DNA of 64,000 bases from Candidatus Latescibacterota bacterium (GTDB taxonomy: Bacteria; Latescibacterota; UBA2968; GCA-2709665), in the NCBI GenBank assembly GCA_965208835.1, contig OZ242358.1:3872001-3936000 (forward strand), given 5' to 3'. The position numbers and the translations under genes are program-made. Positions 1 to 64,000 of this stretch are shown here, in pieces (position 1 is the stretch's first letter; each line of letters starts with the position of its first letter). The notes below the pieces were generated by a model that was given only the letters and a program-made list of their open reading frames with translations, ran no database searches and had not been told where the DNA came from.

Positions 1-2
1 GC

Positions 3-281
3 CTGGCCTATCGGAGTGATAAAACCGGCTTCGGCGGCAGCCTGCGCGGGGTATATCGAGGACGATACGGTTATGGGGACCGTAATCTGACGAGCATTCT
101 GGATGCGCCGGAAGAGTACGCGCCAGGCTACGACCTCTGGCACATTTCATTTTCTCATCAAATAAAGGATGCCGCAACGATTCGACTGGGTGTACGGAAC
201 ATCTTCGACGAAAAACGGCTGGACTACGTTCCCTCGCTGTCCGGCCGAACGCTGTACGCAGACCTTACGAAGGTCTTCTGA
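3..281 (+). CDS. TonB-dependent receptor, C-terminal fragment (5' truncated by window edge)
   Basis: Not in the ORF track. Frame starting at nt 3 is open to TGA 279-281 and reads ...GRYGYGDRN...PGYDLWHISF...RLGVRNIFDEK...PSLSGRTLYADLTKVF*. GVxNxFD, GRTxY and terminal Phe are typical TBDR C-terminal features; lies upstream of iron/heme genes. Confidence 0.8.
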   Translation: MAYRSDKTGFGGSLRGVYRGRYGYGDRNLTSILDAPEEYAPGYDLWHISFSHQIKDAATIRLGVRNIFDEKRLDYVPSLSGRTLYADLTKVF

Positions 282-355
282 TTGGATCGGGATTGATCTA
301 TTAAGGACACGATGAGAACCCCGACAATATCCACCAATCACTTGGCGGGAGGTGT

Positions 356-1597
356 ATGAAAGGAATCTTCTCATGTAGTATTTTTCTGTTGTTCGTGCTG
401 CCTGTGAACGTCACGGGCGAAAATGAAAAGTCGGAACCGAGAATAAAGCTCACGGGATACGGCGAGCTCATCTATTCGCATTTCGACTACGGCCCGGATC
501 AGAAGAGCAGCCCGACGGGTTCACCGCCTGACAGCCGCGCGATTATCGACGTTACGCGACTGGCGCTCGAGCTGGAAACCCATCTGCTGCACGGCGTCGA
601 ATTTGAAACTGAAGTGGAAATCGAACACGGCGGTACCGGGGGTGCCCTCGAAATTGAATACGAGGAATTCGGTGAGTACGAATCCGAAGTGGAAAAAGGC
701 GGTGAAGTCATCCTCGAAGAACTCTACATTAAACGCGAGTTCAGCGACGCCTTCAACGTCCGTCTGGGCCACTTTTACGTTGCCGTGGGACTCACCACGG
801 AGCTTTACCACCCCACGAGTTTTTTCGGAACGCGACGTCCTGAGTCGGAAACCTCGGTCATTCCCGCAATATGGCACGAAACCGGCATTGAAGTCAGCGG
901 CCACGGCGATCGTCTGAGCTACCAGATTCAACTCGTCAACGGCCTGGACGCTACGGGTTTCAGTTCACAAAGCTGGATTGTTGGCGGCCACCAGACGCGC
1001 TTCGAGGAAGTTCAAGCATCGAACATGGCCCTCGCGGGCCGGCTGGACTACCGTCTCGCGGATGGTCTCACCCTCGGAATTTCGGGCTATCGCGGCAATA
1101 GCGCCGACAACCGGCCCAAGCCCGATATGAAGGGCATCAGTGCCACGATATCCATATTCGATGTCCACGCCGTACTGCGATACAAGCGTCTGCGTGCGCA
1201 GGGCATGTATCTCTACGGACAGCTGCAGAACGCTGACATCGTAAGCCAGCGCAACCGATCGCTTTCCAATAATCTCGATGTGTTGCGCACGCCGGTCGCC
1301 AGTGGCGCCTATGCGTCTTATGCCGAAGCCGGCGTTGATATTCTGCCCACTCTCACGTTGCGGCCGGAAGATCAACTCTACGTGTTCCTGCGATTTGACC
1401 GCTACGACACAATGGCGAGTGTCCCGGAGAACTTTTTTGACAATCCACGATTCGAACGAACAGTATTCACCTTCGGTCTAAACTACGTTATGGACAACGC
1501 TGTCGTTCTCAAAGGCGACTACGCCATGCGTCGTCTGGGCCATTCAAAATTCAACGGAGAAAATACCGCCAGCTTCGGCGTTGGTTTTCAGTTCTAA
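356..1597 (+). CDS. Outer-membrane beta-barrel/porin of imelysin-associated iron uptake locus
   Basis: Signal peptide, amphipathic beta strands, acidic EHGG...EYEEFGEYESEVEKGGEV segment, C-terminal GVGFQF; RBS GGAGG before ATG. Confidence 0.75.
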   Translation: MKGIFSCSIFLLFVLPVNVTGENEKSEPRIKLTGYGELIYSHFDYGPDQKSSPTGSPPDSRAIIDVTRLALELETHLLHGVEFETEVEIEHGGTGGALEIEYEEFGEYESEVEKGGEVILEELYIKREFSDAFNVRLGHFYVAVGLTTELYHPTSFFGTRRPESETSVIPAIWHETGIEVSGHGDRLSYQIQLVNGLDATGFSSQSWIVGGHQTRFEEVQASNMALAGRLDYRLADGLTLGISGYRGNSADNRPKPDMKGISATISIFDVHAVLRYKRLRAQGMYLYGQLQNADIVSQRNRSLSNNLDVLRTPVASGAYASYAEAGVDILPTLTLRPEDQLYVFLRFDRYDTMASVPENFFDNPRFERTVFTFGLNYVMDNAVVLKGDYAMRRLGHSKFNGENTASFGVGFQF

Positions 1598-1617
1598 ACC
1601 CTTTCGAGGAGACACCC

Positions 1618-2694
1618 ATGAAATTTACGAGGATTTTACTCAGCTTCATGCTCGCCTTTTCGCTCGCCGCCTGCAGCGACAAGGATGAAAACCCGGTTGC
1701 ACCTGAACCGGAACCGGATCCCGGATTCGACTTTTCATCTATTTTGACCGATTTTGCGGATAAGACGGTTATCCCGATCTATAAGGATCTTGCCGACAAG
1801 ACGTCCGACCTCCTCGTCGCAGTCAACAATCTCCGGACCAATCCATCGCCCGCGACGTTGTCAACCGCCCGTGCGGCGTGGGTGGCCTCGCGCCAGCCCT
1901 GGGAGAGAAGCGAAGCGTTTCTGTTCGGCCCTGTCGACTTCAAGGGTTACGATCCGGCACTGGATTCCTGGCCCGTAAACCGCGCGGACCTGGAAGCCGT
2001 ACTCTCGAGCGGCGATGCCTTAACCAAAACGTCCGTCAATAACCTCGAAAACACGCTCAAGGGATTTCATACGGTTGAATTCCTGCTCTATGACGACGGC
2101 GGAAGCAAGGCCGTCAGCGATTTCACGACTCGCCAGTTCGATTATCTGATAGCGGCGACTGAACTGCTCGACGATGCAGCCAACGCGATGTACACCGACT
2201 GGAGCGCATCGGGCGGCAACTTCCGCGACCAGGTTGTCAATGCAGGCGGGGGCAGCAACACCTACACCACGCAGAAAGCAGCCGTCCAGGAAATGATCAA
2301 TGGCATGGTTGGCATCGCCGACGAAGTCGGAAACGGTAAAATTGCCGACCCCTTCAACGAACAGGACACACGGCTTGTCGAATCGCAATTCAGCTTCAAT
2401 TCTCTCCTTGACTTCCAGAACAATATTCGTGGTATATGGCACGTGTACACCGGCGGATACAATGTCCAGGCAGTGGGCCTCGACTATTTCGTCAGGAGCA
2501 GGAACGCGTCTCTCGACCAGCGCCTGAAGGATGAAATCGAGACGGCCATCGAGGAGATCGGGAAGATCTCCTTCCCGTTCCGCGATGCTCTGGCTACCGA
2601 TGCAGCGCAGATCACGGCAGCCCAGCAGGCCATCGCCACGGTGCAGGCGACCCTCGAAGGCGATGTCTTGCGCCTGGTGAACGCAGAGCCATAA
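1618..2694 (+). CDS. Imelysin (peptidase M75/IrpA-like) lipoprotein
   Basis: Lipobox LAAC; GxHxxE motif KGFHTVEF; W..SEAFLFGP...LDSWP; ESQFS motif. Confidence 0.9.
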   Translation: MKFTRILLSFMLAFSLAACSDKDENPVAPEPEPDPGFDFSSILTDFADKTVIPIYKDLADKTSDLLVAVNNLRTNPSPATLSTARAAWVASRQPWERSEAFLFGPVDFKGYDPALDSWPVNRADLEAVLSSGDALTKTSVNNLENTLKGFHTVEFLLYDDGGSKAVSDFTTRQFDYLIAATELLDDAANAMYTDWSASGGNFRDQVVNAGGGSNTYTTQKAAVQEMINGMVGIADEVGNGKIADPFNEQDTRLVESQFSFNSLLDFQNNIRGIWHVYTGGYNVQAVGLDYFVRSRNASLDQRLKDEIETAIEEIGKISFPFRDALATDAAQITAAQQAIATVQATLEGDVLRLVNAEP

Positions 2695-2790
2695 GAGCCG
2701 CCCACGCGACTGCAGGCGAGCCGACAGGGCAATCTATAGAAGATGCCCTGTCGGCGCAGTTAAGGCAGCCGTCCGCTTTTTCCACTGTGC

Positions 2791-4191
2791 ATGAGACCCG
2801 TATACGTGACAAAAACCGGCAAGACTCCACTGGCTATCGCCGCCTTGCTGCTCATTTCGGCGTGTGGCAGTGAAGAGACGATTTCTCCAGTTCCCGACGA
2901 AACCAGACCGCTGTCTGGCGGGCAGGCGACCGTTTTCGACGCCTCCAGTCAAGCTTTCGAAATGCCCATTCCGACGCTCTCGGCCAGCGAACTTGAGAAG
3001 TTTCTCGCTGGTGATGCCACCTTCGAACAGGTTTTCGTCACGCCGCCCGCGGAGGTGAATCCCGGGGCGGGTCCCGTATTCAGCCACACCTCCTGCGTGG
3101 GATGTCATTTGCGCGACGGACGCGGGCGCGGCTCATTCGGCACCGAGCCGCCCTTTGTCGGCTCCATGCTCTTGCGCATCAGTCTTCCCGGCTTCTCTCC
3201 GCACGGCGGTCCGGCGCCTGTACCGGGTTTCGGGATACAGCTCGGCGACCGCGCGAACTATGGCGTTAAGCCCGAAGCACGCGTCCAGGTCAGTTCTTTC
3301 GAAACGGTGGAAAGACTCGCGGACGGCGAGGAAGTCTACCTGAAACACCCCGTCTACTACATAGTAGACACGTATCAACCTTTGCCAGCCGGCGTGCTCC
3401 TGTCGGCGCGCATGGCGCCGCCCGTATTCGGTCGCGGTCTTCTCGAAGCGATTTCCGAGTCTGACATTCTCGCCCTGTCGGATCCCGCGGACGCCGACGG
3501 GGACGGCATTTCGGGCCGTCCCAACTACGTGCATAATTTCCGGACGGGCCAGACGGAACTCGGACGTTTCGGCCGGAAAGCCAACAATCCCGATATATTG
3601 CAGCAGGTCGCGAGCGCGTACAAAGAGGACATGGGCGTTACCAGTCCATACTTTCCCATTGAATCGGTATGGGGGCAGACTCAATACGACGGCCGCGACG
3701 ACGATCCGGAGATTACACAGGATATTCTGGACATCACGACGTTCTATATCCAGACGCTCGCCGTACCCGCACGGCGCAATTGGGACGATCCCCAGGTCAT
3801 TCGCGGTGAGATACTCTTTGAATCGACGGGTTGCGCCGGCTGCCATACGACCACGTTCCGGACGGACAGCCACCCGATCGCGGCATTATCCGGCCAGATC
3901 ATCCATCCCTATACCGATCTGCTGCTGCACGACATGGGCGACGCCCTGGCCGACGATCGACCGGACTTCGAAGCCACGGGGCGCGAATGGAAGACGCCGG
4001 CGCTCTGGGGCCTTGGGCTCACGGAAACCGTCAATGGCATTCCGCCGGGATTCCTGCACGACGGCAGGGCGTTGACCCTGCTGGAAGCGATTATGTTTCA
4101 CGGCGGCGAAGCCGAACGGTCGCGCGAAGCCGTGCGCCGGCTTTCCACGGAAAATCGGGAAGCCCTGCTCGCGTTCTTGCGATCGTTGTAG
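2791..4191 (+). CDS. Di-heme oxidoreductase family (DHOR) c-type cytochrome lipoprotein
   Basis: Two CxxCH motifs (CVGCH, CAGCH), lipobox ISAC, YTDLLLHDMG, WKTPALWG and FLHDGRA motifs. Confidence 0.9.
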   Translation: MRPVYVTKTGKTPLAIAALLLISACGSEETISPVPDETRPLSGGQATVFDASSQAFEMPIPTLSASELEKFLAGDATFEQVFVTPPAEVNPGAGPVFSHTSCVGCHLRDGRGRGSFGTEPPFVGSMLLRISLPGFSPHGGPAPVPGFGIQLGDRANYGVKPEARVQVSSFETVERLADGEEVYLKHPVYYIVDTYQPLPAGVLLSARMAPPVFGRGLLEAISESDILALSDPADADGDGISGRPNYVHNFRTGQTELGRFGRKANNPDILQQVASAYKEDMGVTSPYFPIESVWGQTQYDGRDDDPEITQDILDITTFYIQTLAVPARRNWDDPQVIRGEILFESTGCAGCHTTTFRTDSHPIAALSGQIIHPYTDLLLHDMGDALADDRPDFEATGREWKTPALWGLGLTETVNGIPPGFLHDGRALTLLEAIMFHGGEAERSREAVRRLSTENREALLAFLRSL

Positions 4192-4315
4192 AAAGCCAAC
4201 CTGGCGCGATGAAAATCGGCTGGACGAAACATCCTCGGCACCCTGCCGGACGCCTTGCGCCGAGTAGATCGGTAGACGCCGATCTACTTCCACAAACCTT
4301 CATAGGGAGGATGTT

Positions 4316-5590
4316 GTGAATTTGCGACGCTTGTTTTACGCCTGCATTGTCGTCCTTGCAACCGTGCCGCTTCTCGCCCAGATGGCTGGCGACGCCGATT
4401 TCGACGGCAACGGCGAAGTCGATTTTCAGGACTTCCTATTGTTCGCCCGCGCTTTCGGGTCCACGGATCCTCAATTCGATCTGGACGGGAACGGCGAGGT
4501 CGACTTTCAGGACTTCCTATTGTTCGCCCGCGCTTTCGGCGGTCCGGCAGAGCCCGACATGGCGCCCATTACGACGTTGACGGAGGTCGTGGTACGCGAC
4601 CTTCCGTCCGACCCCGACAGGCTGGACGTTTTCACCTATTACAGCCTGAGGGACAGCGCCATCGTCGCCCGGACCGATTCCAATTCCACGAAGTGGGACC
4701 TCGCATTCAAGTCGACAACGGTCCTGATCAACGGCGGCAGCAGCGGACCGGGCGATGGCGGCGCGATCGTGCTGACGGAAACGGACTACGATACCCTCTC
4801 AATGGCGCCCGATTCTGAATATGCGGTTGACATGGAGGGACAACCGGCGATTTCTGGGCAATGGTATACCTATACCGGTCCGCCCGACCATCACATCCTG
4901 ATCAACCCGGGCGTAGTGCTGGTTGTCCGCACGGCCGACGGGAGATACGCCAAGCTCAAGTTTACGAGTTATTATAAAGGTGGGGAGGCAGTTCCTTCGT
5001 CACCCGAAGCGAGGGGGCGCTTTCTGAATTTCACCTACACGTTCCAGCCGGATGACTCCCGTTCCCTTGTCGGACCATCCATGGAAATCACAACGCTTAC
5101 GGAAGTCATTGCCCGCGACGTCGCCGCAGACACGGGTAACGTGGGCGCCTTCACCTTCTACAGTCTCCGCGACAGCGGTCTTGTCGCCAGTGCGGACTCC
5201 AATTCCACGAAGTGGGACCTGGCTTTCAAGTCCACGACCGTACTCACGAACAGCGGCAGCAGCGGGCCCGGAGAGGGCGGCGCGATCGTGCTGACCGCGA
5301 CGGATTACGATACACTGTCGATGGCGCCCGATTCGGAATACGCCGTCGATCAGGAGGGACAACCGGCGATTTCTCGGCAATGGTATACCTATACCGGGCC
5401 GCCGAGCCACCAGATCCTGATGAACCCCGGCATCGTGATCGTGGTTCGTACAGCCGACGGGCGATACGCCAAGCTCAAATTCACGAGCTATTACGAGGGA
5501 GGGGAGGCGATTCCGGCTGGGGACGCAAGATCCCGCTTCTATCATTTCACATATACGTTTCAACCCGACGGCTCGCGCTCGTTTCGTTGA
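4316..5590 (+). CDS. Secreted tandem HmuY-like heme-binding protein with N-terminal dockerin/EF-hand-like duplicated motif
   Basis: Signal peptide; 2x DxDGNGEVDFQDFLLFARAFG; two ~173-aa repeats each with YSL..., WDLAF, WYTY, VRTADGRYAKLKFTSYY (HmuY hallmarks). Confidence 0.85.
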   Translation: MNLRRLFYACIVVLATVPLLAQMAGDADFDGNGEVDFQDFLLFARAFGSTDPQFDLDGNGEVDFQDFLLFARAFGGPAEPDMAPITTLTEVVVRDLPSDPDRLDVFTYYSLRDSAIVARTDSNSTKWDLAFKSTTVLINGGSSGPGDGGAIVLTETDYDTLSMAPDSEYAVDMEGQPAISGQWYTYTGPPDHHILINPGVVLVVRTADGRYAKLKFTSYYKGGEAVPSSPEARGRFLNFTYTFQPDDSRSLVGPSMEITTLTEVIARDVAADTGNVGAFTFYSLRDSGLVASADSNSTKWDLAFKSTTVLTNSGSSGPGEGGAIVLTATDYDTLSMAPDSEYAVDQEGQPAISRQWYTYTGPPSHQILMNPGIVIVVRTADGRYAKLKFTSYYEGGEAIPAGDARSRFYHFTYTFQPDGSRSFR

Positions 5591-5616
5591 TTGACCATCT
5601 GAAAGGGAGGTACACG

Positions 5617-5946
5617 ATGGTCTCCGTTGCGAATCGGATCTACATCCACCCGGACTATGCCGCGAATTTCGAGGAGCGGTTTCGCAACCGCGCGCATCTG
5701 GTGGACGGTATGCCCGGGTTCATCTCCAACAAGGTACTGAGACCCATGAAGAGTGGGGATCCCTACGTGGTGCTGACCCTATGGGAGTCCCGCGAGGATT
5801 TCAAGAACTGGGTGAATTCGGAGGAGTTCCAGAAGGGCCACTCCAGATCGGGAACGCTGCCGAAAGAGGCGTTCACGGAACCCAGCCACCTTGAAATCCA
5901 CGAGGTGTTTCTGGACACGGAACGGGAGCACGCGGACGCGGTTTGA
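5617..5946 (+). CDS. ABM-family (IsdG/HmoA-like) heme-degrading monooxygenase
   Basis: True start is ATG 5617 after GGGAGG (track ORF from 5212 is over-extended). VANRI...FEERF...GMPGF...VLTLWESREDF..WVNSEEF..GH, with the Asn/Trp/His pattern of IsdG-like enzymes. Confidence 0.8.
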   Translation: MVSVANRIYIHPDYAANFEERFRNRAHLVDGMPGFISNKVLRPMKSGDPYVVLTLWESREDFKNWVNSEEFQKGHSRSGTLPKEAFTEPSHLEIHEVFLDTEREHADAV

Positions 5947-5999
5947 CTAACCTCTTCCGAGCCACACCCGCGGTATAGGGATGATTGCGGCGGAACACA

Positions 6000-6039
6000 C
6001 AAGGGGCTACGAGCCATTACTCGTAACCCCTTGTTTTTT
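6000..6039. terminator. Stem-loop between convergent ABM gene and tRNA-Pro
   Basis: caagggg-c-tacgag ... ctcgta-a-ccccttg followed by a T run. Confidence 0.55.
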
Positions 6040-6040
6040 A

Positions 6041-6117
6041 TGGTCGGGGAGGCGGGATTCGAACCCGCGACCCCCTGCTCCCAAAGCAGGTGCTCTGCCG
6101 GACTGAGCCACTCCCCG
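6041..6117 (-). tRNA. tRNA-Pro (anticodon TGG)
   Basis: Reverse complement CGGGGAGTGGCTCAGTCCGGCAGAGCACCTGCTTTGGGAGCAGGGGGTCGCGGGTTCGAATCCCGCCTCCCCGACCA: cloverleaf, TTCGAAT T-loop, encoded CCA. Confidence 0.97.
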
Positions 6118-6416
6118 TACCAACATCCTGGATATCACAATTCCGTTCGGAATATCTACAATTCACAGATATTGGGCAAGCAAAAAAGCCGAAACATGCA
6201 CGCGTACCGCGTAGACCTGAGACAAGCCTCGAATCATGCCCGGCTGTTTATGACACGTATACCCGTCAACACAATCGATCCCGGTTCTCAACATCCACAG
6301 CGCCCGCCATTCCGAGGTCCATGGATTTCACTTGCCCGGACTGACGGCGCAAGGTAATTTGGCGTGCGGTTGTAACCGAGTCGTCTTGCAAACCGATTTC
6401 GAGAGAATCTTTCCCT

Positions 6417-7550
6417 ATGCCCGACAAACCGGTACTCATTATCGACGGCCATCTGGATATGGCCTTTAATGCGCTCTTCTACCGGCGCGACCTCACACAG
6501 CCGGTACATGTACTGCGCGAACGTGAAGACGTCGTTCGCGCCGACCTGTCGACCCATAAGGACTCGCTGGAACGACGTGCTGGCCTGGAGGACAAGCGCT
6601 ACACGGTGACCGTAACCCTGCCAGAGATGCGAGAGGGCCACGTCGGTATCATGCTTTCAACGATCATGGCACGCGTTCAGGCCCCCTCCATCGACTCCCA
6701 CAACTCCGTTCGCGCCCAGTCGGTCGCATACGCAAGAGGCCAGAGCCACCTCCACTACTACAACGCCCTCGCCCGCCGGGGTGAAATCACGTTCATCAGA
6801 AACACCGGCGACCTGGATGAATGTGTCGCGTCGTGGGAGCATCCAACGGATACCACGCCGATCGGCCTGATTCTCACCGCCGAAAGCGCCGACCCCATCC
6901 TGGGGCCCGACCAGGTGGGAGATTGGTGGGACGCCGGACTGCGCTCGGTATCCCTTACCCACTTCGGGGCCAATACCTACGGCCACGGGACCGGCACGGT
7001 CGGAGGGCTCTATCCGCCCGCCTATCCCCTGATGGACGCCTTTAAAGACGTGGGCATGGTCATCGACCTCACGCACGCGTCGGACCTCACGTTCTGGCAG
7101 ATCATGGACTATTGGGACGGACCGGTCCACGCAAGCCACTGCAACTGCCGGGCGCTCCTTCGCGGCCAGAGGCACCTGAGCGACGAGATGATTCAGGCCA
7201 TCGTCGAACGCGGCGGCGTCATCGGAGTGGTCTTCGCAGAACAGATGCTCAGCCCCTCCTGGGACTGGGACGATCCTTCAACGCATTACACCACCGCCAC
7301 GCGGCCGATGAAGGCCGTTGTCGAACACGTCGACCACATCTGCCAGCTCACAGGCAACAGCCGTCACGTTGCCATCGGAACGGATCTGGACGGCGGGTTC
7401 GGACTGGAGCTCTCACCCACGGACTACAACACGATCACCGACCTCCAGCGGTTTCCCGGCATCCTGGAAGCGCAGGGATACGATTCTGAAGACATCGACA
7501 ACATCTGTCATGGAAACCTGATCCGATTCTTCAAGGAGGCGTGGTCCTGA
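6417..7550 (+). CDS. Membrane dipeptidase (peptidase M19, amidohydrolase superfamily)
   Basis: DGHLD, ESAD, IDLTH, ASHCN, GTDLDGG, GNLIR motifs. Confidence 0.9.
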   Translation: MPDKPVLIIDGHLDMAFNALFYRRDLTQPVHVLREREDVVRADLSTHKDSLERRAGLEDKRYTVTVTLPEMREGHVGIMLSTIMARVQAPSIDSHNSVRAQSVAYARGQSHLHYYNALARRGEITFIRNTGDLDECVASWEHPTDTTPIGLILTAESADPILGPDQVGDWWDAGLRSVSLTHFGANTYGHGTGTVGGLYPPAYPLMDAFKDVGMVIDLTHASDLTFWQIMDYWDGPVHASHCNCRALLRGQRHLSDEMIQAIVERGGVIGVVFAEQMLSPSWDWDDPSTHYTTATRPMKAVVEHVDHICQLTGNSRHVAIGTDLDGGFGLELSPTDYNTITDLQRFPGILEAQGYDSEDIDNICHGNLIRFFKEAWS

Positions 7551-7614
7551 CGACCGCCGTTTCGTTGCCTGCCCACGCGCCAGACCGCCGCGTCAATCAA
7601 GCCAGGGGTTTCGA

Positions 7615-8697
7615 ATGCCCGACCGTCCGTACCTGATCGCAGACAGCCACCTTGACCTGGGGTTCAGCGCTATTCAGGTCAACCGGGACCTCACGCAGCC
7701 GGCCGCAACCGTCCGCGTCCACGACGCCGAACCCGTGATGCGCAGCTTCGGTAGCTGTACCGTGACCTTTCCGGAACTCCGCCGGGGCAACGTTGGCATC
7801 ATATTCGGCACGATGATGTCCCGAACCGACCCGAATGACCGCTGGACCCGCACGGGCATGTATTGCCAGGACCAGTGCCACGGCGTAGGCAGAGGCCACC
7901 TGGCCTATTATCAGGCGATGGAACGCGAAGGCGTGGTTCGATTCATCCGCAATTCGCGGGACCTGGACGAAACGGTGGCCGCCTGGGAAGACCCAGCTCC
8001 GGACACGCCTATCGGCGTGGTGGTGGCCATGGAAAGCGCCGACCCCATCCTGGACCCGTCCCAGGTTCCCGAATGGTACGATCTGGGGCTCCGCATCGTG
8101 AGCATTTCACACTACGGCGTCAGTTCTTATTGCCACGGCACCGGCACCGAAGGCGGCCTCCTCGAACGCGGCAAACCGCTGCTCGACGCATTGAAGGAAG
8201 CGGGGATTATCGTCGACCTCACCCACACCACGGACCGGGCCTTCTGGGAAATCCTGGACGTCTACGACGGCCCGGTGGCCGCCTCCCACCACAATTGCCG
8301 GGCACTCACCCCCGGACAGCGCCAGCTAACCGACGAGATGATCGCCGCCATCGTCGAACGGGGCGGCGTGATCGGCGCCGCATTCGATGCCTGGATGCTG
8401 GATCCCGACTGGAATCGTGAGATTCCCTGCTGGGCCCAGAGTACAAAGGCCACCCTCGAAACCGTTGCCGATCACATCGACCACGTCTGCCAGCTTGCGG
8501 GAAACGCACGGCACGCCGGCATCGGAACGGACCTGGACGGCGGTTTCGGACAGGAACAGGCCCCGCGCGACCTGAACACCATCGCCGACCTGCAGAACCT
8601 GGTCGGCATCCTCCAGCGCCGTGGCTACGGCGAACCCGACGTTCGCAACATCCTCTCCGGCAATTGGGTCCGTTTCCTCAAGGAAGTGTGGGAGTAG
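7615..8697 (+). CDS. Membrane dipeptidase (peptidase M19), tandem paralog
   Basis: DSHLD, ESAD, VDLTH, ASHHN, GTDLDGG, GNWVR; collinear with the upstream paralog. Confidence 0.9.
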   Translation: MPDRPYLIADSHLDLGFSAIQVNRDLTQPAATVRVHDAEPVMRSFGSCTVTFPELRRGNVGIIFGTMMSRTDPNDRWTRTGMYCQDQCHGVGRGHLAYYQAMEREGVVRFIRNSRDLDETVAAWEDPAPDTPIGVVVAMESADPILDPSQVPEWYDLGLRIVSISHYGVSSYCHGTGTEGGLLERGKPLLDALKEAGIIVDLTHTTDRAFWEILDVYDGPVAASHHNCRALTPGQRQLTDEMIAAIVERGGVIGAAFDAWMLDPDWNREIPCWAQSTKATLETVADHIDHVCQLAGNARHAGIGTDLDGGFGQEQAPRDLNTIADLQNLVGILQRRGYGEPDVRNILSGNWVRFLKEVWE

Positions 8698-8796
8698 GAG
8701 ATCCACGGGACGCGGGAGCAAAGAAACGCGTGGAGTCGGGAACGTTGCCTCGCGACCATGCGATTTCCCATCACTGCCATTGAAGGGCGCCCAGAC

Positions 8797-9525
8797 ATGT
8801 CCGAAACGGTAGAATCGACGCCATCCTCGCTGAGCGAGTCGCCGGATCGCGCGGCTCGCAAGGCGGGATTTCTCTTGCTTCTTACCGTAATTTTCACGGT
8901 TGCGCTCATCTACACGCGGGTCGCCGCCGACGCCGACCAGCCAACGCTGCTCGAGTCGCTGGCAGCCATTTCACGGCGTCCGGCCATGTACATCCTTTCA
9001 GGAGTTGCACGGCTGTTGTCCGGCATTGCGCTCCTAGGTGCAGGCTTGCTCCTGTTGCAAACCTGGATCATTCGAGGGGGCTGGGCGACATCGGCCGTCC
9101 CCCGCCTGTTCGTGTTATCGGGCGCGCTCACCGCGGTGTCGGGAGGGATCGCAGTCCTGATCGCCCTGCATCCCGCGCTCGAGGCCGTATCAGTTGGCGG
9201 GGCCTCACCTGTTCCCGGCATGTCCGTGCTGGAGTCGATGTCGGACCTGCGCTGGCTCACTGGCGCGGGAGGATTCGCCGCAGCGGGACTCGCCCTGGTC
9301 GTGGCTTCCAGGTATCAGTGGAAAGTGGGCGGCGCGCTGCGAAGGGTAGTGCCCATCTCGGCAGTACTGGGCGTCGCGATGCTATTCATCTGGTTTGACG
9401 GCGCGGCGGCTTTCCACATGGTAGTAGGAACGGTCTTCCTGATCTGGCTCATCGTCATCGGATCCATGCTTGCCAGCGGACGCGTTGAACGGCAATATAC
9501 CACGACTTATCTGAGGGAAAGTTGA
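8797..9525 (+). CDS. Multi-pass membrane protein, unknown function
   Basis: About 6 hydrophobic segments; start may be 8758 or 8797. Confidence 0.6.
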   Translation: MSETVESTPSSLSESPDRAARKAGFLLLLTVIFTVALIYTRVAADADQPTLLESLAAISRRPAMYILSGVARLLSGIALLGAGLLLLQTWIIRGGWATSAVPRLFVLSGALTAVSGGIAVLIALHPALEAVSVGGASPVPGMSVLESMSDLRWLTGAGGFAAAGLALVVASRYQWKVGGALRRVVPISAVLGVAMLFIWFDGAAAFHMVVGTVFLIWLIVIGSMLASGRVERQYTTTYLRES

Positions 9526-9558
9526 CCCGGGATTTCCCGTCTATCTACGCGCGTGTGT

Positions 9559-11028
9559 ATGCCTCCCAGACCTAACCTGCTTCTCATCACGACCGACCAG
9601 CAGCGCGGCGACTGCCTCGGGTGCGACGGCCATCCGGTTCTCGAAACCCCCTACCTGGATGAACTGGCGGAGGGCGGCGCGCGTTTCAACCACGCCTATA
9701 CCTCTGTCCCTTCCTGCACCCCCGCCCGCGCGGCAATCCTGACCGGAATGGACCAGTGGAACCATGGCCGTCTCACCATGACGGGCGCCGACTCGCTCGA
9801 ATACCCGGCAACGCTTCCCGGAGAACTCGCCAGTGCCGGCTACCACACCCAGGCCGTGGGCAAGATGCACTTCCACCCCCAGCGCAGACTCCACGGGTTT
9901 CATCATATGGTTCTGGACGAGAGCGGACGACGATTGGGCAATTTCATCAGTGACTACCACGTATTCTTCGAGAAACACAAGGAGGGCGAATACGGCTACC
10001 GCGACCACAGTGTCGACTGGAATTCATGGATGGCCCGTCCATCGCATCTGCCGGAACACCTTCACCCCACGCACTGGACAGCATCGGAGGGCATCAGGTT
10101 TCTCGAGAATCGGGACCCCACCAGACCCTTCTTTCTCTGGTTGTCGTTTGCCCGCCCCCATTCACCTTATGACGCGCCGCAGACCTACTACGATTTGTAT
10201 ATAGACAATCCCGAGGTGCCCAAGGCGGCCGTGGGTGCATGGTCCGCCCGGTACGACCGTCGAATCGCGGATGTGAACGCCCCGCGCACCCGCCGCACCG
10301 ACGCGGAGACCCATCGCGCACGCGCGGCATATTACGGCAACATCACGTTCATCGACCATCAGATCGGTCGTGTCCTGCACGAACTGCGCCGTCGCGAACC
10401 CGCGGCGTCGGCCAACACCCTCATTCTGTTCACTTCGGACCACGGCGACATGATGGGCGATCACCACCACTGGCGGAAGACATACGCGTATGAAGGCTCA
10501 GCCCGAATCCCCTTCATCGTCAAGTACCCGGATGTCTGGGATATACCCCCAAACCGGACGCTGACGGAGCCTGTCGAGCTGCGAGACGTCATGCCCACGT
10601 TTCTCGACGCCGCGGGCGTAGCCGTCCCCGAATCCGTAGACGGCCTGAGCCTGCTGGATCTGTCAAGGGGCCGGACCGACGGCTGGCGAAATTTCATACA
10701 GGGTGAACATACCACCTGTTACGATAAGGAACACGGCATGCAGTACGTAACCGACGGACGGGAAAAGTTCATCTGGTTTCACCACACGGGCGCCGAACAG
10801 TTCTTCGACCTGGAAGCCGATCCTCTGGAGTGCAACGACCTCGCGACGGATCCCGCCTGTCAATCGCGCATCGACGTCTGGCGGGAACGCCTGGCTGGAA
10901 TCAACGAACAACGTGGCGACCCCCGCGGCCGGAACGGCAGACTCGTGCCCCAGCCCGACAGCGCGCTGTCTCTTTCACCCAACTATGAGAAATGGAAACA
11001 GCGTGCGAAAGGGCTGAGAGACGCCTGA
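9559..11028 (+). CDS. Sulfatase (formylglycine-dependent, choline/aryl-sulfatase-like)
   Basis: PNLLLITTDQ, CTPARAAILTG (CxPxR), GKMH, PHSP, SDHG, YEGSARIP. Confidence 0.93.
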   Translation: MPPRPNLLLITTDQQRGDCLGCDGHPVLETPYLDELAEGGARFNHAYTSVPSCTPARAAILTGMDQWNHGRLTMTGADSLEYPATLPGELASAGYHTQAVGKMHFHPQRRLHGFHHMVLDESGRRLGNFISDYHVFFEKHKEGEYGYRDHSVDWNSWMARPSHLPEHLHPTHWTASEGIRFLENRDPTRPFFLWLSFARPHSPYDAPQTYYDLYIDNPEVPKAAVGAWSARYDRRIADVNAPRTRRTDAETHRARAAYYGNITFIDHQIGRVLHELRRREPAASANTLILFTSDHGDMMGDHHHWRKTYAYEGSARIPFIVKYPDVWDIPPNRTLTEPVELRDVMPTFLDAAGVAVPESVDGLSLLDLSRGRTDGWRNFIQGEHTTCYDKEHGMQYVTDGREKFIWFHHTGAEQFFDLEADPLECNDLATDPACQSRIDVWRERLAGINEQRGDPRGRNGRLVPQPDSALSLSPNYEKWKQRAKGLRDA

Positions 11029-11078
11029 ATTAAAAAAAGCGCGGATTGCGCCGCGCCCCAATTGTATACGAGGAGATT

Positions 11079-11552
11079 ATGCCGACAAGATACTGGCTGA
11101 TGAAGTGCGAACTCAGCGAGTGCAGCTTCGACGACCTGAAGAACAACCGCCCGGACAGCACTGGAAAGTGGCGCGGCGTTCGTAACTACCAGGCCCGGAA
11201 TTTCATCCGGGACGACATGCAGACGGGCGACGTCGTCCTCTTCTACCAGTCGAACTGCGACGAACCCGGCATTGCGGGACTGGCGGAAATCGTGCGTGCG
11301 GCCTATCCTGACCCGTCGGCCTTCGATCCCGACAGCAGCTACTACGATGCGAAATCAACACCCGACGATCCCCGCTGGTTCTCCGTGGACGTCAAATGGA
11401 AAAAGGCCTTCAAGACGTATGTTCATCTTAAAGACCTCAAAGCCAATCCCGCGTTGAAAGAAATGCTGGTTGTTCGCAGGGGCCAGCGACTTTCCATCCA
11501 GCCTGTGAAGAAGAGTGAATTTGAAGCCGTCAGCGAAATGGGAGGGGTCTGA
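11079..11552 (+). CDS. EVE domain protein
   Basis: YWLMKxE, W.GVRNYQARNF, GD.VLFY.S, YYD.KS....PRW, RLSIQPV; RBS GAGGAG. Confidence 0.92.
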   Translation: MPTRYWLMKCELSECSFDDLKNNRPDSTGKWRGVRNYQARNFIRDDMQTGDVVLFYQSNCDEPGIAGLAEIVRAAYPDPSAFDPDSSYYDAKSTPDDPRWFSVDVKWKKAFKTYVHLKDLKANPALKEMLVVRRGQRLSIQPVKKSEFEAVSEMGGV

Positions 11553-11612
11553 AATAATCCCGTCACCCCACAAGACATCCTCATATTCCAACACACACCC
11601 GTCCCGATTCAA

Positions 11613-12446
11613 CTACGGCGCCTCCGGAACTTCCACCGGCAAGTCCAGCCGGTCGCCCCATTCCTTCCACGACCCGATATAGTTGCGCACATTTTGATAG
11701 CCCAGCAGGCGCAACGCCAGGTACGAATGGGAGGAACGGTACCCGCCCTGTCAGTAACACGCCACCGTCTGTTCCGGCATCACGCCTTCACGCTCGTACA
11801 TCTCCTGCAACGCTTCTGCCGGCTTGAACGCACCCGACTTGTCCAGATTGTCCAGATACTCGATATGCACGGCGGCGGGAATGGCGCCGCCCCGGGCGGA
11901 CCGCGCCACGCGACCGAAATATTCGTCGTCGCTCCGAGTATCCAGCGACACGAAATCCGCCTTGCCCAGCGAATCCCGAATCTCTTCGAAGCCAATGTGG
12001 CGTTCCTCGACGGGCGCCATTTCGAAAGAGGCCTGGTCCGGTACCGGGACTTCAACTGTGGTCTTGAATCCCGCCGCCGTCCAGGCCTGAAGCCCCCCGT
12101 TCAGAACATGCACGTCAGGGTGGCCCAGGTATTCACAGATCCAGAAACCACGAGCCGCGCGCATCCCGGAGTCGTTTTCGTAAAACACCACCGTCGCATC
12201 GGAGCTGATTCCCCGGCTTCCCATCAGGTAGGCCAGGGTCCACATGAACGCTTCGAATGCCTCGCGTCCGGTGTTGTTCAGACTAATTCCGTAGAGGTCC
12301 AGGTGCAGCGCCCCCGGAATGTGCCCGGAAACGTATTCGTGCGTCGGCCGGACATCCACAATGCATATCGATGCTTCCTGGAGGCGAACATGCAATTGCG
12401 CGGGCGTCATCAGCAGTTCGGGATTCGCATATCCCTTATCATCCAT
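11613..12446 (-). CDS. Two-domain sulfurtransferase (rhodanese), probable selenoprotein (in-frame TGA at catalytic Cys)
   Basis: GHIPGA and inactive N-domain. Track ORF stops at VACY-TGA (11751-11753), but the frame continues [31 protein letters not shown]...* to TAG 11613-11615, containing the C-terminal rhodanese signature. Confidence 0.88.
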
Positions 12447-13510
12447 CAATGTCCCTCCTGACCGTAATAGGCGTTGACTTCAATACATCGCCCGCCCAGG
12501 CGGGCCGAATCCCATCCCGCCAGGATTGGCGCCAGGGAATACAGGCCGTCGCGATAGTCGTTCAGTATACCCCCCCGATGCCCCGAACGCACCGCCTCCA
12601 CAAAGATCCGATCCTGCTCGAACCAGGGATCGAACTCCCCGCCCCGATAGACGGTCTCTCCGTTCAGATCGATTCGGTCGTAGTTAAAGATCTCCAGTCG
12701 TCCACCCTCGAAGAAAAACGTGAACCACGGCTGTGGCGTACCGGACGGGTCCGCACGCACGAACGTCATCGTCATTGTCGCTCCGTTGTCCAGCCGGAAA
12801 TGGAAGGAGGACGAGAGCGGATCGCTGAAAACCTCGGACTGCTCGAAATAGAACGCCTGGACTTTATCGACTTCCAATCCGGTTGTAAACCGGACGTAGT
12901 CCACGGCGTGCACGCCCCAATCGAGCGCGGGACCCCCCGATTGGTCCATCTGGCGCCACCAGGAAGCCCCTTCCATTCCCTCCTTACGCGGCGGCGGTCC
13001 GCCCACGGATCGAAACACGACGTGCACGATCCGCTTCTCCGCAAGAATCCGCCGCGCCTCGCGGAACAGCGGTCGATATCGTTCGCGAAAACAGACCGTG
13101 CTCAATACCTCCGCCTTCCGGACCGCCCGGTCGATCTCCAGAGCCACGGCCATCCGAGTCGCCTGCGGCTTTTCGCTGAACAGATGAATTCCGCGTTCCA
13201 CGGCTCTGATTTCGACGTCCGTGCGGGCAAAGGCGGGCACAATCGAAAAGAGCACGTCAAACCGCTCGTTCTCTACCATTTCGCGACCATCGGCATAGAC
13301 CGCCGGGATCTCAAAACGCTCCGCCGTACGTCGCAGGGCCGCGGCATCCACGTCGCATGCCGCTACGACGTCCACGCCCAGCTTCTTCAGGTTCGGAATG
13401 TGGGTCTGGTTTGCCCACGACCCGGTACCGTATATCGCAGCCCGGACGGCTCGCTCGGATGCGTTCGCCGAATCCGACCGCGCATCGTTTTCTCTGTGTT
13501 CGTTTGCCAC
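12446..13510 (-). CDS. Gfo/Idh/MocA family NAD(P)-dependent oxidoreductase
   Basis: AIYGTGSWA Rossmann loop, HLFSEKP, GGPALDWGVHAVD; probable GTG start at 13510; its stop overlaps the start of the sulfurtransferase. Confidence 0.88.
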   Translation of the reverse strand: MANEHRENDARSDSANASERAVRAAIYGTGSWANQTHIPNLKKLGVDVVAACDVDAAALRRTAERFEIPAVYADGREMVENERFDVLFSIVPAFARTDVEIRAVERGIHLFSEKPQATRMAVALEIDRAVRKAEVLSTVCFRERYRPLFREARRILAEKRIVHVVFRSVGGPPPRKEGMEGASWWRQMDQSGGPALDWGVHAVDYVRFTTGLEVDKVQAFYFEQSEVFSDPLSSSFHFRLDNGATMTMTFVRADPSGTPQPWFTFFFEGGRLEIFNYDRIDLNGETVYRGGEFDPWFEQDRIFVEAVRSGHRGGILNDYRDGLYSLAPILAGWDSARLGGRCIEVNAYYGQEGH

Positions 13511-13514
13511 GTCC

Positions 13515-14792
13515 CTACCCATTCGCCAGGGACTCCGCTGTCTGAACGATGGTTTGCTCCTCGTCCTGGAACCTTGCCGGTTCGCCGTAATAGGGGTACG
13601 CGTTGGGCTCGTACCCGCCCTCCTCGTAGTGCCGATCAGTACAGAGGTATCCGATTTCGTCGTTCGCATATCCAACCGGCCAGACGTCATCCGCGTCGAC
13701 CAGTCCCCTCAGTCGCTTCTCGATGGCGTGACCGATCTCCTGTACCGGCTCGCCCGGTATGGTGACACACGTCAGCGGGCCTACCGCCATCAACTGCATT
13801 TCCGTTGCGCGGCTGTCGGGAATGCCGCCCCTGGCGATCATCTCAAGAACGCCGCTGGCCCACGGCCCGGTCAGCAGGCGGCCTCTCGCGCTCTCATCAG
13901 CCGCCTTCTCCCTGAGGTCTTCTACGGGATCGTGTTCGCCGAATGCGATTCGCACGTCGGTTCGCCGCGCATTCAATTGCGAGGACCGCCGGGTCTTCAG
14001 ACTCCCTGCCACGCGCACCACTTCTCGGCCCAGTTCTTCGCCGCAGGCGTCCAACTCGGCCTTGGTGGCGGATTTGAACCCTCCTGTTTCCCGATTGATT
14101 ACCGCGGGCCGGACATTCCCGAAACACCCTGCCAGAAACAGCGCCCTACACCCCATCGCATCTTCTATCACGCGACGGGCGATACCCGCGTAGTCGGGCG
14201 AAATATAGCCCTCGGACCCACTTTTAGTGGTGGTATGGCACGAATAGTGAAACAGTACCGCCTGCGGCGTTCCGTCCTCCGCCTCGACCAAAAGCACGCG
14301 GGCCCGCCGATCCACGATTCCGCCGAAATTCTGCATCATGCCCGACGTACCGGGCAGCGGCCTTCGGCTAATGTTGAAATGCGCCGACCCACAGCCCAAC
14401 CCCATCCGTACCGGCTTGATGTCCGCCGCCGCGCGGACGATGCTCTCCGCGGTTTCTTTCTCGATCGTATCCATCCACCCCTCAGGCGGTTCCATTCCCA
14501 GCGACGGAAGCGTTGCCGGGGCTGAATGCGTGTGGCTGCACGCTACCATAACGTGATCCCCCGGAATACCGCACGCCGCGGTCACCCGTGCACGAATCCG
14601 GTCGGTTGTCTCTTTCGTCACGCCGATTACATCCAGGGTGGCGATCGCCGTCCTCACGCCTCCCTCATCGAACACGATTGCGCGGACTTCCAGCGGGTAC
14701 AGTACCGAGTGCGAGGGATTCGAACTCCAGTGCCCCTGCAGAACGGGACCCGGTTCCGGCGTTATGTCTGACGATGCGACGCCGCTCTTCAT
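13515..14792 (-). CDS. Neutral/alkaline ceramidase-like hydrolase
   Basis: DITP, SHTHSAP, YSCH, ISPDY, GCFGNV, PGEP, GYAN..GY, YEEGGYE motifs. Confidence 0.75.
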   Translation of the reverse strand: MKSGVASSDITPEPGPVLQGHWSSNPSHSVLYPLEVRAIVFDEGGVRTAIATLDVIGVTKETTDRIRARVTAACGIPGDHVMVACSHTHSAPATLPSLGMEPPEGWMDTIEKETAESIVRAAADIKPVRMGLGCGSAHFNISRRPLPGTSGMMQNFGGIVDRRARVLLVEAEDGTPQAVLFHYSCHTTTKSGSEGYISPDYAGIARRVIEDAMGCRALFLAGCFGNVRPAVINRETGGFKSATKAELDACGEELGREVVRVAGSLKTRRSSQLNARRTDVRIAFGEHDPVEDLREKAADESARGRLLTGPWASGVLEMIARGGIPDSRATEMQLMAVGPLTCVTIPGEPVQEIGHAIEKRLRGLVDADDVWPVGYANDEIGYLCTDRHYEEGGYEPNAYPYYGEPARFQDEEQTIVQTAESLANG

Positions 14793-14814
14793 GGTTTTCT
14801 CCTTTTAAAGGAAC

Positions 14815-15042
<228 letters not shown>

Positions 15043-15056
15043 TCAGGCTAAAATGA

Positions 15057-15084
15057 CATCGGGACGATTGAAATCGTCCCGATG
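15057..15084. repeat. Perfect 12-bp inverted repeat (hairpin; REP-like or terminator)
   Basis: catcgggacgat-tgaa-atcgtcccgatg. Confidence 0.6.
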
Positions 15085-15164
15085 CCGACATAACGATATG
15101 TATCCGGCCGCAGTTCATGCGGCCCCAAAGCCAGTGACGACTCTGCTATAAGCGACCCGCTCTG

Positions 15165-15920
15165 CTAGAGTGCGAAACCCAGACTGACGCCGCCCCAGAC
15201 CCTGTTTTGCTCGTCCTTGGTCCGATGGAAATCGAAATCCATAGTCTCTATTTCTTCGGTCCGGCGTATGAAACCGATGACGGGCGACAACGAGAAGTAG
15301 CTATGGCTGACACCGAGCGAAACCGACGCACCGGCATGGTTGAATTCGAATTTACCGGTGGTGTCGCTGTATCCGATATCGGCGGAAACGCCCAGCGTGA
15401 CGTTCCCCTCCGGTGTTAGTTGAACTTCGTGACCGATGCTGCCATTGACATACCAGTAATCGAATTGGCCCAGGTCGCGATAGACCGTCAGTGACGGGGA
15501 GGCCGAAACGTCCAGGCTCATTCCCGCAAAAAACTCCGTAGTGAGTCTGTCGCCCTTCGGAAGGCTTGGAAAGGTGTATTGAATTATCCCGACGGTAAGC
15601 CCCACATTTTCGTACTGTTCGCCCAGATTGCGGTCGTACGTAACCGTAAAGTCGAGTTCATCGCCCGCTTCCTGAATGCTCCTTTGCTTCAATGCCCAGG
15701 AACCCCAGATGTTGAACGAGAAACCGGAATCGCCGAAGCCCAGGGTAAGAGAGGGCTGCGCGGAAGGCTTATCCGTGAAGGCCACGCCGCGGAAAATGTA
15801 ATGCGTGACAAGATCCGTGCTGCCCTCTACGGAAATATCCTCTATCTGGGCGAATGAGGGACTGGCAAGCAGACTAAGCGTAACGACAAGAACGAGCGTG
15901 CGAGTTGGCATGTTCTTCAT
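15165..15920 (-). CDS. TorF/Gcw_chp-like putative outer-membrane porin
   Basis: Signal peptide, YIFRG...QP, GFSFNIWGS, ELDF.V.Y, C-terminal aromatic beta strand; RBS GGAGGA. Confidence 0.75.
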   Translation of the reverse strand: MKNMPTRTLVLVVTLSLLASPSFAQIEDISVEGSTDLVTHYIFRGVAFTDKPSAQPSLTLGFGDSGFSFNIWGSWALKQRSIQEAGDELDFTVTYDRNLGEQYENVGLTVGIIQYTFPSLPKGDRLTTEFFAGMSLDVSASPSLTVYRDLGQFDYWYVNGSIGHEVQLTPEGNVTLGVSADIGYSDTTGKFEFNHAGASVSLGVSHSYFSLSPVIGFIRRTEEIETMDFDFHRTKDEQNRVWGGVSLGFAL

Positions 15921-16113
15921 TCCTCCATTCTTTATTAGGTGATGTCCACGGTGGATCTCACCCTAACCGGAAGTTGACAACACTTTCGTGAATGCGTGAT
16001 GAGAGCTGATATCGGGGAGGCTGACGTGTTGAGGCCGGAAATCGACGCGGAGACCATCCGGCATGTCGGATCGGGTTCACTTTGAACACTCCTGTCGAAT
16101 AACAGGACGATTA

Positions 16114-16142
16114 ATCTTAGGGTCGCGACGGTTGAATGTCAA
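16114..16142 (-). promoter_or_regulatory. Sigma70-type promoter for the TorF-like gene
   Basis: TTGACA-N17-TAAGAT on the minus strand, ~190 nt upstream of the ATG. Confidence 0.6.
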
Positions 16143-16330
16143 GCTGAATTTTCGCAAGTCGGGTCGTGCTGAGGGACGGGCGGCCGGCACGGGTATTTCC
16201 GCTTTGCCCCCGGCGCCTGCTGTCGGAACGCATTCGGCCGACCGTTTGGTGTATCTTCTGCCGCGAGCCCGGGGTTCGCGCCGCGGGACTCTCGAAGAAA
16301 AAGCGGTACCTGGAAGGGCCTGGTGGTTAC

Positions 16331-16861
16331 CTATTCGGTCGGGTCGGCTATTCGCGTATGTTGAGACCGGATGTCCAGCAGCAGGTTTCCCTGGCTGTCT
16401 TTCAGAATTAGAGTCGATTCGTATTTGGCATCGCCACTGAACCGATTGACGATGTTTCCCCTAATGCCCAGGCCGAAATCGATGTATTTCCACCTCATCG
16501 TTTCTGTTTTCCCCTCCCATGCGCCAACCCAGAATGAGTGCCCGCCGTCGGAATCGAACACCCATTTGTGATACTGACCGCTATCGGCGTCAAAGCGGTG
16601 AATCTCCCGTGTTTGCCAGACGCCACTCTGACCGGTTACCTGCAGAAAGTGGTCTTCCAGGATCCACTGGGCCGTTGACGTACCGGTAATTTCGGTTCCG
16701 ACCAGCGACCAGGCCGCAGGCCTGACAACGGTGCGATGCTTCCAACTCGCGTCCCACTTCTTCAGAACCTTGCGGCTATGCGTCTCTTTCGAGAAACACG
16801 GATCCGCGACCAGGGCCGTTGCAAAGGCCATTACGGCCGACGCTATGCAGATAGCTCTCAT
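16331..16861 (-). CDS. Secreted DUF1579-like beta-barrel protein
   Basis: Signal peptide; W.LEDHFL, FDADSGQY..W.FDSDGG, GAWE...TMRW; likely start 16861. Confidence 0.6.
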   Translation of the reverse strand: MRAICIASAVMAFATALVADPCFSKETHSRKVLKKWDASWKHRTVVRPAAWSLVGTEITGTSTAQWILEDHFLQVTGQSGVWQTREIHRFDADSGQYHKWVFDSDGGHSFWVGAWEGKTETMRWKYIDFGLGIRGNIVNRFSGDAKYESTLILKDSQGNLLLDIRSQHTRIADPTE

Positions 16862-16977
16862 ATACCGTCCCTTTCGACAAGAGACCATCAGCGCCACTCT
16901 CGAACCCGGATCCAATGAGCCGTCGAAGTGCAGGTTTCGATACAGAACCTGTGCATTCGTCCGCATTGACACACCAT

Positions 16978-19170
16978 CTACCTTACGAACAGCATGTCGC
17001 GGTACGTCGGCAGCGGCCACAGATCGTCCGGGATCACTTTCTCCAATCGGTCAGCAACCTCGCGCACCGCATTCATCGCCGGGATCACGTTGTCGCGCAT
17101 GTGAACCACCTTGGACGACATCTCGTCTCCGCCCAGCTCTTCGTTTTGCGTGTCGAGCTCGTCCAGCGCATCGCTCAATTCATCGACCATGCCGGAAACA
17201 CGGTTGATGTTTCTCTCGAGACCTTTTGTGGAGCCGCCTGCGTTCTTCGATCCGTTCCACGCCGACGTAAGCTGCGTCAGGTAGGTGACCGCCGCAGGCA
17301 GGATCATACAGCGGGCCATGTGCGCCGCCGTTTCGGCTTCGATGTTGATCTTGATGAAGTACTGCTCGGTGAGCACCTCCAGCCTGGCCGCCAGTTCCCG
17401 TGGCGTCATAACACCGTACTTGTCGAAAAGCTCCTCGTTCCTTGGAGAGTCGAGCGCAACCAGCGCGTCGACAGCCGATCCCGCGTTGTACAGCCCGCGG
17501 CGGGCGGCCTCCTCCACCCACTCGGTCGCGTAATTGTCGCCGTTGAAAATGATCCGCTTGAAGGACGGGATCTCGTTGGCCAACAGCGTCCAGAGCGCGT
17601 CCTCGATCGTGGTACCGGCTTCGACGATCGGCTCCAGCAGTTCCGTCCAATTGTCGATTGCTTCCGCTACGATCGTGTTGAGGACGGTTGCCGGCAGCGA
17701 GATATTTGCCGACGAGCCGACCGCGCGGAACTCGAACTTGTTCCCGGTGAATGCAAAGGGAGACGTGCGGTTCCGGTCTCCGGAATGGCGTGTAAGGTCA
17801 GGGAGGACATTGACGCCCAGGCCGAGGAGCCCGTCGTGTTCCCGCTTCTCCGCCTTTCCCGATTCCTCAAGCTGGTTGAATATGTCCTCGAGCTGGCTGC
17901 CCAGGAACACCGAGATGATCGACGGAGGGGCTTCGTTCGCGCCCAGACGGTGATCGTTCCCGGCGCTGGAGACGCTGGCCAGTAGCAGGTCCTGGTGCTG
18001 CTCGACCGCGCTCATCACCGCGGTGCAGAAAAACAGGAACATCAGGTTGTCGTGCGGCGTGTCCCCAGGATCCATCAGGTTACGTTCCGAAGTGCCGAAA
18101 GACCAGTTCAGGTGCTTTCCGCTCCCGTTTATCCCGGCGAAGGGTTTTTCGTGCAAGAGGCAGATGAATCCGTAGCTGCGCGCGCTTCGCTCGAGGATCC
18201 GCATCATCAGCTGCTGATGATCCGACGCCACGTTCGCGTTCTCGTAAACCGGCGCCATCTCGTATTGCCCCGGCGCCACCTCGTTATGGCGCGTCTTCAT
18301 CGGCACGCCCAGCCGGTACAGGTCCATCTCGATGGACTGGATGCACGCAAGCACGCGCTCGTGGATCTGTCCGAAATAGTGGTCGTCGAGTTCCTGCCCC
18401 CTCGGAGGCTTTGCCCCGAATAGTGTTCGACCCGAGGTCATGAGGTCGGGTCTGCGGTAGTAGAACTCGCGGTCGACGAGGAAGAACTCCTGCTCGGGAC
18501 CGAGGCTGGCCGTTACCATCCCGGCGTCGATACCGAAGAGTTTGAGCGCTCGTCGTGTGACCCGGTCGAGTGCGTCCATTGAACGGAGCAGCGGAATCTT
18601 GGCATCAAGACTCTCTCCCGTCCAGCTCGAAAAGGCAGTGGGAATGCACAGATACGTTGCCGACTCGCCGCCCATGATAAAAGCGGGTGAGGTAGGATCC
18701 CAAGCCGTGTAGCCACGTGCCTCGAAGGTTGCCCGTAGGCCTCCCGAAGGGAACGACGACGCGTCCGGTTCACCCTGAACCAGTTCATCGCCGTTAAACT
18801 CGGTGATGGCGCGTGCATCAGCGTCCACCTTCAGGAAGGAATCGTGCTTTTCGGCTGTATGCCCTGTGAGCGGTTGGAACCAGTGCGTGTAGTGGGTCGC
18901 ACCCATCGAGAGCGCCCAGTCTTTCATCGCCGCAGCCACCGTGTCTGCGATATCGGAGTCGAGTTGCTTTCCGTGGCGAATCGTCTGAACGAGCCTGTTG
19001 AAGACGTTTTCCGGGAGCCTGGACTGCATTTCGTTGAGTCCGAATGTGTCTTTGCCGAAGATGTCAGGCAGAAGGTCACGGTCGCCCGATCGGGACTCCG
19101 GCTTTCGGTCCCAGGTTTTAGCGGCACTGACGGAATCGAAGCGTCTTTGGATCCTCATTGTGAATGCCAT
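16978..19170 (-). CDS. glnN: Glutamine synthetase type III
   Basis: GATHYTHWFQPLTG, AEKHDSF, GEPDASSFPSGGLRATFEARGYTAWD, HNEVAPGQYE, HEKPFAGINGSGKH, DRNRTSPFAFTGNKFEFR. Confidence 0.96.
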   Translation of the reverse strand: MAFTMRIQRRFDSVSAAKTWDRKPESRSGDRDLLPDIFGKDTFGLNEMQSRLPENVFNRLVQTIRHGKQLDSDIADTVAAAMKDWALSMGATHYTHWFQPLTGHTAEKHDSFLKVDADARAITEFNGDELVQGEPDASSFPSGGLRATFEARGYTAWDPTSPAFIMGGESATYLCIPTAFSSWTGESLDAKIPLLRSMDALDRVTRRALKLFGIDAGMVTASLGPEQEFFLVDREFYYRRPDLMTSGRTLFGAKPPRGQELDDHYFGQIHERVLACIQSIEMDLYRLGVPMKTRHNEVAPGQYEMAPVYENANVASDHQQLMMRILERSARSYGFICLLHEKPFAGINGSGKHLNWSFGTSERNLMDPGDTPHDNLMFLFFCTAVMSAVEQHQDLLLASVSSAGNDHRLGANEAPPSIISVFLGSQLEDIFNQLEESGKAEKREHDGLLGLGVNVLPDLTRHSGDRNRTSPFAFTGNKFEFRAVGSSANISLPATVLNTIVAEAIDNWTELLEPIVEAGTTIEDALWTLLANEIPSFKRIIFNGDNYATEWVEEAARRGLYNAGSAVDALVALDSPRNEELFDKYGVMTPRELAARLEVLTEQYFIKINIEAETAAHMARCMILPAAVTYLTQLTSAWNGSKNAGGSTKGLERNINRVSGMVDELSDALDELDTQNEELGGDEMSSKVVHMRDNVIPAMNAVREVADRLEKVIPDDLWPLPTYRDMLFVR

Positions 19171-19318
19171 CCTTATGAAACGGTGTGGGTGTGGGTATGC
19201 GTGTGGTTTACAGCCGCGTCAGCGCGGCGAGTGGTTTATGCTCTTCGGCAGCGGTCGATATCGCGGATCTTCCGTACGGATTCATCCCTATTCGTCCGTT
19301 CCAATATCCGATAATTGC

Positions 19319-20782
19319 CTAGGCGAACCAGTACGAATAAAGATCCGCCTGCCTGAGGTAGAACTTCAGCCTGATTTCCTTACCCTTCAGCGGATCCAGA
19401 TCCGTCCGCTCAATCCACGTCAGCCGATGGGAGATCGCGTCTCCGTCCAGCGTGGCGCACCGGACCGCGGCGTATTCCGGCGCGTGGTATCCATCCTGTT
19501 CGATAACGGAGACCGCGAGTTCACCGCCTCTGGCATCCGCGTTCACATGGAGTGAGCCTCCCGGACATATCATCGGCTTCGTCAACACCCACCCCGCCTG
19601 TTCCCCCGCAGCCAGACTCACGAATCCGTCCCTGCGAAGTCGCGCAAGCCCCGGAAGTTTCGTGTAGGACAAGCCGTGGCCATGCACGGCCATTCCGAAG
19701 TAAAACCAGAGTTCGTCCCCGACGACCACCGGCGAGTTGCAGGGCCAGATGACTCCGGAGTCCAGGCCTCCCGGAGTGGTATCCAGAAACGGCACGCGAC
19801 CCTCTGGCCGATTCCAGTGAACCCCGTCACGGCTCGTTACCAGCTCAATGTAGCACCGGCCCAGCATCGCGGAATGTGCCGGCCAGTCCGGCAGCCGGTA
19901 GGGGAACCGCTTGGGGCGCTCTTCGGCAAACCCTTCGTGCACGCATAGCAGCCCGACGTACATCCTTTCGTAGAAGAACACGCCGATCGTCTGGAACTCC
20001 GTACCGGCCGGATCGTCGACGTTCGGCGCGAGTACCGTTTCGAGTTCGGTCCACCCGCTCAGATCCTCGCTCTCGCTTCTGGCGATCAGACGCATCGCGA
20101 GGCCTTCCGGATCGATCACTTCGTCAGGACGAGCGACCTGCGGGCGGAAATAGGCTACGTAGCGTCCGATGTTCTCGTCCCACCCCGCCATGCAGTTCAG
20201 CCCGTCGGAATGCCCGATACGGCTTGGTACGCGTGCCTTTTGCACGCCGGACCACGACACTCCGTCGGACGAAAAGCTGATACTGTGGGGGTAATACAGC
20301 ATCTTGTATCTGCGGGCGTCGTCCGATTCGTGTTCGTCGATAACGACGCTCGGCAGGGATCCCGGCGGCTCGAATAAGACGTTGTTTTCCGTACTCCCGT
20401 TGATGTCGACACGATTCAATGCCGGAAGCCGCCAGTGAATGCCGTTCTGGGACTCCGCGTAGGCCACCACAGGCGTCCCGCCCCCGTATCCGAAGTCCCT
20501 GATTCCCGGGGGTTTCGTCTGGTAATACATCTGAAACACGCCGGACGGGCCGCGAACCACCGACGTGGGCGTCAGGGCAGGGTTGAGCTTCGGGACGCCG
20601 CCCTCACTCGGTACCCGGTCCTCCTCGTACCGCACGCCCTCCCGCGCGTCGTGAAACTGATTGCCGACGAGCAGAGGATTCCCGACGTATTTGACCGGCG
20701 AGTGGTATTGCCGCGAGACACGAAAAGTCTCCGCGACCCCCTCGTCATCCAGAAACAACTGACGCTTGTCAATTGCCGACAT
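19319..20782 (-). CDS. Putative glycoside hydrolase (GH32/43-like beta-propeller clan)
   Basis: QLFLDD, YAES.NGIHW..P, YKMLY, SRDGVHW, ELWFY, LRRDGFVSL, L.VNA patterns. Confidence 0.6.
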   Translation of the reverse strand: MSAIDKRQLFLDDEGVAETFRVSRQYHSPVKYVGNPLLVGNQFHDAREGVRYEEDRVPSEGGVPKLNPALTPTSVVRGPSGVFQMYYQTKPPGIRDFGYGGGTPVVAYAESQNGIHWRLPALNRVDINGSTENNVLFEPPGSLPSVVIDEHESDDARRYKMLYYPHSISFSSDGVSWSGVQKARVPSRIGHSDGLNCMAGWDENIGRYVAYFRPQVARPDEVIDPEGLAMRLIARSESEDLSGWTELETVLAPNVDDPAGTEFQTIGVFFYERMYVGLLCVHEGFAEERPKRFPYRLPDWPAHSAMLGRCYIELVTSRDGVHWNRPEGRVPFLDTTPGGLDSGVIWPCNSPVVVGDELWFYFGMAVHGHGLSYTKLPGLARLRRDGFVSLAAGEQAGWVLTKPMICPGGSLHVNADARGGELAVSVIEQDGYHAPEYAAVRCATLDGDAISHRLTWIERTDLDPLKGKEIRLKFYLRQADLYSYWFA

Positions 20783-20916
20783 GAATTAATCCAACAGGAA
20801 TGGATATCAATCAGAAAAAGCGGCCGAGGTCAGGATATTTGTTCCACTCGCTCCTGCCGACATGCAATTTGGCGTCTAAGTTGAGACTTGTCAACGGGTA
20901 TCGCTTCCAGATAATG

Positions 20917-20942
20917 AAAAAAGGTCGGGAGATCCCGACCTT
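20917..20942 (-). terminator. Rho-independent terminator
   Basis: Minus strand aaggtcggg-atct-cccgacctt followed by a T run. Confidence 0.65.
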
Positions 20943-21091
20943 GGACACTATCTGCGACCCGTTAAGTTGTGAACGAAAGACAATCGTCAAGAATACCAAA
21001 CTTTATACGGGACAGTCTGATGGTCAAGCGCGACAGACTGGCGCCAATCCGCTTGAGTGATTCCGTGCCGTGTACCGGAATAGGTCTTGTT

Positions 21092-23647
21092 CTACCCCCC
21101 CGCAGCCATCCCGAAGACTGCGGCGAAGAGGATGAAATCGGCGAAGCTGATCTGCTCATCGCCGTTCAGGTCCAGATTCGCCTTGAAATTCGGATCGCCG
21201 GAACCGGCGCCGAAACTGCTGGCGAAAATCACGAAGTCACCGAACCCGACGATCCCGTCGCCGTCGAAGTCGGCCCGTCGCGGATCGGTCACGGGGGCGT
21301 CTTCGTAGACCGGCCGCCCCCGAACGGCGATGCCCCGGGGCCCGTCTTCCAGCGTGAGCGTCTTGCGGATGAATCCCGATGCCGCATCGATAAACAGCAG
21401 TTCGTTCGAGTCCTGGTTGGCCGCGTACACGGTCTTGCCGTCGGCGGACACGGCGACGTCGCGCGTTTCCCTCCCGCGCGACGCCCACTTGAGAATAACG
21501 CGATTCAGTTCCGTGTTGATAACGAGCACCCTTGCGTTGGTCCGGTCCGTGGCATAGAGGCGTTTCCCGTCAGGCGAAAGGGCAAGCCGGAAGACGCTCG
21601 CGGCTGGCTGGTCGATTTCACTGACGACCTCGTTCGTTTCGGTATCGATTACCGAAACGCCGGCCCCGTCACCGCTGCGTCCGAACCTGGAAACGTAGAG
21701 GCGGTCTCCGGACGGAGAAAGCAGCAGGGAGCGCGGCGAGACCGGCACGTCGATGCGGTGGGCCACCTGCCCGGATTCGATATCCACCACCATGACCTGA
21801 TTCCCGTCTATATCCGCTGCGTATAGCCACTCTTCATTCGGGCCGACCGCGATGCCGAATGGACCCCGTGACTGTTCTCCTCCACCTGAAACGGGCGTGG
21901 AAATGCGCCTCCGCTCCCGGAGGCTGCCGACTTCCACCACCGATACCGTCTGGTCCGCGGCATTGCTCACATATACTTGCGACCCGTTTCGGGACATCGC
22001 CAGATCCAGCGGTTCACGCCCCACCCGAATGACCTGGACTTCATGCGTGGCCGTATCAATTGCCATCAGCTTGTTTTCAGATCCGTCCGTATCAGCGCCG
22101 TTGTTCGCGACGTAGACATACCGCTCGTCGGGCGTCAACAAAACGCTCAAAGGGTCGCCTCCCAGCGGTATCCGGGCTACTTCCCGGTCCAGACCCGTAT
22201 CGTACACGACCAGTTGCCGCGAACGACGCAGCGCCACGTACACGACCGGCTCGCCTGAGAGTGCCAGCACTTCAAAGCGGAGTTCCGGCAGTTCCTCGGC
22301 GGGATAGACCGTTTCATTGCCCTGACTGTCCTGTGCCCGGAACCGATAGGTAAACACCGTACCGCGCTTCCGTCCCGGAAACTCGGCGGAGTAAAACCGT
22401 CCATGTTCCGGCTGCAACACCAACGTCTGGACCGGCCCGCCGTCGATCCGGTAGTCCGCCTCGACCAAAACAATCGGGTCCTCATCCAGAATGCGGACGT
22501 GTAGTCGATACGGCCCCGAGGGGCTCGGCGTGTTGTTCGGCAGTACGGTCGGTTGAACATCCGGAAAGCCAGGTAGGGCCGTTCCCAGCGTAAAGTCGAC
22601 CGAAGCCACACTCCTGCCTGGGGCAACGCGAACCACGTCGGCAACGTCCCGGATCGCCCGATTGTCGTAGTATTCCTCAGGGAAGCCGGCTTCGAACTCG
22701 CTGTAAATGCCGCTGAAATTCCGCGTGGTTACCGATCCGCTCACCGGTTCGATGCCCACCTGATATTCACCGGGCGGCAGGCCTTTGATTTCGTATTCTG
22801 CGTCTCCGCCGATCCCCCTGTTTTCACCTGTGGTTCCCGACAGGACGCCGGCGGCGAACTCACCGGTATCCGCGCGATATGCAACCACGTGTACGCCAAA
22901 TGCTCCGGTGCCGTCACGGCGCGTCACCCGTCCGGAAATTGCGCCGGTGGATGTGATCGCCTCCGTCGACGGATACAAAGCCGAAACCCCCGCACGGTCG
23001 TCCGTCGTAAGGGTTCGTTCCTCTCCAAAGTAAAAGGGATACATCGACGGGCGAACGGTTCGATCTCCCGCCAGCGGCGAATGTGCAAGTCCCAGCAGGT
23101 GGCCGATCTCGTGGACCAGCACATCCTGCATATCCACCAGTCCGCCCTCCTGATCCGGATTTCCCGCCGAATAGGAATAGTCTCGACCGTTGAAGACGAT
23201 ATCCACATCGGTTATGTGTCCCTGGACGTCCCAATTCATCCGCGCGAACGCAATTACGCCTCCACCACCGCGTTCGGGGAAATTACTGGCGCTCCGGTCA
23301 TAGACAATTACGTTTTTCCCGTCGGTGGTTGACACTTCCAGATTGCCGACGCCCCGGTTCCTGAACGAGGCGAATGAAATGGGAACCTCCTCCCAGGCTG
23401 CGAAGCTGTCGTTTACCAGGCGTCTTACATGTCTGTCCAGGAAAGGAAACTGGTCGATCTTAAGCCAGAATTCGATCGCGCGCGCTTTTCCCGCCGACCA
23501 TCGCACCGTGACAATCTGGCCCTGGCTGTTCCGGTGCATCTGAAACACGTAGGAAAACGCAGGAGTTGCCGGAAAGCACCCCGCCAGTACTGACGCGACA
23601 AGCCAGACGTACAATCGACGCGTCCTGTTTCCAATATTGTGTCTCAT
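21092..23647 (-). CDS. Secreted matrixin-like (M10) metalloprotease + carboxypeptidase-regulatory-like/Ig domains + YVTN beta-propeller + dockerin/EF-hand
   Basis: HEIGHLLGLAHS zinc motif with Met-turn SMYP; repeated SPDG..LYV.N blades; C-terminal DFDGDGIVGFGDF...DLNGDEQISFADF. Confidence 0.85.
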   Translation of the reverse strand: MRHNIGNRTRRLYVWLVASVLAGCFPATPAFSYVFQMHRNSQGQIVTVRWSAGKARAIEFWLKIDQFPFLDRHVRRLVNDSFAAWEEVPISFASFRNRGVGNLEVSTTDGKNVIVYDRSASNFPERGGGGVIAFARMNWDVQGHITDVDIVFNGRDYSYSAGNPDQEGGLVDMQDVLVHEIGHLLGLAHSPLAGDRTVRPSMYPFYFGEERTLTTDDRAGVSALYPSTEAITSTGAISGRVTRRDGTGAFGVHVVAYRADTGEFAAGVLSGTTGENRGIGGDAEYEIKGLPPGEYQVGIEPVSGSVTTRNFSGIYSEFEAGFPEEYYDNRAIRDVADVVRVAPGRSVASVDFTLGTALPGFPDVQPTVLPNNTPSPSGPYRLHVRILDEDPIVLVEADYRIDGGPVQTLVLQPEHGRFYSAEFPGRKRGTVFTYRFRAQDSQGNETVYPAEELPELRFEVLALSGEPVVYVALRRSRQLVVYDTGLDREVARIPLGGDPLSVLLTPDERYVYVANNGADTDGSENKLMAIDTATHEVQVIRVGREPLDLAMSRNGSQVYVSNAADQTVSVVEVGSLRERRRISTPVSGGGEQSRGPFGIAVGPNEEWLYAADIDGNQVMVVDIESGQVAHRIDVPVSPRSLLLSPSGDRLYVSRFGRSGDGAGVSVIDTETNEVVSEIDQPAASVFRLALSPDGKRLYATDRTNARVLVINTELNRVILKWASRGRETRDVAVSADGKTVYAANQDSNELLFIDAASGFIRKTLTLEDGPRGIAVRGRPVYEDAPVTDPRRADFDGDGIVGFGDFVIFASSFGAGSGDPNFKANLDLNGDEQISFADFILFAAVFGMAAGG

Positions 23648-23650
23648 AAC

Positions 23651-24043
23651 TCAGTCCTGTTGTATCAGCACCGGTTCCGGCGTCTCCTGATCCACGTACC
23701 ACACCTCTTGCCGACCGTCTCCGTTCAGGTCCGCACGTGCTTCCGCAACGAACGTCGACCCTTCCACCGTCACTCGATAACGGAACCTCCCGGGCACCTC
23801 GTTAAGCTTGAGAACCTCACCGCTTTTTTCACTGTCTATGGGCAGATAAGTTCCATGTTCCTTCAAGTGCGCATGCTCCAGCCCGTAGATCAACTCGAGG
23901 TGCATTCGGGCCCGGGCGCGTTCGCTGTCGTCCGGAGACCGAGCCGTAAGCCGATAGATCATCAGCCCACAAAACAGCACCAGTATCAGGACCGGCGTGA
24001 GATGTTTCCCGATGGAGAGTCCTCGTTCAGATACATCGGGCAC
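23651..24043 (-). CDS. Type IV pilin-like small membrane-anchored protein
   Basis: Probable GTG start after GGAG; ERG then a hydrophobic helix; F.AEARADLNGDG..EVW.VD C-terminus; lacks the canonical E5. Confidence 0.5.
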   Translation of the reverse strand: MPDVSERGLSIGKHLTPVLILVLFCGLMIYRLTARSPDDSERARARMHLELIYGLEHAHLKEHGTYLPIDSEKSGEVLKLNEVPGRFRYRVTVEGSTFVAEARADLNGDGRQEVWYVDQETPEPVLIQQD

Positions 24044-24045
24044 CG

Positions 24046-25794
24046 CTATTTCTCCCCTTCGAGCTTTGAAGACGTCCAAACGTAGAAATTCAGACGCTCC
24101 TCAGCGGTCGTCTCCCATCGGGAAACGACACTTATTGTATCTTTAAGTGCGAACAAGGGTTCGGCGGCAACGAACGGTCTGACCGCACCCGGCGTCCACG
24201 AACGGTTGCCGTCGAAGTCGACGAAAGCCAGCACCCGGTAATTCCCGGGTGGCAACCCTTCCAGAGCGTATGAAGAGTCACCGGGCGCGACGGTGAGTGT
24301 ATGCGTTTTTTCGGACGCGGAAATCGGCCGCGCCCGCACCACGACATGCGTCTTTGACACGACAACCGACCCACTCAAGATGCCCTGGTCCTCGGGCGAC
24401 GCAACCGAAAACCTGAACACAATCTCGCCTTCGGCAGGGTTACCGGAAACATCCCTAACCAGGTCGGCCCGTGCCCGCAAAGCGTATGACTTCCCGGAGT
24501 CCCAGGCCTGAAGGGGCCGGAATGCAAGCCGGTTGGGTAACGGCCATGAAAACCGTCCTTCAGGTGCGTCAGTGCTGTCGGAAACGACCCAGAACCCAGG
24601 TTCCGTAACGGCGGACATCGCCTCGCTGAAGTCAATACGTAACGCGGCATTCTCCGAAACGTGCCGTGCTTCAATTCCAGGATCGACGCGAACCGGAACG
24701 GGCGCCCGCCGGTCAGGCCGTCCCTCGCCGCGGACTCTCGCCGCCTCGCCGGGTGCGATCGGATTCCCGAATCGATCTTCGATCCCGCCCAACTCCACCC
24801 TGTATTCCGTTCCGGCAGTCTGCGGGCCGGTAACCAGCCACACCCGGCTGGAGTCCTTCACGTCCGGGTAGATCGCTTGCACCTCGAGCAATCCGTCGTC
24901 GCCGGTTATCCGGGGTGGCGAAAACAAAATCACGGGTTCGTCGAACCGCAGCGACAGGCGCCGCCGGTCAGGTGTCCGCGCAGAAATAAAACGCGGCGGC
25001 ACGCTGTCACGCACCGCCATCTTCAGCAGGCTCAATTGCACCCGGCCGTCGCCTGATCCAAGCGGGATGTCCCCCGGCGGCACCGCCAGGGGCTCGCCGG
25101 GATTGTACGCCTGGTCGCGGTCGCCATCCTGGAATGCGAATATCCGGTACCGACCCGCCCCCAATCGTACAAATCGGTACGTCCCGTCGGCACCGGGTTG
25201 TGTCACGTATGCAGGAGGGTCGGCCGCAGGATCGGGATCACCGGCGCCGGTCAGGTCATACGCCCATACGTAGACCTGTCCCCGCTTTCCGGTACTCGGC
25301 TGGACGCTTCCGTAGATTTCGCCACCACTCAACCGGTCGCCGGTTGAGAACGCGAAGCTGTAGGACGCCACCATACGGTTGAACGACTCGTCTGAACTGC
25401 CGGCGCCAACCGACACGACGTAGGTACGATCCTCGCGGAGGCCTTCGCGTGGACGAATTTCAAGCTCCCGTCCGCGCCATCTGAATTCCGGCTCGGTGGA
25501 AAAGCGCGGCGAAATGAATATCGCGCGCGTCACCGATCGGCGGTTCATGGATTCACTGAACCCGATTCGAATGCGGGTATCCGTTCCCACGCCCACGGAA
25601 TCGGCCGCCGGCGTCGTGTGGACAACCCGCGGCGGGGTCGCATCCGGTGGACCGCCGGGCGGCGGTCTGGGGTTCGCGCACGCGGCTGCGAGAAGCGGCA
25701 AGAGGCCCACCAGAACACGAGCCGTCTTCTTCCGGATGGAAAAAGACAGGCGTACCGTGAATGGCCATCCGCCTACCTCCTTGTCCGTTCTCAC
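24046..25794 (-). CDS. Ig-like (Big_5/SbsA-type) domain lipoprotein
   Basis: Lipobox LAAAC followed by ANPRPPPGGPPDATPP; repeated I.FSE.M and FDEPV Ig motifs; start uncertain. Confidence 0.8.
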   Translation of the reverse strand: MRTDKEVGGWPFTVRLSFSIRKKTARVLVGLLPLLAAACANPRPPPGGPPDATPPRVVHTTPAADSVGVGTDTRIRIGFSESMNRRSVTRAIFISPRFSTEPEFRWRGRELEIRPREGLREDRTYVVSVGAGSSDESFNRMVASYSFAFSTGDRLSGGEIYGSVQPSTGKRGQVYVWAYDLTGAGDPDPAADPPAYVTQPGADGTYRFVRLGAGRYRIFAFQDGDRDQAYNPGEPLAVPPGDIPLGSGDGRVQLSLLKMAVRDSVPPRFISARTPDRRRLSLRFDEPVILFSPPRITGDDGLLEVQAIYPDVKDSSRVWLVTGPQTAGTEYRVELGGIEDRFGNPIAPGEAARVRGEGRPDRRAPVPVRVDPGIEARHVSENAALRIDFSEAMSAVTEPGFWVVSDSTDAPEGRFSWPLPNRLAFRPLQAWDSGKSYALRARADLVRDVSGNPAEGEIVFRFSVASPEDQGILSGSVVVSKTHVVVRARPISASEKTHTLTVAPGDSSYALEGLPPGNYRVLAFVDFDGNRSWTPGAVRPFVAAEPLFALKDTISVVSRWETTAEERLNFYVWTSSKLEGEK

Positions 25795-25798
25795 GTCG

Positions 25799-26704
25799 CT
25801 ACGCTCTCGGATGCGCCTGCCGATAGGCCTTCTTTAGTCGTTCCACGCTCACGTGGGTATAAATCTGCGTTGTGGACAGGCTCGCGTGCCCAAGCATCTC
25901 CTTTACCGCATTCAGATCGGCGCCCCGGTCCAGTAAATGGGTAGCGAATGTATGCCTGAGTGTATGCGGCCCCAGACGGCCCCTGCCCGTCGCCTCTTCG
26001 AGATGCCCCACCACCCGGTCCTGAATCCCGCTTGCGCTCAACGCCCTGCCGGAACGGCTCAGGAAGAAACGACGGCGGTCAACCTGGGGCGCATCGGCAG
26101 GCAACAATTCCGACCGGCGTGCGAGATATCTGCGGAGGGCCTCCCGGGCAGGCCTTCCGACGGGCACGAGTCGCTCCCTGCCTCCCTTCCCGGTCACCCG
26201 GACGGTCCCCGTGTCCAGGTCCAGGCTATCCATACTGATTTCCGCGAGTTCCCGCAAACGAATGCCGGAACTGTAGAACAACTCGAGAATCGCCCGGTCT
26301 CGCAAACCCAATGCCGTATCCGGCGACGGATTTTCCAGCACGCGACGCACTTCTCCAATGTCCAGATGTACCGGCAGGGTCGTCTCCTGCCTTGGCGGAC
26401 GGACCTGAAGTGCCGGGTTCTTCCGCAGGCGGCCCAGGCGGCACAGAAAGGCAAAAAACGTCCGCAGCGAAGCCAGCTTCCGTGCGATTGAACGCCGGCC
26501 GAATCCCGCGCCATTGAGATGCCCCAGGAACGCCCGTACGTCCTCACGAGCAACGCTCCTCGCCTCCGGATCTTCCGAACACGACCTGACCTGCAGGAAA
26601 GAAAGGAACCCTTCCAGGTCCGTACGGTAGGCCCGAGACGTGTGCGGCGACAGACGACGTTCGTTGGCGATATGGCGCAGAAATTCCGCGATCAATTCGT
26701 GCAT
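25799..26704 (-). CDS. xerC: Tyrosine recombinase XerC
   Basis: S.HT..AY..DL, RDRAILELFYSSGIR, GKGGRERLVP, HTLRHTFATHLL, LGHASLSTTQIYTHV, AHPRA; lies downstream of topA. Confidence 0.9.
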   Translation of the reverse strand: MHELIAEFLRHIANERRLSPHTSRAYRTDLEGFLSFLQVRSCSEDPEARSVAREDVRAFLGHLNGAGFGRRSIARKLASLRTFFAFLCRLGRLRKNPALQVRPPRQETTLPVHLDIGEVRRVLENPSPDTALGLRDRAILELFYSSGIRLRELAEISMDSLDLDTGTVRVTGKGGRERLVPVGRPAREALRRYLARRSELLPADAPQVDRRRFFLSRSGRALSASGIQDRVVGHLEEATGRGRLGPHTLRHTFATHLLDRGADLNAVKEMLGHASLSTTQIYTHVSVERLKKAYRQAHPRA

Positions 26705-26814
26705 AAACAGGGCACCCTTATTGGAGCCGATACCTGCCAAGGGAACGGGGTACGCGGACATAACGGCAGGGCCGGCGGCGATTGCCGGTTTCAAACCGAC
26801 TTCCGCAGGCGGTC

Positions 26815-29070
26815 TTACGCCCTTTCCTCCTCCGGGGCGGGCATCGCATGCCTGCACTTCAGGCAACGGAGGGACGTGCGGCCATTGCGACCGGCATGTT
26901 CAGCCAGAAACGGTCCTTCACACATTGGGCACGGCAGGTTCAACGGCCGGTCCCAACTCGCGTACGTGCACTCCGGAAAATTGCCGCAACCGAAGAACGT
27001 CCTGCCCCGCCGACTGCTGCGTTCCTTGAGTTGTCCGTTGCATTTTTCCTGCGGACAGGGCACTCCCGTCGAAATCGACCGGGTATTTCTGCACTTCGGG
27101 TACCCCGAGCAGGCAAGAAAACGTCCATTGCGTCCAGTACGAATGGCCATTTCCGACCCGCATTTCTCGCAGACTTCGCCCGACGGTTCCGCCTCGGAAG
27201 CCTCGAGCGGATGGGTATTGCGGCATTCAGGAAATCCGGAACAGGCCAGAAAGCGGCCGTTGCGACCCCACTTGATCACAAAGACCTTTCCGCACTTCTC
27301 GCAGATTCTGTCCGTCTCCTCCTGGAGCGACGCCTTCAGTTCCTTGCGCTGCCCTTCCGCTCTTTGCAGATCCGTGGCAAACGGACCATAGAAGTCTTCC
27401 ACCACCTTCACCCAGCCTGCCTCGCCGTTTTCCACCTGGTCGAGCTCGTCTTCCATCCTCGCGGTGAAATCCACATTGAAAACATCGGGAAACGCCTGGA
27501 CCAGAATTCCGTTGACGGTACGCCCCAGATCCGTCGGCACGAACCGTCCGCTCTTTCTTGCCGTGTAGTCCCGGTCCTGGAGCGTGCTGATAATCTGAGC
27601 GTATGTACTGGGGCGTCCTATTGCGCGTGACTCCAGCTCCCTGACGAGGGTGGCCTCGGAGAATCTCGCGGGCGGCTTCGTGAAGTGCTGCTCGGGAAGC
27701 AGTGACATCATCGTCAGGACATCTCCCTTCTTCAAGCCATCCGGGAGACGCGTCTCGTCCTTCTCGGGATCGTCGTCCTTGCCCTCCGCATATAGCGCCG
27801 TAAAACCGGCGAATTTCAGCACCGACCCGGTTGCCCGCAATTCATACTCGCCCGCACGGATATCCACAGCCGTCCGATTGAACACCGCCGACGACATCTG
27901 GCAGGCGATGAACCGATCCCAGATCAATTGATAGAGTTTCGACTGATCGGCAGTCAGTTGCGCCTGGACAACCTCCGGAGGGCGCTGAATGTCCGTGGGG
28001 CGTATCGCCTCGTGCGCATCCTGCGCCCCCTTTCCCTTCCGGTAGGATCTTGCCCGGACGGGCAGATACGCCTCCCCGAACCGCTGCCGGATATAGTCTC
28101 TCGCCGACGATACCGCGTCGCTCGCTATCCGGGTGGAGTCGGTTCGCATATAGGTAATCAAACCGGTCGTTTCGGTCGCACTTTGCGTTCCACTTCGTAC
28201 CTCAATGCCTTCGTAAAGTTGCTGGGCCACCTGCATCGTCTTCCGCGCAGTAAATCGCAGCCTTCGAGACGCCTCCTGTTGCAGTGTACTCGTAATGAAG
28301 GGCGGCGCCGGATTGCGCCGTTGCACCTGTCGTTTTACGTCGGCGATCCGGTATCCGGGATCGGAGGCTGCCGCGCGCAGATCCAGAAGGATACGGTCCA
28401 CCTCCTCCCGGTCCTTCAGCGCCAGCTTTTCACCCTTTAGCCGGACCAACCGCGCCCTGAACGGTAAGGTATCCTCACGCTTCACCTTCGCGTCGACGGT
28501 CCAGTATTCTTCGGGAACGAACGCTTCGATCGCCGCCTCCCTCTCGCAGATCAATCGGAGCGCGACGGACTGAACCCGGCCGGCGCTCAGACCGCCGTGA
28601 ACCGTCTTCCAAAGTAGTGGACTGACCTTGTACCCCACGAGGCGGTCCAGAACCCTGCGGGCCTGCTGAGCGTCCACCTTCCTCAGATCGATTTCTGAGG
28701 GGTTGGCCACCGCCTCCCTGACCGCCCGTTCCGTTATCTCGTTGAACATGACCCTCTGGGCATCGTTAACCCGCTTGAGCGCCTCGGCCACGTGCCATGC
28801 GATGGCTTCCCCTTCACGGTCGGGGTCCGTCGCCAGAATCAGCCGCCCCGCCGAACGCGCAGCCGCGCGAAGCTCCCTGACGAAATTGTTCCGATCGCGG
28901 ATAGTACGATACGTGGGCTTGAATCCGTTAGCGACGTCGATGCCGAGTTCCTTCTTCGGCAGGTCACGGACGTGTCCCATGCTGGCCATTACCTTGAAGT
29001 CTTTTCCGAGTATCTTGTTGATCGTCCTCGCCTTGGCCGGCGACTCGACCACCACCAGCGCATCCGGCAT
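26815..29070 (-). CDS. topA: DNA topoisomerase I
   Basis: VVVESPAKA, ATDPDREGEAI, SAGRVQS, LITYMRTDS, C-terminal C4 zinc ribbons. Confidence 0.97.
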   Translation of the reverse strand: MPDALVVVESPAKARTINKILGKDFKVMASMGHVRDLPKKELGIDVANGFKPTYRTIRDRNNFVRELRAAARSAGRLILATDPDREGEAIAWHVAEALKRVNDAQRVMFNEITERAVREAVANPSEIDLRKVDAQQARRVLDRLVGYKVSPLLWKTVHGGLSAGRVQSVALRLICEREAAIEAFVPEEYWTVDAKVKREDTLPFRARLVRLKGEKLALKDREEVDRILLDLRAAASDPGYRIADVKRQVQRRNPAPPFITSTLQQEASRRLRFTARKTMQVAQQLYEGIEVRSGTQSATETTGLITYMRTDSTRIASDAVSSARDYIRQRFGEAYLPVRARSYRKGKGAQDAHEAIRPTDIQRPPEVVQAQLTADQSKLYQLIWDRFIACQMSSAVFNRTAVDIRAGEYELRATGSVLKFAGFTALYAEGKDDDPEKDETRLPDGLKKGDVLTMMSLLPEQHFTKPPARFSEATLVRELESRAIGRPSTYAQIISTLQDRDYTARKSGRFVPTDLGRTVNGILVQAFPDVFNVDFTARMEDELDQVENGEAGWVKVVEDFYGPFATDLQRAEGQRKELKASLQEETDRICEKCGKVFVIKWGRNGRFLACSGFPECRNTHPLEASEAEPSGEVCEKCGSEMAIRTGRNGRFLACSGYPKCRNTRSISTGVPCPQEKCNGQLKERSSRRGRTFFGCGNFPECTYASWDRPLNLPCPMCEGPFLAEHAGRNGRTSLRCLKCRHAMPAPEEERA

Positions 29071-29143
29071 ATTGTCTCCCAAAAGAACGAGCCACGTCGA
29101 AAGAATTCATCGAGTGACTCACCCCGGTTACGATAGGTTGTAA

Positions 29144-29305
29144 GAAGCTGTTTTAAAATTACCGGTGAGTTCTCGAGCGCGAGCGAAAAAGTGGCGGTCA
29201 AGGCGGGAGAATCCGCACATATTTGTCTATACGGGTGGGTTTGACCAACGCCGACCGGCGCTTTTGCAGCCGCGCGAAGACCGCTGGGGATTTTAAGACA
29301 GCTTC
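29144..29305 (+). mobile_element. MITE-like element copy 1 (162 bp, short variant)
   Basis: TIR GAAGCTGT.TTAAAAT...ATTTTAAGACAGCTTC flanked by TAA/TAA; near-identical to 60901-61062 in reverse. Confidence 0.8.
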
Positions 29306-29399
29306 TAAGATTCGGAAAGACAGGATTGCATCCCTAGAAAAGCGTCGCCTGACGATCTCTGCGGGTGCCTCGTGTGTCACGTGCAACGCGTCCGATTCA

Positions 29400-29428
29400 A
29401 AAATACGAGCGCCCCAGTCAAAAGTCAA
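29400..29428 (-). promoter_or_regulatory. Putative sigma70 promoter for topA-xerC
   Basis: TTGACT-N17-TATTTT on the minus strand in an AT-rich intergenic region. Confidence 0.5.
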
Positions 29429-29476
29429 GGCTAAACTAATAAGATATTGTAATGCATATATTTATACCATGCAATA

Positions 29477-31597
29477 TCAGGCGCCGCCGCGAGGCGGTTT
29501 GATGGACTGTGGTCGCGTCTCGGATTGGTCCTGTCTGCCCTGCCGTTCCGATTGCGCCACGATGGCCTCCGCGACCATGAACACGAGCGCCAGGCCCAGC
29601 GCAAGCCGCCAGAGTTCCCTGCCCCCTCGCGCTTCCCGGACTGCGGCCGCAGGGGATGTTTGCGGCTCAACAATACGCAGACGTGCCCCCGCGAACACTT
29701 TTTTGAGCCGATCCGATGACGCGGGTGTTGGATCCCCTTCCCCCGCATCGATACGAACTGCGAATCGGTCCGTCAGACGGTCCCGGGCGTAGATTTCCCA
29801 GACTCCGGGTATATCCACCTTCCCAACCGGCCAGACCGAGTGTACGCCGCGTTGCTCGGGCCAGATGGTTCGGGACTCGCCGGCGGGAGGTTTCAGCAGG
29901 GCCTCACGGGCTTGAACGTCAGACCGGTTCCTATACACCCTTTCGCCCACGGAATAGTCTGACTGACCGGGAGACCCCGCCGCCAGATACCGGCTCAACC
30001 GATGTATGAGCGGAACGAAGATTCCCGTAAGTGGCAGGTCGGTCCATCCCAGATCGGAATCCAGGCCTGCGGCAAACAGCGCCACGCGACCGGCGCCAAG
30101 GCTGGTCTCGGCCAGTGCGGGGTCACCGCTGCGAAACAGCAGAACAGGCTGAGATGAGTCGCCCAGCCGCAACCGGCAGTACGCGTAAAAACGGGGCGTT
30201 CGCAGTCCTTCAGCCGGACCGAAGTCCCTGAAAACCGCATGGTCCGGGAGCGCTTCACGCAGTCGGTGATAGGTCTTGTTTTGCCCGGGAGAACCTTCGA
30301 TGCCCACGAGCGACGCCGAAAACAGGCCCGGAAGCAATACAGCATTGTAGAACCGGAAATCCACTTGATCCCCCAGGACGATCATCAGTCCCATTCCGCT
30401 CCGCACCCGATATTCAATGATCTTCACGGTACCGGCTGACAACCGCGACACGTTGAACAACAGGGCCACGTCCGTTTCATACAAGAGATCCGCGTTCAAT
30501 TCACCAGGCCGAACCGATCGGACCGATACCGCCTGCCCCGACCCTGCTTCCAGGGCCTTTGCGACGAAATAGGTTTCATCGTTATTTTCGGCCACCAGAA
30601 GCACCCTCACGCGCTCAGGGATGTTCAGGACCGACGTGTACACGTTATCCGCCGCCAGGTCGTCGTCACCCAGTTCGACGCGCAAGGGAACCTGTCCTCC
30701 CCTCTCGGGAACGAACCGGAAGTGGAGACGCCGGGAGGTCCCTGGCTCGGTACGAATCACCTGCTGACCGATCCGACGTCCGTCAAGATAGACCTGTACC
30801 GGCGCGCGCAGCCGGACGGGGCCGCCGTAGTCCGTTAACGACACCCTCAGCGTCGAAACGCTTCCGGCGGAAAGGATCCCTTCGACGGGGGCCGCATGCC
30901 GGATGCCCATATTGTTAGGCTCGGACGGCCGTACCGGTACGCAAAATACGGTAAAACCACTTTCCTCGAAGAGCGTATCGGGTACCTCCGACCAGCCGTT
31001 TCTGGCAAAATCCGAAACGACGTAGAGCTCCCTGTTCGGAATCTCCGTCTGTGAGGCACGCGTCAGTGCAGCCTCCAGCGCGGGTTGAAAATCCGTCCCG
31101 CGGTACGTGTGCCGCATAACCTCGAGCCTTGCCGCAAGACGGTCGGGACGCCCGGGCTCGACCTCCTCCACGCGGTCATCCACATGAAACAGGCGTACAT
31201 CGTCCTGTGCATTGAACAGTTGCAGGACCTCTTTCGTCCGGTTTCGAGCGCGGTCAAAGAGGGTACCCTCGTGTACCCTGTAACTCATGCTCAGAGAGCG
31301 ATCCAGCAGTAGCGCAGCAGAAGTTCGAACCGCGCCGCCGCCATCTACTCCTTTTATCCGGGGACGCGCAAATCCAAGTACCAGGAACACGATAACCAGT
31401 GTGCGGAGTATCAGAGCCAGAATCTGCTTCAGCCTGAAGCGTCGCATTCGATCCTGCTGAAGCGTTTCAAGGAGAGCCACGTTGCTGAATGCGACGGTCA
31501 CGGCCCTCCTGCGGTTTAGCAGGTGGATCGCCAGCGGCAGCAACGCGGCCCACAACCCGTGCAGTACGGCAGGAGATGAAAAGGATAGACCGAACAT
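29477..31597 (-). CDS. BatA N-terminal double-TM + vWA domain protein
   Basis: LPLAIHLLNRRR...FSN...LILR...FARP (BatA); DRSLSM MIDAS; VSDF; C-terminal TM RELWR...AEA. Confidence 0.88.
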   Translation of the reverse strand: MFGLSFSSPAVLHGLWAALLPLAIHLLNRRRAVTVAFSNVALLETLQQDRMRRFRLKQILALILRTLVIVFLVLGFARPRIKGVDGGGAVRTSAALLLDRSLSMSYRVHEGTLFDRARNRTKEVLQLFNAQDDVRLFHVDDRVEEVEPGRPDRLAARLEVMRHTYRGTDFQPALEAALTRASQTEIPNRELYVVSDFARNGWSEVPDTLFEESGFTVFCVPVRPSEPNNMGIRHAAPVEGILSAGSVSTLRVSLTDYGGPVRLRAPVQVYLDGRRIGQQVIRTEPGTSRRLHFRFVPERGGQVPLRVELGDDDLAADNVYTSVLNIPERVRVLLVAENNDETYFVAKALEAGSGQAVSVRSVRPGELNADLLYETDVALLFNVSRLSAGTVKIIEYRVRSGMGLMIVLGDQVDFRFYNAVLLPGLFSASLVGIEGSPGQNKTYHRLREALPDHAVFRDFGPAEGLRTPRFYAYCRLRLGDSSQPVLLFRSGDPALAETSLGAGRVALFAAGLDSDLGWTDLPLTGIFVPLIHRLSRYLAAGSPGQSDYSVGERVYRNRSDVQAREALLKPPAGESRTIWPEQRGVHSVWPVGKVDIPGVWEIYARDRLTDRFAVRIDAGEGDPTPASSDRLKKVFAGARLRIVEPQTSPAAAVREARGGRELWRLALGLALVFMVAEAIVAQSERQGRQDQSETRPQSIKPPRGGA

Positions 31598-31710
31598 GGC
31601 GATCAGACCCGGAAACAGAACCTACAAGTGAACCCGTGGGTCCGGTTCATATACAAAAAAAGCCTGCTTCTCAATTGATCGCAGGCTGACGTTCTTACCG
31701 GAGCGTTCTA

Positions 31711-32172
31711 TCAGGAATGAAGTCTCTCTTCTTCCTCAATGCAGGCAATCAGTGACTCCCGGTCTTCCGATTCAATGAGATGCCGTCGAAACGCCTCGCC
31801 TTTGAGCAGGCGCGAGATTCGCGCCAACGCCTTGATATGCGGTCCTGAAACATCCATTGGCGAAACCAGCAGGAAGAAAATGAAGGTTGGCTGGTCGTCC
31901 AGGGCGTCGAAGTCGACGCCTTCCCGCTTGATGCCAAGTACACCGCCCAGTTCGCTAACGAACTCGGATTTGCCATGCGGAATGGCGATGCCATGACCGA
32001 TACCGGTACTCATTATTTCCTCGCGAAGAAGCACCGCTTCAAGTACCCTGTGTCGATCGGTGATTTTCTCACTGTCTACGGCATCGACCAGCTCCTCGAG
32101 AATTTCCCGCTTGTTCCGGCCCCTCAACCCGGAAATAACCGACCTGCCTGAAAGAATCTCCATCAGGGTCAT
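31711..32172 (-). CDS. PTS sugar/nitrogen-type IIA component (PtsN-like)
   Basis: REEIMSTGIGHGIAIPHGK, GVDFDALD, HIKALARISRLL. Confidence 0.92.
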   Translation of the reverse strand: MTLMEILSGRSVISGLRGRNKREILEELVDAVDSEKITDRHRVLEAVLLREEIMSTGIGHGIAIPHGKSEFVSELGGVLGIKREGVDFDALDDQPTFIFFLLVSPMDVSGPHIKALARISRLLKGEAFRRHLIESEDRESLIACIEEEERLHS

Positions 32173-32209
32173 GAATGCGTCTCCCGCGAACACCCCGTAA
32201 CCACCGCAA

Positions 32210-32395
32210 GAAGCTTTCTTAAAATTACCGGTGAGTTCCCGAGCGCGAGCGAAAAAGTGGCGGTCAAGGCGGGAAAATCCGCCTATGAGAGGCGAGCAAG
32301 CGCAGCCTCGATCTCGTAAGACGGGTGGGTTTGACCAACGCCGACCGCCGCTTTTGCAGCCGCGCGAAGACCGCTGGGAGTTTTAAGACAGCTTC
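32210..32395 (+). mobile_element. MITE-like element copy 2 (186 bp, long variant)
   Basis: Same ends and body as copy 1, with a longer centre (cctatgagaggcgagcaagcgcagcctcgatctcgtaag); near-identical to 44082-44267 in reverse. Confidence 0.8.
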
Positions 32396-32435
32396 TTAAT
32401 ATCCGGCGCCTGTACAGCCAGACCCGGCGAAGCGA

Positions 32436-32464
32436 AAAATAACCCATAGCTTGTTCGTAGTCAA
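32436..32464 (-). promoter_or_regulatory. Putative sigma70 promoter for PTS IIA-BatA
   Basis: TTGACT-N17-TATTTT on the minus strand. Confidence 0.45.
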
Positions 32465-32582
32465 GGGAAAAGGCACAAAAAACAGGGGGATACGCCAATG
32501 TCGGGACGGTTGACAAATGCCGGTGAAACCCTCGGCGCCAATGAACGTCCGAACATCGTCAGGCGCAGGCCCCGGGTATCGT

Positions 32583-34376
32583 CTATCCGGCGGTCCGGCC
32601 TCGGATGAGGAGTTCTCTCTCGTAACTGCGCAGCAGGTCCGAGCGGGTGATGATCCCTTCCAGTTCTTCCCGGGAATCCGAACGAAATACCGGCAGCGTA
32701 TCTGCATCCGTGTTTGAAAACTGAACAAGAGCGTCGGCCAGTGAATTTGAGGGCACCAGGGCGGGCGGTGGTTTTCCCATCACGTCTTCGGCGATCAGCA
32801 GCGCATGCATATCATACTCAAGCATCACTTCCCGAATGTCATGAAACCAGATCATGCCCTTGAACCGGCCCCTGTCGTCGAGGAGCGGAAAGTCGTTGTG
32901 GTTACTGCGGCCGATCAGGTCGACAATCTCGCGCAATGGGGTGTGTTCTCCGATAAAGTCGAATTCCGAGCGTACGATGCGCGAGACCGGTAGTTTTTCC
33001 AATACCGACAGATCCCGCCCCTGGTGTATATTCAAGCCCCTGCGCCGGAGCTTTAACGAATAGATGGACTCCCGTTCGATCACGCGCGCCACGACCACCG
33101 CCAGAACGGTCGTGAACATCAAGGGCAGAATGAGACGGTAGTTTCCAGTCATTTCAACGATAATCAGGGATGAAGTCAGCGGGGCGTGCGTCGTCGCTGC
33201 GACAAAGGCGCTCATGCCCACAACGGCGTATGCGCCGGGAGGGCTGATGACACCGGGCAACCAGCTTTGTGCGAGGCGGCCAAAAGCGCCGCCGAGCGTG
33301 GCGCCCATGAAAAGCGATGGCGCAAAAAGACCGCCCGATGCGCCCGAGCCCACGGTCAACGAAGTACTGAGCAGCTTCAACCCCAACAGAAGACCCAGCA
33401 TGGGCAGCAGAATCTGCCCTTGAAGAGCGTCGCCGACAATCTCGTAGCCAACGCCCATCGCAGGTGGACATCCGAGACCGATAAGCCCCACCAGCGCGCC
33501 GCCGATGGCCGGCTTCAGCCACGCAGGCATCCCGAACGCGCGCCGGTTGAACAGATCTTCGGTGGCATACAGCAGCCTGATGAAGAAAGCGCCGACGAAC
33601 CCCGCGAGAATGGCGAGGATAACGTACCATCCGAGCTCGTGGAGGTTTACAAACTGATAGTCCGGTACCTCGAATACCTGGCGCTCGCCCATATAGGCCT
33701 TGGCAACGACGGCCGACATAACCGAAGAGATGACCACCGGCGTGAATGCGGCAATCGTAAAGTCCGCCAGGATGATTTCCAGTGAAAAAAGCACACCTGC
33801 GATCGGCGCGTTGAAAATGGCCGAAATTCCGGCCGAAGCGCCGCAGGCAATCAACGTCTTCAGGTTTGCTTCGGAGAATCTGAACAGCCGGCCGACAGTG
33901 GAGCCCCAGGCGGCCCCGATCTGGATGATCGGCCCCTCGCTTCCGGCCGATCCGCCGGACCCGAGTGTAAAAGCTGAAGCAAACGCCTTGGCAACCATCA
34001 CCCGCGCGCGAATCACACCCCGGCGGGTAACGATCGCGTTCATAACTTCCGCAACGCCTGGGCCTCGCGCCTCCACCGCGTAGTAGCAAGCGATCAAGCC
34101 GGCGGCCAGACCGCCCATGGCAGGAATCAGGGGGAATAGATAGGGCTTGCCCAGAAGTTGCGGGGCGTCAACAAGCAGCAGCCTGTGCGCCAGGTCGAGC
34201 AGCCACTGAAACAGCACGGAACCCGCTCCGCAGCCGACTCCGATCAGAATGGCCAGACTGATGAGGATGGTCTGTTCACTGAGGTTTAACCGGGGGAAGA
34301 ACCGAACGATCCGGTTACGGAAGCGCTTTGCGGCATTGAGGGGTGTCGATATGGATGGCGAGGGATCAACATCCAC
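32583..34376 (-). CDS. ClC family anion channel/transporter with CBS domains
   Basis: GPGVAE, GSEGP, FNAPIAG, GGLFAP, SIY motifs and tandem CBS; probable GTG start at 34376. Confidence 0.92.
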   Translation of the reverse strand: MDVDPSPSISTPLNAAKRFRNRIVRFFPRLNLSEQTILISLAILIGVGCGAGSVLFQWLLDLAHRLLLVDAPQLLGKPYLFPLIPAMGGLAAGLIACYYAVEARGPGVAEVMNAIVTRRGVIRARVMVAKAFASAFTLGSGGSAGSEGPIIQIGAAWGSTVGRLFRFSEANLKTLIACGASAGISAIFNAPIAGVLFSLEIILADFTIAAFTPVVISSVMSAVVAKAYMGERQVFEVPDYQFVNLHELGWYVILAILAGFVGAFFIRLLYATEDLFNRRAFGMPAWLKPAIGGALVGLIGLGCPPAMGVGYEIVGDALQGQILLPMLGLLLGLKLLSTSLTVGSGASGGLFAPSLFMGATLGGAFGRLAQSWLPGVISPPGAYAVVGMSAFVAATTHAPLTSSLIIVEMTGNYRLILPLMFTTVLAVVVARVIERESIYSLKLRRRGLNIHQGRDLSVLEKLPVSRIVRSEFDFIGEHTPLREIVDLIGRSNHNDFPLLDDRGRFKGMIWFHDIREVMLEYDMHALLIAEDVMGKPPPALVPSNSLADALVQFSNTDADTLPVFRSDSREELEGIITRSDLLRSYERELLIRGRTAG

Positions 34377-34495
34377 CGTTAAATCCCTTTTCGAGCGATT
34401 CGGCGAGGGAGCGCAACGCAGTATTCCGACCACTGGGACCGGCCGTAGCCCTGATGGGCTTTGTCAACGGGCTGCCTGGCTGATTTCGACGCCTG

Positions 34496-34524
34496 AGTAT
34501 ACCTTCCGCCACCTGTACTGTCAA
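34496..34524 (-). promoter_or_regulatory. Sigma70-type promoter for the ClC gene
   Basis: TTGACA-N17-TATACT on the minus strand. Confidence 0.65.
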
Positions 34525-34678
34525 GCGGAAAGCGGATATTGCTGGGTACGCGAAAACTTGAAACATTTCGGCCGAATCGGCGTAAAACGGAGGAAATCTG
34601 CGCTCATCGGCCGGCAAACCGCCATGACCGGCGGTAAGTCACTCCGGCTCCGGCCCATTCGAAACCGAAAGGAAATCA

Positions 34679-37087
34679 ATGCGCCCTGTTGAACACCTGC
34701 CGACGTTTTTCGCCTGGACGTGCATCGCCCTTCTGTTGGCGCCATCCCCTGTCTTTCCGCTTTCACCCACAACCGCGGACTCCCTTTACGCACGTGGACA
34801 GTCCGCGGAACGCATGGACGACGTTCGCGAAGTCGTCTCCCGGCTTAACGCGGCACTGCCTTCCACGGTCCATCCTGCCGGCATGCGGATCCGCATTGGC
34901 AATCTCTACCTGCGGTTGCAGGAGGCGGACAGCGCGGAGGTCGCCTTCAACGCCGCCGTCGAGGAGGACAGTACTCTGGCGGGCGCCTATCTCGGCCTGG
35001 GCGAAGTCCTGCTTGAACACCGGAACAGACCCCGATCCGCCCTCGTCCAGCTGCAAAGAGCTGTCGACCTGGATTCCACGTATGCGGAAGCCCACTTCAT
35101 GATGGCTCGCGCTTACCTGCGATCCAGAAAGACCACGGCAGCGAGGCGAGCCGCGGACAAGAGTATTCAGGCGGAATCGAACTACGCGGCACCATACCTG
35201 TTTCTGGCTAAACTCTACCAACGTGAAAACAACAACCGGGCCGCCTTTACGTTCTATAAAGCATATCTCGAACAGCGCCCCGAAGACCAGTCCGCGGCCT
35301 ATGAATTCGCCGTTGAACTGCTCAAGGAGAAGGAACTCGACAGAGCACGTGAAATCGCCGAACGGCTCGGGGGGGCGCGCGGCCTGCCAATCGTCGCCCA
35401 GGCACTCATGGCCGACCGCGACTATGAAGGCGCGCTTGGGGCCTTTTCGGAGTATATCGACGGCCTGAACGCTGAGGAACAGGCGCTCTTCGAAGACATA
35501 TCGCTGGTAGGTCTTTCCCGCGAAGTGAGAGCCTATCGTACGACGACGCCGGAAACGCGCGAGGCGTTCCTTCGCAACTTCTGGCTCAGAAAAGACCCCT
35601 TCAAATCGTCGGCCGGCGCGATGCGTCGTGCCGAGCACTACCGCCGGGTCTGGTACGCCCGGACGTTTTTCGGAAAGAAGAAATTCCCGTATGACCGGCG
35701 GGGTGAGATTTACATTCGCTACGGCGAGCCGGATTTCCGATCCAGCTGGCGCGAACTGAATGCACAGATGCCACTGAAGGTCCAGCGCGTTCAGGAACGC
35801 ATGGCCCACCAGCTTTACGGAAACAAGGCCCTGGCCCTGACGTTCGTGGGTCCCGTCTACCCCATTCGCTCCGCCCAGGCCTCGGAAAACACGTGGCGAA
35901 ACTCGGAGGTCCGCGCAACCTCGCAGCCGATTCAGACGATCGACGAAGCCGCTATCGGCCTCGAACGCTACAAACCCATTACCTCCAGCGGCGACTGGTC
36001 GGCCGTACCCTGGGCGGTCTGGATCTACGCAGATATCGACGGCGGCATTGAAATCGCACTCACGGACGAGTTCAACACGGGCAACTTCGACTACGCGCCG
36101 GAACCCGTCCTGGGCCCGGAAGATATCAATGAATACAATATGCAAAGCCGGGGAGGCCCATTCCGCAACATGGTCAACCGGCTGAACACCCTGTCTCCCG
36201 CGGCGCGGATGACAAGGGTTGCGAGCAAGGAACCCGAACGATATGCCTTCGAAGCGCTGGAACCGCTGGACTATTATTATGAATCCCTTTCCTTTCGCGG
36301 AATCGACGGCAAAACCGAACTGCAACTCAACATCGGCCTGCCGATCGACAATGTAGCGAGGCCCGATGACATCGACACGACCATCGTCGTCAATCGCCGC
36401 GTCGCGCTTGTAGACAGCCGCAAGGGCCGACTTCACAAACGCAGCGACGACCTCGCCGTGCCGGTTACGGACGCCAACCTGGGACGGAGCCTGCTGGCGC
36501 TGGACCGCGTGGACATTGCCGCCGCGCCGGGTGTATATCAGCTCGCGGTGGAGGCCTGGCGAAAAAAAACGGACATGCTCCAGGTCTATCAGCAGACACT
36601 GGAACTGCCCGACTATCGCGGCGGCGAACTCATGATGAGCGACATCCAGATCGCCCAGAACGTCGAGGAAGCCCGCGAAGGATCCAATTCCAAGTTCGTT
36701 CGTAAAGGCTGGGACATTCTTCCGGCGCCGTCCCGCACATTTCACGTGGGCAGATCCGTCTTCGTCTACTTCGAAGTCTACAACCTGGAAAGAGACGCCT
36801 TCGGGAACACGCGTTACGAAGTGACGTTCGAGGTCATCTCAAAGTCCACAAGCGACAAATCTCCGAGGACGTTCCTGCCCAGAATCCGTAAAGACGGTGA
36901 ATCCATCGAAGTCCGGTACGAGCAGGTGGGTACGGAAACATCGGTCTCGGACTTTGTCGAGCTGGACCTGGGACAGGCGGACCCGGGTCGCTATTCGCTT
37001 CACATGACGGTCAAGGACCTCAATGGAGACCGTAACATTAAGCGGGACAGCATTTTCCGGATAGCGGCGCGCCCGCGCCGGCGATAG
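34679..37087 (+). CDS. TPR + GWxTD-domain secreted protein
   Basis: Signal peptide, TPRs, FW..KDP...EHYRRV.YA...DRRGEIYIRYGEPD, MSDI, P.PSR.F...VFVYFEVYNL. Confidence 0.85.
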   Translation: MRPVEHLPTFFAWTCIALLLAPSPVFPLSPTTADSLYARGQSAERMDDVREVVSRLNAALPSTVHPAGMRIRIGNLYLRLQEADSAEVAFNAAVEEDSTLAGAYLGLGEVLLEHRNRPRSALVQLQRAVDLDSTYAEAHFMMARAYLRSRKTTAARRAADKSIQAESNYAAPYLFLAKLYQRENNNRAAFTFYKAYLEQRPEDQSAAYEFAVELLKEKELDRAREIAERLGGARGLPIVAQALMADRDYEGALGAFSEYIDGLNAEEQALFEDISLVGLSREVRAYRTTTPETREAFLRNFWLRKDPFKSSAGAMRRAEHYRRVWYARTFFGKKKFPYDRRGEIYIRYGEPDFRSSWRELNAQMPLKVQRVQERMAHQLYGNKALALTFVGPVYPIRSAQASENTWRNSEVRATSQPIQTIDEAAIGLERYKPITSSGDWSAVPWAVWIYADIDGGIEIALTDEFNTGNFDYAPEPVLGPEDINEYNMQSRGGPFRNMVNRLNTLSPAARMTRVASKEPERYAFEALEPLDYYYESLSFRGIDGKTELQLNIGLPIDNVARPDDIDTTIVVNRRVALVDSRKGRLHKRSDDLAVPVTDANLGRSLLALDRVDIAAAPGVYQLAVEAWRKKTDMLQVYQQTLELPDYRGGELMMSDIQIAQNVEEAREGSNSKFVRKGWDILPAPSRTFHVGRSVFVYFEVYNLERDAFGNTRYEVTFEVISKSTSDKSPRTFLPRIRKDGESIEVRYEQVGTETSVSDFVELDLGQADPGRYSLHMTVKDLNGDRNIKRDSIFRIAARPRRR

Positions 37088-37214
37088 AGGCACAGCGCGA
37101 AAAGCCGCACCCGAGCGGATGCAGGCAGGCGTCTTTGCGCTTCCCGCCTTCATTCACGACGCCTGGAGTCAGATCGTCTCTATCGAGCGCCATCCGATTC
37201 CACGATCCGACCAA

Positions 37215-37763
37215 TCACCCGACTCGCATCACCAGAGTGCCGGACACCCGATCGTGCAGCGCCTGCCGGTCCGGATGACGGCGCGTGATCCAGACGAGCG
37301 CAAGGCCGAGCAGAGAGCCGGAGTAGAGAACGACCGACCAGAGATGAAGGCCTCTTGCATCGAAGTCCGGTGGCGGCGTGAGGACGCGTCCGGCACCCAA
37401 TGCCACCTGATGGGGTTCCGCATACGGGTTCAGCACAGACAGGACGATCAGGATCGCGAAAGCAGGCGTCCACTTCACTGTGGAACGGACGAATGCCCGG
37501 GCCCGCCCGATCGCGCCACCATCCACGGAGATGACCCTCAGACTCGTCATAATCTTTCCCGGCGTCTGTCCCCTGCGCGCAAGGAAAATGGTACAGTAAA
37601 CCAGCGTGATCCCGTATTCCAGAACCAGCGCCGCTATCGGCGAGGGCGTGACCTCTCTCAGAATCCGGGAAAGCGGCAGATCCAGCAGCTTCAACATCAG
37701 CATGTCAATGACCACCGCGAGAAGCCGCCGTCCAAGCCCGGCCATTTCATCCTGCATCAGCAT
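37215..37763 (-). CDS. RDD family membrane protein
   Basis: AGLGRRLLAVVID, GQTPGK, RQALHDRVSGTLV. Confidence 0.9.
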   Translation of the reverse strand: MLMQDEMAGLGRRLLAVVIDMLMLKLLDLPLSRILREVTPSPIAALVLEYGITLVYCTIFLARRGQTPGKIMTSLRVISVDGGAIGRARAFVRSTVKWTPAFAILIVLSVLNPYAEPHQVALGAGRVLTPPPDFDARGLHLWSVVLYSGSLLGLALVWITRRHPDRQALHDRVSGTLVMRVG

Positions 37764-38187
37764 CGTGTTGAATCCCCGCCTCCGATCGCGGCGCGTGAAG
37801 CGCGATCGGCAGAAATTCCCTGAACCGCAGAAAATCGTCGTCTGTAGTCAGGACCGGCATCTCGTACCTGTGTGATACCGCGCAAATCAGGAAGTCCGTA
37901 TTCGATCCCTGAACGCCCCGGCTTCGACTCAGATTGAAAAATTCGGCTGCGCATTCATAGTCAGCGGACTTGAGCGGGAGGTCCGGAAACGCCCGTAAGC
38001 GACTTCGAAGTCCTTCGAATTGAACTTGCGAACGAATTCCGCAGAGAATCTCCTGGCGGACAGGTCCGATCAGTTGTACACGTACCTCCCTGACAAGCTC
38101 AGCCAGTTCCTCGACGACAGGATGTTCGGAAACGACTTTGCGTCTCAGTGACAAGGACCAGACGCTGGTGTCCACCATAACCTTCAT
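37747..38187 (-). CDS. vapC: PIN-domain toxin VapC
   Basis: MVDTSVWS, RQEIL.G, TDFLICA, LTTD.DF. Confidence 0.92.
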   Translation of the reverse strand: MKVMVDTSVWSLSLRRKVVSEHPVVEELAELVREVRVQLIGPVRQEILCGIRSQVQFEGLRSRLRAFPDLPLKSADYECAAEFFNLSRSRGVQGSNTDFLICAVSHRYEMPVLTTDDDFLRFREFLPIALHAPRSEAGIQHDADAG

Positions 38188-38384
38188 TTCCGATTCCGCT
38201 GTATCTTGTACTCGAAGTCCGGATCGTAGTCGACCGTATTGAACAGATCCAGTATCTGGAGCTGTCTGCGGCGCTGGACATACTCTTCGAGGGCCTCGTT
38301 GACAACAGCCCTTTTTGTTCTGTGCCCGCTGACCCGGCGGGCTTCCTCGATCAACGCGTCGTCAAGCGCAAGATTTGTCGCCAT
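38184..38384 (-). CDS. vapB: VapB-family antitoxin
   Basis: MATNLALDDALIEEA....G.RTKR..VNEALEEY; ATGA overlap with vapC. Confidence 0.92.
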   Translation of the reverse strand: MATNLALDDALIEEARRVSGHRTKRAVVNEALEEYVQRRRQLQILDLFNTVDYDPDFEYKIQRNRK

Positions 38385-38410
38385 TATACACCTCCGTCTT
38401 TACACGTCAA

Positions 38411-38432
38411 TCTACACAATACTATGTGTAGA
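38411..38432. promoter_or_regulatory. Palindromic operator upstream of vapBC
   Basis: tctacaca-atacta-tgtgtaga, a perfect 8-bp inverted repeat ~27 nt upstream of vapB. Confidence 0.6.
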
Positions 38433-38525
38433 ACCAAGCAGAAAATTCAGAGTCCAAGGACATTCCTGCCTCGAACGGACGATTTACGGCGCAGCTTTAT
38501 TGTGCTATCGGAGGAGGTTTAAACC

Positions 38526-39563
38526 GTGAGACTCCTGCAATTCCGCGATCCATCCGCCCCGAAACCCGCGCGTCTCGGGCTGGTCGAGAACGACACGGTA
38601 CTGGACCTCACGGCGTGCGAGCCCTGCCCCGAATCGGTCTACGATCTCTACTTCATACACGGAGGCGACAGCGTCGGGCTGGAAGGGGCAATCGCGCGCA
38701 TCGACACGGCGGGAGCGCCCGCCTACCGCCTGTCTGATCTGATGGACAGCGAACCCTGCGCCGATCGGCCCCACCTGACCGCGCCGGTAACGCCGCCGCC
38801 CGGTCAACCCCACCGGTTGCGGGTCTGGCTGGCGGGCGTGACCCACGCGGACAGCGCCAGGCTTCGCGAAACTGAAGCTAGAGAAGCTACAGGAGGCGCC
38901 GTAAACGTATACGATCAGAAATACAGGGAATGCGCGCAAGGCGGCATACCCGAACTCTTCGCGAAGAACGACGCGGACGCGTTGGCGGGACATCGCGGGC
39001 TCGTCTCCCGCCCTGACGATACCCGGCGCCTCGTTCCCGAAACCGAACTCGTCACGCTTTACGGACTGAACGCCCGCGGCCAGATCGAACGACTGGGCTT
39101 TACGGGCGGCAATGACTATACCGACAACGGTATTGAAGCCGAAAACCCGCTGAATCTTCCCCAGGCCAAGAACTGGCACGGCGGTTGCGCCAGCCTGGGG
39201 CCGGTTCTGGTCACGGATTCCGAATTCGACGACGCCAGCGTCGCCGTATCCTGCGAAATCCTGCGAGAGAACAAGCGAATCGCCCGAAAAACCGGACGCA
39301 CCGGACAAAGCCATCTCAATATGCCGGACCGGCTCTTCCACCTTGAGCGGTCTCTTTTCGGTCGACTCCCCCTGGGCGAAAAGTCCCTGCAACTGTTATA
39401 CTGGGGTACGCCCATCGTCTTTTCCGAAGCCGATCTGCCCAGCGGCCTCCAGGTTAACGACACCGTCCGGATGTCGTTCGGCGGTATCGGCGACCTGCAG
39501 AATTCGATCGGTCCTTTCACCAGAAACCGCCAATTGGCCTGGCTGGAAGCCAATCGGCGGTAA
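38526..39563 (+). CDS. Fumarylacetoacetate hydrolase family protein
   Basis: PELF.K, VPETEL, GNDYT..GIEAENPL.LPQAK, ASLGP, GTP motifs; RBS GGAGGAGG. Confidence 0.82.
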   Translation: MRLLQFRDPSAPKPARLGLVENDTVLDLTACEPCPESVYDLYFIHGGDSVGLEGAIARIDTAGAPAYRLSDLMDSEPCADRPHLTAPVTPPPGQPHRLRVWLAGVTHADSARLRETEAREATGGAVNVYDQKYRECAQGGIPELFAKNDADALAGHRGLVSRPDDTRRLVPETELVTLYGLNARGQIERLGFTGGNDYTDNGIEAENPLNLPQAKNWHGGCASLGPVLVTDSEFDDASVAVSCEILRENKRIARKTGRTGQSHLNMPDRLFHLERSLFGRLPLGEKSLQLLYWGTPIVFSEADLPSGLQVNDTVRMSFGGIGDLQNSIGPFTRNRQLAWLEANRR

Positions 39564-39647
39564 CCGTCCGGTGGAAGAGTCGCTCTGAAGGCGAGATGTG
39601 GTGTCCCATGCCAAAAATACGTACCCCCGTGACGCGGGGGTTAGCAC

Positions 39648-39959
39648 CTACAAGACCCGATCGTGCCCCCACGGATCCTGTTTGACGATCTCGAATTCCT
39701 TGACCGGACTCCGGCCGCGGGGCGCGTCGTGCAACGTGGACGGATTGTAGGAGGCCCCTGCCAGCTTCAGCAGCGATTCCAGCTGGGGCTGGCCCAGCGT
39801 CAACCCCTCCAGAAACATCTCCTCGCCATTGATGTCCTTCACGGTGGTGCCTTCCGGCCCAACGAAAACCCTTCGCAACGCCCGCATGACCGCACGGTAT
39901 TCCCGGAAATACGCAAGCGCTCGGTCGGGGTCCCCGCCGTCGTATTTCAGTTCAGGCAT
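39648..39959 (-). CDS. Small hypothetical protein
   Basis: ATG at 39959 preceded by GGAGG; coding-like codon usage; no recognised domain. Confidence 0.6.
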   Translation of the reverse strand: MPELKYDGGDPDRALAYFREYRAVMRALRRVFVGPEGTTVKDINGEEMFLEGLTLGQPQLESLLKLAGASYNPSTLHDAPRGRSPVKEFEIVKQDPWGHDRVL

Positions 39960-40123
39960 CGATAGCCTCCGCGTTTCGTGCGTGCCTGTTACGTCCGCAA
40001 TAACCGTTTGATTCAAGACAAATATGGAAGTCCACCGCAAATCGGACAAGTGGATTCAACAGCCGCCACCGTCAGGCGGCATTTGTCTTTTGTAGACCTG
40101 TCAATGACCACATCAAACAACGC

Positions 40124-40179
40124 TTGCAGTTAATATGCGATTAGGTTATAATTTTGCTAAATTGTACCCTATAATTTAG
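40124..40179 (+). promoter_or_regulatory. Promoter and putative operator of the PFOR operon
   Basis: TTGCAG-N17-TATAAT (40124-40152) followed by inverted repeat ctaaatt-N9-aatttag (40157-40179). Confidence 0.55.
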
Positions 40180-40291
40180 TATTTCTAATTTCACATATTA
40201 CCCAACATGCATCGGTCCCGGTCTTGGATCGGGCTGGCGGACCGGCGTCAGGTTCCACGACGTCGTGTGCATATTGTAAAGGAGAACCGTC

Positions 40292-42313
40292 ATGGCGGAA
40301 AGCGCCAGAATACAGATTGACGGACGGCCAGGTGAATTTCCGTTTCCAGGCACCCCCGACGTGGGCGACGGAGGCGATGCCGCAATCTGGGTCGAAAAAC
40401 ACATCAGCCAGGGCGCCTGCGCCTACCCCATCACGTCTTCCTCCATTCTGGGAGAGAAATACAGCGCGGTGGTGTCCAACGGCGGCGTCAACCTCTGGGG
40501 CGACACCCTGATCTTCATCGAACCCGAGTCCGAACACAGTTCGGCTTCAGCGGCCGAAGGCTTTTCGGTGGCCGGCGGCCGGGTCACCAACTTCACCTCC
40601 GGCCAGGGCCTCGTTCTGATGAAGGAGGTGCTGTACACAATCTCGGGCAAACGTCTTCCGGCGGTCTTCCACATCGGCGCGCGCGCGTTGACCTCCCAAT
40701 CGCTCAATGTACACGCGGGCCACGATGACATCATGGCCGTTGCAGACTGTGGATGGGGCATCGTATTCGCCCGGAACACGCAGGAAGTCATGGACACCAC
40801 GCTCATCGCGCGCCGTGCCGCGGAAGCTTCCCAGACACCGTTCATGGTTGTGCAGGATGGATTCCTCACAACCCATACGGTGCAGAACGTCATGGCCATA
40901 GAGCCTGAACTCATGAAGCTTTTTGTCGGACGCCCGGAAGACAAGATTCAGAATCTGATGGATGTCGACAATCCGATGATGAGCGGCGTTGTTCAGAACC
41001 AGGACAGCTATATGAAGGGCAAGATCGCCCAGCGGTACTTCTACGATCGCGTTCCGGACGACCTGCAGGAAGCCATGCAGGAATTCTACAGGATGACCGG
41101 AAGGCGCTACGACATGATCGACGGATATCGGCTCGAAGACGCCGAGTACATCATCGTGGGTATGGGCAGCATGCTCGAGACCGCCCTCACCGCCGTCGAC
41201 TGGCTGCGGGAGACCGAAAACCTGAAAGTGGGCGCCCTTCACGTCACGTCGTTCCGCCCGTTCCCGGGCGTTGAGATCGTGGAGGCCCTGAAGAACGCAA
41301 AGGTCGTTTCCGTCGTGGAACGCATGGACAACCCCCTTGCGCAGTCCAATCCGCTTACCGCCGAAATCAAGTCTGCCTTCGTCGATGCCGCCTGCGGCTC
41401 GAACGGTTATCCGAGGATCGAACGCATCCCCAAGATTCTATCGGGGATGGCCGGCCTGGGAAGCCGCGACGTCCGGCCGGGCGACTTCATTGCCGCGGTC
41501 AGAAATATGCAGGCGGCGGCACCCCGGCGGAAGGAGCTCTTCGTCCTCAATATCGAACACGAACTGGCCCTTCAGAGGCAGCCCGATCCGGGAACACGGG
41601 AAGTCGGGGCCTTCGCGATGCGCGGGCACTCGATCGGCGGATACGGATCCGTTACGACAAATAAGGTTATCGCCACATTGTTGGCGAACCTGGGACTTCA
41701 CGTACAGGCCTACCCGAAATACGGATCGGAAAAGAAGGGTCTGCCCACCACCTATTACCTCACCGCAGCCAACGAACACATCCGGACCCACTCCGAACTG
41801 GAAGTCGTGGACTTTGTGCCGCTCAACGACGTCAACGCCTTCAATACCGCCAATCCGCTTGCCGGCGTTGTCGACGGCGGTATGGTCTTCATCCAGAGCC
41901 CCCATGCGGAGGCTGAGAAGGTATGGGACAATGTTCCCGGATGGGCCAAAAAGACATTCCGCACCAGAAACATCAAACCTCTTGGCCTGGATGCCGTCAA
42001 AATTGCCCTGGAAGAAGCACCGTCGCCGGATCTGATGCAACGTTTCCAGGGCATTGTTCTTCTGGGGATCTTCCTGAAACACACGCCCTTTCAGAAAGAC
42101 CTGAATCTCACGGAAGACGAGCTGTTCGTGAACGTGGAAAATGCGGTCAACAAATACTGGGGCAGCAAGGGCAAGGGCGTCGTTGACGCCAACATGAACG
42201 CGATCATGAGAGGTTACCGGGAAGTCTTCGAAGTCCCGCGGGAACTGATCGAAAGCACAATCGATCAGGAAACGGACGCACTTCCGGCCGGTTTGGTCTC
42301 GATCGGATGCTGA
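40292..42313 (+). CDS. Pyruvate:ferredoxin oxidoreductase, fused alpha+gamma subunit
   Basis: YPITSS, ESEHSS, FTSGQGLVLMKE, HIGARA, DGFLTTH, GGYGSVT, YGSEKKG motifs. Confidence 0.92.
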   Translation: MAESARIQIDGRPGEFPFPGTPDVGDGGDAAIWVEKHISQGACAYPITSSSILGEKYSAVVSNGGVNLWGDTLIFIEPESEHSSASAAEGFSVAGGRVTNFTSGQGLVLMKEVLYTISGKRLPAVFHIGARALTSQSLNVHAGHDDIMAVADCGWGIVFARNTQEVMDTTLIARRAAEASQTPFMVVQDGFLTTHTVQNVMAIEPELMKLFVGRPEDKIQNLMDVDNPMMSGVVQNQDSYMKGKIAQRYFYDRVPDDLQEAMQEFYRMTGRRYDMIDGYRLEDAEYIIVGMGSMLETALTAVDWLRETENLKVGALHVTSFRPFPGVEIVEALKNAKVVSVVERMDNPLAQSNPLTAEIKSAFVDAACGSNGYPRIERIPKILSGMAGLGSRDVRPGDFIAAVRNMQAAAPRRKELFVLNIEHELALQRQPDPGTREVGAFAMRGHSIGGYGSVTTNKVIATLLANLGLHVQAYPKYGSEKKGLPTTYYLTAANEHIRTHSELEVVDFVPLNDVNAFNTANPLAGVVDGGMVFIQSPHAEAEKVWDNVPGWAKKTFRTRNIKPLGLDAVKIALEEAPSPDLMQRFQGIVLLGIFLKHTPFQKDLNLTEDELFVNVENAVNKYWGSKGKGVVDANMNAIMRGYREVFEVPRELIESTIDQETDALPAGLVSIGC

Positions 42314-42437
42314 CCGGTCGTGTCCGTCCCGCTCACAGCGTGATTCCGGTCGCGTGACGATATGACGTCGATAGAAACATAAACCGTAAAGATCCGGCCG
42401 ATTGAGGTCGTTCAAGCCGGATCGGGAGTAAATTACC

Positions 42438-44081
42438 ATGTCGACCAATGGCAAAGGCGAGCCCTCCACACTGCTGAGCGTCAGTTCATTGGAGGAAATG
42501 GATGAGGAGCCGATCTCTTCGTCTCCACTCAACCTGCATACCCTGCTCGATATCGAAGACTTCAACGGCCGCGTTGTGGCCGGCTACAATACAGGCATTG
42601 CCGAACAGGGGTTGCCTGCCGACGTCGGCGTTGCCCGCAGCCTCGTGGGGCCGGGCACCGGCGCCCTTCGCGACTTCAGCTACATCGCGCCCGAGATCCC
42701 GGAATTCATCCAGGAGAACTGCGTCGGCTGCATGGACTGCGTCACCGAATGTCCCGATACGGCCATACTGGGCAAGATTGCGACCCGCGAAGACCTGGAC
42801 GCCGCGCTGGCCAGGACGACCGATCCGGAAAAGAGGGAATTCCTGCGCAACCAGTTTTCCGAGACTTCGAAGTACTACAAGAACTTTGAGAAAAAGGGCA
42901 AGGAAGGCGCTTACTTCGGCATCTTCATAGACCCCACCAAGTGCAAGGGCTGCGCCGAATGCGTCGAGGTCTGCGCCGACAAGGATGCCCTGAAAATGGT
43001 CACCAAAACGGAAGACAACCTGGAGGAATTCCGCGCTGCCTGGGACTTCCACAACGACCTGCCTGAATCTCCGAGCGAATATATCCTGGACAAATCCGTT
43101 CAGGACATGATGCTGGCCGAACGATCTCTGCTCTACGTGGGCGGCGCGGGATCATGCATGGGCTGCGGAGAAGCCACGGCCCTGCGTATGATGCTGGCGT
43201 CCACGGGTTATCTGCACGGGCCCGAAAACATCGGCCTCGTCGCATCCACGGGCTGCAACACCGTCTACACCTCCACCTATCCATACAACCCTTATACGGT
43301 GCCCTGGACCAACTCCCTCTTCGAAAACGGGCCCACCGATGCCATGGGCGTGCGGGCCCGCTGGGACCAGATGGGCTGGCGGGACAAGAAGATATGGGTC
43401 ATAGGCGGAGACGGGGCCATGCTGGATATCGGTTTCCAGGCGCTCTCACGGATGCTCATGTCAGGTATGAATATCAACGTCCTGGTCCTGGATACCCAGG
43501 TCTACTCCAATACAGGCGGACAGGCCTCCACCTCCAGTTACATGGGGCAGAACACCAAGATGTCCGTCCACGGCTCCGCCGTTCCCGGAAAAACCGAACG
43601 CCGCAAGGAACTCGGACAGATCTGCATGATGCATCCGGACACCTTCGTGGCCCAGACCATCTGCAGCCTGCAGAACCACTTCTACCGCGCGATCGCCGCG
43701 GCCAACGAGTTCGACGGCCCGGCCGTTATCAACGTATTCACCACGTGCCAGCCCGAACACGGTGTGGGAGACCACCTGGCCGGACACCAGGCCAAACTTG
43801 CCATGGAGTCCCGGGCATTCCCCATTTTCATCTACGATCCGCGCAAGGGAGAACGCATCAAGGAGCGGCTGGATCTCCGGGGCAATCCCGCCGTAAAGGA
43901 CGACTGGTATACCATTCGCAAAACCGGCGAAACCGTCGACTTTGTTACTTTCGCCCGGACCGAAGGGCGTTTCGCCAAGCACTTCGACAAAGACGGAAAC
44001 CCTTCCGAAACCTTGATGGCCGCCCAGGAAGACCGCCGGCAGAACTGGCGCATGCTCCAGGAGATGGCCGGCATTATCTAA
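42438..44081 (+). CDS. Pyruvate:ferredoxin oxidoreductase, fused ferredoxin(delta)+TPP-binding beta subunit
   Basis: CVGCMDCVTECP and CKGCAECVEVC 4Fe-4S motifs; SCMGCGE, ASTGC, GGDGAMLDIG, YSNTGGQ. Confidence 0.92.
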   Translation: MSTNGKGEPSTLLSVSSLEEMDEEPISSSPLNLHTLLDIEDFNGRVVAGYNTGIAEQGLPADVGVARSLVGPGTGALRDFSYIAPEIPEFIQENCVGCMDCVTECPDTAILGKIATREDLDAALARTTDPEKREFLRNQFSETSKYYKNFEKKGKEGAYFGIFIDPTKCKGCAECVEVCADKDALKMVTKTEDNLEEFRAAWDFHNDLPESPSEYILDKSVQDMMLAERSLLYVGGAGSCMGCGEATALRMMLASTGYLHGPENIGLVASTGCNTVYTSTYPYNPYTVPWTNSLFENGPTDAMGVRARWDQMGWRDKKIWVIGGDGAMLDIGFQALSRMLMSGMNINVLVLDTQVYSNTGGQASTSSYMGQNTKMSVHGSAVPGKTERRKELGQICMMHPDTFVAQTICSLQNHFYRAIAAANEFDGPAVINVFTTCQPEHGVGDHLAGHQAKLAMESRAFPIFIYDPRKGERIKERLDLRGNPAVKDDWYTIRKTGETVDFVTFARTEGRFAKHFDKDGNPSETLMAAQEDRRQNWRMLQEMAGII

Positions 44082-44267
44082 GAAGCTGTCTCAAAATTCC
44101 CAGCGGTCTTCGCGCGGCTGCAAGAGCGCCGGTCGGCGTTGGTCAAATCCACCCGTCTTACGAGATCGAGGCTGCGCTTGCTCGCCTCTCATAGGCGAAT
44201 TTTCCCGCCTTGACCGCCACTTTTTCGCTCGCGCTCGGGAACTCACCGGTAATTTTAAAACAGCTTC
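44082..44267 (-). mobile_element. MITE-like element copy 3 (186 bp, long variant)
   Basis: Starts immediately after the TAA stop of PFOR beta; flanks TAA/TGA; reverse copy of 32210-32395. Confidence 0.8.
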
Positions 44268-44308
44268 TGAACCCTCGCCGCAGGCAGTTTAAATGGTCTC
44301 TGCACTGA

Positions 44309-44351
44309 AAGCCTCTGGAGGAGTGCCTCCGGGGGTTTTCTTGTTTTGTTT
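44309..44351 (+). terminator. Rho-independent terminator of the PFOR operon
   Basis: gcctctggagg-agtg-cctccgggggt followed by a T-rich tail. Confidence 0.65.
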
Positions 44352-44381
44352 CCGCTCCTGCCGTGCGAAAGGGCAACATAT

Positions 44382-44410
44382 TTGACTTTTCGGGCGTCTA
44401 CGGGTAAATT
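44382..44410 (+). promoter_or_regulatory. Sigma70-type promoter for aceE
   Basis: TTGACT-N17-TAAATT. Confidence 0.55.
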
Positions 44411-44525
44411 CAGGAGCCGATTGGACATCGATCGATTCGCCTGTATCGGCCGAGCGGGTGGACGAGGTTTCCCCTCGCGCCGGAGAACACCAGGAATTCT
44501 GAAACAACCTCTAACGAGGCCGCGA

Positions 44526-47228
44526 ATGTCTGATAAAGTCATCCGAGTTCCCTCCCGAGACGTCGACCCCGCAGAAACCCAGGACTGGGTCGAGTCGCTC
44601 GACTACGCCCTGAAAAACTACGGTCCGGACCGGGTGCGCTTCCTGTTCAAGAAAATCGAAGAGTGGGCGCACCGTGCGGAAGTCGTCATCCCCTTCAGCG
44701 CCAATACGCCCTATGTCAACACGATTCCGGCGGACCAGCAGCACCCGTATCCGGGCAACCGCGAAATCGAACGCCGCATCAAGAGCATCATTCGATGGAA
44801 CGCGATGGCGATGGTGGTCCGAGCCAACCGGGAATACGATGGGATTGGCGGCCATATTTCCACCTATGCGTCGGCCGCCACGCTGCTCGAGGTGGGTTTC
44901 GACCACTTCTTTCACGGACGGGGCAACGGATTCGTGGGCGACCAGGTGTATTTCCAGGGGCACGCCGCGCCGGGTGTCTACGCGCGGGCGTTCCTCGAAG
45001 GCAGGATCGACGAGCAGGCCCTGGAAAATTTCCGCCGGGACCTCCGGCGCCCCGGCGGCCTCTCCTCCTATCCGCATCCATGGCTGATGCCGGACTTCTG
45101 GGAATATCCAACCGTATCCATGGGCCTGGCGCCCATAATGGGCATCTATCACGCGCGTTTCAACCGCTACCTGGAGGACCGGGGTCTCAGGGACACCTCC
45201 GGTTCCCACGTGTGGGTCTTCATGGGCGACGGAGAAACCGACGAACCTGAATCCCTCGGCGCGATTACCCTGGCGTCCAGGGAAAAGCTGGACAACCTCA
45301 TCTTCGTGATCAACTGCAATCTCCAGCGGCTGGACGGACCCGTACGCGGCAACGGCAAGATCATCCAGGAATTGGAAGCCGCCTTCCGCGGCGCCGGCTG
45401 GAACGTCATCAAGGTGATCTGGGGAGACGACTGGGACCCATTGCTGAATCGCGACCACGAAGGGATACTGGTCCAGCGAATGAACGAAGTGGTGGACGGC
45501 CAATACCAGAAATACACAGTTGAATCGGGCGAATATATCCGCAGAGATTTCTTCGGCACCCACCCCGGGCTGCTCGACATGGTCGACCACCTTTCGGACG
45601 AGCAGCTGCAGAAGATGCGCCGCGGCGGGCACGACCCGGAAAAGGTATTCGCCGCGTACAAGTCGGCCGTTGAGCACAAGGGTTCGCCCACCGTCATCCT
45701 GGCGAAGACAATCAAGGGTTACGGTGTAGGCGAATCCGGCGAGGGCCGGAACGTCACTCACCAGCAGAAAAAACTCAATGAAGACGAACTGCGGGAATTC
45801 CGATCTCGATTCGGGATTCCCATCTCGGACGACGAGGTCGCCGCCGCGCCCTTCTACCGGCCTCCTGAAGACAGTCCCGAGATCGAGTATATGAAACAAC
45901 GCCGCGAGGAGCTGGGCGGGTACCTGCCCCGCAGGCAGGTCAACACGGAGCCCCTCGCCGCTCCCGGTCTGCACCTTTTCGACGAATTCCTGAAGGGCAC
46001 GAAGGGGCGGCAGGCCTCGACGACGATGGCCTTCGTGAGGATGTTCTCGAAGCTCCTGCGCGATCCCGAGATCGGCAATCTCATCGTGCCCATCATTCCG
46101 GACGAAGCCCGCACGTTCGGAATGGAACCGCTCTTTCGTCAATGCGGAATCTACTCCCGCGTCGGCCAGCTCTACGAGCCCGTCGACGCCGACAGGCTTC
46201 TGTATTACCGGGAAGTCAGGGAGGGGCAGATCCTGGAAGAAGGCATCAACGAAGCCGGTTCCATGTGCTCGTTCATCGCAGCCGGCACCGCCTATGCGAC
46301 ATGCGGCGTGAACACAATCCCGTTTTTCATCTACTACTCCATGTTCGGCTTTCAGCGCATCGGGGACCTGATCTGGGCCGCAGCGGACATGCGGTGCAAG
46401 GGGTTTCTCCTCGGCGGCACGGCCGGACGGACGACGTTGAACGGAGAGGGTCTTCAGCACCAGGACGGCCACAGCCACGTGCTGGCCAACACCGTCCCCA
46501 ATTTGCTTACGTACGATCCTGCATATGCGTACGAAATCGCGGTCATCGTACAGGACGGGATCCGGCGGATGTACGGTAATCAGGAAGACGTCTTCTATTA
46601 TCTGACGCTGGGAAACGAACCCTACGACATGCCCGCCATGCCGGAGGGCGCCGGGGAAGGCATCATCAAAGGCATCTATAAGCTCAAGGAGCAGTCGCTG
46701 GAAAACGCGGCGCACCAGGTTCAACTGTTCGGCAGCGGCGCTATCCTGAGAGAGGCCATTCGCGCCCGGAGCATTCTGGCTGAGAGATATGACATCTCCG
46801 CGCAGGTCTGGAGCGTCACCAGTTACAAGGAACTGCGACGAGACGCCCTCGAAACCGAGCGCTGGAACCGATTACACCCGTCGGAACCCCCGCGCAAGCC
46901 CTACATCTCGGAAGTACTCGAAGACGCCCGCGGCCCCATCGTGGCCGCTTCCGATTACATGAAGATCCTGCCCGACATGATCCGACCGTGGGTGCCGCTG
47001 GATCTGGTTGCGCTGGGTACCGACGGCTTTGGAAGAAGCGATACCAGGGAGGCGCTTCGCCGGCACTTCGAAGTCGATGCCGAGTCCATCGCCGTCGCCA
47101 CGCTCCACGCCCTCGCCAGCCAGGGGAGGATCGGACCGGACCGGGTTGCGCGCGCCATCGAGGACCTTGGCGTCGACCCCGAAAAGGCCAATCCGGTCGC
47201 GGCCGGCCCAACATTGAGTTACGGATAG
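44526..47228 (+). CDS. aceE: Pyruvate dehydrogenase E1 (homodimeric type)
   Basis: DVDP.ET..W, IRWNAMAMV, GGHISTYAS, FQGH, SSYPHPWLMP, GDGETDE, NLQRLDGPVRGN, EGINEAG, GTDGFGRSD. Confidence 0.96.
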   Translation: MSDKVIRVPSRDVDPAETQDWVESLDYALKNYGPDRVRFLFKKIEEWAHRAEVVIPFSANTPYVNTIPADQQHPYPGNREIERRIKSIIRWNAMAMVVRANREYDGIGGHISTYASAATLLEVGFDHFFHGRGNGFVGDQVYFQGHAAPGVYARAFLEGRIDEQALENFRRDLRRPGGLSSYPHPWLMPDFWEYPTVSMGLAPIMGIYHARFNRYLEDRGLRDTSGSHVWVFMGDGETDEPESLGAITLASREKLDNLIFVINCNLQRLDGPVRGNGKIIQELEAAFRGAGWNVIKVIWGDDWDPLLNRDHEGILVQRMNEVVDGQYQKYTVESGEYIRRDFFGTHPGLLDMVDHLSDEQLQKMRRGGHDPEKVFAAYKSAVEHKGSPTVILAKTIKGYGVGESGEGRNVTHQQKKLNEDELREFRSRFGIPISDDEVAAAPFYRPPEDSPEIEYMKQRREELGGYLPRRQVNTEPLAAPGLHLFDEFLKGTKGRQASTTMAFVRMFSKLLRDPEIGNLIVPIIPDEARTFGMEPLFRQCGIYSRVGQLYEPVDADRLLYYREVREGQILEEGINEAGSMCSFIAAGTAYATCGVNTIPFFIYYSMFGFQRIGDLIWAAADMRCKGFLLGGTAGRTTLNGEGLQHQDGHSHVLANTVPNLLTYDPAYAYEIAVIVQDGIRRMYGNQEDVFYYLTLGNEPYDMPAMPEGAGEGIIKGIYKLKEQSLENAAHQVQLFGSGAILREAIRARSILAERYDISAQVWSVTSYKELRRDALETERWNRLHPSEPPRKPYISEVLEDARGPIVAASDYMKILPDMIRPWVPLDLVALGTDGFGRSDTREALRRHFEVDAESIAVATLHALASQGRIGPDRVARAIEDLGVDPEKANPVAAGPTLSYG

Positions 47229-47506
47229 TCGTGTCAGGTACCGGAAACAGGTTGCCATTGATCCGTCGGATCAAACCGGCTCGCCGCCGGCAGACTTTGA
47301 CGAACTGCAACGTGAGAGGCTGCTGAACCGTCTCTACGAAGAACAGGCATCCGCGAATTGACATCGTGAGGGCGTTCCGGTAACCGGGTTTGGCTGACTG
47401 CTGAGAGTTGACAGCTGTTTTTTCTGCTTCCGGTTGGGCCAATCCGGGCGGTTAATTTCCGGGACTGAACGCCGGCGTCGTCTGTAGCGCCCGAAAAGGA
47501 GGAACC

Positions 47507-48799
47507 GTGGCTGAGGAAATCAGACTTCCGGACCTTGGCGAAGGCATCGATCAGGGCGACGTGGTGCGCATCCTGGTCTCGGAAGGAGATTCGATCGAGG
47601 TCGATCAGCCCGTCATCGAACTTGAAACAGACAAGGCGCTGGTTGAAGTTCCATCGTCAGTTGCCGGAACCGTCGCTACGGTCAACGTCAGCAGTGGCGA
47701 AAGCATCTCACCCGGCGCCGTGCTCGTCACCGTCAACGCGGAACAGGCGGGCGACACCCCGGAAGCCGTACGGGAGTCGCACGCGAAGGACAAGAACGAA
47801 CAGCAGCCTCCCACGGACGCGCCGGCGGAACGGCGAGCGCCGCCCGATCCGGTGAACGCGGACACGGACGAAGAAACGCCCGCCGTCGTGAAATCCTCAA
47901 GCGTCACCGTGCCGGCCGCTCCTTCCGTGCGGCGGTTCGCACGGGAACTCGGCGTCGATCTCCGGCAGGTTCCGGGCAGCGGAGCGGGAGGACGGATCAC
48001 CCGTGACGACGTGAAGAGCTATGTACAGTCCTCCCTGAACGAATCGGCGCAGGCCGGACCCGTCGTCGCGCCTGACCTGCCGGACTTCACCCGATGGGGC
48101 CACGTCGAGCGACAACCCCTGCCAGGTGTCCGCAGAACCATTGCGCAGAACGTGGGCACGGCGTGGGCGCAGATCCCCCACGTCACGCAGTTCGACCGGG
48201 CCGACGTGACGGACCTGGAGGCTTTCAGGCAGCGACAAAAGGCCAGTACCGAAGCGCGGGGCGGCAAGCTCACGCCCACGCCATTTGTACTGAAAGCCGT
48301 TGTCAGCGCACTGAAGGCCTTCCCGCAGTTCAACGCCAGCCTGGACCAGGCGGCCGGACAGCTCGTCCTCAAGCACTACTACCACATCGGCGTGGCCGTT
48401 GATACGGAGCGTGGCCTGCTCGTGCCGGTTATCCGCGACGTCGACCGGCGCGACATCTTCGAACTGGCCATTCAACTCGACGACCTCGCCCGCCGCACGC
48501 GGGAGGGACGGGCCGATCTCGAAGAGCTTCAGGGCGGCACCTTTACCGTCACCAACCTGGGGAGCATCGGCGGGACTTCCTTCACTCCGATCGTCAATTT
48601 CCCCGAAGTCGCCATACTCGGCATGGGACGGTCCCGGCAGGAACCCGTCGTGCGCGATGGGCGCATCGAAGCCCGTCTCATCATGCCTGTCTGCCTGTCT
48701 TACGATCATCGCGTCGTGGATGGCGCCGACGGCGCACGATTCACAAGGCACCTGGTTGAGTCCCTCGAAAACCCGGAACGTCTGCTACTCGGGGGATGA
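47507..48799 (+). CDS. aceF: Dihydrolipoamide acetyltransferase E2
   Basis: Single lipoyl domain ETDKA; A.PSVRRFARELGVDL binding domain; catalytic YDHRVVDGA. Confidence 0.93.
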   Translation: MAEEIRLPDLGEGIDQGDVVRILVSEGDSIEVDQPVIELETDKALVEVPSSVAGTVATVNVSSGESISPGAVLVTVNAEQAGDTPEAVRESHAKDKNEQQPPTDAPAERRAPPDPVNADTDEETPAVVKSSSVTVPAAPSVRRFARELGVDLRQVPGSGAGGRITRDDVKSYVQSSLNESAQAGPVVAPDLPDFTRWGHVERQPLPGVRRTIAQNVGTAWAQIPHVTQFDRADVTDLEAFRQRQKASTEARGGKLTPTPFVLKAVVSALKAFPQFNASLDQAAGQLVLKHYYHIGVAVDTERGLLVPVIRDVDRRDIFELAIQLDDLARRTREGRADLEELQGGTFTVTNLGSIGGTSFTPIVNFPEVAILGMGRSRQEPVVRDGRIEARLIMPVCLSYDHRVVDGADGARFTRHLVESLENPERLLLGG

Positions 48800-48863
48800 A
48801 CCCCATTCCACAAACCCGATGGCCCGCACCAGGGCCATCCCGCTACCCTTGTCCGGAGCGACC

Positions 48864-50282
48864 ATGCCGGAAGGTACCCACAGGACCGACCTCCTCGTAA
48901 TCGGCGGCGGGCCGGGCGGTTACGCCGCCGCTTTCAGGTCGGCGGACCTCGGAATCCCGGTTACGCTGGTGGAAGCCGACGACCGGCTCGGAGGAACCTG
49001 CCTGCTCCACGGTTGCATCCCCTCAAAAGCCCTGCTGCACGTCGCAGGCCTGATTTCGGAATCCCGCGAAGCGGCAGCGTGCGGATTAACGTTCTCCGAA
49101 CCGGAAATCGATCTCGATAAAATGCGCGGCTGGAAAGACGGGATTCTCACGAAGCTCTCGCGCGGCCTCGACGCGTTGTGCCGTCGGCGCCGGGTCAGGC
49201 GCATCCGCGGCCGCGCCGCGTTCGAGTCTTCCCAACGGGTCCGAATCTCGGGCGGTGACGACGTCTCTAAGATCGACTTCGTGCATGCCATCGTCGCCAC
49301 GGGGTCCCGGCCGGCGTTGCCGCCAATTTTTGACATTGACAGTCCGAAAATCCTGGACTCGACCAGGGCGCTTGACCTGGAGAACATCCCCGATCGCATA
49401 CTTGCCGTAGGCGGGGGTATCGTCGGACTCGAACTGAGCACCGTCTACGCCCGGCTTGGAAGCCGGGTGACGCTCGTCGAGATTACCGACGGCCTCCTGC
49501 CCGGCGTGGACCGGGACCTGGTCAAACCCCTGCAAAAACACGTCGAAGGCATTTTCGACGGAATCCACGTCAACACCGCCGTCGCCTCCCTGGAAGAAGG
49601 CGAATACGAGATTACAGCAAGTTTTGATGGGGATTTCAAGGGGGGCTCGCAGGCCTTCGACAACATCCTGCTCTCTGCCGGCCGGGTTCCAAACACCGGG
49701 GATCTGGGGCTGGAAAACACGAGGGTCGAGCTCTCGGATGCCGGCTTCATTGTCGTCGACGGACACATGCGCACGGCCGATACCCGCATTTTCGCCCTTG
49801 GAGACGTTGTGGATGGCCCCGGGCTCGCCCACAAGGCCGCCCACCAGGGGAAAGTTGCCGCCGAGGTCATCGCCGGGCAACCCGCGGCCTTTGACAGCAT
49901 CGTCCCCTCCGTCGTCTACACGGACCCGGAGATCGCGTGGTGCGGCCTGACGGAAACCGAGGCGCGTATACAGGAGCATCCTGTCAAGACCGCCCGCTAC
50001 CCCTGGGCCGCCTCGGGCCGGGCTGCAACTATCGGCCGTACCGAGGGGCTTACGAAACTGATTTTCGACCCGGAAACCAGCCGAATTCTGGGGGCGGGGA
50101 TCGTCGGCCCCAACGCCGGCGAACTCATCGCCGAAGCCGTCCTCGGTGTCGAAATGGGCGCTGTCGCCGAAGACCTGGCGCACACGATCCACCCCCATCC
50201 TTCCCTGTCAGAATCCCTGGGCATCGCCGCCGAGGTACATCTGGGCACCGCGACCGACCTCTACATTCCAAAAAAGAGATAA
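48864..50282 (+). CDS. lpdA: Dihydrolipoamide dehydrogenase E3
   Basis: GGGPGGY, GTCLLHGCIPSK, GGGIVGLE, HPHPSLSE; start ATG 48864. Confidence 0.95.
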   Translation: MPEGTHRTDLLVIGGGPGGYAAAFRSADLGIPVTLVEADDRLGGTCLLHGCIPSKALLHVAGLISESREAAACGLTFSEPEIDLDKMRGWKDGILTKLSRGLDALCRRRRVRRIRGRAAFESSQRVRISGGDDVSKIDFVHAIVATGSRPALPPIFDIDSPKILDSTRALDLENIPDRILAVGGGIVGLELSTVYARLGSRVTLVEITDGLLPGVDRDLVKPLQKHVEGIFDGIHVNTAVASLEEGEYEITASFDGDFKGGSQAFDNILLSAGRVPNTGDLGLENTRVELSDAGFIVVDGHMRTADTRIFALGDVVDGPGLAHKAAHQGKVAAEVIAGQPAAFDSIVPSVVYTDPEIAWCGLTETEARIQEHPVKTARYPWAASGRAATIGRTEGLTKLIFDPETSRILGAGIVGPNAGELIAEAVLGVEMGAVAEDLAHTIHPHPSLSESLGIAAEVHLGTATDLYIPKKR

Positions 50283-50385
50283 CGTTACATCAGGCGACAG
50301 CGGCTGCCCGAAATTACCGCCTTTCGCGGTCGATCCGGATCCGACTTCATCGTGCAACGAGATTGACAGATATCCTGACGGAACG

Positions 50386-53300
50386 TCATTTCAACAGCAC
50401 CATCTTCCTCACGGCCGTGAACTTGCCCCCATCCACCGCCAGGCGGCTGCAGTAGACACCGCTGGATACTTCCTGCCCCGAGTCGTCCATCCCGTCCCAG
50501 GTTATCTGGTAATAACCGGCCTGCCGTTTTCCCTCTGCCAGCACGCGTATGCGTTGTCCTAACAGATTGTAGACAATCAGCGAGACGTCACCCGCCTCGG
50601 GTAACTGGTAAGCAATCTGGCATTCGATATTGAACGGGTTCGGAAAATTCTGATACAGGGCGTATTCACCGGGTTCGGCCGGGGCGTCCCCGAGGAAGCG
50701 GCCGGCGATCTTCCATCCCGTCACTTCGCCCGCGTCGGTCCCAATCACGACGCCGTCTCCAATTCTCAGGATGCGGGTCGGCTTCCCCGAAACCCTTCCA
50801 AGACCCCGGACCTCGCCGGATCCATCCAACACAATGATGCTGCCGTCCTCGCAGCCGGTCACGACCCAGGACGCTTCATTGGCACGCAGGTACGCCAGTA
50901 CCGTGGGCGGGCTGTGAAGCCGCCGTGTCCATACCCGATTGCAACGCGCATCCAGTGCCACCACGAGTCCCTTCGACGTGGCCGCGAGGATTTCTTTCTT
51001 CCCGTCTCCGTTCAGGTCTCCGATGGCCAAGTCGCGCATATTCTGCGCGGGAATCCGATTCCCCGGGCCGAAGTTTGCATTATAGAGGGCGGCGCCGTTC
51101 TCATTCCACACGGTGACCCGGTTCCAGGTACCGTTGATCTCGCTGATCACCTCTTTCGCCCCGTCGCCGTCCAGATCTTCGTACAGGATGTGTTTCCGGC
51201 TCATCGAGGCCCATCCGCCAATATACGTGTGGCCAGCCGGAACACCGGCGAACCGACCCCGGGTCACCTGCGCCGACCGACTGTTCACCACCGACAAAGC
51301 GTGCGAATCCGTGGGCTGTCGTGCGATCAGGAGATCGACGCCGCCCCTTGGACTCTGAATCAGTGCGAACCGGGTTCCGGGCCCCCAGAACACCGGCAAC
51401 CTCTCCTCGAGCTCTCCCCTGCCATTCAGGATTTCCAGCGTACACGCGCTTCCCACGAATGCCTGGCTCTTCCCGTTTCGAAAGATTCCGGTATGCAGCC
51501 CGTGGATCCCCTCGTGGCCCGGCGCCGTCTTGAACCAGTAGGTCTTCCCGGCCCGGTAGACCGCCGGGTGCATTTCGGACACGAACGTCCACCGGCGTCT
51601 TCCCTCCAGGTCGAATGCGATCACCTGTTCGTCCCTGCACCCCACGAGCAACAGCTGGAAAGCATCCCACCATGCCATCGCCCTGATAGGGGCGTCCGTT
51701 CTGAAAAACCGACCCTCACGGCCATCCTGTGTCAACAGATGGACCCCGCTTTCCGCCGCGACTCCGATCCACGTCTCACCTTCGGCCGTGAAGGAAATCA
51801 TGTCCGTCACGGGGCCGCCGATCCGCGTTCTCAGAAATAGAGGCGCGGGCGGACCCTCCGGCGCTACCCGAGCATCAGGAAGTTCTGCGTCCCGGCGGCG
51901 CGACGCCCTGGCCTGCGACAACATCCTGCTGAGCCTGTCGACCGTTTCGGCGAGCACGCCCGGATCCGGCGTCGCGCCAGTCAATTCGTGCCGACCCTCC
52001 GTCACATCGAACACGGCGCCGCTATCAGAATCGGCAAGGATCGGCAGCGGAACGCCGTCCATGACGACGTCCGACGGTTCGGCGAAGGACGCGCGGATGC
52101 GTGTTTCTTCCCTGGCCGTGAACACCGCCGATCCCGTGTGAAAATCCCAGTCCAGATCGACTGGCGCATCTGCTGCAAACAGAATTCCCGGTAAACCCGC
52201 GGTTTTCAAGTCCTTCCCGAAGAGGTGATCGCCGGCCAGCAGGACAAGGTCGCCCGCAATGCCGGCATATTCACCACAGACGGCGATGGCCGGCTCGGGA
52301 AGACCCAGTGCCGCCGCCTGCGTTCCGAGCCGCAGGCAGGAGACCGGAACTCCGGCCGCGCCGTTATCAGCAATAAGAGAAAAAAAGGTGCGCTCCTCGC
52401 CGGAGGATACGGCGCCCGTCCAGACCAGGGACGCCGTTCTCCCGTTCAGCGTTATTTCTACCGGGTCGGAGGCCCGGATTCCAAAGCGCACGCCGCCGGT
52501 CTCGATGTGCGACTCGCCGCCCGCTGCAATCGAACGCCACCGACCCGGCGCCGTCCATTCCGTTCTCACTTCGAGATTCGCACTATCCGTCCGGAATTTC
52601 AGTCGGTCCACGAACAGCGCATACCTGCCCACGCGTTGCATCAGGGCACGGCGCCAGCTGCAGAACGAAGCATCGGGGACCTCGGCGACGGCCACGGCCG
52701 TCCTACCGACTACGTCCCGATAGCGAAGCGCAGCGTCCATCGGACTGTGCGGCTCCACAATTCCGTCGGCCCCAGTCAGCACCTGATTTCCGTACCCCTG
52801 AAGTATAGTTTCTCCGTCGAGGCGGAGTTCCAGAACCGCGAACGAGTGGTAGGGATTCCGGGACGCTCCGTTCAGCCCGTCGATCAGGACATAATCGCCC
52901 GTCCCGTCGCTCGTGCTTCGAAAACTCCCGAATTGAAACGAGTCCGAAAGCGGCAGCCCGCTCGCGCGTCGTTTCCACATTGGCTCGGGCAACTCGAGGA
53001 CGCTCCACTGTTGGACGAGATCGGTCGGCTGAGCCGGAACAAGGCCGGGCTCCGGCCAGAAAGACTGCCCCAGTCGGAACGCATCCAGGTTCACCCCCGT
53101 CCTGCGCGCGTATTCCAGATATCGCCCGTCACCCGTGAGATATGCGGCCTTGTGAAGATATCCGATAGACGCGTAACGAAGTGCCCAGTCGGGCTCGCGG
53201 CCGGATATCAGGATCTCCTGCCCGCGCAGCAGAGTTTCAAGAACGCCGTTCCGCAGCGCCGCCCGATCCCCCGAGATCAGCATATATGTGAGAATCGGGG

Positions 53301-54510
53301 CGATGCCTGTGCTGTACCAATACAGATTGTCGGCTTCGCCCATCACCCACGCGTGGTGACGTAGAGGAGAGAATTGCCATTCGGCCGCCCACATGCATTG
53401 CTGCCACAGCGGGTGCGGATAGTCCTTTTGAAAGTATCGGCCGAGACAATAAAGCGCAACGGCGGCCCACTGGTGGTGCCGCGTACCGACGCCTGAGGGC
53501 GGCGTGTCATAGGCCTCTCTGCCCGTATCCAGATTCCGTACGATCATCGCGGTCCGGCTCTGCCCATAGGGATCGTGCGAAAACTGCTTCGCGAACGCGT
53601 TGGTGATCCGCAGCCGCTGTTCGTCCGTGAAGACCGGACTCTCCTCGATCAGGTCCCAGAAGAGGATCAGCATATGCGCGGTGTAATGGTATGGACCGCT
53701 GAGGGGCTCATCCTTGTTCTCGATCCTCTCACCGTCGATCGCCGCGATCCGGGCCCTCGCCGCGGCGTCCGGAAATGCCAGTCGCAGAAATTCCCGCGCA
53801 TGGCGTTCCTCACCGGTCATATAGTACATCGCCATGTGTTTACTGATGCTGTTCCACCCGAAATACCCCACGGACCGGTAACCCGCGGAGGCCTCCCAGG
53901 TTTCGAATTCCTGGAGTTCTTCCGGTACCTGAATGGCCTTTCCAAGACGGATCTCCATCATCCAGCCCAGCGACAGGTCGGCGCCATTGCCGTCGCTTTC
54001 GGCAACCTTTCGAATAATGACGTCTGCCGCCTGACCCACCCCGGTGGCATCGCTCCCGCCGACCGTAATCACGTTGCGACCGTTTCCGAAGGGATTGTGA
54101 AGCGAACGCACGTCGTAGCCGCCCGGACCGGGGTATTTCAAGTCCAGCAGCGTGTAGTATCGATCGTACAGTGCGGAAATGGTGCGATTCGTGGACCTGT
54201 TGCCCAGCAATATCAGGTTTTCTACAATCGGCGCCGAACCGGCGGGTGAATCGTCCCGCGCCAGGGGAACCTGCACCCCGGTGCGTTCAAGAATTGCCCG
54301 CTGGATACCCGCCGCTTGGGCGTCATAGACTCCGTTTGACGGGACCACGATCGTCGCGGCCGCCCGTCCGTCCTCCACGAGTACGGTATTCAGGTACATG
54401 TCTTTGAGGCGCTCATACACCGGCGGGATTGACGCGGGATTCGCGTGAAGGGACGTTGTCGCAGATGAAAGGAGAAGGAGAAGGAGAAGGACAACCGCGT
54501 GCGGAACCAT
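50386..54510 (-). CDS. Large secreted protein: putative lyase/heparinase-like core + beta-propeller + FlgD-Ig/T9SS-like C-terminal domain
   Basis: Leu-rich signal peptide; FG-GAP-like DLDGDGAKE and DLNGDGKKEI; C-terminal QNFPNPFN...WDG.D..G..VSSGVY...RKMVLLK. Catalytic assignment is tentative. Confidence 0.65.
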   Translation of the reverse strand: MVPHAVVLLLLLLLSSATTSLHANPASIPPVYERLKDMYLNTVLVEDGRAAATIVVPSNGVYDAQAAGIQRAILERTGVQVPLARDDSPAGSAPIVENLILLGNRSTNRTISALYDRYYTLLDLKYPGPGGYDVRSLHNPFGNGRNVITVGGSDATGVGQAADVIIRKVAESDGNGADLSLGWMMEIRLGKAIQVPEELQEFETWEASAGYRSVGYFGWNSISKHMAMYYMTGEERHAREFLRLAFPDAAARARIAAIDGERIENKDEPLSGPYHYTAHMLILFWDLIEESPVFTDEQRLRITNAFAKQFSHDPYGQSRTAMIVRNLDTGREAYDTPPSGVGTRHHQWAAVALYCLGRYFQKDYPHPLWQQCMWAAEWQFSPLRHHAWVMGEADNLYWYSTGIAPILTYMLISGDRAALRNGVLETLLRGQEILISGREPDWALRYASIGYLHKAAYLTGDGRYLEYARRTGVNLDAFRLGQSFWPEPGLVPAQPTDLVQQWSVLELPEPMWKRRASGLPLSDSFQFGSFRSTSDGTGDYVLIDGLNGASRNPYHSFAVLELRLDGETILQGYGNQVLTGADGIVEPHSPMDAALRYRDVVGRTAVAVAEVPDASFCSWRRALMQRVGRYALFVDRLKFRTDSANLEVRTEWTAPGRWRSIAAGGESHIETGGVRFGIRASDPVEITLNGRTASLVWTGAVSSGEERTFFSLIADNGAAGVPVSCLRLGTQAAALGLPEPAIAVCGEYAGIAGDLVLLAGDHLFGKDLKTAGLPGILFAADAPVDLDWDFHTGSAVFTAREETRIRASFAEPSDVVMDGVPLPILADSDSGAVFDVTEGRHELTGATPDPGVLAETVDRLSRMLSQARASRRRDAELPDARVAPEGPPAPLFLRTRIGGPVTDMISFTAEGETWIGVAAESGVHLLTQDGREGRFFRTDAPIRAMAWWDAFQLLLVGCRDEQVIAFDLEGRRRWTFVSEMHPAVYRAGKTYWFKTAPGHEGIHGLHTGIFRNGKSQAFVGSACTLEILNGRGELEERLPVFWGPGTRFALIQSPRGGVDLLIARQPTDSHALSVVNSRSAQVTRGRFAGVPAGHTYIGGWASMSRKHILYEDLDGDGAKEVISEINGTWNRVTVWNENGAALYNANFGPGNRIPAQNMRDLAIGDLNGDGKKEILAATSKGLVVALDARCNRVWTRRLHSPPTVLAYLRANEASWVVTGCEDGSIIVLDGSGEVRGLGRVSGKPTRILRIGDGVVIGTDAGEVTGWKIAGRFLGDAPAEPGEYALYQNFPNPFNIECQIAYQLPEAGDVSLIVYNLLGQRIRVLAEGKRQAGYYQITWDGMDDSGQEVSSGVYCSRLAVDGGKFTAVRKMVLLK

Positions 54511-54754
54511 TTCCACGTTCCTCTTTCGCGCCCTGACGCACCTGCGGGCGCGAGGGCGGTCAATAAGCCGTAACAACACAGGGTCGCAGAAATATAGCCA
54601 GTTTAAGGTCCAATGTGTAGTCGTACCTATTCGGCAGTCGCATAGACAGGGCGCGCGAGGGACTCTTCACCCTCCATGTCTGGACCCCCGATACCTTGCG
54701 TGACCACCGTCATTCGGCTATCTTTTGGCTTGAATCAAGCAGGAAGGAGAAAAC

Positions 54755-55618
54755 ATGCAATACCGCGAATTCGGCAATACGGGCATCCATGTCAGCGAGG
54801 TCAGCCTGGGAGGCGCGTACATCGGAGGACGGGACCCCGAACGCGAGCGGGAAAACGCGGTTGAGATCGTCCAGCGTGCGGACGAACTGGGAATCAACTA
54901 TATCGACACCGCGCCGCTTTACGGCAAGAGCGAAGCGCTGTTCGGGTACGCCCTCGAAGCCGCCGGCGCCCGCCTGCATGTCGCCACAAAGTTAGGGTTT
55001 GACCCCAAAGACTTCGACTATCGGCGTGACAGCGTATTGCGAAGCCTGGAACGAAGCCTGAAGCGGCTGCGCATATCCAGGCTTTTTTCGGCCCAGATCC
55101 ATCAGGTGAGCGAAGCCGGCTGGGAACGCATCGTGGAACGGGGCGGGACCCTGGAGGGGCTGCGGGAGGCGCAGAAACGCGGCCTGTGCGACCACATCGG
55201 CATAACGGACCGGGCCATTCCCCTTCTGGCGAAACTCGCTCGCACGGGTGAGTTCGAGACCCTTCTTGTTTTTCACGATTACCACCCCTGTTCGCAAAAG
55301 GCCGCCGATGAGGTCATACCGGCGGCAGCCGCAAGCGGGATGGGTATTGTGGTTGCCACAGTGCTCGCCGGAGGGCTGTTCTCCGACGAACCCCGGCGAA
55401 GGGCGGCACTTGAAAACCTGCAGGATCCGGGCGACCGGGCCAACGCGGAAGCGATCATTGGACGCCTCCGGGATAAACCGGGGACCGTGCCCCGGAATGC
55501 GTTCCGATATGTACTGGCGGACGCGAGGGTCAGCACGGTATCGAGCGGCGCGGCGAACGCGGCCGAACTGGACGACGTAGCCCTCGCGTCGGAGATGGGT
55601 CCGCTTCGGTTGGGCTGA
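54755..55618 (+). CDS. Aldo/keto reductase
   Basis: YR.FG.TG..VS.V.LG, IDTAPLYG.SE, VATKLG, QIH catalytic tetrad. Confidence 0.9.
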   Translation: MQYREFGNTGIHVSEVSLGGAYIGGRDPERERENAVEIVQRADELGINYIDTAPLYGKSEALFGYALEAAGARLHVATKLGFDPKDFDYRRDSVLRSLERSLKRLRISRLFSAQIHQVSEAGWERIVERGGTLEGLREAQKRGLCDHIGITDRAIPLLAKLARTGEFETLLVFHDYHPCSQKAADEVIPAAAASGMGIVVATVLAGGLFSDEPRRRAALENLQDPGDRANAEAIIGRLRDKPGTVPRNAFRYVLADARVSTVSSGAANAAELDDVALASEMGPLRLG

Positions 55619-55782
55619 GCCGGCTTGAAGCCCGGGTGTTGGCGCATACGATGCGCCTGATGTATTTCAGGGAACCGTCTCCCGTCGCCTGGTGTCTTTC
55701 ATGGGCGCGTGATCGACTGTAACGCCCATGGATGCCTCGTTTAATACGTTGGTGCGCATTGTTCCGCACGGAGGGTCGCAAG

Positions 55783-58248
55783 ATGAGGAACTTTCTGGCT
55801 TTCGCGATAACATGCGTTCTTGGTACGGCTGGCGCAGCCCCAGTCGAAGCGACCGATTCCATCCAAACGTCAGCTGACGGTCTTTACCGCGAGGGCATGC
55901 GGTTGTTCGAAGCTGGAGACCCGGACGCCGCGCTGCGGAAATTCAGGCAAGCGCTGGGAATAAGCAGGAAACACGCGCCTTCGTTGGTCGGGATCGGCCA
56001 CGTGTATCTGCGGCGTGACGACCTGGATGCGGCCGAAGACGCGTTTATGGATGCCAGGCGCCGGCAAAGGAAATACGGCCCCGCCCACAATGGGTTGGGG
56101 CTGGTGTACATGAGGAAAGAAAAGGGGTTGCAGTGGGCGATCAAATACTTCCAGGATGCGATTTCAATGGACCGAGCCTATGCCGAGGCCTACTACAATC
56201 TTGCAAGGGCCTACCGTGAGATTGGCGACACCAAAGAGTTGATGGCGTACAGGCGACTTTCAAATATCGCACCGGAGCATCCGGATGTCTGGTTTCGCAT
56301 CGGTCGCATCTACAAGAATGGCGAAGCGGGAGAGTATGTCCAGGGCGAAAAGGCGGAAATGGCCTTTCGAAGGCAACTCGAGGTCAACCCGGATCACGCG
56401 GAAGCCCGGCTGGAACTGGGGGAGGTATTGACCGAACTGGAAAGGGCTGATGAGGCCCTGCCGGTTCTCACGCCGCTTGTGGAATCCGGCAATCCCCTCC
56501 AGCAGCGGTCGCTCGTGGCGATTGCAGAAGCCTGCATGAAACAGCGCCAATTCGACCGCGCCGACGTCCTCTTCGACCGGTATCTCGAGGGCCTGGGAGC
56601 GGACACGCAGACCGTATATTTCGACCTGCGCGAAGTGGCGGAAAACGGTGAGCGGGAAAAATTCGAAGCCGCGCCCCCGGCGGAGTGGAAGGCACTTTCC
56701 GAGAAATACTGGTCCGGCCGGGATCCTGCCCCCGCAACGGCCGCGAACGAGCGAAAGCTGGAACATTACCGCCGCGTGGCATACTCGCTGGAGCATTTCG
56801 GAAAGGACCGGTTCCCCTGGGACGTGCGCGGAGACGTCTACGTGCGCTACGGCAGTCCCGCCCACGTGAGCAGTTCCGAGAATATCCGATTCGAAACGAA
56901 CCCGAAAGCGATCAGGATCAAGGAACGGATCGCACTGCATGCCGGCGACGCGCTTTCCCACATGCTCAGGGTGCGAAACAGCGAGACGACTTCCTACGGA
57001 GGCAGGGACGGAGATCTCGGCGAAGCGAGTGTTTTAGGGCCCGTCAGCGAGAATCTTCGTGAAATGGAGGAGGCGGGCGTCACGCGGACAGCTACCGGCG
57101 GATACAGGGCGATCCCGTTGAGCGACGGCTCGGGGGATCTTTCCGGTAAATTGCGGATGACGTCCAGCATTCTGGGCTGGCCGGTGTACCCCGTTTACGG
57201 AAAAGTCTGGGAATACTGGATTTATACGGACGTGGGGCCCGGGATGGAGATTACCTTCACCCGCACGCTGGGAAAGACGTCTTTCAAATTCGCCGATATG
57301 CCCAGCGGGAAGGGCGGACACTCCCGCCACCTGTATACCTGGCAGCGCATGAATCCCAAGTTGAAACTGGACCATGTAGGTCGCCGTGTGCCCACACTCT
57401 ACAGGCCCACATTCGCCACGGGTCCGCTTGCGTATTTCTTCGACTCCGCGGGCTTCAAGGGAGCGCAGGACGCTTCGAATCTTGAAGTGTACTATGGCAT
57501 ACCGCTCTGGGAGCTGTCCTTCTCCCCGGGGTTCGACGGAAAGCCAACGGCCCGACTGAAAAACGGCGTGGCGCTTTACAACGATGCGAACGAGCGGGTG
57601 CTGCGGAGAGACGCGGAATTCGAGTTGTTTTCCGACATGCCTGCGGATACTTCCCGGATGGCCTATGTTCCGGAGATGTTCCGGGTTTCGGCTCCGCCCG
57701 GCAGATACCGGATGTCCGTCCAGGTAATTGACACCGGTACGGGCAGATCGCAGGTCTACGAGCAGCACGTCGTGTTGCCGTCATTTGCCAGCGGTTATCT
57801 GAGGCTGAGCGGAATCCAGCTGGCTGCGTCCATCCAACCCGCGGAGGGCGATCGATTCCGAAAGGGTGACATCCAGGTCGTTCCCAATCCCACGCGGACG
57901 TATGAACGCGGGCAATCGGTTTTCATCTACTACGAGGTCTACAATCTGAAGCGGGATTCGTTCGGAGCCACGCGCTACCGGGTGTCCTACGAAATGCGGT
58001 CGGCGCTGAGCGAATCGATTGGCGCCCGTATTCGAAGTGGAATCGGGAAACTGATGAATATCCGGCAGCACAATCAGGCGTCGATTTCGATCGAATACGC
58101 CCATATCGGGAACCGTGCAGACGACCAGGGATACGTGGAGCTGGACATGGCGGCTTCCGATCCGGGAGAAAAGTTCGTGAGGGTGACCGTAACGGACCAG
58201 GTGTCCGGACAGACGACGACCGGAACCACGAGATTGACGATCAGGTAG
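55783..58248 (+). CDS. TPR + GWxTD-domain secreted protein (second paralog)
   Basis: Signal peptide, TPRs, YW..RDP.P.T..NE...EHYRRV.Y...WDVRGDVYVRYG.P, LSGI, VPNPTR.Y...VFIYYEVYNL. Confidence 0.85.
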   Translation: MRNFLAFAITCVLGTAGAAPVEATDSIQTSADGLYREGMRLFEAGDPDAALRKFRQALGISRKHAPSLVGIGHVYLRRDDLDAAEDAFMDARRRQRKYGPAHNGLGLVYMRKEKGLQWAIKYFQDAISMDRAYAEAYYNLARAYREIGDTKELMAYRRLSNIAPEHPDVWFRIGRIYKNGEAGEYVQGEKAEMAFRRQLEVNPDHAEARLELGEVLTELERADEALPVLTPLVESGNPLQQRSLVAIAEACMKQRQFDRADVLFDRYLEGLGADTQTVYFDLREVAENGEREKFEAAPPAEWKALSEKYWSGRDPAPATAANERKLEHYRRVAYSLEHFGKDRFPWDVRGDVYVRYGSPAHVSSSENIRFETNPKAIRIKERIALHAGDALSHMLRVRNSETTSYGGRDGDLGEASVLGPVSENLREMEEAGVTRTATGGYRAIPLSDGSGDLSGKLRMTSSILGWPVYPVYGKVWEYWIYTDVGPGMEITFTRTLGKTSFKFADMPSGKGGHSRHLYTWQRMNPKLKLDHVGRRVPTLYRPTFATGPLAYFFDSAGFKGAQDASNLEVYYGIPLWELSFSPGFDGKPTARLKNGVALYNDANERVLRRDAEFELFSDMPADTSRMAYVPEMFRVSAPPGRYRMSVQVIDTGTGRSQVYEQHVVLPSFASGYLRLSGIQLAASIQPAEGDRFRKGDIQVVPNPTRTYERGQSVFIYYEVYNLKRDSFGATRYRVSYEMRSALSESIGARIRSGIGKLMNIRQHNQASISIEYAHIGNRADDQGYVELDMAASDPGEKFVRVTVTDQVSGQTTTGTTRLTIR

Positions 58249-58346
58249 GGCTGACCTCATATGGACGATAGGGGCGGAGGGGACCGGGAGCAGCAGACGA
58301 CATCGGACCATTTCGGGCATCGACCACGTTTGTCACGGAGCGATCC

Positions 58347-60632
58347 ATGAACATCAACCCGCCAATCCGGCTGGTTCTGGCCCTCCTTCTGTGGGCCTGT
58401 TCGGAGGAAGAGGCGGCGGTTAGCCTTTCCGGAGCAGTGGCGCGCCCGGGTGCTTACGCCCACAAGCCGGAATGGACGGTGGCCGATTACGTAGAGGCCG
58501 CCGGCAGTTATACCGCGGAAGCGGTCGTTTCCGAGGGAAGGTTGATCCGGGTACAGCGGGACAGCGTGACCAACGAGGAGACGCTCCGGTCGTGGTGGCC
58601 ACTGGTATCGTCGCCACCGGTCTTCGCAGGGGACGTAATCGTCATCCCGTTTCGGACGTACGCGGTGCAGATGGATTCCGTACGGCCGGTGGAAAACCTG
58701 ACCATTCAATGGAAGGACAGGGAGTATCGGGTTCCGGAAGCGTGGCTGGCCGAAGGCCGGACCGACTCGGGGGTGATGGTTGCTTCCGTGATTGGTACCG
58801 GCACGGTCGTTGGAAGCGCAGAAGGAGAGATCCTGGGCAGGTTTCAGTATCTGTACCTGCATCTCCACCCCCATGTCTACGACGAATTGGCGCTGCCTGC
58901 CCGAAGCCCGGTTGAGAACGACATGATCCTGGAAGATGCCGTTGGTGTCCATCAGAGCGTTTTTCCCAGACTCCGCCACCGGTCCGGAGTACGCGCCGAG
59001 ATGCCGCCGGCCGGGTATTTGCGGGTACTGGCAGGCGTGTGGCCAAAACCCAAGAGCAAGACGATGCCCGGTTCGGGCATGCGCAGACGGAAATACAGGG
59101 ACGGACGAGAGTGGACCACGTTTCCGGATGGCAGGCAGCGAGTGGTCTTCCCGGACGGGCGGGTGGAAGTGGAATTGCCCGACGGAGCGCGGGAAAATCG
59201 CCATGCCGACGGCAGGATCGAAATGACGGACGCGCGGGGAAACGTTCGGGTGACCCATCCTGATGGAGGGATCGCTGCCACATTCGCGGACGGCAACCGG
59301 GAAGAACGATTTGCCGACGGGCGCATCGTTCAGCACTTCAAGACCGGAACAGAGCGGACGATTTTTCCTGACGGCAGCGAGACGACGCGATTTGAGGACG
59401 GCACCCTCCGCGTGAAGCGCAGGAATGGGACCGTTGAGATGACCTTTCCCGAGGGAATGAAGGAGACCCGTTATGCGGACGGTCGAATCGTTGCCATAAC
59501 CGGTGAAGGACACCGGGTCACCGTGTTCCCGAACGGACGGCGGCTTACCCGGACACGGGACGGTACGGTGCTGGAGGAATTCGCGGACGGGCGGCGGGTA
59601 CAACGGGGTCCGGACGGCGAGCGTGTGGAGGTATTTATAGACGGGACCAGGCGAACCTTCATGAAGGACGGCTCCTCGGTTATTGAGAAACCTGGAGGCG
59701 GCCGCGTCGAGCGCCATGCGGATGGCTTGACCGTAGAGATGTACCCGGACGGGCGCGAAGTGCAGACCGGTGCCGACGGCGTCCGCCTGGAGGTGTTTCC
59801 CGACGGCCGGGAAGTACAGACCGACGCCGGTGGCAACCGGCTGGAGACGTTTCCGGACGGACGGCGTCTTCAGAGCGACGCAAAGGGCAACCAGGTAGAG
59901 GAGTTTCCGGATGGGACGCGGATCAAGACCTTTGTGAATGCCTACAGGTACTGGGGACCGTTAAGGAATGATCTTGCGGACGTCGACGAAACACCGGGCC
60001 GACTGTCGCCAGGTGGTCGCCTGCGGGTGTCGGGCGCTTTAATTTCCGATCTCGACGACCTGCTGGCGACTGTCTTCCGGCTGCCCGATGGCAATGTGTT
60101 TGAGTCGCCGGTTGAGCGGGAGGAAGGGCGGTTTTCCTGTGTGTTCCCGGAAAGTGTCCTGACGAAATCCGGACATTACCGTGTACAGGTCCTGGCGCAA
60201 CTCGCCGAAGGGGCCGTCGTGGTCGCCGACCGGCCCCTGGTCGTTGGGCATCCGCCGCCGCTCGGGAGATTTGTACTCGCGGTCATGCCGTTTCGAGGCG
60301 CGGAAGACGCCCGGAGCCGGCTTTCGCGGATGATCAACGCGACGCGCAGCCGACTGGGACTGCCGGCGCTTAAGGCGCATCCACCGCTGATCGATGCGGC
60401 CCGGGCGAGGTTGTGGGATGTCCTGGCGTCTGGCGGCCCTGCGACCGAACGGACGCGCTGGGGCGCGGAGAGTATTACCCGGGGTCCTTCCCTTGAGGAA
60501 GTATTCACCTATATGATGCACAGCGCCGCCCAGAGGCGGAGCATTCTGAACCGTGAATGGAAGCACGTGGGCCTGGCCGTGGATCAGGACGGCGCAGAAA
60601 TCGTGGCCGTGGTGATTCTTGACAAGACCTAG
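58347..60632 (+). CDS. Lipoprotein with SLBB domain, ~30 nine-residue (P/A)DG repeats (Tcp10/CPAP-like) and a degenerate CAP domain
   Basis: Lipobox LWAC; V.LSGAV.RPG.Y...AG....GDVIVIP; (F/Y)PDG repeats at ~59080-59935; IN..R...GL..L...ILNREW..VG.AV. Confidence 0.72.
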   Translation: MNINPPIRLVLALLLWACSEEEAAVSLSGAVARPGAYAHKPEWTVADYVEAAGSYTAEAVVSEGRLIRVQRDSVTNEETLRSWWPLVSSPPVFAGDVIVIPFRTYAVQMDSVRPVENLTIQWKDREYRVPEAWLAEGRTDSGVMVASVIGTGTVVGSAEGEILGRFQYLYLHLHPHVYDELALPARSPVENDMILEDAVGVHQSVFPRLRHRSGVRAEMPPAGYLRVLAGVWPKPKSKTMPGSGMRRRKYRDGREWTTFPDGRQRVVFPDGRVEVELPDGARENRHADGRIEMTDARGNVRVTHPDGGIAATFADGNREERFADGRIVQHFKTGTERTIFPDGSETTRFEDGTLRVKRRNGTVEMTFPEGMKETRYADGRIVAITGEGHRVTVFPNGRRLTRTRDGTVLEEFADGRRVQRGPDGERVEVFIDGTRRTFMKDGSSVIEKPGGGRVERHADGLTVEMYPDGREVQTGADGVRLEVFPDGREVQTDAGGNRLETFPDGRRLQSDAKGNQVEEFPDGTRIKTFVNAYRYWGPLRNDLADVDETPGRLSPGGRLRVSGALISDLDDLLATVFRLPDGNVFESPVEREEGRFSCVFPESVLTKSGHYRVQVLAQLAEGAVVVADRPLVVGHPPPLGRFVLAVMPFRGAEDARSRLSRMINATRSRLGLPALKAHPPLIDAARARLWDVLASGGPATERTRWGAESITRGPSLEEVFTYMMHSAAQRRSILNREWKHVGLAVDQDGAEIVAVVILDKT

Positions 60633-60837
60633 TGTTCTGTCCCCACAGCAAGTTGCCTAAATTCGACCGCCGAGTCGCCCGGCTCGCATCCTTCGACAGG
60701 CTCAGGAACCAGCGCTTGAGCGCAGGCGACCTGCGTAGGGTCGGCGAGCGAGGGGAACGTCGCGAGACGGGATGAATCGTCGGTCGAATGGTGAGGAATT
60801 TTCGGGACAGGACACCAGCGTGGACGATGCGGATATG

Positions 60838-60871
60838 AAAAGGGCCGACGTGAATTTGTCGGCCCTTTTTT
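60838..60871. terminator. Bidirectional Rho-independent terminator
   Basis: aaaagggccgac-gtgaattt-gtcggccctttttt. Confidence 0.75.
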
Positions 60872-60900
60872 ACGTTCCCGTATTCCGGAACGACCCCTAA

Positions 60901-61062
60901 GAAGCTGTCTTAAAATTCCCAGCGGTCTTCGCACGGCTGCAAAAGCGCCGGTCGGCGTTGGTCAAACCCACCCGTATAGACAAATATGGGCGAGTTTTCC
61001 CGCCTTGACCGCCACTTTTTCGCTCGCGCTCGGGAACACGCCGGTGATTTTAAAACAGCTTC
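60901..61062 (-). mobile_element. MITE-like element copy 4 (162 bp, short variant)
   Basis: TIRs GAAGCTGTCTTAAAAT...ATTTTAAAACAGCTTC flanked by TAA/TAA. Confidence 0.8.
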
Positions 61063-61113
61063 TAAACGGAAAAACAGGCGCCCGTAACTGCGCGTTCATC
61101 CGGTGAGGTCCAG

Positions 61114-62196
61114 CTATTTCCGCCCGTACTGAAGAATGAAATCTTCCACCATCTCCCGGGCTTCGTCGTCGCTGAACTGCTCGGGCGGGGTCTTCATAAA
61201 GTAGGAGGAGGGGCCCAATAACGGTCCTTTCAGGCCGTGTTCCAGACCCAGTTTGCAGCAACGGACCGCGTCGATGACCACGCCTGCGGAATTGGGCGAA
61301 TCCCATACCTCCAGTTTCAATTCCAGGTTAAGCGGCACACCGCCGAAGGTTTCACCTTCCATCCGGATGTGGCACCACTTCCGGTCTTCCAGCCACGGCA
61401 CATGATCGCTGGGGCCGACGTGGACGTTCGCCTCACCCAAATCGTAGTCAAGCTGGGAAGTCACTGCGTTGGTCTTGCTGATTTTCTTGGATTCCAGCCT
61501 TGATCGTTCCAGCATGTTGTAGAAGTCGGTGTTCCCGCCAAAGTTCAACTGGTAGGTACGGGTAAGCTTGACGCCTCGCTCACGGAAGAGCCGGGTGAGA
61601 ACCCGGTGGGCGATGGTTGCCCCGACCTGCGATTTGATATCGTCTCCAATGATTGGCAGGCCGCGCTTTTCGAATCGATCGGGCCAGTGTCCCGCGCTCG
61701 CAATGAAAACGGGCACGCAATTGACGAAACCGCAGCCGGCTTGAAGAACCTGCTCCACGTACCACTTCGTGGCTTCTTCGCTTCCGACAGGAAGATAGTT
61801 GACAACCACGTCGGTTCCCGATGCTTTGAGGACCTCCGCCACGTCCACGGTGCTCCCGTCGGCCTTTTGTATGACTTCGCTGAGATACCGGCCCAGACCG
61901 TCGTGGGTCATTCCGCGCTGAACGGGCACGTCGAGGTGAGGAACATCCGCGAATTTGACGGTATTATTGGGCTCGGTGAAGATCGCCTCGCTGAGATCCC
62001 TGCCGACCTTGTTCGTATCGATGTCGAACGCGGCCGAGAACTCGATGTCGCGGATGTGATAGCCGCCCAGTTCAGGATGCATCAGCCCGGGAATGAAGCT
62101 GTCTTCAGGCGCATCCCCGTAATACTGGACGCCCTGGACGAGAGAAGATGCGCAGTTGCCGACACCGACGATGGCAACGCGGACTTTCCTGGCCAT
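61114..62196 (-). CDS. ino1: myo-Inositol-1(3)-phosphate synthase
   Basis: [54 protein letters not shown]. Confidence 0.95.
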
Positions 62197-62300
62197 TTCA
62201 ACACTCCTTCGAGAGAAAAAGTTCCGCCTACTTGGACAAAAACAGGTGTAAAAGATAGGTACATTTATATATTTGACAAATGAATAATTACTATATTATT

Positions 62301-62317
62301 TATAGGAATTCTCTATA
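62301..62317. promoter_or_regulatory. Putative LysR-type binding site in the divergent ino1/lysR region
   Basis: TATAG-N7-CTATA palindrome (T-N11-A) in an AT-rich segment next to TTGACA 62273-62278. Confidence 0.55.
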
Positions 62318-62348
62318 GAAAAATGTCTTGTTCAGGGGTGACTTAAAT

Positions 62349-62457
62349 CCGGGCGCCCACAAGGGACGTCTCTACAAGTGCATCGTCGGCACGAAACCCG
62401 GATCGTTCCAATTCACGGAAGTCTGGGTTTATAGGGGAGACCCTTGTGGGCGCCCGG
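62349..62457. repeat. REP-like inverted doublet (GTAG-type)
   Basis: Perfect 17-bp inverted repeat ccgggcgcccacaaggg / cccttgtgggcgcccgg, 75 nt apart, with ctac and atag on the inner sides. Confidence 0.65.
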
Positions 62458-62525
62458 CCTCCGATCTCTGCCGACTCACCTCTACCCTCTCCCGGCCTCT
62501 CGGGAGGGCACAACAGGAGGTGTAA

Positions 62526-63449
62526 ATGAACCTGCAACACCTGAAGTACTTCCTGGCAGTCGCACGCGAGGGCAGTTTCAGCCGGGCGGCACGTGAACTG
62601 CACGTGACGCAGCCTACCGTCAGCAGCGGCGTGGCTGACCTGGAGCGTGCGCTGGGCGTGCGACTCTTCAACCGGGGCAACCGGCATGTGGGGCTGACGA
62701 TGGAAGGAAGGACGCTTGCGAATTACGGGATGCAGATCCAGGATCTGGTGGAATCGACCGAAGACCGGCTCAGACGACGGGACGTACTTCCGGGCGAGGG
62801 ATTTCAGTTCGGGGCGATCGACGCCGCCGTTACGTATCTGTTGCCTGACATCCTGAAGGCGTACATGCGGGACTTTCCTAACGTGGCGCTTTCCGTTCAG
62901 GTAGCGCCCTCCCGATATCTCGTGGACGATCTTCTGCTTAACCGCTCCGAATTCGCGGTGATTTCGCTACCGTTCGCCCATCCGAAGCTGGAAACGGTTT
63001 CCATACACCGGGACTCCATGCCCCTGGTGGCGGGGGCATCGCACCGGTTTTCCAGGCGTTCGTCCGTGGCCCTCGGAGAGATTGCTGAGGAGCCGTTGAT
63101 TCTGTTTCACGCCGACTCCGTGTCGCGAAAAATCGTGGACGAACGGTTTGCCGAAGCCGGAGTATCACCGGGCGTGGTTATGGAAATGCGGAGCCCGGAG
63201 GCCATGAGGAAGCTGGTGGAGGTGGGCGTGGGTATTTCCTTCCTGCCGCATCTGACCGTTCAGGATTCCCTGACGTCGGGGGCGCTGGTGACCGTACAGG
63301 TGACGGGTGTACGGTTCGGCCGTGAGATTGGCGTGGCCTGGCGGCAGGGGCGATATTTCGGACCCGCGATCCGGCACCTGCTGGACGCCGTCTTTGAACG
63401 GTTCGGAGTCACAGCCGACGGAATGCACGATGACCCACACGACGTTTAG
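62526..63449 (+). CDS. LysR family transcriptional regulator
   Basis: MNLQHLKYF..VAREGSFSRAARELHVTQPTVS...LE..LGVRLFNR; RBS AGGAGG. Confidence 0.95.
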   Translation: MNLQHLKYFLAVAREGSFSRAARELHVTQPTVSSGVADLERALGVRLFNRGNRHVGLTMEGRTLANYGMQIQDLVESTEDRLRRRDVLPGEGFQFGAIDAAVTYLLPDILKAYMRDFPNVALSVQVAPSRYLVDDLLLNRSEFAVISLPFAHPKLETVSIHRDSMPLVAGASHRFSRRSSVALGEIAEEPLILFHADSVSRKIVDERFAEAGVSPGVVMEMRSPEAMRKLVEVGVGISFLPHLTVQDSLTSGALVTVQVTGVRFGREIGVAWRQGRYFGPAIRHLLDAVFERFGVTADGMHDDPHDV

Positions 63450-63640
63450 CCTCAATCCGAAAAAAACAGCAACGCTGCGACGCGATAAAACCCTCCGAAA
63501 CGGGGCAATATTGACGTATAGAATGACGTTTTTTCCCTTCACGTCCAGTGACCTGGTGTATCCTGGTAATCCGCCGTTTAATCGCCTTTATCAACTTGCA
63601 TATATTCGAATTAACGTCCTCGAAAAATGACGAATCCTGG

Positions 63641-64000
63641 TTAGTATTTCACGGTCATCACGTCGGTCGCCTTCAGCGCCTGTTCGATCAGCGGAGGCAG
63701 GTCGAGTCCGGGTTCGATTTCATGGACCGTCTTCAGATTGGCGCGGGTTTCCGGATGTTTGGGCACGAAGACCGTACAGCAATCTTCATAGGGCTCGATT
63801 GAAATGTCGTAGGTGCCGATACGCCGGGCAAGATCGATGATTTCCTCCTTGTTGTCCCCGGAAAGCGGGCGAAGAAGGGGAAGCGGGGTCGCTTCCTCGA
63901 TTGCGCGCATATTCGACAGGGTCTGAGAAGCGACCTGGCCGACGCTTTCGCCGGTGACAAGGGCCTGCGCGCCCTCCCGTTCGGCGATGGCTTCGGCGAT
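63641..64000 (-). CDS. thiI: tRNA 4-thiouridine synthase ThiI, C-terminal part (5' truncated by window edge)
   Basis: VTGESVGQVASQTLSN...RPL.G.NKEEII..AR.IGTY.ISI.PYEDCC. Confidence 0.92.
   Translation of the reverse strand: MAEAIAEREGAQALVTGESVGQVASQTLSNMRAIEEATPLPLLRPLSGDNKEEIIDLARRIGTYDISIEPYEDCCTVFVPKHPETRANLKTVHEIEPGLDLPPLIEQALKATDVMTVKY

Follow-up and report, generated by a model that had tools for sequence, protein, structure and literature searches.

A minus-strand reading frame in the window (the whole 64,000-nucleotide stretch of DNA analyzed here) stops at a UGA where a rhodanese would have its active site, and the same frame stays open past that codon. Does the UGA end a truncated protein, or does it specify selenocysteine (Sec) at the catalytic position of a sulfurtransferase? 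The gene very probably encodes a two-domain rhodanese with Sec at the catalytic position, inserted at UGA codon 232. This reading explains the data best because the TGA falls on the catalytic Cys, because TGA and Cys form a conserved pair at this column, because the codons downstream are under purifying selection, and because Sec-containing rhodaneses have been published.

Reading frame and predicted fold of the rhodanese

The full predicted selenoprotein coding sequence lies on the minus strand at 11613..12446 and consists of 277 codons (M1 through U232 to P277) followed by a TAG at 11613-11615. An initial reading of the letters, referred to below as the sequence-only reading, had the frame stopping at VACY-TGA and continuing to a TAG 46 codons on, and this was confirmed. 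The start codon is the ATG at 12446, and the protein begins MDDKGYANP. A Shine-Dalgarno-like AGGAGG (12454..12459, minus strand), read from the sequence, is found 7 nt upstream of this ATG, within the end of the upstream gene. The in-frame UGA, which is the proposed Sec codon and occupies the catalytic Cys position, is codon 232 (11751..11753, minus strand) and is followed by C (UGAC); codons 229–231 encode A-C-Y and are preceded by EQTV.

In the ORF listing, the table-11 ORF of this gene was called at 11751..12449. Its annotated part of 231 codons (11754..12446, minus strand) translates into the inactive N-terminal rhodanese domain plus the first portion of the catalytic domain, and it ends in the strand formed by residues 227-231 (TVACY). 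The 45 codons past the UGA (11616..11750, minus strand) supply, according to the translation and a structural model, the loop QGGYR, helix 236-247, strand 253-255 and helix 260-265, the last of which carries the GSWKEWG motif.

For protein analyses we used the read-through product of 277 residues, with C written for U. It contains two stretches of Rhodanese (PF00581; Pfam, E 5e-36), the tandem-rhodanese architecture of the thiosulfate/3-mercaptopyruvate sulfurtransferase type, also known as the COG2897-SseA type, in which one chain of about 270-300 aa carries both rhodanese-fold domains. A phmmer search against PDB sequences returned Azotobacter vinelandii RhdA (1e0c, E 3e-43) and the T. thermophilus rhodanese 1uar (E 4e-40), followed by mycobacterial SseA/CysA proteins, bovine and human TST, E. 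coli SseA and human MST. In these alignments U232 faces the Cys that opens the RhdA loop CQTHHRS, which we take to be that enzyme’s catalytic Cys, and it is also aligned with the loop Cys of 1uar and of 3p3a. The placement of the TGA on the catalytic Cys, as first proposed from the letters, is borne out by all three alignments.

RhdA and 1uar have the same two-domain fold and length as the window protein, and each is ~32-33% identical to it. The window protein and the RhdA loop share a Q directly after the catalytic residue and an R at +5, and the C-terminal SW.EWG motif is common to the window protein, RhdA and 1uar. What distinguishes them is the catalytic residue, Cys in RhdA and 1uar and UGA-encoded in the window, and the loop behind it, QTHHR as compared to QGGYR.

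An AlphaFold2 model of the read-through product, built on 39 full-length sequences, had a mean pLDDT of 95.7 and a pTM of 0.93. In the model, strand 227-231 leads into loop 232-235 and then into helix 236-247, and residue 232 opens the loop in the C-terminal domain; tandem rhodaneses have their catalytic Cys at the head of a six-residue loop joining such a strand and helix of this domain. Foldseek gave a TM score of 0.85 to 1uar and 0.84 to 1e0c, and a range of 0.77-0.85 across 1uar, 1e0c, 3hzu, 1urh and bovine and human TST/MST. The N-terminal domain has no catalytic Cys; its strand 85-89 (TVVFY) is followed by ENDSGMR, as in other tandem rhodaneses. According to the model, termination at codon 232 would cost the protein its active-site loop, one helix, one strand and the terminal helix. 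On this structural prediction, the codons at 11616..11750 are needed for a complete catalytic domain.

The active-site codon in relatives and selection downstream of it

A protein search revealed how relatives of this gene are stored in databases. Among the 120 best listed homologs, 21 were only 230-232 aa long, with 83% query cover and 62-91% identity, and full-length relatives among the same best 120 were 275-303 aa long and 55-70% identical. All 13 short proteins included in one alignment stop at ...ACY, the point from which the full-length ones go on CQGGYR. In an alignment with all 21 short homologs, C230 was invariant and A229 and Y231 were nearly invariant. One short entry carries the NCBI name ‘rhodanese-like domain-containing protein’. 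This is a textbook annotation loss, with these 21 relatives held as fragments that lack the active site.

We surveyed the active-site codon at the DNA level in 80 loci obtained from a scan of species-representative genomes. The codon was TGA in 24 loci and Cys in the other 56. Such an alignment of homologs had been proposed as a check for Cys/TGA pairing, along with the warning that a TGA unique to this assembly would speak for mutation or error; the pairing was found, and the TGA is present in 24 other genomes. The TGA loci are labeled Latescibacterota (10), Poribacteria (11), Gemmatimonadota MAGs (2) and ‘uncultured bacterium’ (1). The Cys loci are mostly from Acidobacteriota/Vicinamibacterales, with some from Binatota and Thermodesulfobacteriota, and they include the Latescibacterota locus L007 as well as L022. 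One of the 56 Cys loci (L070) has Cys at the active site but reads TGA where SWKEWG has its Trp codon; this TGA occurs in one genome only and looks like a one-off nonsense change or error. L070 was missed by the search pattern used for the tree and the hairpin comparisons, which are based on 55 Cys genes.

Downstream of the TGA, each of the 25 TGA genes (the window gene and the 24 loci) keeps an intact frame, which runs 44-51 codons to a homologous stop without a frameshift. We counted substitutions by the method of Nei and Gojobori (NG86) over 40 codons past the TGA in all 300 pairs of these 25 genes. The mean pS was 0.55 and the mean pN was 0.074, for a pN/pS of ~0.14. In the comparison of the window with L014, for example, the same 40 codons contain 22 synonymous and 6 non-synonymous differences. 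A pN this low relative to pS would not be seen in untranslated DNA, and it argues that the 45 downstream codons are translated. The claim that standard annotation truncates a Sec enzyme is supported by this purifying selection, by the TGA/Cys pairing and by the short database homologs.

A tree of 80 rows was built quickly by maximum likelihood under LG+G4, with the active-site residue set to C throughout. A single change accounts for the Sec/Cys split on this tree, with a support of only 35 for the separating branch. All Sec genes together with the Cys genes of L007 and L022 form a clade of 27 rows with an SH-aLRT of 96.

A SECIS-independent scan compared 3,395 TGA-read-through ORFs from 25 TGA sources with 10,202 ordinary ORFs from 81 sources, and it yielded 124 TGA positions that aligned with Cys and had conserved flanks. 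The 25 rhodanese TGA positions had Cys matches in 32-43 sources each, and the other 99 positions in 1-21. Those of the other candidates with 4-21 matches that were checked by their coordinates proved to lie in the rhodanese gene region itself, in different frames. Within the window itself, three uncovered read-through ORFs looked like noise.

Candidate recoding signals and competing readings of the UGA

The published bacterial SECIS consensus, as given in a figure legend of a 2026 review, has a stem of at least 4 bp, a loop of 3-9 nt with a G in its first two positions, a UGA-to-loop distance of 16-37 nt and a folding energy at or below -7.5 kcal/mol (PMC13188914, Fig. 2 legend). Using RNAalifold and two rule searches, which were our own implementations of this consensus and not bSECISearch, we found no conserved SECIS fitting it in the 25 TGA genes. 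The strict search, which required perfect stems, gave candidates at or below -7.5 kcal/mol in none of 25 Sec genes and 1 of 55 Cys genes, and candidates of any energy in 10/25 and 31/55, respectively. A flexible search, which admitted bulges and suboptimal folds within 4 kcal/mol, gave candidates at or below -7.5 kcal/mol in 4 of the 25 Sec genes as compared to 25 of the 55 Cys genes. Rfam reported nothing at gathering threshold in the whole window and nothing at E up to 10 in 11560-11860.

One hairpin was kept in all 25 TGA genes, and it was the only one. This UGA-proximal element (GGGCGG-GUA-CCGUUC in the window, 11734..11748, minus strand; GGGCGG-NUA-CCGYUC across the set) starts 3 nt past the UGA, and 98% of its cells in the alignment are paired. 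RNAalifold, by which it was identified, also gave a 4-bp helix ~70 nt downstream. No pair of the proximal hairpin has changed on both sides among the 25 genes, and its covariation was no better than in shuffles. It averaged -6.05 kcal/mol in Sec genes and -2.94 kcal/mol in Cys genes, with 5.88 versus 4.44 of its 6 pairs formed. Its spacing of 8 is below the range of the consensus SECIS. A hairpin 3-17 nt past the UGA should sit in the mRNA channel of the ribosome while the UGA is being decoded, and the element is therefore an unlikely platform for SelB.

We also built a covariance model of the UGA plus proximal hairpin from 16 of the 25 sequences and searched 652,782 bases from 32 sources with it. 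All 25 Sec genes matched at 45-54 bits, and the Cys genes L022, L007 and L015 matched at 42, 31 and 20 bits. The hairpin is not specific to Sec genes, as the nearest Cys gene, L022, still reaches 42 bits. Nothing in the 652,782 bases pointed to other genes sharing the element; everything outside rhodanese genes scored 14 bits or less.

Three further hairpins were considered and rejected as conserved SECIS elements. The first is the GGUAC/GUACC pairing that had been noticed just 3' of the UGA (GGGUAC...GUACCU, 11718..11745, minus strand). It does form in the minimum free energy (MFE) structure of the window, and it is confined to the window and its closest relatives, its paired columns being lost in L005, L009, L013 and others. 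The sequence-only reading was right to call it no textbook SECIS; a loop of 14 nt located 12 nt from the UGA is outside the published limits for bacterial elements. The MFE fold that contains it had a z of +0.70, and 150 of 200 shuffles folded as well. The fold check that had been proposed for 11690-11753 gave a result no better than shuffles (z +0.80).

The second, GUACCUGGC[GUUGCGCCU]GCUGGG.UAU (11697..11724, minus strand), has a loop that starts with G-U 35 nt past the UGA and is the window’s nearest fit to the SECIS rules. The fit is weak, at -5.7 kcal/mol for a 6-bp core, and the same core is the window’s best strict candidate (CCUGGC[GUUGCGCCU]GCUGGG, spacing 35, -5.7 kcal/mol). Across the alignment 80.9% of its cells are paired, no pair has changed on both sides, and its covariation was no better than in shuffles. 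Its mean energy was +1.0 kcal/mol in Sec genes and +0.5 kcal/mol in Cys genes, and it is lost in Poribacteria. The third is a Poribacteria hairpin, CCAACGCC-UAUUU-GGCGUUG (z -3.4 in L013), which has no G at the start of its loop and for which other clades need a different register.

Sec and Cys genes also differ in codon and residue usage downstream of the active-site codon. The Leu codon 13 past the UGA is UUG in 23/25 Sec genes and in 5/55 Cys genes; it is contained in the tract GGCGUUGCG, 33-41 nt past the UGA, which is nearly invariant in Sec genes. The Tyr codon 4 past the UGA is UAC in all 25 Sec genes as compared to 37 of 55 Cys genes. Past the loop Arg, the two residues are Ser-Ser in every one of the 25 Sec genes, and Cys genes have Ala at these positions in 50/55 and 54/55. 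These biases may stem from a constraint on the RNA, from tuning of the active site or from common descent.

It is conceivable, and in our judgment doubtful, that the Sec-rhodanese clade of Latescibacterota and Poribacteria is recoded by a signal other than the consensus bacterial SECIS. Such a signal might lie in the invariant hairpin near the UGA, in the pyrimidine tract that follows it or in the GGCGUUGCG tract. If this were true, these phyla would have a mode of SelB-mRNA recognition that current SECIS-based gene finders miss.

The same data bear on whether a Sec system is involved at all. In principle, a near-cognate tRNA, such as tRNA-Cys or tRNA-Trp, could read through the UGA in a leaky UGA-C context and give a low yield of a Cys or Trp enzyme, which would make this a programmed read-through gene without Sec. 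The lack of a consensus SECIS in the 25 TGA genes is compatible with this, and so is the base after the UGA, which is C in 25/25; UGA-C is a weak termination context. Nor did we see Sec machinery in the window: selA, selB and selD were absent from its 38 ORFs in a Pfam scan of these 64 kb, tRNA scans of the window and the 24 TGA loci gave no tRNA-Sec, and neither the window nor the loci yielded a second selenoprotein gene, also in the cross-locus read-through scan described above. However, every one of the other 56 loci has Cys at this column, the classic Sec/Cys pairing, and COG2897-type rhodaneses are an accepted predicted selenoprotein family. Moreover, TGA is one mutation away from TGC and TGT, yet it persists in 25 genes that are nearly saturated at synonymous sites, and such retention needs selection for TGA itself. 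We consider it improbable.

Even more improbable is that the 231-aa form is the main functional product, a stand-alone and inactive rhodanese-like module, with the full-length protein as a minor, selenium-dependent isoform. Sec insertion competes with termination, and both products are to be expected. How the two outcomes partition is a subject of PMC4513850. Against the short form as the main product, the stop falls inside the catalytic domain, immediately past strand 227-231, and leaves the second domain incomplete, and the downstream codons are just as strongly selected as a normal coding region.

A nonsense mutation or a sequencing or assembly error, leaving a pseudogene or a mis-called Cys gene, might be invoked for a single TGA in a single window taken alone, and such events do occur, as L070 illustrates; but 24 independent assemblies, which come from different projects and include closed chromosomes, have TGA at this very codon, and the 44-51 codons beyond it are free of frameshifts and extra stops and evolve at the pN/pS given above. 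Use of TGA as a sense codon throughout the organism (genetic code 4 or 25) has nothing beyond the open frame in its favor, and is contradicted by the alignment of the TGA with Cys and not with Trp or Gly, by the failure of the read-through scan to find another gene with a conserved in-frame TGA, and by the stop codons of the window. In a list of 36 window ORFs taken as genes, which was our own selection, the stops were 17 TAG, 13 TGA and 6 TAA, and the gene immediately upstream is among those that stop at TGA. Thus, the intact downstream frame, the purifying selection and the use of TGA as an ordinary stop together exclude mutation, error and a changed code for practical purposes.

With Sec at codon 232, the product would be a cytoplasmic two-domain sulfurtransferase of the RhdA/SseA/COG2897 kind with the active-site loop U-Q-G-G-Y-R-S. 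The residue inserted at the UGA would be Sec, presumably delivered by SelB and tRNA-Sec, and Sec would also be the residue that carries the persulfide: its selenolate would accept sulfane sulfur (or selenium) and pass it to a thiophilic acceptor. The Sec center is expected to be more nucleophilic than the Cys of the homologs and to ionize at a lower pH. Whenever the UGA is read as a stop, the resulting 231-aa product would lack both the active-site loop and the last part of the catalytic domain and should be inactive.

Relation to published families and genomic context

Sec-containing rhodaneses had been reported before, as the sequence-only reading stated, and for that reason its description of the gene as a ‘hidden’ selenoprotein does not hold at the level of the family, which has been in print as a predicted selenoprotein family since 2005. 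A rhodanese-related sulfurtransferase of the COG2897 type appears among the new selenoprotein families of the 2005 Sargasso Sea study, with three sequences (PMC1088965). The 2008 Global Ocean Sampling (GOS) study lists eight sequences under cd01449 and one under COG2897 (PMC2398784), and the 2007 study of Olavius symbionts lists three genes under ‘Sulfurtransferase COG2897’ (PMC1976440). A 2022 review includes COG2897 SseA in its list of predicted selenoprotein families (PMC9312934), and the 2026 review has an entry ‘form 4’ with PF00581, the motif UxxG and the example MCY3690685.1 (PMC13188914). Neither Latescibacterota nor Poribacteria is mentioned in the main text of that review, and neither is named for this family in the portions of the other papers cited here.

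The published COG2897/SseA Sec-rhodaneses are likewise tandem proteins, with Sec predicted at the catalytic Cys and with many Cys homologs, and like the window protein they are known from sequence alone, without biochemistry. The window motif UQGG fits the UxxG of ‘form 4’, a likeness in architecture and motif to the family whose published examples are AACY01016424 and MCY3690685.1. The new selenoproteins of 2005 are stated to have SECIS-like stem-loops, and a predicted SECIS is drawn for the rhodanese family (PMC1088965), whereas no conserved one was found in the 25 TGA genes here. By its predicted architecture and active site, the window gene is a new member of this already predicted COG2897/SseA-type family, and its clade is perhaps a new phylum-level clade of it. 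The sole point with some novelty is the recoding of a UGA without a recognizable consensus SECIS.

Two NCBIfam families, NF041203 (rhodanese_LYCAU, CxU) and NF045694 (TsoB), resemble the window protein in having a rhodanese domain with Sec in or beside the active-site loop; unlike the tandem window protein, their members are single-domain or fused to DsbD. The window protein scored 41 bits against a cut-off of 115 for NF041203 and 23 bits against a cut-off of 805 for NF045694. No NCBIfam model reached its cut-off for this protein, the best being the 3-mercaptopyruvate sulfurtransferase model NF008557 with 102 bits against 250. This lack of a match fits with the truncated database entries.

With this gene, two little-known phyla join the range of a selenoprotein family that has yet to be studied at the bench. 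If metabolism in Latescibacterota and Poribacteria is reconstructed from the truncated form, the result would include a nonfunctional sulfurtransferase and overlook an indicator of selenium use. Because the Sec and Cys forms are closely related, they are suited to a direct comparison of selenium and sulfur in persulfide chemistry. Sec-containing Group 4 hydrogenases were reported in 2026 from nine phyla, Poribacteria among them (PMC13582414), so that phylum has Sec users. For Latescibacterota our literature search found no published selenoproteins; the one paper it turned up that names the phylum (PMC8318568) does so only in a list of reconstructed genomes.

Turning to the neighborhood of the gene, we found no conserved operon partner of the Sec-rhodanese across the loci compared, and no functional partner can be inferred. 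The ORF directly upstream in the window (12446..13690, minus strand; ORF listing and Pfam) encodes a Gfo/Idh/MocA-family oxidoreductase. Translation probably starts downstream of 13690, given that the ORF as called runs 176 nt into the next gene and that its Pfam domain begins at residue 83. The translational coupling that had been proposed between this gene and the rhodanese is visible in the window, where the TGA stop of the one and the ATG of the other share one base (TGATG, 12444-12448); it does not extend to the other loci, as the oxidoreductase ORF is whole only in L001 and L003 (~80% identity) and survives as a short remnant in L002. A ceramidase-like hydrolase had also been placed upstream, and a weak Ceramidase_alk-like ORF is indeed seen upstream of the oxidoreductase; both genes are common only to L001-L003. 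Seven other loci have unrelated flanks (amidase, aldo/keto reductase, MatE, seryl-tRNA synthetase, DNA methylase). The window is syntenic with L001-L003, in which the neighbors are ~80-95% identical over at least 8 genes, and it therefore derives from a Latescibacterota-like bacterium. With further Latescibacterota loci it has in common a convergent EVE-domain gene, a sulfatase and two M19 dipeptidases.

Codon differences between Sec and Cys genes

Comparison of the window rhodanese and the 24 homologous loci that carry TGA at the active-site codon with 55 Cys-form genes (the Cys loci without L070) revealed differences close to the active site. The two residues following the loop arginine are invariably Ser-Ser, encoded UCY UCY, in the Sec genes (columns 28-33 of the alignment of the 25 TGA genes; window 11730-11735); in the Cys genes these positions are Ala-Ala, in 50/55 and 54/55, respectively. 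In addition, one leucine codon (columns 49-51; window 11712-11714) is UUG in 23 of the 25 Sec genes versus 5 of the 55 Cys genes. These biases may reflect a constraint on the RNA, tuning of the active site, or shared ancestry.

One Cys-form gene provides a useful contrast. In L070, from an Acidobacteria metagenome-assembled genome (MAG), the rhodanese gene (L070:7874-8740) has the active site CHGGYRS, and reading of the locus DNA revealed a TGA (L070:8666-8668) replacing the tryptophan codon of SWKEWG. Unlike the conserved active-site TGA of the Sec-rhodaneses, a TGA at this tryptophan codon is confined to this single genome, and it is likely a nonsense mutation or a sequencing error.

Upstream genes

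Upstream of the window rhodanese, on the same minus strand, lie a Gfo/Idh/MocA ORF (window 12446-13690) and a ceramidase-like ORF (window 13515-14792), which as listed overlap by 176 nt. The Pfam domain of the Gfo/Idh/MocA ORF begins only at residue 83, and this gene probably starts a good distance downstream of position 13690. For the ceramidase-like ORF, the Pfam match is weak (E 7e-10) and covers the N-terminal part only, at profile positions 36-231 of 509.

In one Poribacteria subclade, a seryl-tRNA synthetase gene lies immediately upstream of the Sec-rhodanese, as identified by Pfam in L013 (L013:8556-9947). Seryl-tRNA synthetase also charges tRNA-Sec; its position beside the Sec-rhodanese is probably plain synteny. 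A tRNA-Val/tRNA-Asp pair (L013:8346-8526) is found in four loci (L013, L033, L034 and L045).

Database records of relatives

The 337-amino-acid database protein P0053 shares 82% identity with the window rhodanese across the initial 65% of this query sequence but is unrelated thereafter; it has the appearance of a TGA-form rhodanese whose gene call was frameshifted. The rhodanese genes of L002 and L005, from records labelled Gemmatimonadota, cluster with Latescibacterota records, as does the entire neighbourhood of L002, and the phylum labels of both MAGs may be wrong.

Other genes in the window

At window 58257-60632, a 761-amino-acid plus-strand ORF and a 486-amino-acid minus-strand ORF overlap almost completely, and one of them is presumably spurious. 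In Pfam scans, the former matched Tcp10_C repeats (E 2.5e-34) and the latter gave no match. Elsewhere (window 40292-50282; Pfam), a pyruvate dehydrogenase E1-E2-E3 cluster adjoins a 2-oxoacid:ferredoxin oxidoreductase pair; thus, aerobic and oxygen-sensitive routes of 2-oxoacid oxidation are adjacent.
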